A stretch of 50,728 nt of DNA from Anaerohalosphaeraceae bacterium (GCA_050309605.1 JBNRMN010000053.1:1-50728), one strand, 5' to 3'. Positions 1 to 50,728 are shown, numbered from the stretch's first letter. Made by a program: numbers and translations. Notes: generated by a model from the letters alone, not told the origin.

Positions 1-126
1 TTTTACGCTCAAACAACGCGGATTAAACCCCGTGAATACAGTAAAAGAGGCGCTGAAAATCTATCTCAAAACCGGCCAGCTGCCGGCATTGAAAGAGTTC
101 ACTGCTTCAAATGGCTAAAATCTTAC
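1..126 (+). mobile_element. Right end of an IS66-family insertion sequence (terminal repeat GGCTAAAATCTTAC, 113-126)
   Basis: The transposase tail is followed by ...TTAC, the complement of the GTAA terminus typical of IS66. The PL10 reading frame loses homology exactly at this boundary. Confidence 0.8.
2..118 (+). CDS. 3' end (partial) of an IS66-family transposase (TnpC-like)
   Basis: Frame 2 reads FTLKQRGLNPVNTVKEALKIYLKTGQLPALKEFTASNG*, resembling the C-terminus of IS66-family transposases (TLKxRGxNP...ALxxYLxTGxLP). It is open at the window edge, and the stop codon lies inside the putative terminal repeat. Confidence 0.8.
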   Translation, partial: FTLKQRGLNPVNTVKEALKIYLKTGQLPALKEFTASNG

Positions 127-831
127 CATCAAGAGTCTGAGAATACTGACACTTTCGCCGCCGCTGAGCGAGATCAATTCATAAGAACGTCCGGGACGCG
201 GGGCGTAATCCTTTTCGTCATGCTGGGCGCACCAGACGGTTCTCCGGCCATTAACGATAATCTGGCATTTGAGAATACACTCCAGGCCGTGCTGAAAGGC
301 TGTTTTGGCACGGCTGCGGCGATCGGCATCGACAAATTCATATTGCGGCTCTTCGACAATTTCTTCGAGCAATTCCATCAGCAAGACCATTGCGTTATCG
401 TTAAAGGTAATGTGGCGATGGTACTTTTTGGCCGGCGGGGGATAGTATTGCGGCCAGCCGCCGGTGGGATACTGGGCCTTGATAATCAAATCCAGCCCCT
501 TCTCAAACGCCCGTCGATAACGAAGCTCGCCCGCGGCACGAAACGCCCGCGCCAGCATCCGCATTTCGCCGGTGGTGGCGCCGTTGTCAAACGAACCCTG
601 AAGCAAATCGCGGTCGCCTGAAAAACGTCTGGCGGCGGTATCGATGTTTTTGGGCCAGGAGCCGTGATTATCCTGCCAGCTCAGAATGTTTTCGATGACT
701 TGCTTCCCTTCCTCACCGCGAAACCATTCATCGGGTTTGGCCAGATAGCGTCCCCAGGACGGACGTGCCTGAGCGAGGCCAAAGCACATCAAAAAAGCAA
801 AAATAATTATTTTTTTTGCATTTTTCATCAT
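115..831 (-). pseudogene. Pectate lyase (PL10/PelA family), C-terminally truncated by the IS66 insertion
   Basis: Signal peptide and PL10 motifs GSWPKN, SFDNGAT, GGWPQYYP, ITFNDNAM, WCAQHDE, GRSYE. It is only 238 aa, and the last residues (VRF*) are read from the IS end after ...LRLLM. Confidence 0.8.
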
Positions 832-851
832 ACTTTTCCCTTTTAGACGAT

Positions 852-3800
852 TCAGCGAACCAGCGTAACGCTCATCAGACCAACCACGACCTCATTGGCC
901 AGCGTCCGGAGCGTTAACGACGACAATTCCCTGTCCGGACTGAGGGGAATATCCAGTACCGCAGCCGCCCCGCCGGGAATGGTGCCGCCTTTGCCTTTGA
1001 AATCGGGCCAATCAGCCATTCGAATACGTCCGGTTTTCAACTCCAACCGCGGCGGGATCGGCTCCGGCCGATGAAACGCGAAATCATCAATGAAATAGTC
1101 CTGATCAATCGGCCACCACGTGGTGGGATTGTGCAGAGGCAACTGCTCCGTTTGACCGTCGTCATAGGTTACGATAACCTGCCCGTTGTCGAAACGGCTT
1201 TGCATTGAATTGGTCGATCCGGCCATCAGCAGATACAGATGGCGTGCCTTTCCGGAAAGCGGAATCTGTACGCTGTCCGGGTAATTGTCCCATTGGGAGG
1301 TAAACACAATATTGTCGGCGTCCGGCTCGACAGGCGTCTTGAACAAAATGCCCTGCGGCAGCATCAGCCGACCGTCATTCTCAGCGGCCAGACGCCGCAG
1401 CCCGCTGTCATCCACGTCAAAGGTTCTGGTAAAATTGCACCAACTGCCGATGCCCTGTTTGGGGATCGCCAACGAACCATACGGTGAACGCGGCGTGAGA
1501 TATTCATTTTGGAAAATGTGCGACACTTTGTCGTTAAACAGCAACTCCAGGTCCACCGTCTCCCACGTCAGTGAATCTCGGTCGGGACGCATGTCCCAGT
1601 TAATCACATCGCCCTCGATATCGATCTCGTCGTCCAGTACGACAGCAACGCGATTGGTCCCCGGCGGCAAATGAAACTCCTCCGCTGAAAGCGTAATGGG
1701 TTCGGACTCCCCGAACGCCGCTATCGTGAGCGGTTGTTTGACGGAATTGCCTGCGGATGCAATCACGGCCTGTCCCTGCAGTGCCTTAGCCGTGTTGTTC
1801 CGAACGTAAAAGGTGATGCGGTTTGCCGTTTGGTCGGCCGCGGCGACAATCTCATACGGCGGCCGTATCTCAAACTCAAGCGGCGCCCACCAGCTCATTT
1901 GTCCGTGTCTGACCTGCATGAACGCCGTGCGATGGCCCATCGCCCCCGCCGCCGTCGCTTCCAGAACACACGGCAATAACCGGACATCCTTGAGCAACCG
2001 AATATCTTTCAATGCGTTCTGAGGATCTTTTACGTCAACCAGCTCGGCTTTTCCGGCGGCACGCAGCCGCTCTCCCGCCGCGGCAATCCGCGGGCCGGAA
2101 ATGTGTGCCGGCTGCTCGCCTGTCCAGACTATCTCCACCTCGTACCCATCCGCCGGTTCGCACCGCACCTCAATCCGCGGTCCGCCGACGGCCCGGCCAA
2201 CCGGCTTCCATTCGGCAGCCTTGTCGTTGACCGTGAGACGCTCAATCTCCACCGTCCGCGCCGGTACAATCAGCCGCAGCGCTACCGGCCTGCCAAAGTT
2301 CGGTTTTATCGTATAGGTACTGACTTGTGCTTTTTGTAAATAGGAAAACTCGATATTAGGATGGACAATCTGTGCCGATTCCCATGGTGGAAAGCCCGGT
2401 TCAATGGTCAATTGCCCGTTCAGCACGTCGGGGCGAATGCCGAACAATCCCTCAATGACGGCGCGGGACAGCGCCCCGACCGCATCGCCGAAATCCCGCT
2501 GCGCTTCGCCGCGGGCCGCGTCAAAATACGTCGTCATTCCCGCATTGCCGGGGCACAGCCCCATATACATCCCGTCCAGCACCGCCCCTTTGAACAGGCT
2601 GAAGGCCTTCTCGGCGCGTCCGGCCTGCCAATAGGCCAGCGCAGTATGGGCAACTTCGGCCATAACGACATTGTTGGTCGAGTAGGTATAGGGCATCCAG
2701 TTGGATGTCGGCAGCGTAAAAAAACGGCCTTTGGGAATATCCCGGCCGTGAATCGGGATGTGCGCGATCTGCGTATCGATGTAGCGGGTCATCTGCCAGG
2801 CCTGAAAGGAATCGGCCATCTCCGAATCGATGATGTGATAGATCGACCACAGCCCCGCAGCCGGATGGGTCTGCTGCAAACCGAGCAGGTCTTTGTATTC
2901 GGCATACCAGCCGCGATCGGCCAGCCATAAATACCGCTGCATCGCCGTGTTAATCCATTCCGCTTCCTGTCTGAACGGAGCGGGGTCTTTGCCCAGCCGT
3001 TCGGCCAGGTCGGCAAACCAGCGAAAATGATACGCATTATACGCCGAGGTATAAGCAACTCCGCCGCCGTTGAACTGCATATCGTCACTGGCCCAGATCG
3101 CGGCGTAGGCCTCATACAACGGCAGCTTGTCCGGGCCGAACGGACGGCGAAACAGCCGCTGCTGCCAATCCACATGCCGCTCGATAACCGGCCAGAGCCG
3201 CTCGGCCAGCTCCAGATCGCCCGTCCAGAACAGATGCCGCAGCAATGTATCCATATAAATCAGATTCATATCGTAATGCTTGCCGCCGATATCGCCGTTG
3301 GTTTGTTTGAACGGATGACTTCGCGCATAGTTGGCCTCAGGATCCGGGCCGAGAACCTTCTCGGGAACAGGGTCGGTGTTTTGGCGACGCGCCCAGTCGG
3401 TCAGATGGCCGCGACTCCGGTCGTGCCAGCCCAAGGCGTCGTTGGCATACGGGCCGCGCCAGCCGGGATATCGCGAGCGCCACGCCACTGCGCCGTGCAT
3501 GACCGACCCCTGACGGTCGTCCCAGAGGGCATCGGTCGCCACACACAGCGCCGCAACGGCGGCGTTGATGAACGGATCAGGCGTGTGCACCACGACGCGC
3601 TCGGCAATGGCTTGGCGCTGTTGTTCACAATCGGCAAAGATTTCGGGCAGTTCCTCGGCCGCAAACGGTGATCCGGATTCGCCGATGCGTTTGATGGCCA
3701 AATAAGCCGACTCGTTGGCGGCAATCGACATTGAGGCGACCAGCACCGGGTATTCGGTCGGCTGTCCGGCTGAATTCATCAGTGCCGCCGGGTCGTCCCA

Positions 3801-4541
3801 CTGTGCCGCATCGGCCACAGCAAGTTGTGCAGAGGGCGGCAGCGTTCCGGCCAGGGTGGCGATTCGGCTTGTCAAAATAAACGCATGTCCGTCCAGTGCA
3901 AATTCATTGCCGTGGCAGTTGTCCGGGCGAAGCTGGAAAAACCGGCTGATTGGTTCGGATTCACAGCCGATGTCGCCGCTGCGGGCGCCGCGTTTGCCGC
4001 CCGCCCCGCCGAACGCGACCAGCCATTCAAGCGGCTCGGTTGTACCGTATTGCTCGATGTGCACGATCAGCCCTTCGGCGTCATACAATCCAATCATCGA
4101 CAGTGTTAGCACGGCATCGCCCAGTCGGGAGTCGGTGACCTGGTAGATCATGGCCCCGGGACGGTAGCGGGCGACGATGCGCTCGGCCTGATGCAGCCAG
4201 AAAACGCCGCTTGCGATACGAATAGCAAACCTGAGATTGCCCGCCTGGCCGGGGGCGTACAGCGACACTTCCGGCATATCGCCCGCATCGGCACGAAAGG
4301 CCGTGTTGCCGCCGTACAGAGGACGATTGTAAAACTCGCCGCCGTTGACGGTCACAAAATCCAGCCCGCGGGGTCGATAGCGAAGCGGGCGAGCGGTGTT
4401 TTCAGCAAAGGTCGGACGATCCACCGTCAGCCGTTCGGGGGGATTGTAGGCCGGCGCCGTTCCGTTGGCGATGAAACCGACCAACAGAGGCCATAACAAA
4501 ATCAAAACACGCATCCACGACATCGTTTGAATTTTAACCAC
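852..4541 (-). CDS. DUF4450-domain secreted glycoside hydrolase-like protein (possibly GH139-related, RG-II acting)
   Basis: N-terminal LRYRPRG...YNRPLYGGNTAFRADAGD motif typical of DUF4450, with a probable (alpha/alpha)6 core (HGAVAWR...GWRGPY, WASDD). The start is placed at a GTG after AGGAG. The GH139 link is from recall and uncertain. Confidence 0.7.
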   Translation of the reverse strand: MVKIQTMSWMRVLILLWPLLVGFIANGTAPAYNPPERLTVDRPTFAENTARPLRYRPRGLDFVTVNGGEFYNRPLYGGNTAFRADAGDMPEVSLYAPGQAGNLRFAIRIASGVFWLHQAERIVARYRPGAMIYQVTDSRLGDAVLTLSMIGLYDAEGLIVHIEQYGTTEPLEWLVAFGGAGGKRGARSGDIGCESEPISRFFQLRPDNCHGNEFALDGHAFILTSRIATLAGTLPPSAQLAVADAAQWDDPAALMNSAGQPTEYPVLVASMSIAANESAYLAIKRIGESGSPFAAEELPEIFADCEQQRQAIAERVVVHTPDPFINAAVAALCVATDALWDDRQGSVMHGAVAWRSRYPGWRGPYANDALGWHDRSRGHLTDWARRQNTDPVPEKVLGPDPEANYARSHPFKQTNGDIGGKHYDMNLIYMDTLLRHLFWTGDLELAERLWPVIERHVDWQQRLFRRPFGPDKLPLYEAYAAIWASDDMQFNGGGVAYTSAYNAYHFRWFADLAERLGKDPAPFRQEAEWINTAMQRYLWLADRGWYAEYKDLLGLQQTHPAAGLWSIYHIIDSEMADSFQAWQMTRYIDTQIAHIPIHGRDIPKGRFFTLPTSNWMPYTYSTNNVVMAEVAHTALAYWQAGRAEKAFSLFKGAVLDGMYMGLCPGNAGMTTYFDAARGEAQRDFGDAVGALSRAVIEGLFGIRPDVLNGQLTIEPGFPPWESAQIVHPNIEFSYLQKAQVSTYTIKPNFGRPVALRLIVPARTVEIERLTVNDKAAEWKPVGRAVGGPRIEVRCEPADGYEVEIVWTGEQPAHISGPRIAAAGERLRAAGKAELVDVKDPQNALKDIRLLKDVRLLPCVLEATAAGAMGHRTAFMQVRHGQMSWWAPLEFEIRPPYEIVAAADQTANRITFYVRNNTAKALQGQAVIASAGNSVKQPLTIAAFGESEPITLSAEEFHLPPGTNRVAVVLDDEIDIEGDVINWDMRPDRDSLTWETVDLELLFNDKVSHIFQNEYLTPRSPYGSLAIPKQGIGSWCNFTRTFDVDDSGLRRLAAENDGRLMLPQGILFKTPVEPDADNIVFTSQWDNYPDSVQIPLSGKARHLYLLMAGSTNSMQSRFDNGQVIVTYDDGQTEQLPLHNPTTWWPIDQDYFIDDFAFHRPEPIPPRLELKTGRIRMADWPDFKGKGGTIPGGAAAVLDIPLSPDRELSSLTLRTLANEVVVGLMSVTLVR

Positions 4542-4601
4542 ACGGTTCTCCTGCACATCCACAGCATCCATCCTACACCACAGGCACATTGCAGCATCCT
4601 G

Positions 4602-7076
4602 TCAATTCGCTGCGTCAAGGACGGCCTCGTACTCCAGACAGGCCAGGATAAACGGCCCGACGGCCTTGGGGTCATTGGTGCGAATCTTTTCGCTGATGTA
4701 GTACTCATACGAGCCGTCGCGGTACGGGTTTCCGCCCAGCCCGGCCACTTCGCAGCCTTTGTGCAGATGCACCTGACCGTCGTCGGCCACTTCCACAAAC
4801 TGTTCGAAAATGCCTCGATAGCCTTTTTGGGCCACCTCAATATAGTGCTGCGGGATATAACCGAGCCGCACTGCTTTGAGCATAGCATAAACAAACATTG
4901 AAGAGCAAGAAGATTCGAGGTAGTTACCTTCGGCAGCGGGCAGATTGACCACCTGATACCAGACGCCGGTTTTTTCGTCCTGATGGTCGGCCACGGCCTT
5001 GAGCAGACGATTGAGCACGGCAATGACATCGCCGCGTTTGGGATGATCTTCGGGCAAAAAGTCCAGCGTATCGACCAGCGCCATGGCATACCAACCCATC
5101 GCCCGCCCCCAGAAATGAGGCGACAGGCCCGTTTGCGGATCGGCCCATCGCTGCTGACGTGATTCGTCGTAGCCGTGATACAGCAGCCCCGTTTTATCGT
5201 CGCGGGCGTATTTTTCCATCAGCAGAATCTGATGAGCAACCTCGTCAAACAGTTCCGGCTCATCAAAGACGGTCGCGTATTGCGCCAAAAAGGGCGACCC
5301 CATATACAGCCCGTCCAGCCACATCTGGTGGGGGTAAATTTTTTTGTGCCAAAAACCGCCGGTGCTGATACGCGGATGCGTTTTCATCTGAGTACGCAGC
5401 GTCTCAATGGCGGTGCGATATTTCGGCTTGGGATCATAGAGATACAGATCGATCAGATTTTTGCCGGGGTTGATATTGTCGATATTGTAGGTATTCAGGT
5501 CATACGTGAGAATCTCGCCGTCCTCGGTAATGAGTGTGTCATAGTAGGCCTGCACGTAATCGAGATACGTCTTGTTTCGGGTTTGCATCCCGGCCTGCCA
5601 AATGGGCTTGAGCGCGACACCGACGGCGTATTTCCAGCGCGGCCGGGTAGAAAAATCAATCTGCCACGATTCCGGATTGCGCTGCATCACCGAGCGGATC
5701 ATCCGCTCGGACCACGGGACGGTCTTGCGTTCGGTCACGACAAAGTTTTCAACCGCCTCGGCGATGCCCTCGCGCTGCATATTCTCAAAGACACAATGCG
5801 TCAGGACGACATTGCGAATGGGGCTGCGTTCATAGCCGCGCAGCAGCCATGGATAGCGGCTTTTGTAGCAGCGAACGTTATCCATAAAGATATTTTGCAC
5901 GACCGGATCAAATGCGCCGGCGTCGCCTTCCTGATAATAGAAATTGATCAGCAGCGCCGCTTCGCGGACCTGCTGGATCGTGACGTTTCGCATAAAGATG
6001 TTTTCCACCACGCCGCCGCGGACGGAGTTGGTCTTGATGCGCAGGCCGCGATCCAGATTGGGGCTGTTCATCAGACAGTTCTCAGCAAAGATATTGCGGG
6101 CGCCGCCGGAGATTTCGCTGCCGATGACGACGCCGCCGTGGCCGTCTTTCATCGTGCAGTTGCGAATGATGATGTTTTCGGAGGGGATATTGAGGCGACG
6201 CCCATCGGCGTTGCGGCCGGACTTGACGGCAATGCAGTCGTCGCCGGTATCGAAGTAGCAGTTTTCAATCAGCACATCGCGGCAGGACTCCGGATTGGCG
6301 CCGTCGTTGTTGGGGCCGTGGCCGATGACCGTAACATCGCGAATCGTGATGTTTTGACTCAGCACGGGGTGGATGTGCCACATGGGGCTGTTTTTGACGG
6401 TGACGCCCTCGATCAGGATATTTTTGCAGCGATACGGCTGAATCATGTTGGGACGCAGTTTGTGCCCCAGGCCGTAGCGCCGCTGATCAACGGGGACGTT
6501 GTCCTCGGCCTGTTTGACCAGCGCATCGACATCGGGCTGCTGCGGGCCTTTCCAGAACCACCAATTGGAAAAGTCGGCGTTGCCGTCGAGCGTACCCCGA
6601 CCGGTGATGGCAATGTTTTCCTGTTCAAAGGCATAAACCAGCGGCGAAAAGTTCCAGCATTCGGTTCCTTCAAACCGCGTAAAGACCACCGGCAGATACC
6701 GATGCGGATGGGTGATAAAACTGATGACCGCCCCTTCGGCCAAATGCAGATTGACGTTGCTTTTCAGATGGATCGGTCCGGTCAGAAAAGTTCCCTCCGG
6801 CACGACGATCCGCCCGCCGCCGGCGGTATGACAGGCCTCGATGGCCTTGCGAAAGGCCTCGGTGTTATCGGTTCGGACGTAGGCTCTTGCGCCGAAGTCG
6901 GTAATCAGAAAATCCCCGTCGGGAAAAACCGGCGGCTGGATGCGTTCAAGGATTTCCGGGACCCGCTTCCAGCCGTCCTCGGCCGTCATTGCACCGACCG
7001 GCGAAGCAACGGCAAGGCACAGACACAACCCGCAAAGTATCCATCGCATCATCAGAGTCTCGATCAAGGTTTTCAT
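4602..7076 (-). CDS. GH28 polygalacturonase fused to GH105 unsaturated (rhamno)galacturonyl hydrolase
   Basis: GH28 motifs NNDG, GDD, GHG, RIKT in the N-terminal half; GH105 motifs WHKKIYPHQMWLDGLYMG and FWGRAMGW in the C-terminal half. Signal peptide; GGAG RBS before the ATG at 7076. Confidence 0.92.
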   Translation of the reverse strand: MKTLIETLMMRWILCGLCLCLAVASPVGAMTAEDGWKRVPEILERIQPPVFPDGDFLITDFGARAYVRTDNTEAFRKAIEACHTAGGGRIVVPEGTFLTGPIHLKSNVNLHLAEGAVISFITHPHRYLPVVFTRFEGTECWNFSPLVYAFEQENIAITGRGTLDGNADFSNWWFWKGPQQPDVDALVKQAEDNVPVDQRRYGLGHKLRPNMIQPYRCKNILIEGVTVKNSPMWHIHPVLSQNITIRDVTVIGHGPNNDGANPESCRDVLIENCYFDTGDDCIAVKSGRNADGRRLNIPSENIIIRNCTMKDGHGGVVIGSEISGGARNIFAENCLMNSPNLDRGLRIKTNSVRGGVVENIFMRNVTIQQVREAALLINFYYQEGDAGAFDPVVQNIFMDNVRCYKSRYPWLLRGYERSPIRNVVLTHCVFENMQREGIAEAVENFVVTERKTVPWSERMIRSVMQRNPESWQIDFSTRPRWKYAVGVALKPIWQAGMQTRNKTYLDYVQAYYDTLITEDGEILTYDLNTYNIDNINPGKNLIDLYLYDPKPKYRTAIETLRTQMKTHPRISTGGFWHKKIYPHQMWLDGLYMGSPFLAQYATVFDEPELFDEVAHQILLMEKYARDDKTGLLYHGYDESRQQRWADPQTGLSPHFWGRAMGWYAMALVDTLDFLPEDHPKRGDVIAVLNRLLKAVADHQDEKTGVWYQVVNLPAAEGNYLESSCSSMFVYAMLKAVRLGYIPQHYIEVAQKGYRGIFEQFVEVADDGQVHLHKGCEVAGLGGNPYRDGSYEYYISEKIRTNDPKAVGPFILACLEYEAVLDAAN

Positions 7077-7136
7077 ACATGTCTCCAATTGATTAAACTG
7101 CATTCCATTTACCGGGCAAGCACCTCTGACCTGCCG

Positions 7137-8156
7137 CTATTCAAATTTTGATTCAAGCCGTACCCACTGTCGCTGCTCGGCGGCCTGCCGCGCCGCCAAA
7201 CACTCGTAGGCCAAACGGCACGATTCATTGCGCAACGCGACATCCACCTGCTGCGTTCGAACCGTATCCAAAAACTCACGATAGATCGCTCCATCGCTTT
7301 CAAGTGTTATATCCGAGCAGTCGGCATCGCCGGCTTTCAGCACGCTGCACGTGTGTCGGCTTGCGTTGGCCTGCAAAGCGGCCTTGGTGCCGACCAGCCG
7401 GAGCCAATCGTCGCCCCAGGTCGCCGCATCGGACGGACGACATAAATCGATGCTGATCGTTGCATAAGCGCCGTCGTCCAGTTCCGCCAGCACGACGGCC
7501 TGGTCTTGACAATCCGGGTAATCCGGATGATGCCGATTGGCCTGGGCCGCGGCCAGTGCGATACAGGACGCGCCGGTTACAAAACGGATGATGCTCAGCG
7601 CGTGAACGCCGACCCAGCCGAGCGTATCGCCGTAACAACGACGGTCACCGAACCAGCGAGGCCGTCCGTTCCACTTGTACGATTTTCGTATATTCAGCAC
7701 GACCGCGCGGCCCAACAGGCCGCTGTGATAGAGCGACCGGGCGGTACGAAAAGCCGCCCTGTTTTTCATCGACAGCATTGCCGTCAGATTGACCTTGTAT
7801 TCCGTCACCGCCTGATACAGCCGCTCCAGCGAATTCAGCGACAGCGCTATCGGCTTTTCGCAGATTAAATGACAGCCGCGCCGTGCCGCATCGACGGCAA
7901 CATCGGCAATCAAACCCAGCCGCGTCCCGATCACCGCCACGTCGGGACGGATTGCATCAAGCAGACGCCGATAATCTGAATACCGCTGCGTCTGACCACA
8001 GGCCCGGTGCGCCGCAACAGCGGTAATGTCTTCGCCCTCATAGACCGGTGCACAGGCCGTCATCTCGGCATAGGGATCGTTTTGTATCTCATCCAGAACC
8101 GAACCGATGTGTCCGAAACCGCCGATGACCGCGATTTTCAATGCCTGTTCCTTCAT
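7137..8156 (-). CDS. Gfo/Idh/MocA family NAD(P)-dependent oxidoreductase
   Basis: Rossmann start IAVIGGFGH and the ICEKP motif. Confidence 0.88.
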   Translation of the reverse strand: MKEQALKIAVIGGFGHIGSVLDEIQNDPYAEMTACAPVYEGEDITAVAAHRACGQTQRYSDYRRLLDAIRPDVAVIGTRLGLIADVAVDAARRGCHLICEKPIALSLNSLERLYQAVTEYKVNLTAMLSMKNRAAFRTARSLYHSGLLGRAVVLNIRKSYKWNGRPRWFGDRRCYGDTLGWVGVHALSIIRFVTGASCIALAAAQANRHHPDYPDCQDQAVVLAELDDGAYATISIDLCRPSDAATWGDDWLRLVGTKAALQANASRHTCSVLKAGDADCSDITLESDGAIYREFLDTVRTQQVDVALRNESCRLAYECLAARQAAEQRQWVRLESKFE

Positions 8157-9079
8157 TGCCCTGCTTTGTTCGATGGTTCGGTTCCTGCCGGATGATCCGT
8201 CGCGAGGGCGTCCGACAGCCAGCGTAGGGTCTCCGGCAAATAATTCGGATCATACGTTTCCCACTCGGCAATGCGATGTCCGGCCCCGTCAAGGGTCCGC
8301 AAGACACAGGGCACATCATACGCCTTGAGGGCCGTCTGAAAATTGACGGACTGCGAATACGCAACGCTGGCATCGTTTGTGCCGTGAACCAGCAAAAACG
8401 GCGGCAGCCCGCGATTCAGATGATACCGCGGCGAACAGCGGCGCAGCAGCGCCCGGGCTTGTTCATCCAGGGTCTCAGAACGGCCAAACAGATTTTGCAG
8501 TGACGCACTCAAGCCCCCGCGGCGTTCGCTGTCGGCCTCCAGATCGGTCGGCGCCGCCAGACCGACCACCGCCTGGACGCGCTCGACAGGCGCAGCGGTG
8601 ACCGCGGCGTAAGTCGCCAGATGGCCGCCGGCCGAATAGCCCATCAGTGCGATGCGATTGGGATCTACGGCATACGCGGAGGCATGGGCACGGACCCACC
8701 GAACAGCAGTTTTAACATCCTCGATACAGGCCGGCCAGCGGTGCGTCGGCGCCAGCCGATAACTGATCGAAAATCCGGCCAAACCGGCTCGGCTGAGCGG
8801 TTCAAACCAAAACGCCATATCGTGTCGGTTTCCTCCGCTCCAGCCGCCCCCGTGAACCAATATCACCGCCGGAGACAGGCCGGCGCCGGCGGGAATACAG
8901 GCATCCAGCACGAGGGGGACGCCGTCGGCACAGCCGTATTCAATGGCCTCTAAACAACGTCCAGACGGCTCGGATCGAGCCGTTGTGATGAACCCAACGG
9001 CACATATCATCACCGCCGCACCGCACAGTCTGAATATGAGGTAACCGCTATACACGCTTTTTTGTGATTGAGTCCTCAT
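8153..9079 (-). CDS. Alpha/beta hydrolase, carbohydrate esterase-like (BD-FAE/acetyl esterase type)
   Basis: HGGGW oxyanion motif, GYSAG nucleophile, HGTND and GAGH triad motifs; N-terminal hydrophobic segment. Confidence 0.88.
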   Translation of the reverse strand: MRTQSQKSVYSGYLIFRLCGAAVMICAVGFITTARSEPSGRCLEAIEYGCADGVPLVLDACIPAGAGLSPAVILVHGGGWSGGNRHDMAFWFEPLSRAGLAGFSISYRLAPTHRWPACIEDVKTAVRWVRAHASAYAVDPNRIALMGYSAGGHLATYAAVTAAPVERVQAVVGLAAPTDLEADSERRGGLSASLQNLFGRSETLDEQARALLRRCSPRYHLNRGLPPFLLVHGTNDASVAYSQSVNFQTALKAYDVPCVLRTLDGAGHRIAEWETYDPNYLPETLRWLSDALATDHPAGTEPSNKAGQ

Positions 9080-9125
9080 GGATCATCCATACCGCAAAAT
9101 TCAAATTCCTATATCGTCAAGATGT

Positions 9126-10349
9126 TTATTGCAGGGTCGTTTGTTCGGGCCGGTTGCCCGGGAACCAGGCGTAATCTTTCATCTGAATCGGCTGACCGCT
9201 CCTTGCCCAGGGGATCTGCATCTCAGAAAACAATCGGGATTGCCGATGCGCCTGCTGCATCAGGGGGACAATATCTCGAATCAGGGTTACAGAACGTCCG
9301 TTTTGCGTTGCTTTGACCACATGGGCGGAATCAATATGGACGGTCCGTCCGCTGGAGTCAAATGCCCCGTTGACGCACAAGGTAAACGGCCGACACATCG
9401 CCAGAGGCACTTTGTACAGCCGATTCGTTTCAAACGCTTCGGCTATGTCTCTGAGCATCGTCAGCGACGTATCCGCATCATCGCAAATCCATTCGTCCGT
9501 CCGCCCATCCTGAAAGACAATTCGGGCGCGGTTAAAATCGTGATACTCGATCCGCGCCTGTTCGCACTCAATAACCATCACACAGCGCACCTCCGCGTCC
9601 GAACAAAGCGTGGCGTTGTTGGTGATCACGCAGCCGTTCTCGCAGACAATCCGTACACTGCTGGTATCTTCCGATTCAATGTCGTGCACGCGGTACAATT
9701 CCCCCTGCACGATCAGCGGCATGGCCATTCGCTCCGGCTCGGCGGAGGCCAGAAACAGTGCATTGCTCAGGACATGCGACAGCGGATTGTTCAGCGTGCC
9801 GTCCAGGACCCACTGGCCGCGGGCGGTTTTGACGGCGCCGCACCACGTGGTGCGATTAAAATAATCATCCGGACGCTGCCAGGCGGCCATTGAGCCGATG
9901 CGTTCGACCCGTCCGAATTCGCCTAAAACGATTCGCCGTTTGAGCGTCCGGACGATATAGCTGTACAGATACTGGAACAACACCGCCACCCGTTTGCCGG
10001 AGACCGTCTCCAGCGCGATCAAGGCGTCAAGCTGCTGGATCGTCGGCACCGGCGGCTTTTCGAGAAACACCTCCAGCCCCGCTTTCAGACATCGGCGAGT
10101 ATAGTCATAATGGCTGTCGATGCCGGTAAAGATAAAGACCGCCTCGGCCCTGCCGGCGACGTGTTTGAGCATCGCATCGGCGGTATCGAACACCGGAACG
10201 CCCCGCTCGCGGCACAGGGCGTAGCCGGCCTGGCGGCGCGCCGGATCGCCGCAGACGCCTGTCAGCGTATAGAATCGATCCAGCGAAAAGATACGCTTGA
10301 GCTGATTATAAGCGTGTCCTTCGGTTCCTATGGCAACAACGTTCAACAT
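9126..10349 (-). CDS. Gfo/Idh/MocA family oxidoreductase
   Basis: MLNVVAIG start (shortened to avoid overlap with the upstream gene), FLEKPP, DGTLNNPLSH. Confidence 0.85.
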   Translation of the reverse strand: MLNVVAIGTEGHAYNQLKRIFSLDRFYTLTGVCGDPARRQAGYALCRERGVPVFDTADAMLKHVAGRAEAVFIFTGIDSHYDYTRRCLKAGLEVFLEKPPVPTIQQLDALIALETVSGKRVAVLFQYLYSYIVRTLKRRIVLGEFGRVERIGSMAAWQRPDDYFNRTTWCGAVKTARGQWVLDGTLNNPLSHVLSNALFLASAEPERMAMPLIVQGELYRVHDIESEDTSSVRIVCENGCVITNNATLCSDAEVRCVMVIECEQARIEYHDFNRARIVFQDGRTDEWICDDADTSLTMLRDIAEAFETNRLYKVPLAMCRPFTLCVNGAFDSSGRTVHIDSAHVVKATQNGRSVTLIRDIVPLMQQAHRQSRLFSEMQIPWARSGQPIQMKDYAWFPGNRPEQTTLQ

Positions 10350-10399
10350 CACCGGTCTCGAATAATCTCTGTTGTCATACGGCCCTACAGGCCGTTGTC

Positions 10400-11206
10400 T
10401 TACGGGCGCACCAATCGAAATACACTGTAATAAAGAACATCGTAATCCGTCTGGGCGGAAATGCCGTTGTCCACCCGATCCCAGATCGCGTCCTGAAACG
10501 CTTCGGGATCGTTGCATACGGTGACGTGGCCGTCCGGGAACAAGGCATTGATCGACATGACCGTTTTGGTACGGTGGGCCAGACTTTGTCGATTGTGCAG
10601 TAAATCGCCGGCATACGGCATATTGGGGTTGAGCTGAATGAACTTTTTGGCCAATTCATAAGGCGCCCCTATCGCCGGATCGATTCGTGCGTTGCGCTCC
10701 ACCGGGAAATAGGTATAACCGATGCGCACCCATTGATTGCCGAAGCCGTCGGCACTGGTGGCATTGAAATCCTGCGGCAGCGTCCCCCACGGCGACGGTT
10801 GGGTATAGGATTCATACTTGTACGCCTCCAGCCGATTGCCGGGACAGTAGAAAATCTCCGGCGTTTCGATATAGTTCAGCTCAAACAGATTCGCAAACCG
10901 ATACGGCTTGAGACTGCCGTCGGAAAGCCTGTTGTCATTGCGATAGGCAATATAGCCGTGCCGCTCGCGACTGCCGTTGACGTTATGGTCATCCGGCAGC
11001 GAACCGCCAAATGCATCGGAGTACATCTTCATAGCCTTGCCGATCTGATTGAGCCGTGCACCGCAAATCACACGTTTGGCGGTATCCTGGGCTTTTTTCA
11101 GCGCCGGCGTGACAATCGACAGCAGCAGCGCAATGACGGCAATGACCACCAGCAGCTCAATGAGCGTAAAAGCCGAACCGTTTTTTGGGGTCTTTCTGTT
11201 CTTCAT
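10400..11206 (-). CDS. Prepilin-type N-terminal cleavage/methylation protein (DUF1559/H-X9-DG-like)
   Basis: Basic leader followed by A|FTLIELLVVIAVIALLLSIVTPAL; C-x2-R-L-x-Q-I-G; FYCP; C-terminal H...NALFPDGHV. Confidence 0.9.
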   Translation of the reverse strand: MKNRKTPKNGSAFTLIELLVVIAVIALLLSIVTPALKKAQDTAKRVICGARLNQIGKAMKMYSDAFGGSLPDDHNVNGSRERHGYIAYRNDNRLSDGSLKPYRFANLFELNYIETPEIFYCPGNRLEAYKYESYTQPSPWGTLPQDFNATSADGFGNQWVRIGYTYFPVERNARIDPAIGAPYELAKKFIQLNPNMPYAGDLLHNRQSLAHRTKTVMSINALFPDGHVTVCNDPEAFQDAIWDRVDNGISAQTDYDVLYYSVFRLVRP

Positions 11207-11308
11207 TTTTACACCTGCCTGATTGGTTTGTCTCTCTGATTCACATCGGCGGCGCCCCCCGTACCGCACGATCCATCCCTGCTGAACCGGTTTTCGGCCT
11301 GTCGTGAT

Positions 11309-12724
11309 TTACATCGGCAGCAGCCTACCGCAATGAGTCAGTGTATCGGTACACGCCAGCCAGTCTTCGGCCAACAGCAGTACAAAATCGACCAGGTCAA
11401 CGATGCAGTCCTGATTGGCATCGGCCGGGTGATAAGGCTCGCCCGTGCTCATATGCGATGCATCACAGGGACTGTCGCCGACAATGACCTGGACCGTATC
11501 GGAAGTTTGCTTGTCGCCGTCGTCGGCGGTTAACGTAAATTCATACACACCGCGCTCACTGAAGGTCACTGTCGCCACATCCTGATCGGCGTTGACAATC
11601 ACCACTGCGGGCGCATCGCTGGACTCCTGCGTCCAGAGCACGGTATAAGGGCCCGGCAGGCCGTCATCGGACGTCAGGCCGGACAGCGTCGCCGTGACTT
11701 GATTGGGATCTTCGCCCATGCCCAGCCAGATGACCTGATCGGCGCCGGCATCGACCTCGGGCGGCAGATTGTCATTCGTATAGAATGACCAGAATTCACC
11801 TTCTACCAGTCCCTTGTCCGTATCATAGCAATCGACAACCCAGTAATAGGTCACTTTATTGGCCAGCAGTCCGAAATTCGGAAAATGGTCCGTATCGATC
11901 GCCACAGTGGAGACATCCGGCCCCACCTCCACCTTATCCATGAGCAGCCGGTTTGGATCCGCACCCAGATAAACATCACAATATATCGGATCGCCGGGCG
12001 TATTCGGCTCCGGGTTGGTCCAGGCCAATTGGGCAAGGGTGGTATCCACCTCGGCGCCGTCTTCGGGAACGGGGTGATCGGCCCCTTCCGGTGCGAATTT
12101 CAGCGTCAGATAGGGTTGTTTCGCCTCAGTGGGATTGTCGTGCGTGGCAAAATTGAGCAGATTGGGCGAATTGTGCAGAACAAACTGGACAATGCCGTCG
12201 GTATCGGCCAGAAGAATGTCCAGCACCTCCACCTCAAAACCCTGACCTTCCACGCCGTCGGTAAATGTAATGGTATTGATATAGGTCGTCTTTGCCGCGT
12301 TCAGCAGTCCCAGATCCGAGGTCAGATTGCCCGGCGCGTTGTTCCATGTCAAAGCGTAAATCTCCTCGGCCGGATTTTCCTGATTCGGATGGTCAACCCA
12401 TTTGATATTCTCGGTAACGTCGTCATTAACAGCCGAAACATCGCATTGCTGTGAGACGCTTTTGCCTTCGTGCAGGAAAACGGTCAGAGTTGCCGCGCGC
12501 AGTTTACTTAAATCATAATCGCCGAGCTGGTCAAATTTGATCCAGGATTTATTTCCGTTGGACGATGCCCGGACACTAAGTTTGCTTGAATCGTGTCGAT
12601 TGGTTTCGGCATAGCCGAATCCTTCGGTTCGACAGCTCATATCAGCCGGCACGACGACTTCGGCCGACCGGCCGCTGCCGCCCAGTACAACCGCCACCAG
12701 TGCAAATACGGTTAACGTTCTCAT
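11309..12724 (-). CDS. Secreted modular protein: DNRLRE/CBM96-like domain, YYWxVD Fn3-like repeat, PKD/Ig-like domain, dockerin-like tail
   Basis: Signal peptide; KSWIKFD...ATLTV...TWNNAP; YYWVVD; PPEVDAGADQ; C-terminal DANQDCIVDLVDF...WL. Confidence 0.75.
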   Translation of the reverse strand: MRTLTVFALVAVVLGGSGRSAEVVVPADMSCRTEGFGYAETNRHDSSKLSVRASSNGNKSWIKFDQLGDYDLSKLRAATLTVFLHEGKSVSQQCDVSAVNDDVTENIKWVDHPNQENPAEEIYALTWNNAPGNLTSDLGLLNAAKTTYINTITFTDGVEGQGFEVEVLDILLADTDGIVQFVLHNSPNLLNFATHDNPTEAKQPYLTLKFAPEGADHPVPEDGAEVDTTLAQLAWTNPEPNTPGDPIYCDVYLGADPNRLLMDKVEVGPDVSTVAIDTDHFPNFGLLANKVTYYWVVDCYDTDKGLVEGEFWSFYTNDNLPPEVDAGADQVIWLGMGEDPNQVTATLSGLTSDDGLPGPYTVLWTQESSDAPAVVIVNADQDVATVTFSERGVYEFTLTADDGDKQTSDTVQVIVGDSPCDASHMSTGEPYHPADANQDCIVDLVDFVLLLAEDWLACTDTLTHCGRLLPM

Positions 12725-12779
12725 GGGTTCATCTCCTCATTTCCAGAAAGTTATCGAAACAGCGTTCGAAATGTATTTT

Positions 12780-14960
12780 TTACAAACCGCAGTCGGTCAG
12801 CGTATCAGTGCAAATCAGCCAATTCCGGGATAGCAGAATGGCGAAATCTTCGAGATTTACAATACAGTCCTGATTGATATCGCCGGGCAGGTATGGCTGG
12901 CCGCTGTCCATATGGGACGCATCGCAGGACGTATCCCCGACAATGATCCGGACCGTATCAAATGCCTGCTTGTCGCCGTCGTCGGCTGTCAGGGTAAACG
13001 AATATACGCCCCGTTCAGTGAATGTTACCGTCGCGATATCCTGGTCGGCGTTGACAATCGCTACCGGCGGCGCGTCATCGTCCTGCTGCGTCCAGAGGAC
13101 GGTATAAGGCCCCGGCAGGCCGTCATCGGAGGTCGCGCCGTACAGGGTTATCATTTCCTGATCCGGCAGGCCGCTCATCCCCAGCCAGACGACCTGGTCG
13201 GCGCCGGCATCCACCAGCGGCGGCTGGTTGTCATCGGTATAGAACGACCAGACCAATCCTTCGATAAGGTCAGGGCCTTTGCTGTCATCGAAACAATCCA
13301 CGATCCAGTAATACGTCGTTTTGTTGGTCAAATTTCCGAAATTCGGAAAAAGCGTTGCATTGATCGCCACGCTCGACACATCGGGGCCTATGGACACCTT
13401 GTCCATCTGAGGACGGTTCGGCTCAGTGCCCAGATACACATCGCAGTAAATTGAACCGTACGGCTCATTCGGCTCCGGATTTGTCCAGGACAACGCGGCC
13501 AAATCGGTAGAGACTCGGACGCCGTCATAAGGGACAGGATTATCAGCGCCTTGCGGTGCGACAAGGATATTCAGAACCGGACGGTAATCGGGATTGGCGT
13601 AATCATGCGTACAGAAGTTCAGCAGTGCACTGGCATTGTGCAATACAAACTGAACGATGCCGTCGGTGTCGGCCTGAATCATCGGCAGCACATCCACCGT
13701 GAAAGAATCGCCCATCAGGCCGTCAATGACATCCACCGTCGCAATGAACGTGGTCTTGTCAGGATTCAGATTCTCCTGAGAATCGGTCTGATTGCCCGGC
13801 GCGTTGTTCCAGGTGATTGACGTTTCGGTCCAGTCAATATTCTCGCGGCAGTCGTCATTGACGGCGGAAATATCGACCGTGTTCGACCCGCCCTTCGGCT
13901 CAAGCAGCGTCACCGTGAGGGCGGCCTTTTTGATGACGACGGCATTGGGATCCAGGTCGCCCAGATCAAACTTGATCCATGATTTGGCCGCTTTTTCATC
14001 CGACCGAACGCTGAGTTTGCTCGAGTCGGTCCGGTTGGCGTCCGGATCCTGAATTTCGGTTCGGCAGCTTTCAACAGCCGCTATTTCATACGGAATACCG
14101 ACCGGAGGCCCTTCATACGGCGGTTCCTGGCCGGCAATATGTTCGACTTTGATACGATGAAAATCGAGCACGTCGGCCGTGCCGGAGGCTTGTGAAAATC
14201 GGAAAAACAAGTGATCAAATTCGGTGTAAATACCCACATCGTGGCCGCCGAACGACCCGTCGTCAAGAATGGATTGGGTGGAAATGACGCCCTGGGCATC
14301 GGCAATCGTGAAGGTGGCCTGCATTTGGTCGGCTGCGAGTCGCTCCAATTCCAATGTCAGGGTATAGGTCGCATCCAGAGAAGCGACAATCGGTGCGCCG
14401 CCGCTGCTGATGCCGGGATAGGCGCTGCCGCTGCCCAACAGACTGGTCGTTAAACCGGTGATGCGCTTTCCAACACTCGCATTGGAAGCACTCGGGCCGC
14501 TGCTCAAAGGAAAATGAACCGCGTACCCCGTCGAATCCCCCCAGCGTCCATTGCCGTCATCGGAATTAACGTCTTCGTGATACTGATCGTCGGTGGGGTC
14601 GTAGAACAGGCCGAAGCGGAAGTTTTTCGATGTCGTTTCATATAACGCACCGCGCGGCGTAAACTCAATCGTAACGATCAGTTTGTCCTCGACCGCCAGC
14701 AAGACAGGCGATTGGTTGGGGGCGAAATAAGTCCACATCTTTTGACTGCTGCTGACGGTCTGGTCAAAAGCCAGCGAACCGGCCCCCATTGTTACGCCGT
14801 CCGGATGGGAGATCCACACCGCCGATTCATTCGGCAGGTTGGTTTCTATACGGCTGCCGTCGGCAAAGATGTCGTTCAGCAGTACGTCAGCCGCACATGC
14901 ACCACCCAAAGCCGCGACCACCGCCCACACGGTACATGTCTTGATGAAAGTGGTTTTCAT
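12780..14960 (-). CDS. Secreted chimeric protein: head domain shared with the adjacent PEP-CTERM protein, plus a full paralogue of 11309-12724 with dockerin-like tail
   Basis: Start MKTTFIK after GAGGAG. Residues ~24-275 align with 15253-16155 and the remainder aligns with 11309-12724. It ends in GDINQDCIVNLEDF...WL. Confidence 0.8.
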   Translation of the reverse strand: MKTTFIKTCTVWAVVAALGGACAADVLLNDIFADGSRIETNLPNESAVWISHPDGVTMGAGSLAFDQTVSSSQKMWTYFAPNQSPVLLAVEDKLIVTIEFTPRGALYETTSKNFRFGLFYDPTDDQYHEDVNSDDGNGRWGDSTGYAVHFPLSSGPSASNASVGKRITGLTTSLLGSGSAYPGISSGGAPIVASLDATYTLTLELERLAADQMQATFTIADAQGVISTQSILDDGSFGGHDVGIYTEFDHLFFRFSQASGTADVLDFHRIKVEHIAGQEPPYEGPPVGIPYEIAAVESCRTEIQDPDANRTDSSKLSVRSDEKAAKSWIKFDLGDLDPNAVVIKKAALTVTLLEPKGGSNTVDISAVNDDCRENIDWTETSITWNNAPGNQTDSQENLNPDKTTFIATVDVIDGLMGDSFTVDVLPMIQADTDGIVQFVLHNASALLNFCTHDYANPDYRPVLNILVAPQGADNPVPYDGVRVSTDLAALSWTNPEPNEPYGSIYCDVYLGTEPNRPQMDKVSIGPDVSSVAINATLFPNFGNLTNKTTYYWIVDCFDDSKGPDLIEGLVWSFYTDDNQPPLVDAGADQVVWLGMSGLPDQEMITLYGATSDDGLPGPYTVLWTQQDDDAPPVAIVNADQDIATVTFTERGVYSFTLTADDGDKQAFDTVRIIVGDTSCDASHMDSGQPYLPGDINQDCIVNLEDFAILLSRNWLICTDTLTDCGL

Positions 14961-15090
14961 TTTAGTCTCCTCAATCTCACATGTTATCAATTTCCTATCT
15001 CGGGTCCACGCAAACGCCCTGTTTGCCGGACGCCCATCATGCCGTATCCGTTTATCGCTCATTTCAATATCATGTGTTCCTTCAATTTGA

Positions 15091-15131
15091 ACAAGGCAAT
15101 CTTGCGCCAAAATAAAAGCAATTTTGCGCAA
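15091..15131 (-). promoter_or_regulatory. Putative AraC/XylR operator (direct repeat GCGCAA(A/G)ATTG, 22 bp period) abutting a weak -35
   Basis: acaaggcaatcttgcgccaaaataaaagcaattttgcgcaa is near-identical to 16292-16332. On the minus strand it is followed by TTGTTC-N17-GATATT. Confidence 0.7.
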
Positions 15132-15163
15132 GGGTTTTTTCGGCGCAACGATTCGGCATACCC

Positions 15164-15201
15164 AAAAAAACCGGCCATCATACTGACAGTATCATGGCCG
15201 G
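15164..15201 (-). terminator. Intrinsic terminator after the PEP-CTERM gene
   Basis: Hairpin ccggccat-catactg-a-cagtat-c-atggccgg followed by a U7 tract on the minus strand. Confidence 0.75.
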
Positions 15202-15252
15202 CGTCCCGGTTGTCGGGATATTAAACGATAATCGAACGTCTGTTATTCGGCG

Positions 15253-16155
15253 TTACACGGCAGCTCGGCTCCGACGTTTCAAAACGGCAATCGCCCCCAC
15301 TCCCAGCAGCGCAATCGAAGCCGGCTCCGGAATAATATGCTCCACCTTGATACTGTGAAAATCAAGCACATCGGCCGTGCCGGCGGCCTCAGAGAACCGG
15401 AAGAAAAGCTGATCGAACTGGGTATAGATTCCCATATCGTGGCCGCCGAACGTGCCGTCATCCACAATGCTGTTGGTTGAAATCACACCCAGTGCATCGG
15501 CAATGGAAAAGGTCACCAGCATCTGATCGACCGCCTGGTAATCCAGCGCCAGCGTCAGCGTATAAAGGGTATCGAGGGTGACGGTGAATTTATCGCCGCC
15601 GCTGGACAGGCCCGGATAGGCGCTGCCGCTGCCCAACAGGCTGCTGGTCAGGTCGGGGACCCGTTTGCCCACACTCGAATTGGCCGAGCTGGGACCGGAG
15701 CTAAGTGGAAAATGTACCGCATAACCCGTTGAATCGCCCCAGCGTCCGTTTCCATCATCGGAATTGGCGTCGCTCCAATACTGGTCATCGGTGGGGTCAT
15801 AAAACAAGCCGAAACGGAAATTTTTGGACGATTTGTCATACAATGTAACGCGGGGAGTAAATTGAATGGTGGCGATGAGCTGTTCACCGACGCCCAGCGA
15901 AACAGGCGACCCGTTCGGCGTAAAATAGGTCCACATTTTCTGGCTGCCGCTTGTAGCAGTCTGATCAAACGCCAGCGATCCGGTTCCCATTGTTACACCG
16001 TCCGGATGGGAAATCCAAACCGCCGATTCATTCGGCAGACTGGTTTCCGTGCGGCTGCCGTCGGCAAAGGTGTCGTTCAGCAATACCTCGGCCCCGGCCA
16101 TGGCGCCGAGCACCCATACGAGAGTACATAGAACTGCGACTGACTTTTTCATCAT
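15253..16155 (-). CDS. PEP-CTERM sorting domain protein (head domain A)
   Basis: Signal peptide after an AGGAGAGG RBS; C-terminal IPEPASIALLGVGAIAVLKRRSR. Confidence 0.9.
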   Translation of the reverse strand: MMKKSVAVLCTLVWVLGAMAGAEVLLNDTFADGSRTETSLPNESAVWISHPDGVTMGTGSLAFDQTATSGSQKMWTYFTPNGSPVSLGVGEQLIATIQFTPRVTLYDKSSKNFRFGLFYDPTDDQYWSDANSDDGNGRWGDSTGYAVHFPLSSGPSSANSSVGKRVPDLTSSLLGSGSAYPGLSSGGDKFTVTLDTLYTLTLALDYQAVDQMLVTFSIADALGVISTNSIVDDGTFGGHDMGIYTQFDQLFFRFSEAAGTADVLDFHSIKVEHIIPEPASIALLGVGAIAVLKRRSRAAV

Positions 16156-16291
16156 ACCTCTCCTTTCGATTTGAACACACTTCGGATTCAACCAAAAACT
16201 CTTTTGGCTTTGTCGGATTACGGGACACAGCATGACGCAAAAAAGATACTCCTAATCCACGCACTCATTGTGATACAAACCCCTGGTGCAA

Positions 16292-16332
16292 ACAAGCCAA
16301 TCTTGCGCATAAATAACGCCAATTTTGCGCAA
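16292..16332 (-). promoter_or_regulatory. Putative AraC/XylR operator, second copy
   Basis: acaagccaatcttgcgcataaataacgccaattttgcgcaa, followed on the minus strand by TTGTTT-N17-CACAAT. It lies in the divergent region next to the XylR-type gene. Confidence 0.7.
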
Positions 16333-16480
16333 CTGTGCCCCAATAAAAAAGATAGATCGCGCCACCTGCAATCGCCGACCCCAAACCGGTGCAATAGAAT
16401 CCGCCCCCACTGCCATACGAGGGGGCACATCAAAACCAAGAAACTCTCCTCGACAAGTCTTTTTTAGGAGACGACAGGGC

Positions 16481-16509
16481 TTGACTTTCATTTGCGGAGG
16501 CGATAAAGT
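16481..16509 (+). promoter_or_regulatory. Sigma70-like promoter of the XylR-type regulator
   Basis: TTGACT-N17-TAAAGT, about 50 bp upstream of the ATG. Confidence 0.55.
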
Positions 16510-16558
16510 GAAAAGGGCTTGACAGACCCTTTTATCGCTGAATCTGCTCTGAACGAGG

Positions 16559-17755
16559 ATGATGCCGATGCGGGAAAAGATCAAAGTGGCCTTTGCACAT
16601 AACAATATCTCCCATAACACCCAGGGGATTATGGGAGGGATTACGGAATATATGCGGAACAATACCGACTGGCAGTTGATCGTCTGGCCGGACAGCTCAT
16701 TTGAATCACTCGAATTTTTGAAGCGCCGCGGCTGTAAAGGTGCTTTTGTCAGCGTCCAAACATCCACCAAAGCGCAGCAGCTTCTCAAACTCGGTATTCC
16801 TGTGATTGCCTTGAATACGATGCAGGATATGCTGAATTTGCCCTACATCAGCGCCGACTCGGAATGGGTGTCCAGGATGGCATTCGAATACCTGGCCGCC
16901 AAGCATTTCAGTCATTTGGGATTTTTCGGGCTGGCTCAGGCGCGCTGGTCTCGCGAACGATTGCACCATTTTTCTCGATTCGCCGCCCACGCGGGCCACA
17001 CGGTCCGGGTGTTTGAGTGCGAGCAGGCAGCCATTGCCGACGAGATTCCGTTCGCCAAGCTCTGGATCAATATGGTTCTCAATGAAGGACAGCAGGACCT
17101 GGTTAACTGGCTCAGGGACTTGCCCAAACCCGCGGCGATTCTGGCCAGTTGCGACATCCTGGCCTGTCATTTGTGCAATGTTGCCCGTGAAGCAGGGCTG
17201 GCCGTTCCCGACGACATCGCGATACTCGGCGTCAACGACGATCAGGCGTTGTGCAATTTATGCGACCCGCCGCTGTCGAGCATCACGTTTGATTTCAAAA
17301 AAGCGGGCATTGAAGCGGCCGAGCTGATGAGCCGGCTTATTTCCGGGCAGGACGAACCGCAGGGTCAGTGGATTCGCATTCAGCCGGCCTATGTCAAAAG
17401 CCGCCGGTCAACCGACATCTTCGCAATCGACGACGCGGATGTGATTGCCGCGCTGAAATTTATTCGCCAACACGCCCACAAACCGCTGCAGGTCGATGAT
17501 GTAGCGCATGCGGTCTGCGTCAGTCGGCGATCGCTGCAAATGAAATTCCAAAAATCGCTGGGCCGCTCCGTTCACGACCAAATCGTCCTGGCCCACTTTG
17601 AAACCGCCAAGGCACTGCTGATTGATACCAATCTGCCGATCGATGAAATCGCCGTCCGATCCGGTTTTCATTATACCACCAATATGCGCCGCGTGTTCAA
17701 AGAGCGAACCGGTCTGCTGCCGCACAAATATCGCCATGCCCATCGCGTGTCCTGA
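16559..17755 (+). CDS. XylR-type transcriptional activator (periplasmic-binding-protein-like sensor plus AraC HTH)
   Basis: LPKPAAILASCD, VPDDIAILGVNDD...PPLSSI, RRSTD linker, and a C-terminal AraC double HTH (EIAVRSGF...FKERTGLLP). Confidence 0.9.
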   Translation: MMPMREKIKVAFAHNNISHNTQGIMGGITEYMRNNTDWQLIVWPDSSFESLEFLKRRGCKGAFVSVQTSTKAQQLLKLGIPVIALNTMQDMLNLPYISADSEWVSRMAFEYLAAKHFSHLGFFGLAQARWSRERLHHFSRFAAHAGHTVRVFECEQAAIADEIPFAKLWINMVLNEGQQDLVNWLRDLPKPAAILASCDILACHLCNVAREAGLAVPDDIAILGVNDDQALCNLCDPPLSSITFDFKKAGIEAAELMSRLISGQDEPQGQWIRIQPAYVKSRRSTDIFAIDDADVIAALKFIRQHAHKPLQVDDVAHAVCVSRRSLQMKFQKSLGRSVHDQIVLAHFETAKALLIDTNLPIDEIAVRSGFHYTTNMRRVFKERTGLLPHKYRHAHRVS

Positions 17756-17850
17756 ACGGCCTGATGGAGCGCAAACGCGAACGGTCAGAATCGCTTAATC
17801 CCATTTGTTGATACTTGAATTACGGCGGTACTTTCGGACCGCCCCATCTT

Positions 17851-17892
17851 AAAAAAAAGGTCTCCGAGCAACTGATCAAGTGCCCGGAGACC
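17851..17892 (-). terminator. Intrinsic terminator of the ECF-sigma cassette
   Basis: Stem ggtctccgagca / tgcccggagacc with a U8 tract on the minus strand, between convergent genes. Confidence 0.75.
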
Positions 17893-17915
17893 CAACCTCG
17901 CTGTTGCTGAGCAAT

Positions 17916-20279
17916 TTAGTCGAGATAAATCCGATTGCTTTGGAGCCATTCTTCGGCAAAGATCGCAAAATCACTCAGATCAACCCGGCAATCGCCGTTG
18001 AAATCATACGTCAAAGCCGGCAGCTCCCGATTGCAGATCCACTCGCCGCGAACCGCCAAATAGTCCAGCGCAATCTGTTCGGTCGTACGGGCATAGTTGT
18101 AGATCTTCAAATCATCAATCCGACCGTTAAAGTACGGATCCGGCCACTGGCTTTTACCGAGATAGTTGAGGATCGGCTTGAAATCCAGCGGATTGATGTT
18201 CATGCCGGTATTGGTCGCCCTCAGTTCGCCGTTGACGTACAGCCGTCCTGTATTACCGCCGACCGCCACGGCCACATGCACCCATTGGTCGGTCGCAAGC
18301 TGCGGAGCATTCAGGGCCTGCTCGTCGCCGTCATTTTTGAGAACGAACCGCAGGGTATCGCCGCCGGAGCGCGGTGTCAGGAACATATACTGATCCGTGT
18401 TGTTTCCGAAATCAAGGATGCGCTGCCACTGACTGCCGCCGTGCCAATAGACCCATACCGCCACGGTGATGTCTTCATAATCGCCGATACCCGCTTCAAT
18501 CTGTCCATACTGGCCATAGAAATTCGGATCGGACGAAACGGTATTGTCCAGCAGCAGACTGCTGCCGCCCAGTTCATCGACCCCGTCGCCAAGCGTGGCC
18601 AGATTCGTTTCCAGCAGGTCGTTCTTAAGGGCTATACGATACCCGCTCACGACATCCGGCGTCGCGTCGTCTTCAAGCACCTCCATCGGGAAATGCGCCA
18701 CCAGGCGCCGGACGGCTAAACGAGCCTGCCTGGACTGAACCTGCATCTGTTCGGCATTTTTCACGATAGCGTAGTAAAAGCCTTCATCGGCCGCATCGGC
18801 ATTTTTCACGATCAGTCTGGCTTGCGACACCATATCCGATTCGACTTCATGCTTGTCCGGATTCAGGGGGAATCCAAATTCATCCGTTATCGGTATATCG
18901 TTCTGGCCATCGACATAACGATACCAAGCGACATGCGCCGGCGAATAGCTGAGAAACAGCAGCTCAAATTCAGCCTCTTGACCGGGTTCGACGAGGGTAT
19001 TCGACGGATGGCCGTTTGCGTTGATCGTCGGTGCGGACAAGATCGTTCGGAACTGCCAGATGGCCCCGGCAATCACAAAATTCGGATCATCCGCCGGCCC
19101 GTCATTGAGAATTTCATCGACGCGCCAGTAATAGGTCTTGTCCCGATCCATTCCTCCCGGATCAAAAGACGCGGTCGGGCCGTCGGCCTCAATAATCGCC
19201 GTCGGCTCGGTCATCGCCAGGAAATTGGGATCTTCGCGGAAATAGACGTAATGATGCGTAATATCCGGGTTGACCTGTTCGGGATTCTCCGGATCCAGAC
19301 CGGTGTTCCAGCTCAGCGTCGCGTCCGGGGAAACGCCGGCCGCACCGTCAGCCGGTTCGGGATTCCACGCACCGAAGCCCATTGAATACAGCAGTTGATG
19401 GGGACTGAGAGCGGTATTGGAAATGCGCACCTCATCAATAAAGCCGAACGCGCGATCGGTATGCCCGCCGGCCCACATTCCGCGACCGACGGTCCAGCCG
19501 CCGGCGTGCCAACTATCGCCGCTGGTCGTGCCTTTGGCCAGCGTGGTATCGGGGCTGCCGCTGGCGGTCATATCGGTCTGGGCGACCAATTGAAGCTCGC
19601 CGCCGGCCTCAACATCAGCCATATACAACGACAGCGTCGCCCCATCGCTGACAGCCGCGTAATAATACCAGCGATTGGTTTGTACGGACTCGGCCGGACT
19701 GCTTGCAGCATGCCAAAAACCGGCGGCATCGGCAAACTGAATCGCAACCCTCGTACCGCCCCATAGCTGAAAATACAGAGCGGCTCGGCTGGGCGATTCC
19801 GTGGACACGTTTTGACCGTCGCGCCCGACAAACGTCTGGTTGCCCGAGGTGGTTGTACATTTGTAAAACGCCTCGATGGTGAACTGAGCAAATGTATCCG
19901 CTCCTTCGATGTCGATGCCGGACGGATTACTGGTCTCGGATTTGGTGTACGCCGCCGGCCAGTTTCCCGTGTTCTGAATGCTCAGGTTGTTGGCGGCACT
20001 GGTTTGCGGAATCAGCGTCAGCGGCACATCGGCACGATAGACGAATCCCGTTCCGCCGCCGGTGCTCCACACAGCCAGATGGTTGCCGTTGCCGGATACA
20101 TCCAGCACATCCGGTGAAAATGTATATTCGCTGACACCTTCGGGACGCTGCACATCGGTATCCGCCGTGCCGTCTTCAAAGCGCCAGTAGGCCACCGTTG
20201 CCGCCTGTGAACCAATACTCATACTCATCGCCGCGATACAAACAATGAGCATTCCCACTGCAATCTTTTGGTTTTTCAC
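17916..20279 (-). CDS. Secreted LamG-Fn3-like-Ig-LamG protein with dockerin-like tail
   Basis: GTG start after GAAAGGA; VAYWRFED...FTIEAF...GFIDEVRIS (LamG), YYWRVD, Ig (DEGFYY), WQRILDFG...GRIDDLKIYN (LamG), DFNGDCRVDLSDF...WL. Confidence 0.85.
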   Translation of the reverse strand: MKNQKIAVGMLIVCIAAMSMSIGSQAATVAYWRFEDGTADTDVQRPEGVSEYTFSPDVLDVSGNGNHLAVWSTGGGTGFVYRADVPLTLIPQTSAANNLSIQNTGNWPAAYTKSETSNPSGIDIEGADTFAQFTIEAFYKCTTTSGNQTFVGRDGQNVSTESPSRAALYFQLWGGTRVAIQFADAAGFWHAASSPAESVQTNRWYYYAAVSDGATLSLYMADVEAGGELQLVAQTDMTASGSPDTTLAKGTTSGDSWHAGGWTVGRGMWAGGHTDRAFGFIDEVRISNTALSPHQLLYSMGFGAWNPEPADGAAGVSPDATLSWNTGLDPENPEQVNPDITHHYVYFREDPNFLAMTEPTAIIEADGPTASFDPGGMDRDKTYYWRVDEILNDGPADDPNFVIAGAIWQFRTILSAPTINANGHPSNTLVEPGQEAEFELLFLSYSPAHVAWYRYVDGQNDIPITDEFGFPLNPDKHEVESDMVSQARLIVKNADAADEGFYYAIVKNAEQMQVQSRQARLAVRRLVAHFPMEVLEDDATPDVVSGYRIALKNDLLETNLATLGDGVDELGGSSLLLDNTVSSDPNFYGQYGQIEAGIGDYEDITVAVWVYWHGGSQWQRILDFGNNTDQYMFLTPRSGGDTLRFVLKNDGDEQALNAPQLATDQWVHVAVAVGGNTGRLYVNGELRATNTGMNINPLDFKPILNYLGKSQWPDPYFNGRIDDLKIYNYARTTEQIALDYLAVRGEWICNRELPALTYDFNGDCRVDLSDFAIFAEEWLQSNRIYLD

Positions 20280-20330
20280 TTGTGAATTCCTTTCTGTTTC
20301 AAATTACATACTGTGTTTCGAAAGACAGTT

Positions 20331-22565
20331 TTATTCACTGCACGCTTCCAGCGGAAACCGTCCGCATGACAGCCAGTCGGCGGCCAGCAGGACGAAATCC
20401 TTCAGGTCGATGCGGCAGTCGTTGTTCAAATCGAACTGAGAGGCATAATCTTCAATGCACGGCCCGATGCCGGTTATATCATAGTACATCCGGGCGATTT
20501 CGTACCGGTCCTTCGGATAGTTATAAATCCGCAGGTCATCCATCCCGCCGGCGTAGCCGACCGAAGGCACACTGCGATCGGCCATGGTGCGAGCGGCCCC
20601 CAGAAGCACGCCGCGATTCCAGTCCAGGTATTCCTCCGGCGTTCCCACATCGGTCATCGAAGCTACTTCGACGCCGTTGACATACAGCCTCATATGGTCG
20701 CCGGCCTGCCAGGTCGTCGTGACCAGATACCACGCTTCATCGTTCAGCCCCACCGGACTGCCGCCGGCCTGGAGCGTTCCCATCTCGTAATAGACGCCGT
20801 CAATCGGCTCACCGCGAACAACGATCCGAGGCTGGCTGCCGGTCAGCGAAAGACCGAATCCCGTCGTGCCAAGATTGTCTCCCTGCGGGTCTATGTTATC
20901 ATTGAAATTGGCAATCAGATTGCCCGCAACGGTCGGATTAACCCACACGCTGATGGTGGCCGCTTCCATTCCGTTGCCGACGCCGGCCTTGGGGAATGCC
21001 TCGGCGCCCAGATCGACATAATTGCCCGCGGTAAACCACGCCGCCCGGCCGTCAATGCCGTCAACAAATGTCGGTCCCGGCAGGTTGGCATCCGGATAGT
21101 TCAGCCCGATGCCGGACGTGCTATTGACCAGATCGGCGAAATCGTCCTCAAAGGGATAGTGTGCCAGCAGCTTTTTGACAATCAGGCTGGCCCGTGCGGA
21201 TACATCCTGAAGCTCTTCGGCATTGGCAATGATGCAGTAGTACTGGGCCTGATCCGCTTCGGTCACATTCAGAACCGTCAACGTGGTTTCTGATGTTCCG
21301 TCATTTTGAACGACGTGCTTGCTCGGATCCAGCGGGATGCCGAAATCATCGGTCAACGGTTCATCGTTTTGCCCATCGACGTATCGATACCAGCGGGCGG
21401 ACGCCGGTGAATAGCTGGTGTATTTGACCTCAAAGGCCACATCATCCCCGATCTCGGCAAAGGCCATTTCCGGATGGCCGTCTTGTCGAATCACCGGCAC
21501 GGACAAGATTGTATTGAAGCGCCAGAGGGCGCCCTGAATAACATTGTTGGGATCGCCGGCCGGGCCGCCATACAGGATTTCATCGACGCGCCAGTAATAG
21601 GTCTTGTCCCGCTCCATTCCTCCCGGATCAAATGAAGCGGTCGGACCGTCAACTTCGATAATCGCCGTTGGTGTGGTCATCTCGGCAAAGTTGGGGTCTT
21701 CACGGAAATAGAGATAGTGATGCGTTATATCGGAATTGACCTGATCCAGGTTTTCCGGATCCAGACCGGTCTTCCAGGTCAAAATGTCCTCCAGCAAGAC
21801 GCCTGTTTGGCCGTCAGCCGGCGACGGATCGTGCGCGGCCTGCCGGAGCGGATTGGACAGATTCTCGCCGTCCATCATATAGAGATCATCCAGCCATACC
21901 GTGCCGGTATTGTTGTAGCAAAAGAAGAAGAAGCTAATCAGAGGCTCCGAATTGGCCGCGCGGAAGTTAAAGGTATCCCGCCCATCCAGAACCACGCGAT
22001 GCGCTTCAGTCGCCGGCGAATCGCCGTCCTGATGCAGATAAACTTTTGTTGTATTGGTATCGTTGTTAACAATCATCCACACATTGTAAAACGGCACGTC
22101 GTCGCCGGCTTGAATCGGCAGACGAGGCTGTGTCGTACCGCCGTCCCGAACGCCGAACTGGCCGCCAATCGCAAACAGTTGGACGCGATAGACATCAAAC
22201 CAGGCCGGCTCGGCGGCGGGAGTTAAACCAAATGAATGGTCCGTGCCCGCGGACGCACGAAAACGCAGAAACAGCGTCTTCGTCTGGCCGTTCGGGATAA
22301 CCGCCCCTTCCGGCAGAAGCATGTAAGCGCCACGCCCTGCATTGCTGCCACCTCCTGTTACCCCTAATATCCTATTTGTCGGATCCAGCGGGTCGGCCGC
22401 AATAAACGCCCCCTCGTAATCGACGGGAACCGCCGTCCAATTTTCCGTGACAACGTCCACCTGCCCCGCTTCATAATCGTCAAAATCATCCACCGAAATG
22501 GCGGCGGAGGCGCCGCCGGCGGTCATACAAACAACCGCCAACAGAAGTATCCATTTCCTCTTCAT
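20331..22565 (-). CDS. Secreted protein: head domain D (shared with the adjacent PEP-CTERM protein), Fn3-like, Ig, LamG, dockerin-like tail
   Basis: Signal peptide; N-terminal domain aligns with 22596-23387; YYWRVD; DQAQYYC; GMDDLRIYN; DLNNDCRIDLKDF...WL. Confidence 0.85.
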   Translation of the reverse strand: MKRKWILLLAVVCMTAGGASAAISVDDFDDYEAGQVDVVTENWTAVPVDYEGAFIAADPLDPTNRILGVTGGGSNAGRGAYMLLPEGAVIPNGQTKTLFLRFRASAGTDHSFGLTPAAEPAWFDVYRVQLFAIGGQFGVRDGGTTQPRLPIQAGDDVPFYNVWMIVNNDTNTTKVYLHQDGDSPATEAHRVVLDGRDTFNFRAANSEPLISFFFFCYNNTGTVWLDDLYMMDGENLSNPLRQAAHDPSPADGQTGVLLEDILTWKTGLDPENLDQVNSDITHHYLYFREDPNFAEMTTPTAIIEVDGPTASFDPGGMERDKTYYWRVDEILYGGPAGDPNNVIQGALWRFNTILSVPVIRQDGHPEMAFAEIGDDVAFEVKYTSYSPASARWYRYVDGQNDEPLTDDFGIPLDPSKHVVQNDGTSETTLTVLNVTEADQAQYYCIIANAEELQDVSARASLIVKKLLAHYPFEDDFADLVNSTSGIGLNYPDANLPGPTFVDGIDGRAAWFTAGNYVDLGAEAFPKAGVGNGMEAATISVWVNPTVAGNLIANFNDNIDPQGDNLGTTGFGLSLTGSQPRIVVRGEPIDGVYYEMGTLQAGGSPVGLNDEAWYLVTTTWQAGDHMRLYVNGVEVASMTDVGTPEEYLDWNRGVLLGAARTMADRSVPSVGYAGGMDDLRIYNYPKDRYEIARMYYDITGIGPCIEDYASQFDLNNDCRIDLKDFVLLAADWLSCGRFPLEACSE

Positions 22566-22595
22566 AATCTGCCCCTTTCAAAAAAGAGTATCGTA

Positions 22596-23387
22596 TCAAA
22601 CATTCTGTGATTCGTTCTTTTTGCGTTTTTGACATATCGCCAATCCGCCCAGGCCAAGCAGCAGCACGGTCGCCGGTTCGGGGATCGGATTAGACAGCAC
22701 CACCCCGTCAAACAGATAAATGTCGTCGAGCCGTACATTTTCTCCGCGTGTACCGAACGCGAAGAACGTCACCAAATCGTCGGCTGTTCCGTTCCGGAAA
22801 GCAAAACCCGATGCGATTTTATCGGCTTCGGTCGCGTCGGCCAAACCGCCGGTCAGATAGAGATCATACGTATCCGTCGTCTGATCAATGACCGCCCAGA
22901 CATTGTACCACTGCCCCACATTCAACTGGGCCACCCGCTGCGCGGCGCCGCCATTGCGTCCGGCCAAATCCACCACTCCGGCCATCTCGTTTTCCAGAAT
23001 AGCCATCTGCACCTCAAACGCATCAAACCACCCCGGCGAAGCCAGATCCGACAGGCCGAAACTGTGATCGACATTATCCGCCGCGGCATAGACCCGCGCA
23101 AACAGTGTTGCAGCCGACGATGCCTCGCTGATCGGAGAAACGGCATGATACGCACCCCGATATCCCCCCGACCAGCCGTAGGTCAAATACTGATTGCCGT
23201 CGTCTTCGGCGCCGATACGGGCAAACATCGTGTTATCGGTTGCCGTCCACGGCGGCGAGGCGACATCCCTGACCAGTCCCGCCGCGTATCCTTCGAAATC
23301 ATCCACCAGTGCGGCCAGCGACAGCCCGCCGGCCAGGACGAAACACGACAACACCGCCCACAGTTTTACATTCAATCTGCTCTTCAT
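22596..23387 (-). CDS. PEP-CTERM sorting domain protein (head domain D)
   Basis: GGAGG RBS, signal peptide, C-terminal IPEPATVLLLGLGGLAICQKRKK. Confidence 0.9.
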   Translation of the reverse strand: MKSRLNVKLWAVLSCFVLAGGLSLAALVDDFEGYAAGLVRDVASPPWTATDNTMFARIGAEDDGNQYLTYGWSGGYRGAYHAVSPISEASSAATLFARVYAAADNVDHSFGLSDLASPGWFDAFEVQMAILENEMAGVVDLAGRNGGAAQRVAQLNVGQWYNVWAVIDQTTDTYDLYLTGGLADATEADKIASGFAFRNGTADDLVTFFAFGTRGENVRLDDIYLFDGVVLSNPIPEPATVLLLGLGGLAICQKRKKNESQNV

Positions 23388-23425
23388 CACAAAGACCTCC
23401 AAAAAAGTAACTATTTTTGATACGC

Positions 23426-25138
23426 TTATTTCGAAGCCGGACGCCCGGCTTGGTAAATCCACTCAATTTCTTCACCGCTCAGACAGCGGTCAAAGATCAT
23501 CAACTCATCAACCACGCCGTCAAAATCACCGTCCCGAAGCACATACTCACCCTGCACCTTCATAGCCCCTATAATCATCTCGGCAGGAATCGGTTCTGGG
23601 TGCATCTTATAAACTTTTTGTTCGTGGCAATGTCCGTTTACATAAAAACTGATCTTTTCGTTGTCATGCGTCACGGCGAAATGATACCACTGTCCCGGCT
23701 GCGGCTCGAATCGCTTGCTGTGACACCAAAGCCTGTTCTGTTCGTCAAACCGCAGAAACTCGAAGCGATTTCGCTGACCGGTGTGCGTATATTCGTCATC
23801 AAAAACCGAAAACTGAAAATTGACATGATTGTCCTGCCGGCAGGCAATCAAGTGGCCGCCCATTTGCGTCTCATTGGGAAAATACACCCACGCAGACAGT
23901 GTAATCGGACCGGTAACGGCCAGTGCCGGATCCGGAGGAATCAGGATGACCTGATTTTTGCCGCGTTCAAACCGCACGGCTTTTTTTTGAGGCCAGCGCC
24001 CCTGAACCCACGTCGGCGGATGACGGCCGTCCGCTCCCGACAATCCGTTTAATGTGCCTTTGGTCCGGGCAGCGGCGTTGAGCACCTGGTCGGCCCGCTG
24101 CAACGGATTCTGATCGAAGACATAATGCGCCCGCAGCGACGGATCGCGATGCAGCGCAAAAACCGACGCCTTCCAGCGATGATAGTCGCTGCCCTCACGG
24201 GCCAGCACCCGCGACGCGAATTCCTCTGAACGCACAAACGCCTGCGGTTGCACTGCAATCTTATCAATCGTCCCTCCGGACATCATGGAACAGGCATGGC
24301 CGGCCGAGAGCACCATCTGTCTCGTATCCGATTCGGGATAAAACATCACCTCGCCCTGAAAGACGTGGATTTCGAACAGGTCCTCCGATTTGACCTGCAT
24401 GGCAAATTCCGTGCCCAGGTCCAGCACCCTGCCGTGCGGCATATTGACGACAAAACCGACCGCCTCGCGTCCGACCGTGGCCACCAGCGTGCCCCGTCGT
24501 AAAAACAGGCTGTTGACCGACTGAAGCTCTACCTCCGCAGGCCCTTCCAGAATCACCGCCGCGCCGCTGTCCATGCGAATCTCGGCCAGTCCCTGTTCCA
24601 GATAAAAAGGCCCCGCCCGCAGATCCCTGCCGGGGTCCAATTTGGCAGAGTCGGCCCCTCGGGCGTCAATCGCCCGCGTCAGCGTCCCGACAATAGGCGG
24701 CGACGTACGCGGATTCAACACCACATAAACGGCCAACATCAAAAACGCCGCCAATGAGGAAATCGCCGTCAGCAGCAGCGATTTATTGATTTTTTTTGAG
24801 GTCTTTTCAACCGGCTGCATTTCGACGGTCTGCCGGGGCAGACGAAAGGCCTGCCGTTCGGTTTTGATCGTTGGGGCAGTCTTTTCCGTCTCGGCCAGGG
24901 CTTTCCATAAATCGCGATCCAGTCCGTCTTCCATAGACAGCGATTCGGATCGATCCGGGATTGAGCTGATTTCCATTTTTACCGCCGCGTAATCGTTCAA
25001 AAAACGACAGTAGTACTCGGCGGCCTGGGGATCCTGTTTGATCCACTGCTTCAAGACGCCAAATCCCTCGTCGCTTATGACGCCGTCAATAAGCTGTAAA
25101 ATCAACTCATCCATTTGTCGATTGATCGGTTGTGTCAT
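23426..25138 (-). CDS. FecR-like anti-sigma factor with C-terminal LamG domain
   Basis: N-terminal anti-sigma helix pair, one TM segment, FecR motifs (GAAVILEGPA, VLDLGTEF, HVFQGEV) and LamG (FDGVVDELMIFDRCLS). ATGA overlap with the sigma stop codon. Confidence 0.88.
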   Translation of the reverse strand: MTQPINRQMDELILQLIDGVISDEGFGVLKQWIKQDPQAAEYYCRFLNDYAAVKMEISSIPDRSESLSMEDGLDRDLWKALAETEKTAPTIKTERQAFRLPRQTVEMQPVEKTSKKINKSLLLTAISSLAAFLMLAVYVVLNPRTSPPIVGTLTRAIDARGADSAKLDPGRDLRAGPFYLEQGLAEIRMDSGAAVILEGPAEVELQSVNSLFLRRGTLVATVGREAVGFVVNMPHGRVLDLGTEFAMQVKSEDLFEIHVFQGEVMFYPESDTRQMVLSAGHACSMMSGGTIDKIAVQPQAFVRSEEFASRVLAREGSDYHRWKASVFALHRDPSLRAHYVFDQNPLQRADQVLNAAARTKGTLNGLSGADGRHPPTWVQGRWPQKKAVRFERGKNQVILIPPDPALAVTGPITLSAWVYFPNETQMGGHLIACRQDNHVNFQFSVFDDEYTHTGQRNRFEFLRFDEQNRLWCHSKRFEPQPGQWYHFAVTHDNEKISFYVNGHCHEQKVYKMHPEPIPAEMIIGAMKVQGEYVLRDGDFDGVVDELMIFDRCLSGEEIEWIYQAGRPASK

Positions 25139-25668
25139 CGCGGGCAATCCCATTGGGCCAACGTGCGCTGCATACACTCCCGCACCAGCCCCAGAATTCG
25201 CGCCATGGTTTTATACAGGCCGTGTCGGGAGCGTCCGGTTAATTGGGCGATCCGCTGGATCGAGTAACTCTTGTCGAACCGCAACTGCAACAGTTTCTGA
25301 TCGGAGCTTTTGAGTTTTTCCATACAAATCTTCAATGCATGGCGGCGGTCACTGCTTTCTTCGGTTACGGCATCGGCAATCTCAAACAGTTCCCGATACA
25401 TTTGATTGTCAAATAACGGTCTGGTTTTTCGATTTTTTTTGTGAAAATCCAGTACCCGAAACCGCGCCACACAGGCCGCCCACGCCCAAAAATTCGTGCC
25501 CCGCTCATACTGGTCAAACTGTTCCCACAGGTACACCGCCGTTTCCTGAAGCAATTCTTCGGCATCGTGTTCATTGTGTACCATTGTCAAAATGAAGGCG
25601 TACAGCCGCGATTGTATGCTCGTGTACAAACGAAAAAAAGAGACCGCTTTTTTTTCCGGTTCACCCAT
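25135..25668 (-). CDS. ECF sigma-70 factor, Rhodopirellula/Verrucomicrobium type
   Basis: DAEELLQET...W...GTNFWAWA (region 2) and ALKICMEKL...LLQLRF...IAQ (region 4); 177 aa. Confidence 0.92.
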   Translation of the reverse strand: MGEPEKKAVSFFRLYTSIQSRLYAFILTMVHNEHDAEELLQETAVYLWEQFDQYERGTNFWAWAACVARFRVLDFHKKNRKTRPLFDNQMYRELFEIADAVTEESSDRRHALKICMEKLKSSDQKLLQLRFDKSYSIQRIAQLTGRSRHGLYKTMARILGLVRECMQRTLAQWDCPR

Positions 25669-25913
25669 TCAACTTCCACTCCCGCGTGGTTTAGTCACAT
25701 TGGTTATATTTGCATAGGATAGAGAACAAAAACGCAAAAATTAGCCTCTAATTTTAAAAAATTTGGAAAAATCAAACCGCCGACAGAAATCCTTTTTACA
25801 AGGATATTAAATGTCCTTAATGACAACTTCATTCTTTTCTGTTCCGGAGCGATTGGGTGCTCACCGGCGCGATCAACTGTAATCTAAACTATTTTGTTTT
25901 AATCACTTACTGA

Positions 25914-27887
25914 TTATTTGGCGGGGGTTAGCCGGATGATAAATCCGCCGCGGGCCGGAACCTCGACACGATGCGGCTTATCCGTGGCCGCCCTGATGAG
26001 CGTCTGAACAAAGGTACGATTCGGCCCGTCGGTGATTTGATCCCCCGTCCAGTGTCCGCGGCCAAGGACCGATAAATCGACCGAAAACGTCTGCGGATCG
26101 TTTTGACCGTTGATGCCCGCGACATACCACGTATCGCCGCGGCGGCGGGCCAGAATCGCCGACCGTCCGGGGTAACCGTCCACAAACCGCGTCTCATCCC
26201 AGGCCGCGGGAACCTGACGCAGAAACTCGACCACAAAATCGGGCATCAGTGCTCTCTCATCAGGCACCAAACCGAAATGCTGAATCCCGGATTCAAACAC
26301 CACCGACAGCGCCAGTTCGAACGCCGGGGTGGTACGAACCCGCACGCCGCGAATTCGCGGATCGAACACCATCGGGGTAAAATCCATTGAGCCGATGACA
26401 TTGCGTGTAAACGGCAAAATGGTGCAATGATGGGCCTGCTGATCGGCGTTGCGCTGATCAAACGTAACATACTCCATCCCTTTAACCGCTTCGGCGGTCA
26501 TCAGGTTCGGATACGTGCGCTGCCAGCCGCGCTGCACCGTTGCGCCGTGGACATTGACGAGGATACCGTAATCGGCCGCATCCTCAAACAAATCAAGATA
26601 AAACTGCATTGTCGCCTGCTTGTCGCCTCCGAAGAAATCGACTTTCACGCCCCGGACACCCATTCGCTGAAGGCGGGCCAACTCCTGCCGCCGTACCTGA
26701 CGGGGATACATCCGATCCTTCGGCGTCATCGGAGCGGTGTTCCACTGGCCGTTGGAATTATACCAGAGAATCACATCCACATTATGCTGACGTGCTTTTC
26801 TGACGAATTCGGCGATTTTTTCATAGCCGATATTGCGGTCCCAGTCGCAATCGACCAGAATATATTCCCAGCCCATCTCGGCGGAAAATTCGAGAAATCG
26901 CTCAATGACCTCAAGCCGGGAGCTGTTGTTGTCGTAGCGCAGCCAGTGCCAGGACGCGCGTCCGGGCTTGATAAACTCGGTGTTCTCATACGCCGCAGGA
27001 GTCGCCAGATCGGTCATCAACGTGGTTTCGACGATGGGACGCAGACTGTCGCCGACAACCAGCACTCGCCAGGGCGACTCAAACGGCGGCGTCATGTACG
27101 GTTCGACGGGATCCTGCGGCCCGCGGTGCTCCTGCGGATGCGGAAAGGCAATGCGATACACCCCGCCGTCGCTGCGATGCGCCAGTCGGGCGGCGACATA
27201 GTGTCTGTCCACATCGGTGTCGCTGATGAGCACCCAATCGCCCTGAGGCGTCTTGAACAGTGACGGAAAGCACCACCCCGCCCCGTGCGGCGAGGGTTTG
27301 CCGACGGTATCAATCACGTAATGCTCCTCATACGACGGCTGGGTTTGTTCCCAGCCGCTTTTGCCCGGCTGCATCGGATGCAGCCACGCCTGCGTATCCG
27401 GATCGAATGCAAAGGCCGTCTGTTCGGACAGAACCGACACACGTTCTTCGGACGCATCATCAAACGCATATCGGAACGCCACGCCGTCATTGGACACCTG
27501 AAACACAATCTGCATCGCCCGGCCGGTCGGATTAGTCAGTGTAAAGACTCGGCGATTGGCCTCATAAACGCACGTTTTCCGCTTGCCGAGCGGCATCGTA
27601 TAACGATCCCTGACGCGATGCACCGCGGACGTGCGCACCAGCGTCAATCCGTCGGAAAAGGACTGATCGCTGCGCACCAGTCCGAGGGCCGACGGCTGAA
27701 CCACCGGCCGGTCAGCCAACCGCACGGCGTAATGCGGCCTGCCCTCCGAGTCCAGGGAAAAGTGAACCCGAACGCTGCCGTCCGGACTGAGTACAGTTTG
27801 GGAATGCGCCGCGCATCCGGAAGCTAAAACCAATAAGGACATCCCCAATAATCCAATACACACCCACTGACGCTTCGCTGCTGACAT
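25914..27887 (-). CDS. GH97 glycoside hydrolase (alpha-galactosidase/glucosidase type), probable lipoprotein
   Basis: SPDG N-terminus, NDGVAFRY, SPWRV, IKPGRASW, GVKVDFF, NVHG, EAVKGME, PFTRNVIGSMDFTP; LASGC lipobox. Confidence 0.92.
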   Translation of the reverse strand: MSAAKRQWVCIGLLGMSLLVLASGCAAHSQTVLSPDGSVRVHFSLDSEGRPHYAVRLADRPVVQPSALGLVRSDQSFSDGLTLVRTSAVHRVRDRYTMPLGKRKTCVYEANRRVFTLTNPTGRAMQIVFQVSNDGVAFRYAFDDASEERVSVLSEQTAFAFDPDTQAWLHPMQPGKSGWEQTQPSYEEHYVIDTVGKPSPHGAGWCFPSLFKTPQGDWVLISDTDVDRHYVAARLAHRSDGGVYRIAFPHPQEHRGPQDPVEPYMTPPFESPWRVLVVGDSLRPIVETTLMTDLATPAAYENTEFIKPGRASWHWLRYDNNSSRLEVIERFLEFSAEMGWEYILVDCDWDRNIGYEKIAEFVRKARQHNVDVILWYNSNGQWNTAPMTPKDRMYPRQVRRQELARLQRMGVRGVKVDFFGGDKQATMQFYLDLFEDAADYGILVNVHGATVQRGWQRTYPNLMTAEAVKGMEYVTFDQRNADQQAHHCTILPFTRNVIGSMDFTPMVFDPRIRGVRVRTTPAFELALSVVFESGIQHFGLVPDERALMPDFVVEFLRQVPAAWDETRFVDGYPGRSAILARRRGDTWYVAGINGQNDPQTFSVDLSVLGRGHWTGDQITDGPNRTFVQTLIRAATDKPHRVEVPARGGFIIRLTPAK

Positions 27888-27936
27888 GGCACCTGTCTCC
27901 CGTTTAATCTGTTTATCGATTGATTACTCAACACGC

Positions 27937-27965
27937 ACCTTAGACCCGACCGGCACCGATGTCAA
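27937..27965 (-). promoter_or_regulatory. Sigma70-like promoter of the GH97 gene
   Basis: TTGACA-N17-TAAGGT. Confidence 0.55.
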
Positions 27966-28034
27966 GCCCAATTTGACGGGTTTTGAAAAGTCCGGTGCAC
28001 AAATGCGACCGCCTTGGCCAACTTACGTGCCGAG

Positions 28035-31000
28035 CTAATTGCCTGTCAGGCCAAGCCATTGGCGAGCGATAATTGAAAAATCACTGAAACCAACCGTGCA
28101 ATCACCGTTCAAATCAATGTGCAGCGGTAAATCACAATCGGCCAGCAGCCACCATTCGGCCAACTGCACCAAATCGCCGCCGTCAACAACGCCATCCCCG
28201 TTCAAGTCGCCAAAGAATTCGCCCCGCCACGGTCTGAGATAAGGCGTTTCAATGATCTGCTGACCGAACATCGGTCCCTGCCAGGCCACGGCCAGATGAT
28301 CGCCGCCGGCATTTTCTTTATGCAGTGCCTCGATATAATACTTTCGGCCTGCGACCAGCGGCATCGGCGCCGACTGCTGGTATTCAAACTTATCCCACTG
28401 GTGATAGCCCGTATTTTCGGGGACAACGGCGATGATCTGCGCGTTTTCGGCGCGCGCGTCGGAACTGAGCAGGAGCCGTGCCGTATCGTCGGCGGATACC
28501 CAGAAGGTATAGTCTCCGGTTTCGGGCGGAATCAGATAACCGCGAAGACGCGATCCGTAATAATCACTCCAATCGCGCGGGGTTTCAAGCCGATCAATAT
28601 ACGTTTTTCCGTCGGGATTGTCGGGGAAATTCGGATGTTCGAGCAGTTCCCTGATCGACCAGCCGGGAATATCCTTCCACCACTGCCACAGGATGCCCTC
28701 CTCAGGCACGCCGGCATAGCGAATCCTGGGCGTCGGAGGCGGCGCCATCCCTTCGCCGAGGAAAAAGCCCGGATGCGTCGGCTGATTATAGGCCACGTTC
28801 TGCCAGGCCACACTCATTCGATACACCGGGTCGTGCATCAGCGTATAAAGCCGATGTGCCGTGGGAATCGTCGTCGTAAAGACCAGCAGGCGGGTGTTGT
28901 CCGAGTGGCGCCAAATGACCTCTTCACGCCAGTCGCCTAAGAGATCGGCCGCCAGACCGGGATTGGCCTTGGTCCCGTTGTTTTGCGCAGCGCCGTCATT
29001 GTAGGCCGTCAGCATTCGATTGAGACTGTTGGTATTCCAGTTCCACTTGTCAATGACCGTTCCGTCCAGCAGCTCGCGGAGCAGGTCGCCGTCCCACCAT
29101 ACGCCGAAATTAACCCGTGAGGGACGCGAGGAGGAAATGAGTTCGCCTTTGGCACTGTACAGGGCGCCGCTGTTGGTCGCCCAGGCTTCATAACCCGGAT
29201 AGCGTGGATCGACGTCAAAGGCCACGCCGCGTCCGACATCGGACGTGGCCGTGGTGGACCAGAGCACCTGTCCGGTGGCGGCATCCCGAAAGGACGCCCC
29301 GACGCCGCCGTTGGAGCCGGGCGATTCGTGCGGCATAAACACCTCAAAGCCCGGCCGTGTCGGATCCATATTGGACACATGCAGGGCGTCGCCGTGGCCC
29401 AGACCGGTCGAATATAAGCCGGTTCCATCGTGCCTGATCGTCGCGGATCCGTAAATAATATCGTCTTTGCCGTTGCCGGTGACATCGGCGATGGCCAGAC
29501 TGTGATTGCCCTGCCCGATGTATTCGACATTGATGTTGTTGTTGATGCGCAGGCCGGCCTTGAAATACCACACCTGGCTCAGTTGACCGTCGCGCCAGTT
29601 GTAAGCAACGATTTCGTTGCGTGCCGGCAGCCCCGACTGCGGCCCATAATAGCCACGTGCCATAATCAGGCTTGGGCGTTCGCCGTCCAGATATGCCACA
29701 CCCGCCAGAAAACGGTCCACTCGATTACCGTAGGTATCTCCCCAGTCCCGCACATTGCCCCGGTTCGGATAAAACGGCGTCGTCGCCAGCGCTGCCCCTG
29801 TTAAGCCGTCAAAGACGGTCAGATACTCCGGACCGGTCAGAATATAACCACTGGAATTACGATAATCGGCATACGGATTATCCCCCGTCAGCAGGACAAA
29901 ATTGCCCTGTCCGTCAATCGTTCCCGGCGCTGTTCTGCAGGCGATCTCCGCCCTGCCGTTGCCATCGAGGTCATAAACGATAAACTGCGTATAATGAGCT
30001 CCAGCGCGGATATTGACCCCCAGATCAATCCGCCACATGAACGTGCCGTCCAGCGTGTACGCATCCAGATAGACATTGCCCGTGTAGCCGGAATGGGCGT
30101 TATCTTTGGAATTTGACGGATCCCACTTGACGATTATTTCGTATTTTCCGTCGCCGGTCAGATCGCCGACGCTCAGGTCATTGGGGCTGTAGGTGTAGTT
30201 GACCCCGTCCGGCGTCGTGCCGCCGGCCGGTCTTAACAGCGGAATTTCCAGATAAGGCGTCGTCCAGACAGCAACCGGTTCGCAGGGCTGCTGCTCGATG
30301 CCGTCAATAACCGCCGAGACACGGTATATGCCGTTGACAGATGTGGTATCGATGTAATTGGTCGCTCCGGTGATCGGCGCGGCGGTGATCCGCGTGCCGT
30401 TGCGATAAATATGAAATCCGATGTCTTTTTTCCACTCAGTTCCGAGCAGCCGCCAACTGATAAAGACCTCGCTGCTGCTGCAGCGAACCGCCACAACGCC
30501 GCGATCCAGCCACTCCATCTGACGCAGGCCCAAAGTACTGGGCTGCTCGTCCGGCTCCTGAGGCTGCTGAATCTCGTCCGGACCGAGCTGATGCAGCGCG
30601 TCAAGCTGCGGACGTGTCAGTGCCCCATTCCAAATACGAACTTCGTTGTACGCCGCGTTGGCCGTATAATCTGCCGTCCAAAACGACCGCCCCAGCCAGT
30701 TATACACGTCATTCAGGTCGGCCAGTGTATTGGGGGTATCAAATGATCCGCGTGCCAGGCCCAGCACATCCTGCGACGCCGGCGCGGCGTACCAGGTTAC
30801 CCGCGTCTGGCCCGTGACGCCAAGACCGCTTTCAATCACCATCGCGATGTGATATTCCACGCCGAGGGCGTAAGGGGCATTGGTATCGTCGCTGGTAGTG
30901 GTTGCCGCATCCCACCATTCCACCCGATCCTGATTGGTATTGGTGCCGCGGCTCCAGCTCATCATCAAGAATTCGCCGTTGCCGGAGCCGAAATCGAAGA

Positions 31001-31313
31001 TGCGGCTCCAGTTCTGCACGCTGTGCTGTGTGGCCCAGAATTGCAGCGTTACCGCAGAATACCCTTGCAGCAAATTGCTGCCCAGCACCACATAATCCGA
31101 CTGATTGCGTGCCCCGCCGGTCAAGACCACTTCCGTCGCAGTCAAATAGGCCTGATTGGTACCGACCGATACGATCTGGGCCTCACTGCCGCCGACCGAA
31201 TCCAGCAGATCCCCGTTAAAACTCCACCGATGGACCAGTGTCGCCGCCGACGCATCGGCCATCAGAGCCAAAACCACAATCCAACTCATCCACGCTAAAA
31301 ACGTCTTCATCAT
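28035..31313 (-). CDS. Rhamnogalacturonan lyase (PL11, YesW-like) with N-terminal LamG, PA14 and dockerin-like domains
   Basis: RQMEWLDRGVVA, VGDLTGDGKYEIIVKWDP, NIRAGAHY, YGNRVDRF, GLGHGDALH, NGTK, DWREE, YNQP; PA14 (GDYTFWVSADD); doubled DxNGD dockerin-like tail. Confidence 0.92.
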   Translation of the reverse strand: MMKTFLAWMSWIVVLALMADASAATLVHRWSFNGDLLDSVGGSEAQIVSVGTNQAYLTATEVVLTGGARNQSDYVVLGSNLLQGYSAVTLQFWATQHSVQNWSRIFDFGSGNGEFLMMSWSRGTNTNQDRVEWWDAATTTSDDTNAPYALGVEYHIAMVIESGLGVTGQTRVTWYAAPASQDVLGLARGSFDTPNTLADLNDVYNWLGRSFWTADYTANAAYNEVRIWNGALTRPQLDALHQLGPDEIQQPQEPDEQPSTLGLRQMEWLDRGVVAVRCSSSEVFISWRLLGTEWKKDIGFHIYRNGTRITAAPITGATNYIDTTSVNGIYRVSAVIDGIEQQPCEPVAVWTTPYLEIPLLRPAGGTTPDGVNYTYSPNDLSVGDLTGDGKYEIIVKWDPSNSKDNAHSGYTGNVYLDAYTLDGTFMWRIDLGVNIRAGAHYTQFIVYDLDGNGRAEIACRTAPGTIDGQGNFVLLTGDNPYADYRNSSGYILTGPEYLTVFDGLTGAALATTPFYPNRGNVRDWGDTYGNRVDRFLAGVAYLDGERPSLIMARGYYGPQSGLPARNEIVAYNWRDGQLSQVWYFKAGLRINNNINVEYIGQGNHSLAIADVTGNGKDDIIYGSATIRHDGTGLYSTGLGHGDALHVSNMDPTRPGFEVFMPHESPGSNGGVGASFRDAATGQVLWSTTATSDVGRGVAFDVDPRYPGYEAWATNSGALYSAKGELISSSRPSRVNFGVWWDGDLLRELLDGTVIDKWNWNTNSLNRMLTAYNDGAAQNNGTKANPGLAADLLGDWREEVIWRHSDNTRLLVFTTTIPTAHRLYTLMHDPVYRMSVAWQNVAYNQPTHPGFFLGEGMAPPPTPRIRYAGVPEEGILWQWWKDIPGWSIRELLEHPNFPDNPDGKTYIDRLETPRDWSDYYGSRLRGYLIPPETGDYTFWVSADDTARLLLSSDARAENAQIIAVVPENTGYHQWDKFEYQQSAPMPLVAGRKYYIEALHKENAGGDHLAVAWQGPMFGQQIIETPYLRPWRGEFFGDLNGDGVVDGGDLVQLAEWWLLADCDLPLHIDLNGDCTVGFSDFSIIARQWLGLTGN

Positions 31314-31435
31314 AAACCCCACAATCTGCATCCTGATTTATCACACACTATTATCGGTTTTTCACCGGCGGTGTTTCAGCATTATTTTGCATCCCAGCCC
31401 CCCAAAATACCCCCGACAAGCCGTTTTGGCTCCCC

Positions 31436-33568
31436 TTACTGCCGACATGACTCAATCGGCCCGACGCGTTGCGGGACCTGCTGCCAGGTCGTCGGATTGG
31501 GCGTAACCGCCAGCGCATCGTTATCCATAATCAGCACCGCGACGGTATCGGAAAAGGTGCTTTGGCCGTCCTGGACGGTAAAGCGAAATGACCCCATCCC
31601 CGCAAAACCGGCATCGGCGGTAAACTGCGCGGTATGGCCGTCTTCCAGCAGCACGACCGAGCCGCGTTCAGCGGAAGATACACTGAACGTCTGTCCATCG
31701 CCGAATCCTTCGGTGTATCGCCGCAGGTCAACCGTAACCGACGCCCCGCTGCCGACGCGCGTGTGCGGCCCGGCCAGCCAGTTAAGATAAACTTCCAGAT
31801 TGGTGTAACCGTTGCCGGCGAGATCGCCGTTGTGATCGGGCACAAGCGGATTCTGCCCCATGGCCCGTTCCCAATAGTCGGGCATGCCGTCGTCGTCGGT
31901 ATCCGTCGGGGGCGCTGCGCCGGTCACCGGTCCGACGCCGTTAAACGGCGCGTCGTTCTCATCGGCGATGATCTGCCCCAAAACACCCACCGAACGCAGT
32001 TCGGTCATCAGCCGCTGATCGGTTCGGTCGCGGGCGGGCAGATACGCCCCGGCCCGCGAAGCGGCCACCTTATAGGCCGTCGTTGCATCCAGCAGCGTTT
32101 GGACGCCGGGATAATCAAACGGCTCGTCCATCCAGCTAACCGGTCCATAGGCGGACTTGGCAATCACGCCGCCGTTGAGCACACCGTCGCGATCGGCGTC
32201 CTGATAATTGTTCGCCGCGTACAAACGGAAGTTGGTATTGGCCCGCGAAAACGGCGACGACCCGGTGTTTGGCCCGTTGACAAAATAATTGTTCACGATA
32301 TTGGCATACGAATCACCGGCGGTATCGCCGAGGATATAGCCGGCCACACGCCAGTTATAGACGACGTTATTAACAAAATCGTTGACGCCCTTGACCTTGG
32401 GATTGCGGGTATGGTTGTCGATATAGACGCTGCGAAAGATGCTGGTATTGTTCCATTCGATCAGGCTGCCGCACGAGTGCGAATGCAGTCCCAGCGCAAT
32501 CAAACAGTTCTGAATGGTGAAGTGGCCTTCGTTGGCGCCCGGCCCCGAAGAGGCAATGGAAAAATTCTCGTCGCGTCCCCACGAGACCGAACAATGATCC
32601 CAGATCATATTCGTGCCGTGGGCTACGGCGATGCCGTCTGCACCGCTGTCGCCGACCCGTCCCATTCGGTAGCGCATAAACCGCGTGATGCTGTCGTTGG
32701 CGTTGGAATAAGACACACCGTTGCCGTAAATCACCACGCCGTCGCCGGGTGCGGTCTGGCCGGCGATGGTCAGATTGCGCGACAGAATAACCCGACTCTG
32801 AATCCGAATCACACCGCCGACATCGAAGAGGACATAGCGATTAGGCTGACTGACTGCATCGCGAAACGACCCCGGCCCGGAATCGTTCAGGTTGGTAACC
32901 CGATAGACCGACCCGCCGCGCCCGCCTCCGGCCCAGCGGCCGAATCCCTCAGCTCCGGGAAACGCCAGTACCCGCGTGCGAAACGTCCACAGGTCGCCGG
33001 TAATCGTGCCGTCGGCAGTCACGCTGTCCACCCGCCAGTAGTAGCGGGTATAGGGCTGCAACGGCGGCGTTGTCATCTGATTGGCCGTCGTGCCGCCCAG
33101 CAAAGACGGCGTCTCGGTCGTGCCGAAATACACCTGATAACTATCGACCCCATCCGTTCCCGTCCAGCTCAGCGTCAACGTATCGACCGGATAGTTCACA
33201 TCGGCGGCGTTGTGCGACGGCGACGGGGCATAAGCGCGTCCGGTCTCGGTCGAAAACCGCCACACATCGCCTTCCGATGTGCCCGACGCATTCTGTGTAT
33301 TGACCCGCCAGTAAGATGTCTTGCCCGACTGGGTCTGCACGGTTGCACGGTCGGCGGTAACCCCATCAGCGACAATCGGATTGCCGTAATCGAGCCGAAG
33401 CTCGCGCGCCGCTCGGCCGGTACCGGTATCATCCATCGTGCGATTGTCGGCGATACGCTCACAATGCCACACTCCCGCCGCATAGCGATCATCCGCGGGC
33501 GGCTCAGCCGCCCAAACCACCCCCAGAGCCGTCAATAAGTACACCGTTGAGACCTTCGTCCATCCCAT
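31436..33568 (-). CDS. Pectate lyase (PL1-type beta-helix) with Fn3-like and Ig-like accessory domains; C-terminus possibly truncated
   Basis: AFPGAEGFG...GGRGG, VTNLNDSGPGSFR, IAGQTAPGDG, WDHCSVSWGRDE, RNPK, DTDDDGMPDYWE; AGGAG RBS before MGWTKV. Confidence 0.85.
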   Translation of the reverse strand: MGWTKVSTVYLLTALGVVWAAEPPADDRYAAGVWHCERIADNRTMDDTGTGRAARELRLDYGNPIVADGVTADRATVQTQSGKTSYWRVNTQNASGTSEGDVWRFSTETGRAYAPSPSHNAADVNYPVDTLTLSWTGTDGVDSYQVYFGTTETPSLLGGTTANQMTTPPLQPYTRYYWRVDSVTADGTITGDLWTFRTRVLAFPGAEGFGRWAGGGRGGSVYRVTNLNDSGPGSFRDAVSQPNRYVLFDVGGVIRIQSRVILSRNLTIAGQTAPGDGVVIYGNGVSYSNANDSITRFMRYRMGRVGDSGADGIAVAHGTNMIWDHCSVSWGRDENFSIASSGPGANEGHFTIQNCLIALGLHSHSCGSLIEWNNTSIFRSVYIDNHTRNPKVKGVNDFVNNVVYNWRVAGYILGDTAGDSYANIVNNYFVNGPNTGSSPFSRANTNFRLYAANNYQDADRDGVLNGGVIAKSAYGPVSWMDEPFDYPGVQTLLDATTAYKVAASRAGAYLPARDRTDQRLMTELRSVGVLGQIIADENDAPFNGVGPVTGAAPPTDTDDDGMPDYWERAMGQNPLVPDHNGDLAGNGYTNLEVYLNWLAGPHTRVGSGASVTVDLRRYTEGFGDGQTFSVSSAERGSVVLLEDGHTAQFTADAGFAGMGSFRFTVQDGQSTFSDTVAVLIMDNDALAVTPNPTTWQQVPQRVGPIESCRQ

Positions 33569-33791
33569 CGCACATCTCCTGGCCAAAACAACCCCACTTG
33601 CGGACAATGTGAATGCGTTTTGTCACCTATTTATATACTCTGTCGCATTCGTTTTGTTATGGTTATGGCCGTCGGACGAAAATTTTCGCCGGAATTGTCG
33701 AAATTAAAGTCAAAATTTGAATTCATTGCCCTATTTCCACGAGATAGGAGCACTGTGTAATCCCGACTTACAGGAGAAAAAGGCTGAGGAA

Positions 33792-34514
33792 CTATTGCTT
33801 TTTTTGGGTAATCAAAAAGGTCAGCCGACTGGTCAGTACCGCCGCGATGATCCCGACAACAGCCGTGGCCGCATCCGCCCACCACGCTGTCTTGTCAAAC
33901 AGCGGCGCCGATGCCCATACTCCCGCCAGCATCGCCAGGGGCAGTGACACGGCAACCAGCAGCCAGGCCGCGCGATGGGGACGAAGGTGCAGATAGCGCT
34001 CAATGTGCTGTATCCATATCAAACTCAGGCCGGCATAAGCCGTGAAATGAAAAACCGTGTTCAGGTGATATTGCGGATACAATAAGGTCAAATCCGAAAG
34101 ATTGGAAATGACAAATACAGACATCAGCGAGGCTGATAATAGGGCCGGCCAAAAATGGAACACACTCAACACGACCATCGCCAGCGTGATACCAACCAGA
34201 TTGGCCAGAAAATCACTGACCATCGGCGTTCGCCCGACAAAGCCCTGAAGATACTCATCCAGCGCTCCGTACACGACCATGACTCCAATCACCCACCAGG
34301 TCTTCGGTTGATTCCAGCGAACACGATGATAGGGATTGACCGCACACCACACCAAAAACGTCAGGACAAAATACGCCATCAGGTGCATCGTTTTGTCGCT
34401 CATACCGCTTTTTCGTGCAATCTCAGGCACGGGGATATGCGTCAACACAAACACCAGCGGCCAATAGACGGCCAGGGCAATCAGGATGTATTTATGCCGG
34501 CGCAATAACCTCAT
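33792..34514 (-). CDS. VanZ-family membrane protein
   Basis: SDKTMHLMAY and YGALDEYLQGFVGR...DFLAN; multiple TM helices. Confidence 0.85.
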   Translation of the reverse strand: MRLLRRHKYILIALAVYWPLVFVLTHIPVPEIARKSGMSDKTMHLMAYFVLTFLVWCAVNPYHRVRWNQPKTWWVIGVMVVYGALDEYLQGFVGRTPMVSDFLANLVGITLAMVVLSVFHFWPALLSASLMSVFVISNLSDLTLLYPQYHLNTVFHFTAYAGLSLIWIQHIERYLHLRPHRAAWLLVAVSLPLAMLAGVWASAPLFDKTAWWADAATAVVGIIAAVLTSRLTFLITQKKQ

Positions 34515-34582
34515 CTGAATCTATTCCTGTGCCTTCCGACATAAATCGCCGACCTTCGAAGTGAGCATACGACGCCGCCGGT

Positions 34583-35962
34583 TTAATGGTCCACCGGCTC
34601 GCCCAGATAACCTTTCAGTTCATCGAGCTTTTCCGTGAGTAAATCCGGCGTTTTGGCCTCGACGTTCAGACGCAGCAGCGGCTCGGTGTTACTGGGGCGC
34701 ACATTAAACCACCAGTCTTTGAATTGCACGGTGACGCCGTCCAGATCGTCCACCTGACCCTGACTGTAGCGGCGCGCCAGCTCCTTCATCGCAACGTCCT
34801 TGTCTTCCACTCGGAAATTGATTTCGCCGCTGTTGCTGTAGCGTTTGAGCGGCGCGACCAACGCGCTGACGGGCTGGTCCGAGGCGCTGAGGATATTGAG
34901 CATATGCACCAGCGTAATCATTCCGGAATCGGCGTAAAAATTATCGCGGTAATAAAAGTGCCCGCTCAGTTCGCCGCCAAAGACGCCGTGGCAATCCCGC
35001 AGCGTCTTTTTCATATAGGCGTGGCCGACCCGTTCGCGTCGCGGCGTGCCGCCGTGTCTGAGGATTTCTTCCGGCAGGACATGGCTGCTGCGCAAATCAT
35101 ACACCACCGCCGAGCCGGGATATTTTTTGAGGAAGTAGGGAACCATCAATGCACACATCAGATCACAGGGCACTGTCCGGCCCTGTTCATCGACCATCAT
35201 CAGCCGATCGGCATCGCCGTCAAAACAAAAGCCCATGTCGGCCTGTTGGGTGCGGACGGTTTCTTTCAGTTCACGAAGATTGGCCTCAACCAGCGGATTG
35301 GGGTCGTGTTTGAACGTGCCGTCGTGTGTCAGGTTCAGGCCGATCAGCTCGACGTTTTTCAGGTCGCCGAAAATCATCGGCACGATTTTTCCCGCCATGC
35401 CATTGCTCGCATCGACCACAAACTTGAGCGGTTTTCGCATCGGCTCCAGAAACTTCAAAACGTGTTTTTTATATTCTTTTGATAAATCGCAGTGTTCCAC
35501 CGACCCGTCCAGGCGCCCCTTGGTGTGCAGCAGGGCCAGGGCAATGTGCTTGATGTCTTTGAGGCCGGTGTCGGCGCCGATGGGCTTGGCCTGCTGGCCG
35601 GAGATCTTAAATCCGTTGTACTGAGCGGGATTATGGCTGGCGGTCACCTGAACACCGCCGCAGGTCCCCAGATGATTGATCGCAAAATACATCTGCGGCG
35701 TATCAATCATCCCGATATCAATGACATTGGCGCCGGCGGCGTTCATCCCGTGGATCAGCGCCTGGGTCAATGCCGGGCTGTGCTTTCGCATATCGTGCCC
35801 GACGCACAGGCTCTGGGCGTTGGCCATCCCCCGATCGTACCCGCGAAGCAGTGATCTGAGAAACTGCGCAGCAGCGTGCCCGATCTTCCAGGCGGCCTCT
35901 TCGTCCACCTGCTCGCCGTAAAGGCCCCGAATATCATACGCCTTGAAAATCGTTGGATCCAT
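34583..35962 (-). CDS. manB: Phosphomannomutase/phosphoglucomutase
   Basis: FKAYDIRG, TASHNP phosphoserine loop, FDGDADR, GGELSGH, RPSNTEPLLRLNVE. Confidence 0.92.
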   Translation of the reverse strand: MDPTIFKAYDIRGLYGEQVDEEAAWKIGHAAAQFLRSLLRGYDRGMANAQSLCVGHDMRKHSPALTQALIHGMNAAGANVIDIGMIDTPQMYFAINHLGTCGGVQVTASHNPAQYNGFKISGQQAKPIGADTGLKDIKHIALALLHTKGRLDGSVEHCDLSKEYKKHVLKFLEPMRKPLKFVVDASNGMAGKIVPMIFGDLKNVELIGLNLTHDGTFKHDPNPLVEANLRELKETVRTQQADMGFCFDGDADRLMMVDEQGRTVPCDLMCALMVPYFLKKYPGSAVVYDLRSSHVLPEEILRHGGTPRRERVGHAYMKKTLRDCHGVFGGELSGHFYYRDNFYADSGMITLVHMLNILSASDQPVSALVAPLKRYSNSGEINFRVEDKDVAMKELARRYSQGQVDDLDGVTVQFKDWWFNVRPSNTEPLLRLNVEAKTPDLLTEKLDELKGYLGEPVDH

Positions 35963-36014
35963 AGTACGCTCCGAAAGAATACCCGCTTAATCCTATAGCA
36001 AAACAAGCAAACGT

Positions 36015-36043
36015 ATCGTAAACCCGCACCGACCGAATGTCAA
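36015..36043 (-). promoter_or_regulatory. Sigma70-like promoter of the phosphomannomutase gene
   Basis: TTGACA-N17-TACGAT. Confidence 0.65.
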
Positions 36044-36138
36044 CCCATAAAGCCGTAAAACGGGCACAAAGGGAACCTGCCGATAAGTGAGAACAAGACC
36101 TCCGGAAGGCGATATAGTGCAACCACAAAACAGCCATC

Positions 36139-37131
36139 TCAGAACTGTTCAAGAAAACGCCGATCGTTTTCAAACAACAGCCGAATATCAGTGATGCCGT
36201 ATTTCTTCATTGCCAGCCGCTCGATACCGAAGCCGAACGCCCAGCCGGTATAGGTTTCGCTGTCGATGCCGACGCTGTCAAAGACATTGGGGTCCACCAT
36301 CCCGCAGCCGCCGATTTCCATCCAGCTTTCACGGCCGGATTTATCGACCCACAGGATATCGACCTCGCAGCTCGGCTCGGTAAAGGGGAAAAAACTCGGT
36401 CGAAACCGCCACTGGGTATCGGCTCCGAAAAAGGTGTGGATAAACTGGTTGATGCTGCTTTTGAGGTCCACCATCGTGATGCCCTCATCGACCACCAGAG
36501 CCTCCAGCTGATGGAACATAAACATATGCGTCGCGTCCACCGTGTCCGGACGATACACCCGGCCCGGCGCAACAACACGAATCGGGGGTTTTTGATGCTC
36601 CATTACGCGAATCTGAATCGTGGAGGTCTGGCTTCGCAGGAGCATCGAATCGCTGATGTAAAAATTGTCCATCGGATCACGCGCCGGGTGCTCCGGCGGA
36701 ATGTTCAGGGCGACAAAGTTGTGCCATTCATCTTCGACCTCCGGCCCATAGGCAACAGCAAACCCCATCCGCCCAAAGATCTCCAGCAATTCCGAGATGG
36801 TTTGCATAATGATATGGCGCTTGCCCAGACGAACGGGAATACCGGGCAGTGTCACATCCTCCAGCGGGCCGGTCTGGGTCCGGGCGGCCTGAAATTGTTC
36901 TTTGAGCGACTCAAACGCAGCGGTCACTTCCTGCTTGACGCGATTGGCCAGTTGGCCGCCTTCTCGACGATCCTCCGGCGCAAGCGTGCCGATTTGACTG
37001 AGCATCTGCGTCACCTGTCCTTTGCGCCCCAGATACTTGACACGCCAGGCCTCCAGCGCATCGGCGTCCTGCACCGCTTTGAGTTCATTCAGTGCCTGAT
37101 CGCCTATTTGTGAAAATTCCACGAGTTTCAC
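36139..37131 (-). CDS. pheS: Phenylalanine-tRNA ligase alpha subunit
   Basis: HPARDPMDNFY, DATH..MFHQLE, RPSFFPFTEPS, AFGFGIERLAM. Confidence 0.97.
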   Translation of the reverse strand: MKLVEFSQIGDQALNELKAVQDADALEAWRVKYLGRKGQVTQMLSQIGTLAPEDRREGGQLANRVKQEVTAAFESLKEQFQAARTQTGPLEDVTLPGIPVRLGKRHIIMQTISELLEIFGRMGFAVAYGPEVEDEWHNFVALNIPPEHPARDPMDNFYISDSMLLRSQTSTIQIRVMEHQKPPIRVVAPGRVYRPDTVDATHMFMFHQLEALVVDEGITMVDLKSSINQFIHTFFGADTQWRFRPSFFPFTEPSCEVDILWVDKSGRESWMEIGGCGMVDPNVFDSVGIDSETYTGWAFGFGIERLAMKKYGITDIRLLFENDRRFLEQF

Positions 37132-37161
37132 GACAATTCCCGTTGGGCAAACACAGAGCGG

Positions 37162-37515
37162 TTACAGTGCGGCTTTGGCCTTTTCGACAAGGACATCAAA
37201 CCCCTGCGCATCAAAAATCGCGATTTCGCTGAGCATCTTTCGATTCAGGGCGATGCCGGCCCTTTTCAGGCCATTGATGAACTGGCTGTAGCGAATCCCC
37301 CGCTGTCGGCAGGCGGCGTTAAGACGGATGATCCACATCCCGCGATATTGACGCTTTTTCTGCCTGCGGCCGATACGCGCGTTGACAAGAGCATTGATCC
37401 GCGCCTCTTTGGCCAGACGATAATTGCGGCTTGTCGCCCCGCGATACCCGCGAACATCTTTCATGATGCGTTTGCGCGCTTTGCGCGTCGCAGCACCTTT
37501 TCGTACTCTTGGCAT
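37162..37515 (-). CDS. rplT: 50S ribosomal protein L20
   Basis: MPRVRKG...KKRQYRGMWIIRLNAA...YSQFINGLK...LNRKMLSEIA; GAAAGGA RBS. Confidence 0.97.
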   Translation of the reverse strand: MPRVRKGAATRKARKRIMKDVRGYRGATSRNYRLAKEARINALVNARIGRRQKKRQYRGMWIIRLNAACRQRGIRYSQFINGLKRAGIALNRKMLSEIAIFDAQGFDVLVEKAKAAL

Positions 37516-37603
37516 ACCAGCATTTCCTTTCTTTGTGTAACTGGCGGTCCGCTGCGGCAGCTGATGGAGCCGAGAAGCGAAACCGATCCTGTAGGATTCT
37601 CGT

Positions 37604-37798
37604 TTACTGACCGAGCGCCGTGCGGAAGGCCTGCGCTTTGGCGCCGGCAACCACCGTAGCCTGACGCAGACGACGACGGCGCTTGGCCGTCTTGCCGCTC
37701 ATCAGGTGACCGGCGTTGCAGCGATTTCGCTTGACCTTGCCGGTAGCGGTGATTTTTACCCGCTTGGAAAGCCCTTTATGGGTTTTTTGTTTCGGCAT
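37604..37798 (-). CDS. rpmI: 50S ribosomal protein L35
   Basis: MPKQKTHKG..KRVKITATGKVKR...HL. Confidence 0.97.
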   Translation of the reverse strand: MPKQKTHKGLSKRVKITATGKVKRNRCNAGHLMSGKTAKRRRRLRQATVVAGAKAQAFRTALGQ

Positions 37799-37864
37799 AT
37801 AAGTTCTTCCTGTTAAAGAAATTAAGAATTCAGCGCAAAAGTCCGCTCACAAACAAGACCCGAT

Positions 37865-37893
37865 ATGTTAGGTCAGCTTGCCGTTGCTGTCAA
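37865..37893 (-). promoter_or_regulatory. Sigma70-like promoter for rpmI-rplT-pheS
   Basis: TTGACA-N17-TAACAT in the infC-rpmI intergenic region. Confidence 0.65.
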
Positions 37894-37950
37894 GGGGATA
37901 TTTGCGATTTTTAGCGTTTTATCGCATTTTTCATCGTCATTTGAACGATT

Positions 37951-38469
37951 TTAGACCTGTTTGACGGGGACCAGCACCATCGTCATCCGCCGACCGAGCA
38001 ACACCGGCGGCCGCTCGGGCTTGGCTTTGTCCTGCAGGCTCTGGACGATATAGTCCATGGTGTCCTGAGCCTGCTGCTGGTACATCATCTCCCGGCCGCG
38101 AAACAGCATCGTAAACTGGACTTTGTGTCCCTTTTCGAGGAATTTTTCGGCCTGATGCATCTTGATGTCGCGATCATGTTCGTCGGTCTTCGGACGCAGG
38201 CGAATTTCCTTGAGGACGACGGTGTGCTGTTTTTTGAGATTTTGTTTGATTTTGCGTTTTTGCTGGTAAAGATACTTGCCGTAATCCATAATCCGGCACA
38301 CCGGCGGCGAGGATGTCGGAGCGACCTCCACCAGATCCAAACCCGCTTCACGAGCGCGTTCCAGCGCCTCGGTAACGGGGACGATGCCGAGTTGCTGATT
38401 GTTGTCGTCGATCAGCCGAACGGGGCTGATACGAATACGCTCATTGATTCTCAAATTGTCCTTGCTGAT
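37951..38469 (-). CDS. infC: Translation initiation factor IF-3 (non-canonical ATC start)
   Basis: RINERI..VRLID, LDLVEV..PPVCRIMDYGK, KEIRLRP, FRGRE. No in-frame ATG near the start; GAAAGGT precedes ATC AGC AAG. Confidence 0.95.
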   Translation of the reverse strand: MSKDNLRINERIRISPVRLIDDNNQQLGIVPVTEALERAREAGLDLVEVAPTSSPPVCRIMDYGKYLYQQKRKIKQNLKKQHTVVLKEIRLRPKTDEHDRDIKMHQAEKFLEKGHKVQFTMLFRGREMMYQQQAQDTMDYIVQSLQDKAKPERPPVLLGRRMTMVLVPVKQV

Positions 38470-38530
38470 AGCTGTGTACCTTTCAAAAAATTAAGTTTCC
38501 AATGACGGCCTTTACGCTTAGGCGGCGTCC

Positions 38531-40462
38531 TTACTTATCCCATGTCAAATCCTCTGTTTTATCGGCAATCTTTGCCGCGGCGATTGATAAAAATCGCTCT
38601 GAAGAGACCTCGACGGTCTGTTGAGATTGCCTGAAACGGACATTCACTACATCATTTTGAGCCTCTTTTGGTCCGACCACCAGCATATACGGCACGCGGT
38701 CGGCGTGGGCGCGGGCGATCTTGGCGCCGATTTTGTCGCCGCTCATATCCGCCAAGCCCCTCAGGCCGGCGGCCCGGCATCGGGACAACAGCGACCGGGC
38801 GTAAGCATCGGTTTTTTCACTGATGGTCAGGATACGCACCTGTTCCGGCGCCAGCCACAGCGGGAAATTGCCCGCGTAATGCTCAATCAATATGCCCATA
38901 AACCGCTCCAGCGAGCCGAGAATGGCCCGGTGAATCATCACCGGCGTCTTTTCGGTATTATCCGGTGCGGTATAGGTCAATTCAAACCGCTCAGGCATCG
39001 AAAAGTCAAGCTGAATCGTGCCCAACTGCCACGACCGCCCCAGACAGTCTTTAATATGAAAATCAATCTTCGGCCCGTAGAACGCCCCGTCGCCCTCGTT
39101 GATCTGGTAATCAAGGGCCTTGTGATCCAGCGCCCCTTTCAGCGCGGCGGTGGCAATGTCCCAAACGTCGTCGGACCCGATGTGTTTTTCCGGTTTGGTC
39201 GAAAGTTCGATGCGGTAGTCCGTAAAGCCGAAGGCCGCGTACATTTCTTCGATCAGATTGATCACGCCGATGATCTCCGGCTCAATCTGTTCGGGCATAC
39301 AAAAGATATGGGCATCGTCCTGGGTGAACTGCCGCACCCGCACCAGGCCGTGCATCTGGCCGCTGGCCTCGTAGCGATGGACCAGCCCCAGCTCGGCGAT
39401 CCGCATCGGAAACTCGCGATAGGAGTGCTTGGTGGAATTATAGACCAGCAGCCCGCCGGGACAGTTCATCGGCTTGACGGCATAGGTGGTCTCGTCCACC
39501 GTGGTAAAATACATATTTTCTTTGTAATTGTCCCAATGGCCGCTGCGGTGCCAGAGCGACTCGTTAAGGATAATCGGGGTCTTGATCTCAACATAGCCGT
39601 ATTTGGCGTGAACCTGCCGCCAAAAGTCGATGATCGCGTTCCAGACAATCATTCCTTTGGGGTGCAGGAACGCAAAGCCCGGCCCTTCCTCGTGGAAGCT
39701 GAACAAATCCATCTGCTTGCCGATGAGGCGGTGGTCGCGTTTTTTGGCTTCTTCGAGGCGGTGCAGGTACTCGGCCAGTTCCTTTTTGTTCCGCCAGCAG
39801 GTGCCATAGACGCGCTGGAGCATTTTTTGTGAGGCGTCGCCGTGCCAGTACGCCCCGGCTACGCTCATAATCTTAAACGCCTTGGGGTCGATGCTGCCGG
39901 TGCGGGGGATGTGCGGGCCGCGGCACAGGTCTTCAAAACCGTTTTGCCCGTGGCGGTAAAAGCTGATCGTCTCGCTGTCGGCGCGTTGGATGTTGTCCAG
40001 CTTGTAGGGGTCGTGGGCCATTTTGGCCGCGGCCTGGTCGCGAGCCATCTCCACACGAACGAACGGCTCGTCGGCGGCGATAATCTCGCGCATTTTCGCC
40101 TCAATCCGTTCGAAATCCTCCGGGCGAATCGGGGACTCCAGGTCGATGTCGTAATAAAAGCCGTCCTCGACCGTCGGGCCATAGACCAGCAACGCCTGCG
40201 GCCAGAGCGAACAGATCGCCTCGGCCATGATGTGGGCGCAGCTATGGCGAAGGATGTCAAGCCCTTTGTCGTCTTTGGCCGTGATGACGACCAGTTTGGC
40301 GTGATTATATACAGGAGCCGACAAGTCCACAAGCCGACCGTCCAATTCGGCCGCCACCGCCGCCCTGGCCAGTCCCGACCCAATTTGCTGTACAAAATCC
40401 AGCACACTCGCCCCGTCGGCGCCCTCAAGGATACTTCCGTCAGGAAGCTCTATTTTTGCCAT
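38531..40462 (-). CDS. thrS: Threonine-tRNA ligase
   Basis: TGS domain, RHSCAHIMA, DLCRGPH, RDHR, KPMNCP, RVRQFTQDDAH, GAFYGPKID, HRAILGSLERF. Confidence 0.98.
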   Translation of the reverse strand: MAKIELPDGSILEGADGASVLDFVQQIGSGLARAAVAAELDGRLVDLSAPVYNHAKLVVITAKDDKGLDILRHSCAHIMAEAICSLWPQALLVYGPTVEDGFYYDIDLESPIRPEDFERIEAKMREIIAADEPFVRVEMARDQAAAKMAHDPYKLDNIQRADSETISFYRHGQNGFEDLCRGPHIPRTGSIDPKAFKIMSVAGAYWHGDASQKMLQRVYGTCWRNKKELAEYLHRLEEAKKRDHRLIGKQMDLFSFHEEGPGFAFLHPKGMIVWNAIIDFWRQVHAKYGYVEIKTPIILNESLWHRSGHWDNYKENMYFTTVDETTYAVKPMNCPGGLLVYNSTKHSYREFPMRIAELGLVHRYEASGQMHGLVRVRQFTQDDAHIFCMPEQIEPEIIGVINLIEEMYAAFGFTDYRIELSTKPEKHIGSDDVWDIATAALKGALDHKALDYQINEGDGAFYGPKIDFHIKDCLGRSWQLGTIQLDFSMPERFELTYTAPDNTEKTPVMIHRAILGSLERFMGILIEHYAGNFPLWLAPEQVRILTISEKTDAYARSLLSRCRAAGLRGLADMSGDKIGAKIARAHADRVPYMLVVGPKEAQNDVVNVRFRQSQQTVEVSSERFLSIAAAKIADKTEDLTWDK

Positions 40463-40583
40463 AAACCGTTACCTGCTGTGTAAATATCAACAAAGATTAC
40501 CAAAAACGGCAGTATATCCGCAGGTCGGTTCAAAAGTCAAGCCTGAAAAGGATTTCGCACACTCGCCCTGCCGTTCAGGCTTG
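40436..40583. repeat. 148 bp direct repeat, copy 1 (thrS promoter, leader and codons 1-9)
   Basis: 141/148 identical by manual alignment to 41765-41912. Confidence 0.95.
40511..40540 (-). promoter_or_regulatory. Sigma70-like thrS promoter (second copy at 41840-41869)
   Basis: TTGACT-N18-TATACT, identical in both copies of the duplicated segment. Confidence 0.7.
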
Positions 40584-40599
40584 GCCTGTTTCTGCCTAA

Positions 40600-40676
40600 A
40601 TTACCCATTCTCCATTCTAAATTCTCCATTCTAAATCCTGCATTCTTAATTCTGCATTCTTAATTCTGCATTCCTC
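40600..40676. repeat. Heptamer tandem tract (ATTCTNN x ~11)
   Basis: attaccc attctcc attctaa attctcc attctaa atcctgc attctta attctgc attctta attctgc attcctc. Confidence 0.9.
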
Positions 40677-40759
40677 CCCTTGGCCCGTAAAATCGGAAAA
40701 TTTCCACCCACAACAGGAAATCGAAAAATAGGAAATTGGAAATCATCACCTATTGCTCG

Positions 40760-40855
40760 CGCACCCACAAGCTCCGCTTGAAGATGCCACCCGGTTTCAA
40801 TTGAATCGTGTTGATTGCCGATTGATTATTGCCAATCTTGCTGTGGCTGCCCGTC
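40760..40855. repeat. 96 bp REP-like unit, copy 1
   Basis: 81/96 identical to 41671-41766; imperfect hairpin gcacccacaagc-tcc-gcttgaagatgc followed by cacccg, plus internal heptamers. Confidence 0.85.
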
Positions 40856-40929
40856 GCACTTTTACCCTTTTCCTTTTACCTTTTGACTTGATTGTACTGC
40901 TCCCCCTGGCCTGTAAAAAATGTATGGGA

Positions 40930-41451
40930 TTAGTTACTGGGCTTGATGATATTCCAAATATTCATAATATCTGTTCCAGTGATCTCTGGTAACAACAGAT
41001 TGCCCTCTTTTTTCAAAGGTAAAGTAAGAGTACCTCCGACCGGTGCATCAACTGAAAGCCCAACACCTGCTTTATAAGGGATTGATGTTCCGGGTTTGAC
41101 ATTCTTCAAGGACTTGAACAACTCAAGGTAGTTGACGTTGACAGGCAAGGAAACCGTTTCTTTGCTGTTTGCTGCGATAGAACGCTGCACGTTGGCATCC
41201 CCCTTAAGAAATGTATCCGCCCCGCTTGAGAGATGATAACTCAAATTGGTAAGAGGTAATGACACGGCATACGGGTTATGGATTTCAACATCAAACAGAA
41301 GCTGTGCAGAATGCAAACTGACATCTCCAAATTGAATATTCTTAACCTGTGCACTTGGCCTGCTTAAACCCAGATTTTGCAGGGTTTCACACCCATTGCA
41401 AATCAGCCCTAATAACACGGCTGTTAAGACAACCAGTTTTGCTGTATCCAT
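40930..41451 (-). CDS. LEA type 2 / WHy-domain lipoprotein
   Basis: Lipobox LICNGC; LLFDVEIHNPYAVSLPL..LSYHL, a LEA_2 signature; visibly AT-richer than neighbours; GGGAG RBS before MDTAKL. Confidence 0.82.
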   Translation of the reverse strand: MDTAKLVVLTAVLLGLICNGCETLQNLGLSRPSAQVKNIQFGDVSLHSAQLLFDVEIHNPYAVSLPLTNLSYHLSSGADTFLKGDANVQRSIAANSKETVSLPVNVNYLELFKSLKNVKPGTSIPYKAGVGLSVDAPVGGTLTLPLKKEGNLLLPEITGTDIMNIWNIIKPSN

Positions 41452-41600
41452 ACTATTTCTCCCGAAAACTTTAAACAAGGACAGTTTTTACATCCAATAG
41501 AAATAAAAGGGACCTTTGGCCATCAACTCTTTGCCTTAATTTCGTTTATTCCTTTTGTCGCTTTGACTTTCTCATCAAAAAGGTGTCTGTCCCCTTAAAT

Positions 41601-41663
41601 TGTTCTCATTCTTAATTCTGAATCCTTCAATCGTCCGTCATCAATCGAAAATCGTCAATCGAA
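41601..41663. repeat. Heptamer tandem tract
   Basis: tgttctc attctta attctga atccttc aatcgtc cgtcatc aatcgaa aatcgtc aatcgaa. Confidence 0.8.
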
Positions 41664-41670
41664 TCCCCCC

Positions 41671-41766
41671 CGCACCCACAAGCTTCGCTTGAAGGTGCCA
41701 CCCGTTCTCAATTGACAATGGATTATTGCCGATTGATTATTGCCAATCTTGCAGAGGCCACCCGTC
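41671..41766. repeat. 96 bp REP-like unit, copy 2
   Basis: Hairpin gcacc-ca-caagc-ttc-gcttg-aa-ggtgc plus cacccg; it abuts the duplicated thrS fragment. Confidence 0.85.
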
Positions 41767-41912
41767 CGTCAGGAAGCTCTATTTTTGCCATAAACCGTTA
41801 CCTGCTGTGTAAATATCAACAAAGATTACCAAAAACAGCAGTATATCCGCAGGTCGGTTCAAAAGTCAAGCCTGAAAAGGATTTCGCCCGCTCGCCACTC
41901 CGTTCAGACTTG
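41765..41912 (-). repeat. 148 bp direct repeat, copy 2 (thrS promoter plus truncated thrS 5' fragment MAKIELPDG)
   Basis: Matches 40436-40583. The reading frame continues into the REP-like unit as MAKIELPDGRVASARLAIINRQ* (41723-41791). Confidence 0.95.
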
Positions 41913-42090
41913 AGATACGCCGGGGCGCGGATCACCCATTGGCCCAAAAGCCGGCCACGCTCACTGGAGCAATAAACAATGCCCGTCGTTAATCTGTCAA
42001 AAACTGTGAACGGTTACGATGATTTTAATATCCTGGCAAGTCAGTGGATAATAATCTATAATGCCAACAGTGATTGATTGGGGTATTTTT

Positions 42091-45000
42091 ATGAAAAAAG
42101 CAAGGCTTGGTTTGTTTTTTTGGGGTATGCTCTGGTCGTCCGGAGTGCACGTGTTCGGTACCGCATTGTCTGCCGAAGCAGGTACGCCGCAACCATCGGC
42201 GGCCATGGCGGCTGACTCCGCCTCGGCCTCAAGTTCCCCGGCGCCCCTTCCCGCCCGCTGGGGCGACTGGCAGGCCTGGGGCGATATGGGGGACGGGACG
42301 TACCGTAATCCGATCCTGCCGTCGGACTACAGCGACCTGGACTGTATCCGTGTCGGGGAGGACTACTATGCGATCTCCTCCACGATGCAGTTCTCTCCCG
42401 GAATGATCCTCCTGCATTCCAAAGACCTGGTCAACTGGACCCTTATTGGTCACGCGGTGGCCGATGTAACCCGGATTGGGCCTGAGATGAATTGGGATCG
42501 GATGAATCGCTATGGCCGGGGCGTATGGGCCGGCGCTATTCGTTACGCCCATGGCCGGTTCTGGGTTGTGTTCGGAGCGCCGGACGAGGGATTCTTTATT
42601 ACCAGCGCAGAAGATCCTGCCGGCCCGTGGGAGCCTCTGGGTCCGCTGATGCTGGAACGAGGGTGGGATGATTGCTGTATCTTTTGGGATGATGACGGTC
42701 AGGCCTACTTTATCGGGACGCATTTTGCCGACGGGTACAAGACCTATATTTGGCAGATGACACCCGACGGCCGGTCTCTTATTGAAGATTCGCGTACGCT
42801 GATTAACCAGGGGGCCGGTCGCGAAGCCAACAAACTCTACAAGATCAACGGCTGGTACTACCACTTCTTCAGCGAGGTGTCGCAGGGGGCGCGGGTGGTG
42901 ATGATGCAGCGATCCCGTTCCATCATGGGGCCATACACACAGCGACGGCAGCTGACCGACCGCAACCGGGAGTGGAACGAACCCAATCAGGGCGGTATCG
43001 TGGATACCCCGTCGGGTGAATGGTATTTTGTTACCCACCACGGCACCGGTGACTGGGAAGGCCGCTGTATGAGCCTGCTGCCGGTGACGTGGATTGACGA
43101 CTGGCCGATTTTGGGGGCGACGGAGAACGGAGAACCGGGAACGATGGTGTTTGGCGGCAAGAAACCGATCCAGGGGCATCCGGTGGTGACGCCGCAGAGC
43201 AGCGACGATTTCAGCGCGTCCGTGCTCGGCCCGCAATGGGAATGGAATCACCACCCGCGCGCCGACAAGTGGTCGCTGACCGAGCGTCCGGGCTATCTGC
43301 GTCTTCGAGCATTTAAACCGCGGCGGCCCGATGATCTCATGACGGCCGGCAATACGCTCACCCAGCGTTCCTTCCGAACACGTAAGAATGTGGTTATTGC
43401 AAAATTTGATCTGTCGGGGATGGCGGACGGCCAGAAGGCGGGGCTTTGTCACTTTGCAAAAGACCACTCGGCTTTGGGCGTAGCACAGGAAGGGTCTGTT
43501 CGCCGGATTGAGTTTCGCGAAAACGGGAATCTGACCAAAGGGCCTGTGGTCGAGCAAAACCTGCTCTGGATACGGTCGTCATGGGGGCTGGATGGAAAAA
43601 GCCAATACGCCTACAGTCTCGACGGTGACACGTTCGTGCCCTTCGGCAGCGTTTATCAACTCTCATGGGGCCATTACCGGGGGGATCGCATCGGGCTTTA
43701 CTGTTTCAACATCAGAGAAGATGCCGGATACGTGGATATCGATTTCCTGCATTACGATTATCGTTCGACGTCAGATGCCGCCGTGGCGCGCGTTGATGCT
43801 GTCAACGGGGCCATGCTCGGCTCGTGGAATACGCAGGTGGAGTTTGACTCGATCAACGTTGTCTGCGGAAGCGAGGTGGTTCTGGATGACCCGTTTGATA
43901 CTGAACAGCCCGGCTGGCAGCGCAGCCAGGGACAGTGGCAGGTTTCAGGCGGACTTTGTCGGCAGATTTCACATGCGACACCGGCATTAATGACCTACGC
44001 TTTCCAGAGCCAGGCGGCGGATTACACCATCTCTGTTCGCGCCAGGAAAACCGGCGGTTCTGAAGGTTTTTTCATCGGTTTCGGTGTTCAGAATCCGGAG
44101 AATTATTATTGGCTGAATCTTGGCGGATGGAACAACACCGCTCACCGTCTTGAAAAAACCGAATACGGGTATCGCCAGCCAATCGGGCCTGCGGTTTCGG
44201 GTCGCATTGAAACCGGACGCTGGTATGATATACGGATTCGCGTGGAGGGTCGCCGTATTCAATGCTTTTTGGATGACCAGCGAATTTTTGATGTGACGGA
44301 TATCGGTTTTGCCGGGGATTCGGACGCATTGCCCGCTGACAATGACAGGTTGAACTTCGGACATGCCCTGATCCCGGATCTGGTTGCCGATCCAAGCATT
44401 GTGGATATTGATGGTACGTTCTACTGCTATGCTACCACGGATGGCTGGGGGCAGGGGTTGACTACCTCCGGAACGCCAGTGGTTTGGACGTCAAAGGACT
44501 TTCTTAACTGGAGTTTCGAAGGCTCCAGTTTTCCTTCGGATTTCGATTTGAAGTACTGGGCTCCCAGCAGTATTGTCCCCCACAACGGCCGGTACTTTTC
44601 TTTTGCCACACTGGACGGCAAGATTACCGCCGTTGTGGCCGATTCGCCGACGGGACCATTCCTTGCACCTGACGGCACACACGTCACCAGGGCAACGCTC
44701 CAGCCGTATCCGATTGAGCAAAAAAGCTCCATTGACGCGGAAGTTTTCATAGACGACGACGGACAGGCCTACATGGTTTGGTCCCGCCGTCGCATGGTGA
44801 AACTCAAGCCGGATCTGCTGTCGCCTGATGGATCCGTCATTAACCTCCCGACAAAACGCGACGGATATTCCGAAGGGCCGTTTCTCGCGAAGCGCAACGG
44901 TATCTACTACTATTTCTACACCCTGGGCGGCGATGAGGCTTACCAATACGCCTATATGATGAGTCGCACCTCGCCGCTGGGGCCGTGGGAAGCGCCCGAA

Positions 45001-45657
45001 CAGGACATCATCGCGACGACCGACCATGAGAGCAGAGTCTTCGGGCCGGGACACGGCTGTTTCTTCAGCCCTCAAGACAGCGATCAGTGGTATTTCGTCT
45101 ATCTCGAATACGGTCGCGGCGGCACGAACCGTCAAATTTACGCCGATAAGATGAATTTTAACCCCGACGGTACCATTGTGCCCATCACATTGACCAAGAC
45201 CGGCGTAGGGGCGTTGCGGCCGGTTGTGGATTCGTCGCCGAACCTGGCATTGAACTGCAAGGTCACGGCGTCCTCGACCCGCCGGAATTATCGCGTTCGC
45301 CCGAGAAAGGACGCCAGCCTTGATCGCGTGGAAACCTACGTGCCTGCGAATGCGGTTGACGGATACAACGGTACCCGCTGGCTCGCCGCTCCCGGGGATG
45401 CTGCGGCTTGGTTTCAAGTGGACCTTGGCGAGCCGCACGCTATCCGCCGCACCGAGGTGTATTTCGTGAAGCCCGCCGCCGGCCATGCTTATCGCCTTGA
45501 GTGGTCGCTCGACGGCCAAACTTGGAAACCCTATGGCGGGCACGACGAAGTCATCCTTCGCTCCCCGCACCGGGACGAAAAGCCGGCCCGAGCCCGGTAT
45601 TTGAAACTGACCATTTTGGAAGGCGAATCCGGAATCTGGCAATTCCGGGTTTACTGA
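42091..45657 (+). CDS. Multimodular GH43 enzyme: GH43, beta-sandwich, ConA/DUF1080-like domain, second GH43, F5/8 (CBM32-like)
   Basis: YRNPILPSDYSDLD...SKDLVNW, WAG, QWEWNH; second propeller ADPSI...WAP...IDAEVF...SEGP...GPGHG; C-terminal NAVDG...WFQVDLG; signal peptide MKKARLG. Confidence 0.9.
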   Translation: MKKARLGLFFWGMLWSSGVHVFGTALSAEAGTPQPSAAMAADSASASSSPAPLPARWGDWQAWGDMGDGTYRNPILPSDYSDLDCIRVGEDYYAISSTMQFSPGMILLHSKDLVNWTLIGHAVADVTRIGPEMNWDRMNRYGRGVWAGAIRYAHGRFWVVFGAPDEGFFITSAEDPAGPWEPLGPLMLERGWDDCCIFWDDDGQAYFIGTHFADGYKTYIWQMTPDGRSLIEDSRTLINQGAGREANKLYKINGWYYHFFSEVSQGARVVMMQRSRSIMGPYTQRRQLTDRNREWNEPNQGGIVDTPSGEWYFVTHHGTGDWEGRCMSLLPVTWIDDWPILGATENGEPGTMVFGGKKPIQGHPVVTPQSSDDFSASVLGPQWEWNHHPRADKWSLTERPGYLRLRAFKPRRPDDLMTAGNTLTQRSFRTRKNVVIAKFDLSGMADGQKAGLCHFAKDHSALGVAQEGSVRRIEFRENGNLTKGPVVEQNLLWIRSSWGLDGKSQYAYSLDGDTFVPFGSVYQLSWGHYRGDRIGLYCFNIREDAGYVDIDFLHYDYRSTSDAAVARVDAVNGAMLGSWNTQVEFDSINVVCGSEVVLDDPFDTEQPGWQRSQGQWQVSGGLCRQISHATPALMTYAFQSQAADYTISVRARKTGGSEGFFIGFGVQNPENYYWLNLGGWNNTAHRLEKTEYGYRQPIGPAVSGRIETGRWYDIRIRVEGRRIQCFLDDQRIFDVTDIGFAGDSDALPADNDRLNFGHALIPDLVADPSIVDIDGTFYCYATTDGWGQGLTTSGTPVVWTSKDFLNWSFEGSSFPSDFDLKYWAPSSIVPHNGRYFSFATLDGKITAVVADSPTGPFLAPDGTHVTRATLQPYPIEQKSSIDAEVFIDDDGQAYMVWSRRRMVKLKPDLLSPDGSVINLPTKRDGYSEGPFLAKRNGIYYYFYTLGGDEAYQYAYMMSRTSPLGPWEAPEQDIIATTDHESRVFGPGHGCFFSPQDSDQWYFVYLEYGRGGTNRQIYADKMNFNPDGTIVPITLTKTGVGALRPVVDSSPNLALNCKVTASSTRRNYRVRPRKDASLDRVETYVPANAVDGYNGTRWLAAPGDAAAWFQVDLGEPHAIRRTEVYFVKPAAGHAYRLEWSLDGQTWKPYGGHDEVILRSPHRDEKPARARYLKLTILEGESGIWQFRVY

Positions 45658-45747
45658 CCTCTTCGCAGTTCCGGGCATATCGAATGAGTAAGTGATTTGT
45701 AAAGAACATAATATACGATTGTTAAAAAGGCTTTTAATTAGAGACCT

Positions 45748-48700
45748 ATGATTAAGTATGCAAATCAAATTAACAGAAGTTCTGGGTTCAAGGCGTTTGA
45801 ACTGCGAATCGGTATCCTTGCCGTTCTGGCTGTATTTGCAGCGGATCTTTTTGCCGCTGAAGGCCAGAGACCTGCCGTGCACAACTATGGTAAATCGGGC
45901 GATGATCCGGCCACAGAGGTTGATGAATCTGCGATACTGGCCAGCGATGATCTTTCAGAAAACAAGCAGTATCGGGAATCCATTAAATATGCACTGGTTG
46001 TCAATGACACTCCAGTTTCTGTTTATAAGTATCAGAAAGGCCCGATCGGCAGCGGGCACTATAATTTTGACATTGCGAGGTTCGCTTCGGAAGACCAGAC
46101 GCCGACGTTTGAAATCCAATTGAAGGACAATACAATCATCGAAACGGTTGAAATTTACCCGGAACGTTACTATCCGCAGGAAGCAGTGCGCATCAGCAGC
46201 AACAGAAAGACCTTGACCTTCAGCATGTCCGACAAATTGCGGTATTGCATCATCAATATCAATGGCACACTGACGGACAGGCGAATGGCGGGCACTCCCA
46301 TGCTGGCCGTCATCAACGACCCGCCGGAAACAGACAAACCGGATGTGAATGCTCACAATGTACTGAACTTCAGGGAGTTTGCCGCGCAATATTTAAAGGA
46401 AAACCCGATTACCGACCAGATCGGCCAAATATGTCGCCCCGCGGGATCGGTGACCGATACCAGCAGAAATACCCACGAGCAATTTACATGGCATTATGAA
46501 GCAGGCAAGTATGTTGACCAGAAGGAGAGAAATGTTCGATTTCCCAATAAGCGTGTCAGGGTCAAACACGATGTGTCCGAGGCGTTCCAGGCAGCGCTGG
46601 AGCACGTGAGAAAAAACCCTGAACTGGACACCATCTACTTTCCGGCGGGGACTTATATCTGGTCGGGTTTGTCGATCAGAAACTGGGACGGCAACGGGGC
46701 CGACGGCAAACTGAACATCTACCTGGACGAAGCGGCGCTGCTGGTCAATCGGCTTCAGGAATGCAAGGAGGCGATGGAACCGGCGATCGGGATCTGGTAT
46801 TCTTCGAATATCACCATTTCCGGCCGCGGCATTATTGACGGCAACGCCTGTTACACCCTCAGGCTGGATCGCAAGGATGCCCGCGATACGCCGCACCAGG
46901 GCGGGGCGATGGTGGTACACTCAGAGGACATCACATTCAACGACACCTATGTTCGCGATACCAAACAGTGGAACTGGGAGTGCCATACCGTTAAGCACGT
47001 TACCTTCAATAACATCAAGGGGCTTTCGCCTTTCGACCATGCCTGGGTGGATGGGCTGAATCTGACCAGTGGCCGGAATGTGACGGTCAACGGCGCCTTT
47101 ACCCTGGGCAATGACGACACCTTTGCCACGGGCCATTACAACCCCAGCGATGAATTTCCGCGTCGATTTCTGGATGAGCTGGACCGGGCGACGGGCGATG
47201 AAAAGGCCCGCATGGAGACCATAAAGAATGAAGTCTGCGCCGCCGCGGCGGTGTACAACAAAAACAGACTGAAATGGGACACGGATGACTCCGAACATAT
47301 TACCGTAAACGATGTGCTGGCCTGGAGCGGATTGGCCAACAATGTGCGCTTGGGCGCCAACATCCGCTGGAAGGGAGAACCCGGAAGCTTTACCAGCTAT
47401 AAACTCAAGAGCTACACATTTAACAATTTTAACTCTGTGATGCGCCGCTGTATGGATGCCATTAAGCTCCATGGCGGCTCCCACGGAAGCCCACCGGGAT
47501 ACGAAACGTTGATCTTCCGGAATTGTTCCTTTGCCGGCGCCGGAGGGAACAATGTCGTGGTTCCGACAAACACAAACAACTTCCGCATAGATACAGTGGT
47601 CATTGACAACTGCTGGTTTGAGGATCCGACACTGCCGTTCGTTTTCAGAGATGTGAAGAATCTTATCTTGAAAGACATCGTTGCGGGCGGTCAATTGGTG
47701 ACAGATATCAAACAGTTACCGATTACGCTTGAAACGATTGGCCAACTGACTTTTACCGCATACGACCGAGATTCGGCGCAGGCCAGGTTCGTGCATCCGG
47801 GGCTGCTGCTCAGCCAGCGCCAAATTGACTTAATCAAAGCAAAGGTCGCGGCCGGCGAACAACCATGGGCGGGCGGATATGAAACGCTGCGTCAAAATAA
47901 ACAGGCGATGCACAGCTACCCGGTTAACGGTCCTTACGCAACCGTGGGCAGGGGTCGCAATCCAGGGGATAACGTGTACAAACGGCAGTTCGATTCCGAC
48001 TGCAACGCGGCACACTACAATGCGTTGATGTGGGTTATTACCAATGACAAGCGGCATGCGGCAAAAGCTATGGAGATCCTGAACGGTTATGCGGCGACAC
48101 TGAAAGAGATTGTCGGGACTGATAAGATACTGATGGCCTCGCTCAACGGTGCGAAACTGCTTTATGCCGCAGAACTGTTAAGATACAGTGAGGCGGGATG
48201 GGGACCGAAGGATACGGCGCAATTTGAGACCATGATGCTGACCGTGTTTTATCCGGTCATCCGGGATTTTGCTCCGTTCGCCAACGGCAATTGGAGTACA
48301 GGCTGCGTGAAGACAATGATGGCCATCGGGGTATTCTGCAATGACAGGACACTCTTTGATCGCGCAATAGACTGGTATTATCACGGCACGGACAACGGAT
48401 CGCTGACCGGCTATATTATCAATGACGAGGGGCAGTCCCAGGAGAGCGGGCGGGACCAGGCACATGCGCAACTGGGTATTGCGCATCTGGCGGAGGCGTG
48501 CGAGATTGCGTTCAACCAGGGGCTTGATCTGTACGGGGCTGCGGACAATCGGCTGCTCAAAGGATTTGAGTATGCGGCAAAGTACAATCTGGGGCATACC
48601 GTGCCGTTTGTGCCATACCGGGATACCACGGGCAAGTATAATCACCAAGTCATTTCCGACGCTGCACGAGGCAGACTGTGGCCGGTTTACGAGATGGTGT

Positions 48701-48858
48701 ACCATCATTATCGCAACCGACGTGATATGGCATGCCCCTTTACGCAAGCGGCAGCTCAGGCCATACGGCCGGAGGGAGCGGGGCCGAATGCGGACTGCTG
48801 CGGGTTTGGAACGCTGCTGTTTTCACTGCCGGAGAAAGAGAACGGGAATGGCACATAA
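45748..48858 (+). CDS. Secreted fusion of a GH28/GH49-like right-handed beta-helix and an alginate-lyase-like (alpha/alpha toroid) domain
   Basis: IYFPAGTY, ISGRGIIDG, WVDG...GNDD in the N-terminal part; FVHPGLL, GNW, QESGRDQAHAQLG, NRLLKGFEYAAKYN in the C-terminal part. Confidence 0.75.
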   Translation: MIKYANQINRSSGFKAFELRIGILAVLAVFAADLFAAEGQRPAVHNYGKSGDDPATEVDESAILASDDLSENKQYRESIKYALVVNDTPVSVYKYQKGPIGSGHYNFDIARFASEDQTPTFEIQLKDNTIIETVEIYPERYYPQEAVRISSNRKTLTFSMSDKLRYCIININGTLTDRRMAGTPMLAVINDPPETDKPDVNAHNVLNFREFAAQYLKENPITDQIGQICRPAGSVTDTSRNTHEQFTWHYEAGKYVDQKERNVRFPNKRVRVKHDVSEAFQAALEHVRKNPELDTIYFPAGTYIWSGLSIRNWDGNGADGKLNIYLDEAALLVNRLQECKEAMEPAIGIWYSSNITISGRGIIDGNACYTLRLDRKDARDTPHQGGAMVVHSEDITFNDTYVRDTKQWNWECHTVKHVTFNNIKGLSPFDHAWVDGLNLTSGRNVTVNGAFTLGNDDTFATGHYNPSDEFPRRFLDELDRATGDEKARMETIKNEVCAAAAVYNKNRLKWDTDDSEHITVNDVLAWSGLANNVRLGANIRWKGEPGSFTSYKLKSYTFNNFNSVMRRCMDAIKLHGGSHGSPPGYETLIFRNCSFAGAGGNNVVVPTNTNNFRIDTVVIDNCWFEDPTLPFVFRDVKNLILKDIVAGGQLVTDIKQLPITLETIGQLTFTAYDRDSAQARFVHPGLLLSQRQIDLIKAKVAAGEQPWAGGYETLRQNKQAMHSYPVNGPYATVGRGRNPGDNVYKRQFDSDCNAAHYNALMWVITNDKRHAAKAMEILNGYAATLKEIVGTDKILMASLNGAKLLYAAELLRYSEAGWGPKDTAQFETMMLTVFYPVIRDFAPFANGNWSTGCVKTMMAIGVFCNDRTLFDRAIDWYYHGTDNGSLTGYIINDEGQSQESGRDQAHAQLGIAHLAEACEIAFNQGLDLYGAADNRLLKGFEYAAKYNLGHTVPFVPYRDTTGKYNHQVISDAARGRLWPVYEMVYHHYRNRRDMACPFTQAAAQAIRPEGAGPNADCCGFGTLLFSLPEKENGNGT

Positions 48859-49082
48859 AATTGGTGAATGTAAGCCGGTGATCCTTTTAATTCGTAAAGA
48901 AGAATCTCGATACGGAGATGTTATGTATCATACAATAACCCGTATCTGCCTTCGCGTTTTTTGCAGTACAGGGTCAACAGAGACAAAATGAGAATGGGTG
49001 TGTCGCTCTCATTTAACAAAACAGCAAGGGGCAAGGTATAATTGAAATAACGGTAATAGTCAAATGGGACTGGAGAAAAAAA

Positions 49083-50477
49083 ATGAACAAGTGGTTTGCG
49101 ATAGTTCTGTTACTGGGTCATTTCTCGTTGCCTTATGCCAATGCACAGCAGGCGAGTCGTCCGCAGCCGCCGGCGTTGGTGCCGGGCCCTGCTTATCTGC
49201 CGCCGGGCATGGTTTTCGGGGCTGCATTCAAAGACCGCATCCTGCCGATTCCTATCCACGAGGGTCTGGAAGAAGAAGGGATCTGGGGGGCCGACGGAGT
49301 CGTCCCTCGCGATATACACAACGGGATTGAAGACCCCAAATGGAGTTACTGGTGCATCTCCGGGTTTAAGGGCGCCGATAATCGCTATCATATGTATGCC
49401 TGCCGCTGGCCTGAAGACGACCCCCGCGGGCATAACGCCTGGCCCGCATCCGAAGTCGTTTACGCCACGGGCGATAAACCCACCGGCCCGTTCACCTATC
49501 AGTACACCATCGGCAAAGCTCATAATGCCGAAGTGGTCAAACTCAAAGACGGCACTTATGCCATTTTTCGTATCGGCGACACCTTTTATGTCGCCGACAA
49601 GCCTGAAGGTCCCTGGAAACTCTCTGACAGGAAGATCACTCTTGACCATAACGGCATGCGCGAAGAAAGGGTTGACAATCCCACCTTTACCTATCGCAAG
49701 GATGGCAGCCTGATCATGATCCCGCGTCACGGCGGCGTCTATCTCAGCCAGACCGGCGATCCGGAAGGCCCCTATAAAAAGGTTTGTGATCGCGCCTATC
49801 CGCCCGGTTACGAGGGCCGCTATAATCACCTCGAAGACCCCGTTGTCTGGCGAGGCCCCAGCCAGTATCATCTTATCGTTAATTATTGGCCCACCTGTCA
49901 GGCCGTTTATATGCGTTCTCTGGATGGTATTCATTGGGTTCACGAACCGGGGATTGCCTATGATACCAGTATCACCGCTTACGAAGACGGTACGCGCACG
50001 AACTGGTTCAAACTCGAACGGCCCAAAGTCCTGCTGGATGAACACGGCCGGGCCACCCATTTGCTGCTGGCGGCCATTGATGTGATCAAGAATGAAGACC
50101 GGGGCGGCGACAATCACAGTTCAAAGAGCAAATCCGTGCCCTTGGTCACCGAACGCCTGATCACCATCCTCAATGAGCAGCCTATCGGTCCGGAGACTCA
50201 TACCATCCGTCTGCGTGTCAAAGCCGAACCCGATTTCAACCCGCATACAGACATGGATATTAAATCGCTGCGGCTCGGCGCCTGGCAAGAAGTCAACTGG
50301 GGCCGCGGGGCCAAAGTGCAAAAGACAGTCAAACAGGGCGCCGATATGATTCTTGAATTTGATGCCAAAGGACACGGCATCATGGACGACAACATCGCCG
50401 CCAAACTGCTTGGCAAGACCTCCAAAGGCAGTCTGCTCTTCGGCTATGCCGTTCTGCCCGGTCAGCAACAGCTTTAG
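49083..50477 (+). CDS. Five-bladed beta-propeller glycoside hydrolase (GH43/62/32/68/117/130-like clan)
   Basis: Signal peptide; WSYWC..YHMYACRWPE, HN, EDPVVW, KLERPKV. Confidence 0.75.
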   Translation: MNKWFAIVLLLGHFSLPYANAQQASRPQPPALVPGPAYLPPGMVFGAAFKDRILPIPIHEGLEEEGIWGADGVVPRDIHNGIEDPKWSYWCISGFKGADNRYHMYACRWPEDDPRGHNAWPASEVVYATGDKPTGPFTYQYTIGKAHNAEVVKLKDGTYAIFRIGDTFYVADKPEGPWKLSDRKITLDHNGMREERVDNPTFTYRKDGSLIMIPRHGGVYLSQTGDPEGPYKKVCDRAYPPGYEGRYNHLEDPVVWRGPSQYHLIVNYWPTCQAVYMRSLDGIHWVHEPGIAYDTSITAYEDGTRTNWFKLERPKVLLDEHGRATHLLLAAIDVIKNEDRGGDNHSSKSKSVPLVTERLITILNEQPIGPETHTIRLRVKAEPDFNPHTDMDIKSLRLGAWQEVNWGRGAKVQKTVKQGADMILEFDAKGHGIMDDNIAAKLLGKTSKGSLLFGYAVLPGQQQL

Positions 50478-50728
50478 TAAGGCGGATATATGATCAAGAA
50501 CTGTCCCAAGCTCATGACGATAATGGCTGAAATAAACAATCAAGAATACCCACTTAACCGGAAAGGCATTTTATCCAATTCCTGCCAACCCAATATCCCT
50601 TCTTTTTAGCATTTCTTTAGCAATCCATGCGGGTCGGGGATTTTTTTCTGAACAGGTCGGACGATTGTAAAAAAAACGGCGTCATAAGTTTCGGTTAAAA
50701 CAAGAGTTGCCTGAAAGACTGAAAAAAA

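Follow-up and report, generated by a model that had tools for sequence, protein, structure and literature searches.

How did a second copy of the 5' end of thrS come to lie beyond an accessory gene in the genome of an Anaerohalosphaeraceae bacterium (G000)? In the window, the whole stretch of 50,728 nt that was analysed (contig C53), the threonyl-tRNA synthetase gene thrS (38531..40462, minus strand) is intact, encodes 643 aa with the Pfam domains tRNA-synt_2b, HGTP_anticodon, tRNA_SAD and TGS, and heads the gene row thrS-infC-rpmI-rplT-pheS, with IF3, L20 and PheS matches downstream. A repeat search confirmed the direct repeat that an earlier, sequence-only reading had described: 40436-40583 and 41765-41912 are 148 nt each, identical at 141/148 positions (95%) and 1329 nt apart from start to start, and BLAST found these two copies only in the whole genome. 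Because thrS spans 38531-40462, the proximal copy (D1L, minus strand) comprises codons 1-9 of the working gene (40436-40462) and 121 nt upstream, including the leader. Both copies contain the promoter-like site TTGACT-18-TATACT (10/12 matches), at 40540-40511 in D1L (-35 at 40540-40535, -10 at 40516-40511) and at 41869-41840 in the distal copy, D1R (-35 at 41869-41864, -10 at 41845-41840). D1R (minus strand) has kept this site and the leader intact, and its codons 1-9 are fused to REP sequence: as had also been reported, the copy terminates in ...CCT GAC GGA and continues into a REP unit, yielding a 22-codon chimeric ORF (MAKIELPDGRVASARLAIINRQ, then stop; 41723-41791). The join, ...CCTGACGGA/CGGGTGG..., lies 1-3 nt from the end of the REP unit, and the letters GA are common to both partners. 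We conclude that the inner copy drives thrS and that the outer copy forms the boundary against species-specific accessory DNA. The earlier proposal that the inner copy restored the thrS 5' end fits this insertion topology, in which the displaced copy sits at the outer boundary.

The GC content is 0.39-0.46 between the copies versus 0.55-0.62 in the flanks, and the insert amounts to ~1.2 kb with one gene. The heptamer tracts, two REP-like units and AT-rich gene for a putative LEA_2 lipoprotein on the thrS strand noted on first reading are all there. The low-GC LEA_2 gene (40930..41451, minus strand) encodes 173 aa from the ATG at 41451 (PF03168, E 4.6e-15), in a frame open from a TTG at 41478, and is the sole ORF of the cassette with a family match. 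The REP-like unit is ~96 nt long and occurs twice, at 40760-40855 and 41671-41766, with 84% identity. The outer unit (D3R, 41671..41766, plus strand) consists of a hairpin at 41672-41703 and a ~60-nt tail that reaches the distal-copy junction, and is orthologous to a unit of the sister species G006; beside it lie short repeat tracts (41607..41670) made of one 14-mer-like unit and about five TCAATCG, 61/64 identical in G006. The inner unit (D3L, ~40760-40855) belongs to a block (40592..40854) of 14-nt array, spacer and REP unit without counterpart in G006, which has 18 other bases at this position; this block is a separate indel. Its array (40607-40673) has a period of 14 nt, 4.8 copies and 92% matches, and weaker 7-nt tracts are also present. 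The repeat search of the window revealed no terminal inverted repeats at either end of the cassette.

Is the structure real? The assembly is a 97-contig draft and the 148-nt repeats exceed common k-mers, but we consider an artefact or a strain chimera, an alternative that the sequence-only reading had allowed for, to have practically no chance of being the explanation. We checked the junctions in Logan contigs from four runs of four studies. The outer junction (41912/41913) is bridged by contigs of runs X2 and X4, with 55 letters on one side and >1000 on the other, and the inner boundary (40583/40584) is bridged in X2, X4 and X9. At the REP/repeat junction (41765/41766), contigs of X2, X4 and X9 cross from the cassette by 29 letters, below the threshold of 31; this is the point where the first repeated 31-mer necessarily ends a unitig. 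All these matches are free of mismatches, in runs of different studies, and the sequences that meet at the junctions have no more than a few letters in common, which rules out a k-mer mis-join. More broadly, at least half of the sampled words were present in 12 of the 24 listed runs, and 20 rows, from 10 studies and with one possible source included, hold all or part of the stretch. Since independent runs reproduce the junctions, they are not an assembly artefact.

G006, whose ThrRS is 98% identical, has the order thrS, one repeat copy, same flank, LEA_2, same REP unit, at 93.5-94.4% identity; the outer flank of D1L (40584-40591 onward) is homologous to the G006 flank. Past the outer REP end, G006 continues into unrelated DNA and then a tRNA-Ser. 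Thus a low-GC block (REP, LEA_2, REP) lies directly upstream of thrS in both sister species, whereas two diverged versions of the thrS 5' end around this block, that is two 148-nt copies versus one, occur in this species only. The picture of a discrete cassette delimited by the repeats does not survive this comparison, as G006 has LEA_2, the inner flank and the outer REP unit together with one thrS 5' copy. Between D1L and D1R, 1/105 positions differ in the proximal part, from promoter to codon 9, and 6/43 in the distal part; the orthologous comparison of G000 with G006 gives 1/105 and 5/43. Neutral divergence is ~12-14% (89/643 thrS third positions; 18/155 in the region upstream of LEA_2). 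A recent in-place duplication is expected to be nearly identical throughout, and an old unconstrained relic to carry ~13 changes in 105 nt; the two copies match neither expectation and thus resemble alleles that have diverged, not a duplication made in place, whether fresh or decayed. Private differences within the 148 nt number four in D1L, three in D1R and two in G006; the three versions are about equally distant, and sequence alone gives the event no direction. The distal ~45 nt of the repeat have no counterpart upstream of thrS in G002, G003, G005 and G001, which argues that the source of the extra copy lies within this species cluster and is not a widely mobile element. A candidate recombination tract in the first 170 thrS codons was rejected: the raised divergence there is symmetric (18 versus 20 private changes, outgroup G002) and does not support a recombination reading. 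None of the genomes and runs covered shows the cassette-free parent allele, with accessory flank, one repeat copy and thrS; with the outer flank of G000, it was not found in six congeners, nor in the one other record that a 23-nt pattern of the repeat brought up from each of metagenome_contigs and genome_contigs.

The DNA past D1R is composite. A 46-nt segment (41913..41958) without match elsewhere in the genome or in six congeners is followed, 47 nt past D1R, by a solo 61-nt end of a multicopy insertion sequence (41959..42019, plus strand), full copies of which break the assembly at five contig ends; in X2 and X4, loose ends at 41959 continue into the IS body. This patchwork points to repeated rearrangement. 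A GH43-family glycoside hydrolase gene (42061..45657, plus strand) opens the accessory right-hand block, and 41913-50728 was not found in four of five congeners in each search (G006, G002 and G003 in both, G004 in one, G005 in the other). Genome-wide family searches for Phage_integrase (PF00589), Resolvase (PF00239) and Y1_Tnp gave no match on contig C53, and ten Phage_integrase matches and one Resolvase match elsewhere in the genome. The earlier statement that the insert has no integrase or transposase is therefore correct for the cassette and for the contig; a solo IS end does lie beyond the right copy. The upstream region of thrS is different in every congener examined, and LEA_2 stands there only in G000 and G006. 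The 14 upstream ORFs taken from 14 relatives, within 1.5 kb of flank, comprise eight HAD, one LpxR, one MBL and two T2SSE matches and two without match, and no recombinase. Nothing in these results indicates the mechanism targeting thrS that had been proposed. The usual upstream neighbour of thrS is a HAD hydrolase (8/14).

The REP-like units are genuine: they belong to a dispersed low-copy family that is served by a REP-associated tyrosine transposase (RAYT) encoded on another contig, a candidate trans-acting enzyme of the kind the earlier reading had suggested looking for, beside the recombinase matches above. The family comprises about a dozen units of ~100 nt (hairpin plus ~60-nt tail ending in a half-site), with BLAST and pattern matches on contigs C2, C23, C33, C71, C73 and C90, and also occurs as ordinary intergenic repeats. 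In an alignment of 14 copies from six genomes, 12 end in ...CCCGTCG, whereas D3R reads ...CCCGTC/CGTCAGG; the hairpin at thrS folds as predicted. The RAYT gene (C90:77567-78139, minus strand) scores 98.7 bits with NF047646 (cut-off 80) and 30.4 with PF01797 (cut-off 23). It is flanked, as in G006, by inverted 43-nt arms (C90:77499-77541 and 78150-78192, 97.7% identical), and the two 100-nt REP units on its sides are 100% identical, suggesting recent activity. To our knowledge, REPs neither carry genes nor leave long duplications. Known REP/REPIN-RAYT systems (PMC3116915, PMC3337134, PMC5581495, PMC3733652) likewise pair one RAYT gene, set between inverted repeat copies, with a family of palindromic repeats that are extragenic and differ in number between related genomes. 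Unlike them, the present family has low-copy units of ~100 nt, and the two units at thrS are not the inverted doublets of REPINs: they are direct-orientation singlets, 911 nt apart, with a single hairpin each.

The suggested search for other duplicated gene ends gave one further case: among 16 local repeat pairs inspected genome-wide, gene-end duplications occur only at thrS and comM. At comM (contig C71), a 61-nt repeat of the gene 3' end, 98% identical, surrounds a DUF4160/DUF2442 pair. Both states, with and without the insert, exist at this locus. Empty sites were found here in G002 and G004, and the ancestral downstream flank that these two genomes show is continuous with the outer comM copy. 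In G006 the cargo is present and the inner junction is the same; its divergence starts exactly where the outer copy of G000 begins. The comM join, ...caccat/ccagcc..., has ~2 letters in common and its junctions have no REP end; the thrS and comM cassettes have no end sequences in common, and a scan for direct repeats in seven loci of relatives gave no further REP-end/gene-fragment junction. Transposon target-site duplications are usually far shorter than 148 or 61 nt. Since the duplications measure 148 nt and 61 nt, their length is not fixed, and the pattern of short, fixed-length duplications with terminal repeats is absent, in line with the initial view that the 148 nt are not a target-site duplication.

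We tentatively explain the structure, at slightly less than an even chance, as a fixed insertion-duplication scar at the thrS 5' end, left by recombination of cassette-bearing and cassette-free alleles; on our best reading, a dedicated cassette-inserting system is not its source. The two versions of the thrS upstream region would have recombined in such a way that two allelic copies came to stand together. This could have happened by single-crossover (Campbell-type) integration of a circularised fragment, with the homologous crossover inside the common 148 nt and the circle closed by the REP-end join, or by homology-facilitated illegitimate recombination (HFIR) of a linear fragment, with the homologous anchor in flanking DNA and the illegitimate join made directly. 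The REP-end join would have used partners that have the letters GA in common and both carry a GACGG motif. This shared motif, already pointed out on first reading, is indeed present on both partners, but the join is not in its register and GACG is tandemly repeated. Either allele may have been the recipient. As in Campbell-type events and in HFIR (PMC3240628), a homologous segment has become a direct repeat around incoming DNA (148 nt at thrS, 61 nt at comM), homology underlies one junction and a couple of common letters the other (GA at thrS, ~2 at comM), and no element-encoded recombinase is needed. Such events are known mainly from laboratory constructs and transformation experiments, whereas here the parents would be natural alleles, of which the cassette-free one was never observed, and the illegitimate join is at a REP end. 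In favour of recombining alleles are the reproducible junctions, the cassette-bearing single-copy allele of G006, the allele-like divergence of the two copies, the lineage-specific homology, the same topology at comM, and the absence of a recombinase at hand on the contig or in the 14 upstream ORFs. Against them, random illegitimate joining leaves the 1-3 nt proximity to the canonical REP end unexplained; the coincidence of the G000 outer copy with the exact edge of G006 divergence at two loci could equally mean a site-specific process; and selection on the outer promoter, or gene conversion, could also account for proximal 105-nt stretches that are nearly identical.

Such a site-specific process could be an integrative element at the thrS 5' end, of which the locus would be a remnant or satellite that brought a replacement promoter and start. 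Its integrase would have been lost or act in trans, and G006 would later have lost the outer attachment copy. We judge this unlikely. The topology is as in the dusA-specific islands and prophages (Farrugia et al. 2015, PMC4482086), which insert into a protein-coding gene at its 5' end, keep it working through a new adjoining 5' end with the displaced original as outer boundary, and have putative -35/-10 sites before and after the insert. At thrS, too, a replacement 5' end adjoins the gene and a displaced original the outer boundary; comM shows a classic gene-3'-end duplication with its empty sites, both G006 cassettes stop exactly at the outer-copy edge, as expected of a reactive site, and integrase and resolvase genes exist elsewhere in the genome. 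By contrast with the islands, which have their own tyrosine integrase beside the site, tens of kb of DNA and 21-bp semi-conserved att repeats, the thrS insert is a 1.2-kb one-gene segment with no integrase inside it next to the attachment site or anywhere on C53, and its 148 nt of homology include lineage-specific non-coding DNA and the whole promoter. The 14 relatives give no sign, over 1.5 kb of flank, that related elements use the same target, their upstream ORFs being mostly HAD hydrolases (8/14). The cassette, moreover, is one gene plus REP units that are ordinary intergenic repeats elsewhere, and it has no end sequences in common with that of comM. Cis-mobilizable elements (CIMEs) are like the thrS cassette in carrying a small cargo between att-like direct repeats without a recombinase of their own, and they originate from integrative elements that use the same site and that also mobilise them; unlike in the CIME setting, the relatives examined yielded no integrative element at thrS.

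An origin in place is likewise unlikely. A break at the REP end would have been mended with thrS 5' sequence copied from close by (template switching), or a segmental duplication would have preceded a deletion, and the extra copy would be kept as a LEA_2 promoter or homogenised by gene conversion. The patchwork flank (46 unique nt and the 61-nt solo IS end), the variable thrS upstream region of the congeners and the two common letters at the junction, as in illegitimate repair, speak for such an origin. So do the outer promoter, leader and start, conserved like those of a working orthologue (1/105), and position 40508, which varies among runs (the single proximal D1L/D1R difference is absent from X9) and hints at conversion. 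Yet it takes two or three events, or else a single complex one, the contrast of 6/43 distal with 1/105 proximal differences demands selection or conversion on an outer leader and codons without obvious role, and comM, where the outer copy is continuous with ancestral flank, is left unexplained. The third possibility, which comes near the earlier reading and is very unlikely in our estimation, gives the active part to the RAYT, which would cleave single-stranded DNA where the REP unit ends and at a similar site in thrS codons 7-9 and join them, producing a circle or junction with cargo and gene start and placing cassettes by housekeeping genes without an integrase. A RAYT is present between inverted REP hairpins, its identical flanking units suggest recent activity, the join is 1-3 nt from the canonical family end (12/14 copies), GACGG occurs on the thrS partner and on the REP end, and REP ends adjoin variable low-GC DNA at several loci that differ between G000 and G006. 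On the other hand, the join is out of register with GACGG within tandem GACG, the REP end is preceded by G here and by C in the other copies examined, neither comM nor the seven loci of relatives provide another such junction, and we know of no long duplications left by the IS200/IS605-type transposase family. RAYTs are, moreover, described as single-copy, domesticated genes (PMC5581495). That RAYT-type REP ends act in this lineage as active joining points, and that small accessory genes are spliced there beside housekeeping genes without an integrase and with a copy of the gene's promoter and start, or of its end, is a long shot; if true, thrS and comM would both have arisen by a single cassette route, recombinase-free or RAYT-driven.

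By its geometry, capture of the thrS promoter by the LEA_2 cargo is plausible. The outer promoter is aimed, via the 22-codon ORF and the REP hairpin, into LEA_2 and may thus add to its transcription; LEA_2 of G006 has no outer promoter copy. Of 283 candidate homologues of the LEA_2 protein, 159 match at E <= 0.001; among the best 120 matches listed, those outside the query's own cluster are 49-77% identical. Among congeners, the protein of G006 is 95% identical, G003 (44%) and G001 (40%) have theirs elsewhere in the genome, and none was found in G002. In run X4, the 14-nt array between LEA_2 and thrS is one unit shorter.

The thrS gene (38531-40462, minus strand), first in its usual row thrS-infC-rpmI-rplT-pheS, lies in a genome of 3.4 Mb in 97 contigs, and its 5' end is duplicated around a small insert. 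A 148-nt direct repeat, 95% identical between its copies, occupies 40436-40583 (the proximal copy, D1L) and 41765-41912 (the distal copy, D1R), with a spacing of 1329 nt and no third copy in the whole genome. D1L, which is the working thrS promoter, contains codons 1-9 of thrS and 121 nt upstream, and a TTGACT-18-TATACT promoter-like site is found in both copies. D1R breaks off after ...CCT GAC GGA and runs into a repeat unit, forming a chimeric ORF of 22 codons. The two copies enclose a 14-nt-period array, two units of ~96 nt (40760-40855 and 41671-41766, 84% identical) and an LEA_2 gene on the same strand as thrS; this cassette has a GC content of 0.39-0.46, compared with 0.55-0.62 outside it and 0.545 genome-wide. 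No Rfam family matched 40300-42200 at E <= 1. The tandem array (40607-40673) differs in copy number among public sequencing runs, run X4 having one unit fewer, and similar tracts occur at other intergenic sites in this genome and its relatives.

Of the 24 public runs listed, 12 contained half or more of the words sampled from 39900-42600. All or part of this interval was found in 20 rows from 10 studies, including one row that is a possible source of the DNA; no RNA dataset was listed as containing it. Logan contigs from four runs, each from a different study, were aligned to 39500-43000. The outer junction (41912/41913) was bridged by runs X2 and X4, and the boundary at 40583/40584 by X2, X4 and X9. 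In these same three runs, 41765/41766 was crossed from the cassette side by only 29 letters, short of a 31-letter threshold, because a unitig must stop at the first 31-mer common to both copies. The copy-specific differences between D1L and D1R were identical in X2 and X4, indicating that the structure is fixed in populations of different studies. No contig joining the two copies was found among the joints listed for the four runs, which is uninformative since rare variants drop out of contigs; a long joint from 40035 to 42192 in X4 was disregarded, its short side being 27 letters at 85% likeness and prone to error. These data demonstrate that the duplicated thrS 5' end described from the sequence alone is real and reproducible.

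We then compared the locus with that of the sister species (G006), whose ThrRS is 98% identical and whose DNA is ~94.5% identical. Its sequence aligned with 40300-40591 at 93.5% and jumped to 40855-41766 at 94.4%, indicating an order of thrS, one 148-nt copy, the short flank found in the window, LEA_2 and an outer REP unit that is the one of the window and has the canonical end; the block 40592-40854 is missing, and the 148-nt sequence is present once. Past the REP end, the sister genome continues with ~500 nt of unrelated low-GC DNA and then a tRNA-Ser(gga). This tRNA was considered as an anchor for telling which arrangement is older and set aside, the DNA past its 3' end being different in every congener. 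On the window's side, the 8.8 kb beyond D1R (41913-50728), with a GH43 gene and an alginate-lyase-like gene, was absent from searches of G006 and of four other congeners (G002, G003, G004 and G005), which puts D1R precisely where a block also present in the sister species meets species-specific DNA. Among congeners, the GH43 gene was found only in G001, at 73-82% identity. A 23-nt pattern from the repeat retrieved only the sister species' contig and one metagenome contig of practically the same sequence. Likewise, a scan of genome contigs with the LEA_2 protein retrieved only G006, and in no other genome examined does LEA_2 lie upstream of thrS. Elsewhere in the genome, G003 and G001 encode LEA_2 proteins only 40-44% identical and G002 none, and many metagenomic ones are 50-77% identical, a distribution indicating that LEA_2 is an accessory gene acquired by the ancestor of the two sister species. 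Across the family, thrS is most often preceded by a HAD hydrolase, which accounts for 8 of the 14 upstream ORFs; no recombinase is among the 14. In G002, a tRNA-Leu lies 190 nt upstream of thrS, and the 7.5-kb upstream region corresponds to contig C90 of the genome under study.

The divergence of the two copies is uneven. In the 105 nt spanning the -35 site to codon 9, D1L and D1R have a single difference, and in the 43 nt further upstream they have 6; the corresponding counts for D1L and its G006 orthologue are 1/105 and 5/43. Presumably neutral sites are 12-14% different between the two species (thrS third positions, 89/643; the LEA_2 upstream region, 18/155; the outer REP unit, 10/96). A recent in-place duplication would give near-identity over the whole repeat, and an old unconstrained relic would, by arithmetic from the neutral rate, carry ~13 changes in 105 nt. 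The pattern fits either of two histories: homologous upstream regions diverged from one another in separate lineages, or the outer copy was subject to selection or gene conversion. With 4 private differences in D1L, 3 in D1R and 2 in G006, the direction cannot be read from the three versions. Position 40508 is the sole D1L/D1R difference between promoter and codon 9, and in run X9 the proximal copy has the distal copy's base there, which may be gene conversion or polymorphism. A recombination tract in thrS codons 1-170, where 35/170 third positions differ from G006 against 53/473 in the rest, was rejected: both lineages contribute about equally to the excess (18 vs 20 private changes), pointing to a regional rate and not to import. 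In LEA_2 (40930-41451), 165 of 173 third positions are conserved with G006, much above the 554 of 643 in thrS, even though divergence in the adjoining non-coding DNA is on a par with that of thrS third positions.

The ~96-nt unit, which combines a hairpin with a ~60-nt tail ending ...GAGGCCACCCGTCG, also occurs on contigs C2, C23, C33, C71, C73 and C90. C90 carries two 100-nt copies, 100% identical to each other, on either side of a small membrane-protein ORF and a 190-aa ORF; the latter is itself bracketed by inverted hairpins, and profile matches identify it as a REP-associated tyrosine transposase (RAYT). The REP-like units noticed from the sequence alone are thus genuine REPs, with a RAYT encoded in trans. 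This RAYT locus spans C90:76962-78478, its membrane-protein ORF encodes 127 aa, and a third copy of the REP tail (30 nt) sits 192 nt further on. Searches with the unit gave 12 matches in the genome under study, 4 in G002, 24 in G003 and 5 in G001, as well as 32 with the hairpin alone in a further family genome (G017); overall, 18 of the 41 family genomes contained a match of some kind at E <= 0.01. When 14 copies from six genomes were aligned, likeness stopped at a common base in 12 of them (...CCCGTCG). In the copy adjoining D1R the sequence is ...CCCGTC|CGTCAGG, which places the join to the thrS sequence at most 1-3 nt from the unit end. A GACGG motif had been proposed as common to the REP end and thrS; it is present on both partners, but the join is out of register with it.

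The thrS topology recurs at a second locus. There, on C71, comM (Mg_chelatase domains) ends at 39317 and is followed by a DUF4160/DUF2442 pair, a second version of the 3'-terminal 61 nt of comM (39872-39932, 98% identical), 50 nt, and a REP unit, the whole arrangement spanning C71:39256-40076. G002 and G004 display the empty site (comM, 50 nt, REP unit), and the DUF4160/DUF2442 cargo was found in none of G001 to G005. The inner comM copy ends with TAA and the outer one with TGA, as in G002 and G004. The sister genome has the cargo and the same inner junction, diverges within 1 base of the start of the outer copy, and after ~220 nt of unique sequence reaches an inverted REP unit and the RAYT gene. 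At thrS and comM alike, therefore, the bracketing copy is found in the genome under study, and the sister species carries this cargo too, as ordinary chromosomal sequence with another outer flank. The RAYT adjoining the comM cassette in G006 is the orthologue of that on C90, with a different small ORF beside it. A 12-nt CCGTC/GACGG palindrome (G006 L047:2690-2705) lies ~20 nt past the divergence point, and its pentamer is also present at the REP end and at thrS codons 8-9. The 9-mer GTCTGAACG, found both at the thrS repeat's outer edge and where the comM-side filler of G006 begins, was judged a chance match (35 occurrences in the genome, ~26 expected).

We conclude that the thrS structure is, most likely, a scar left by recombination. 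Scars of this general kind are known; this one has an unusual location, the promoter and start of an essential gene, and adjoins a REP end. At each locus, a cassette-bearing version and a cassette-free one would have recombined once, in an event with one homologous crossover and one illegitimate join, through Campbell-type integration of a circularized fragment or homology-facilitated illegitimate recombination. Such allelic recombination accounts jointly for the direct repeat, for a divergence resembling that of alleles, and for the end of G006 homology exactly at the edge of the outer copy. It calls for a cassette-free thrS allele, which was not found in six congeners or by the contig pattern search, and does not distinguish which parent was the recipient. 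The join at a REP end would then be a coincidence, or a hint that REP ends are break-prone.

Other routes to the same structure appear improbable to different degrees. Integrase-mediated integration at the thrS 5' end has the right topology, that of the dusA islands (PMC4482086), but is unlikely: the identity block is unusually long and lineage-specific, no related elements are found at thrS, and there is no integrase. Indeed, as the sequence-only reading held, the cassette has no recombinase, genome-wide family searches placing none of 10 Phage_integrase, 1 Resolvase and 2 Y1_Tnp matches on the window's contig. The sole mobile-element trace nearby is a solo 61-nt end of a multicopy IS (41959-42019), full copies of which terminate five contigs (C62, C75, C77, C88 and C93). 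An integron, considered on account of REP units bounding low-GC genes, showed no attC-like end motif by eye. We regard an in-place duplication or template switch as just as doubtful as an integrase; it matches the scarred outer flank (46 unique nt and the IS end), but the divergence pattern demands extra assumptions and comM does not fit. Joining mediated by the RAYT would account for the position of the join at a REP end, yet is the least probable of the three, since nothing at comM supports it and no further example was seen in 7 loci of relatives. As for the dedicated recombinase-free cassette mechanism proposed from the sequence, two loci of the same topology speak for it, but the evidence is thin and only one of them lies at a REP end.

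The D1R promoter-like site is intact, and the minus strand has no predicted terminator-like site between D1R and the LEA_2 start, so read-through from this predicted promoter into LEA_2 is plausible. G006 retains LEA_2 without the D1R promoter copy. If allelic recombination is the true origin, the locus would be a clean natural case in which it duplicated the promoter and start of an essential gene, leaving an accessory gene behind a spare housekeeping promoter; scars of this type mimic mobile-element attachment sites and can mislead island-finding tools. Were a bolder reading true, a domesticated REP transposase or single-crossover integration of small circles would be a general route by which single genes are added beside core genes, a testable mechanism for integrase-less cassettes bracketed by gene ends. 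Either way, two near-identical predicted promoters, one toward thrS and one toward LEA_2, make a simple experimental handle.

Among 89 local repeat pairs, 16 were individually inspected. The repeats on C48 (134 nt) and C34 (123 nt) were rejected as gene-end duplications, being copies of other dispersed repeat families, and ORF translations showed many of the remaining inspected pairs to be apparent YD/Rhs-type tip and immunity arrays or paralogous genes. At C34:205557-211171, a 5.4-kb low-GC sugar-modification cluster lies between two copies of another dispersed repeat of ~170 nt; in places it shares 96-98% identity with G002, against 85% in the flank, which suggests recent interspecies exchange. 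At C48:9972-11159, a 281-aa ORF, phage-antirepressor-like by eye, sits between two copies of a further dispersed repeat, and G002 has an empty intergenic site at this position. Apparent YD/Rhs-type C-terminal tip arrays with small low-GC genes were seen in ORF translations of C29, C46, C52, C82, C86 and C2, and on C46 the cassette boundaries carry REP-tail fragments.
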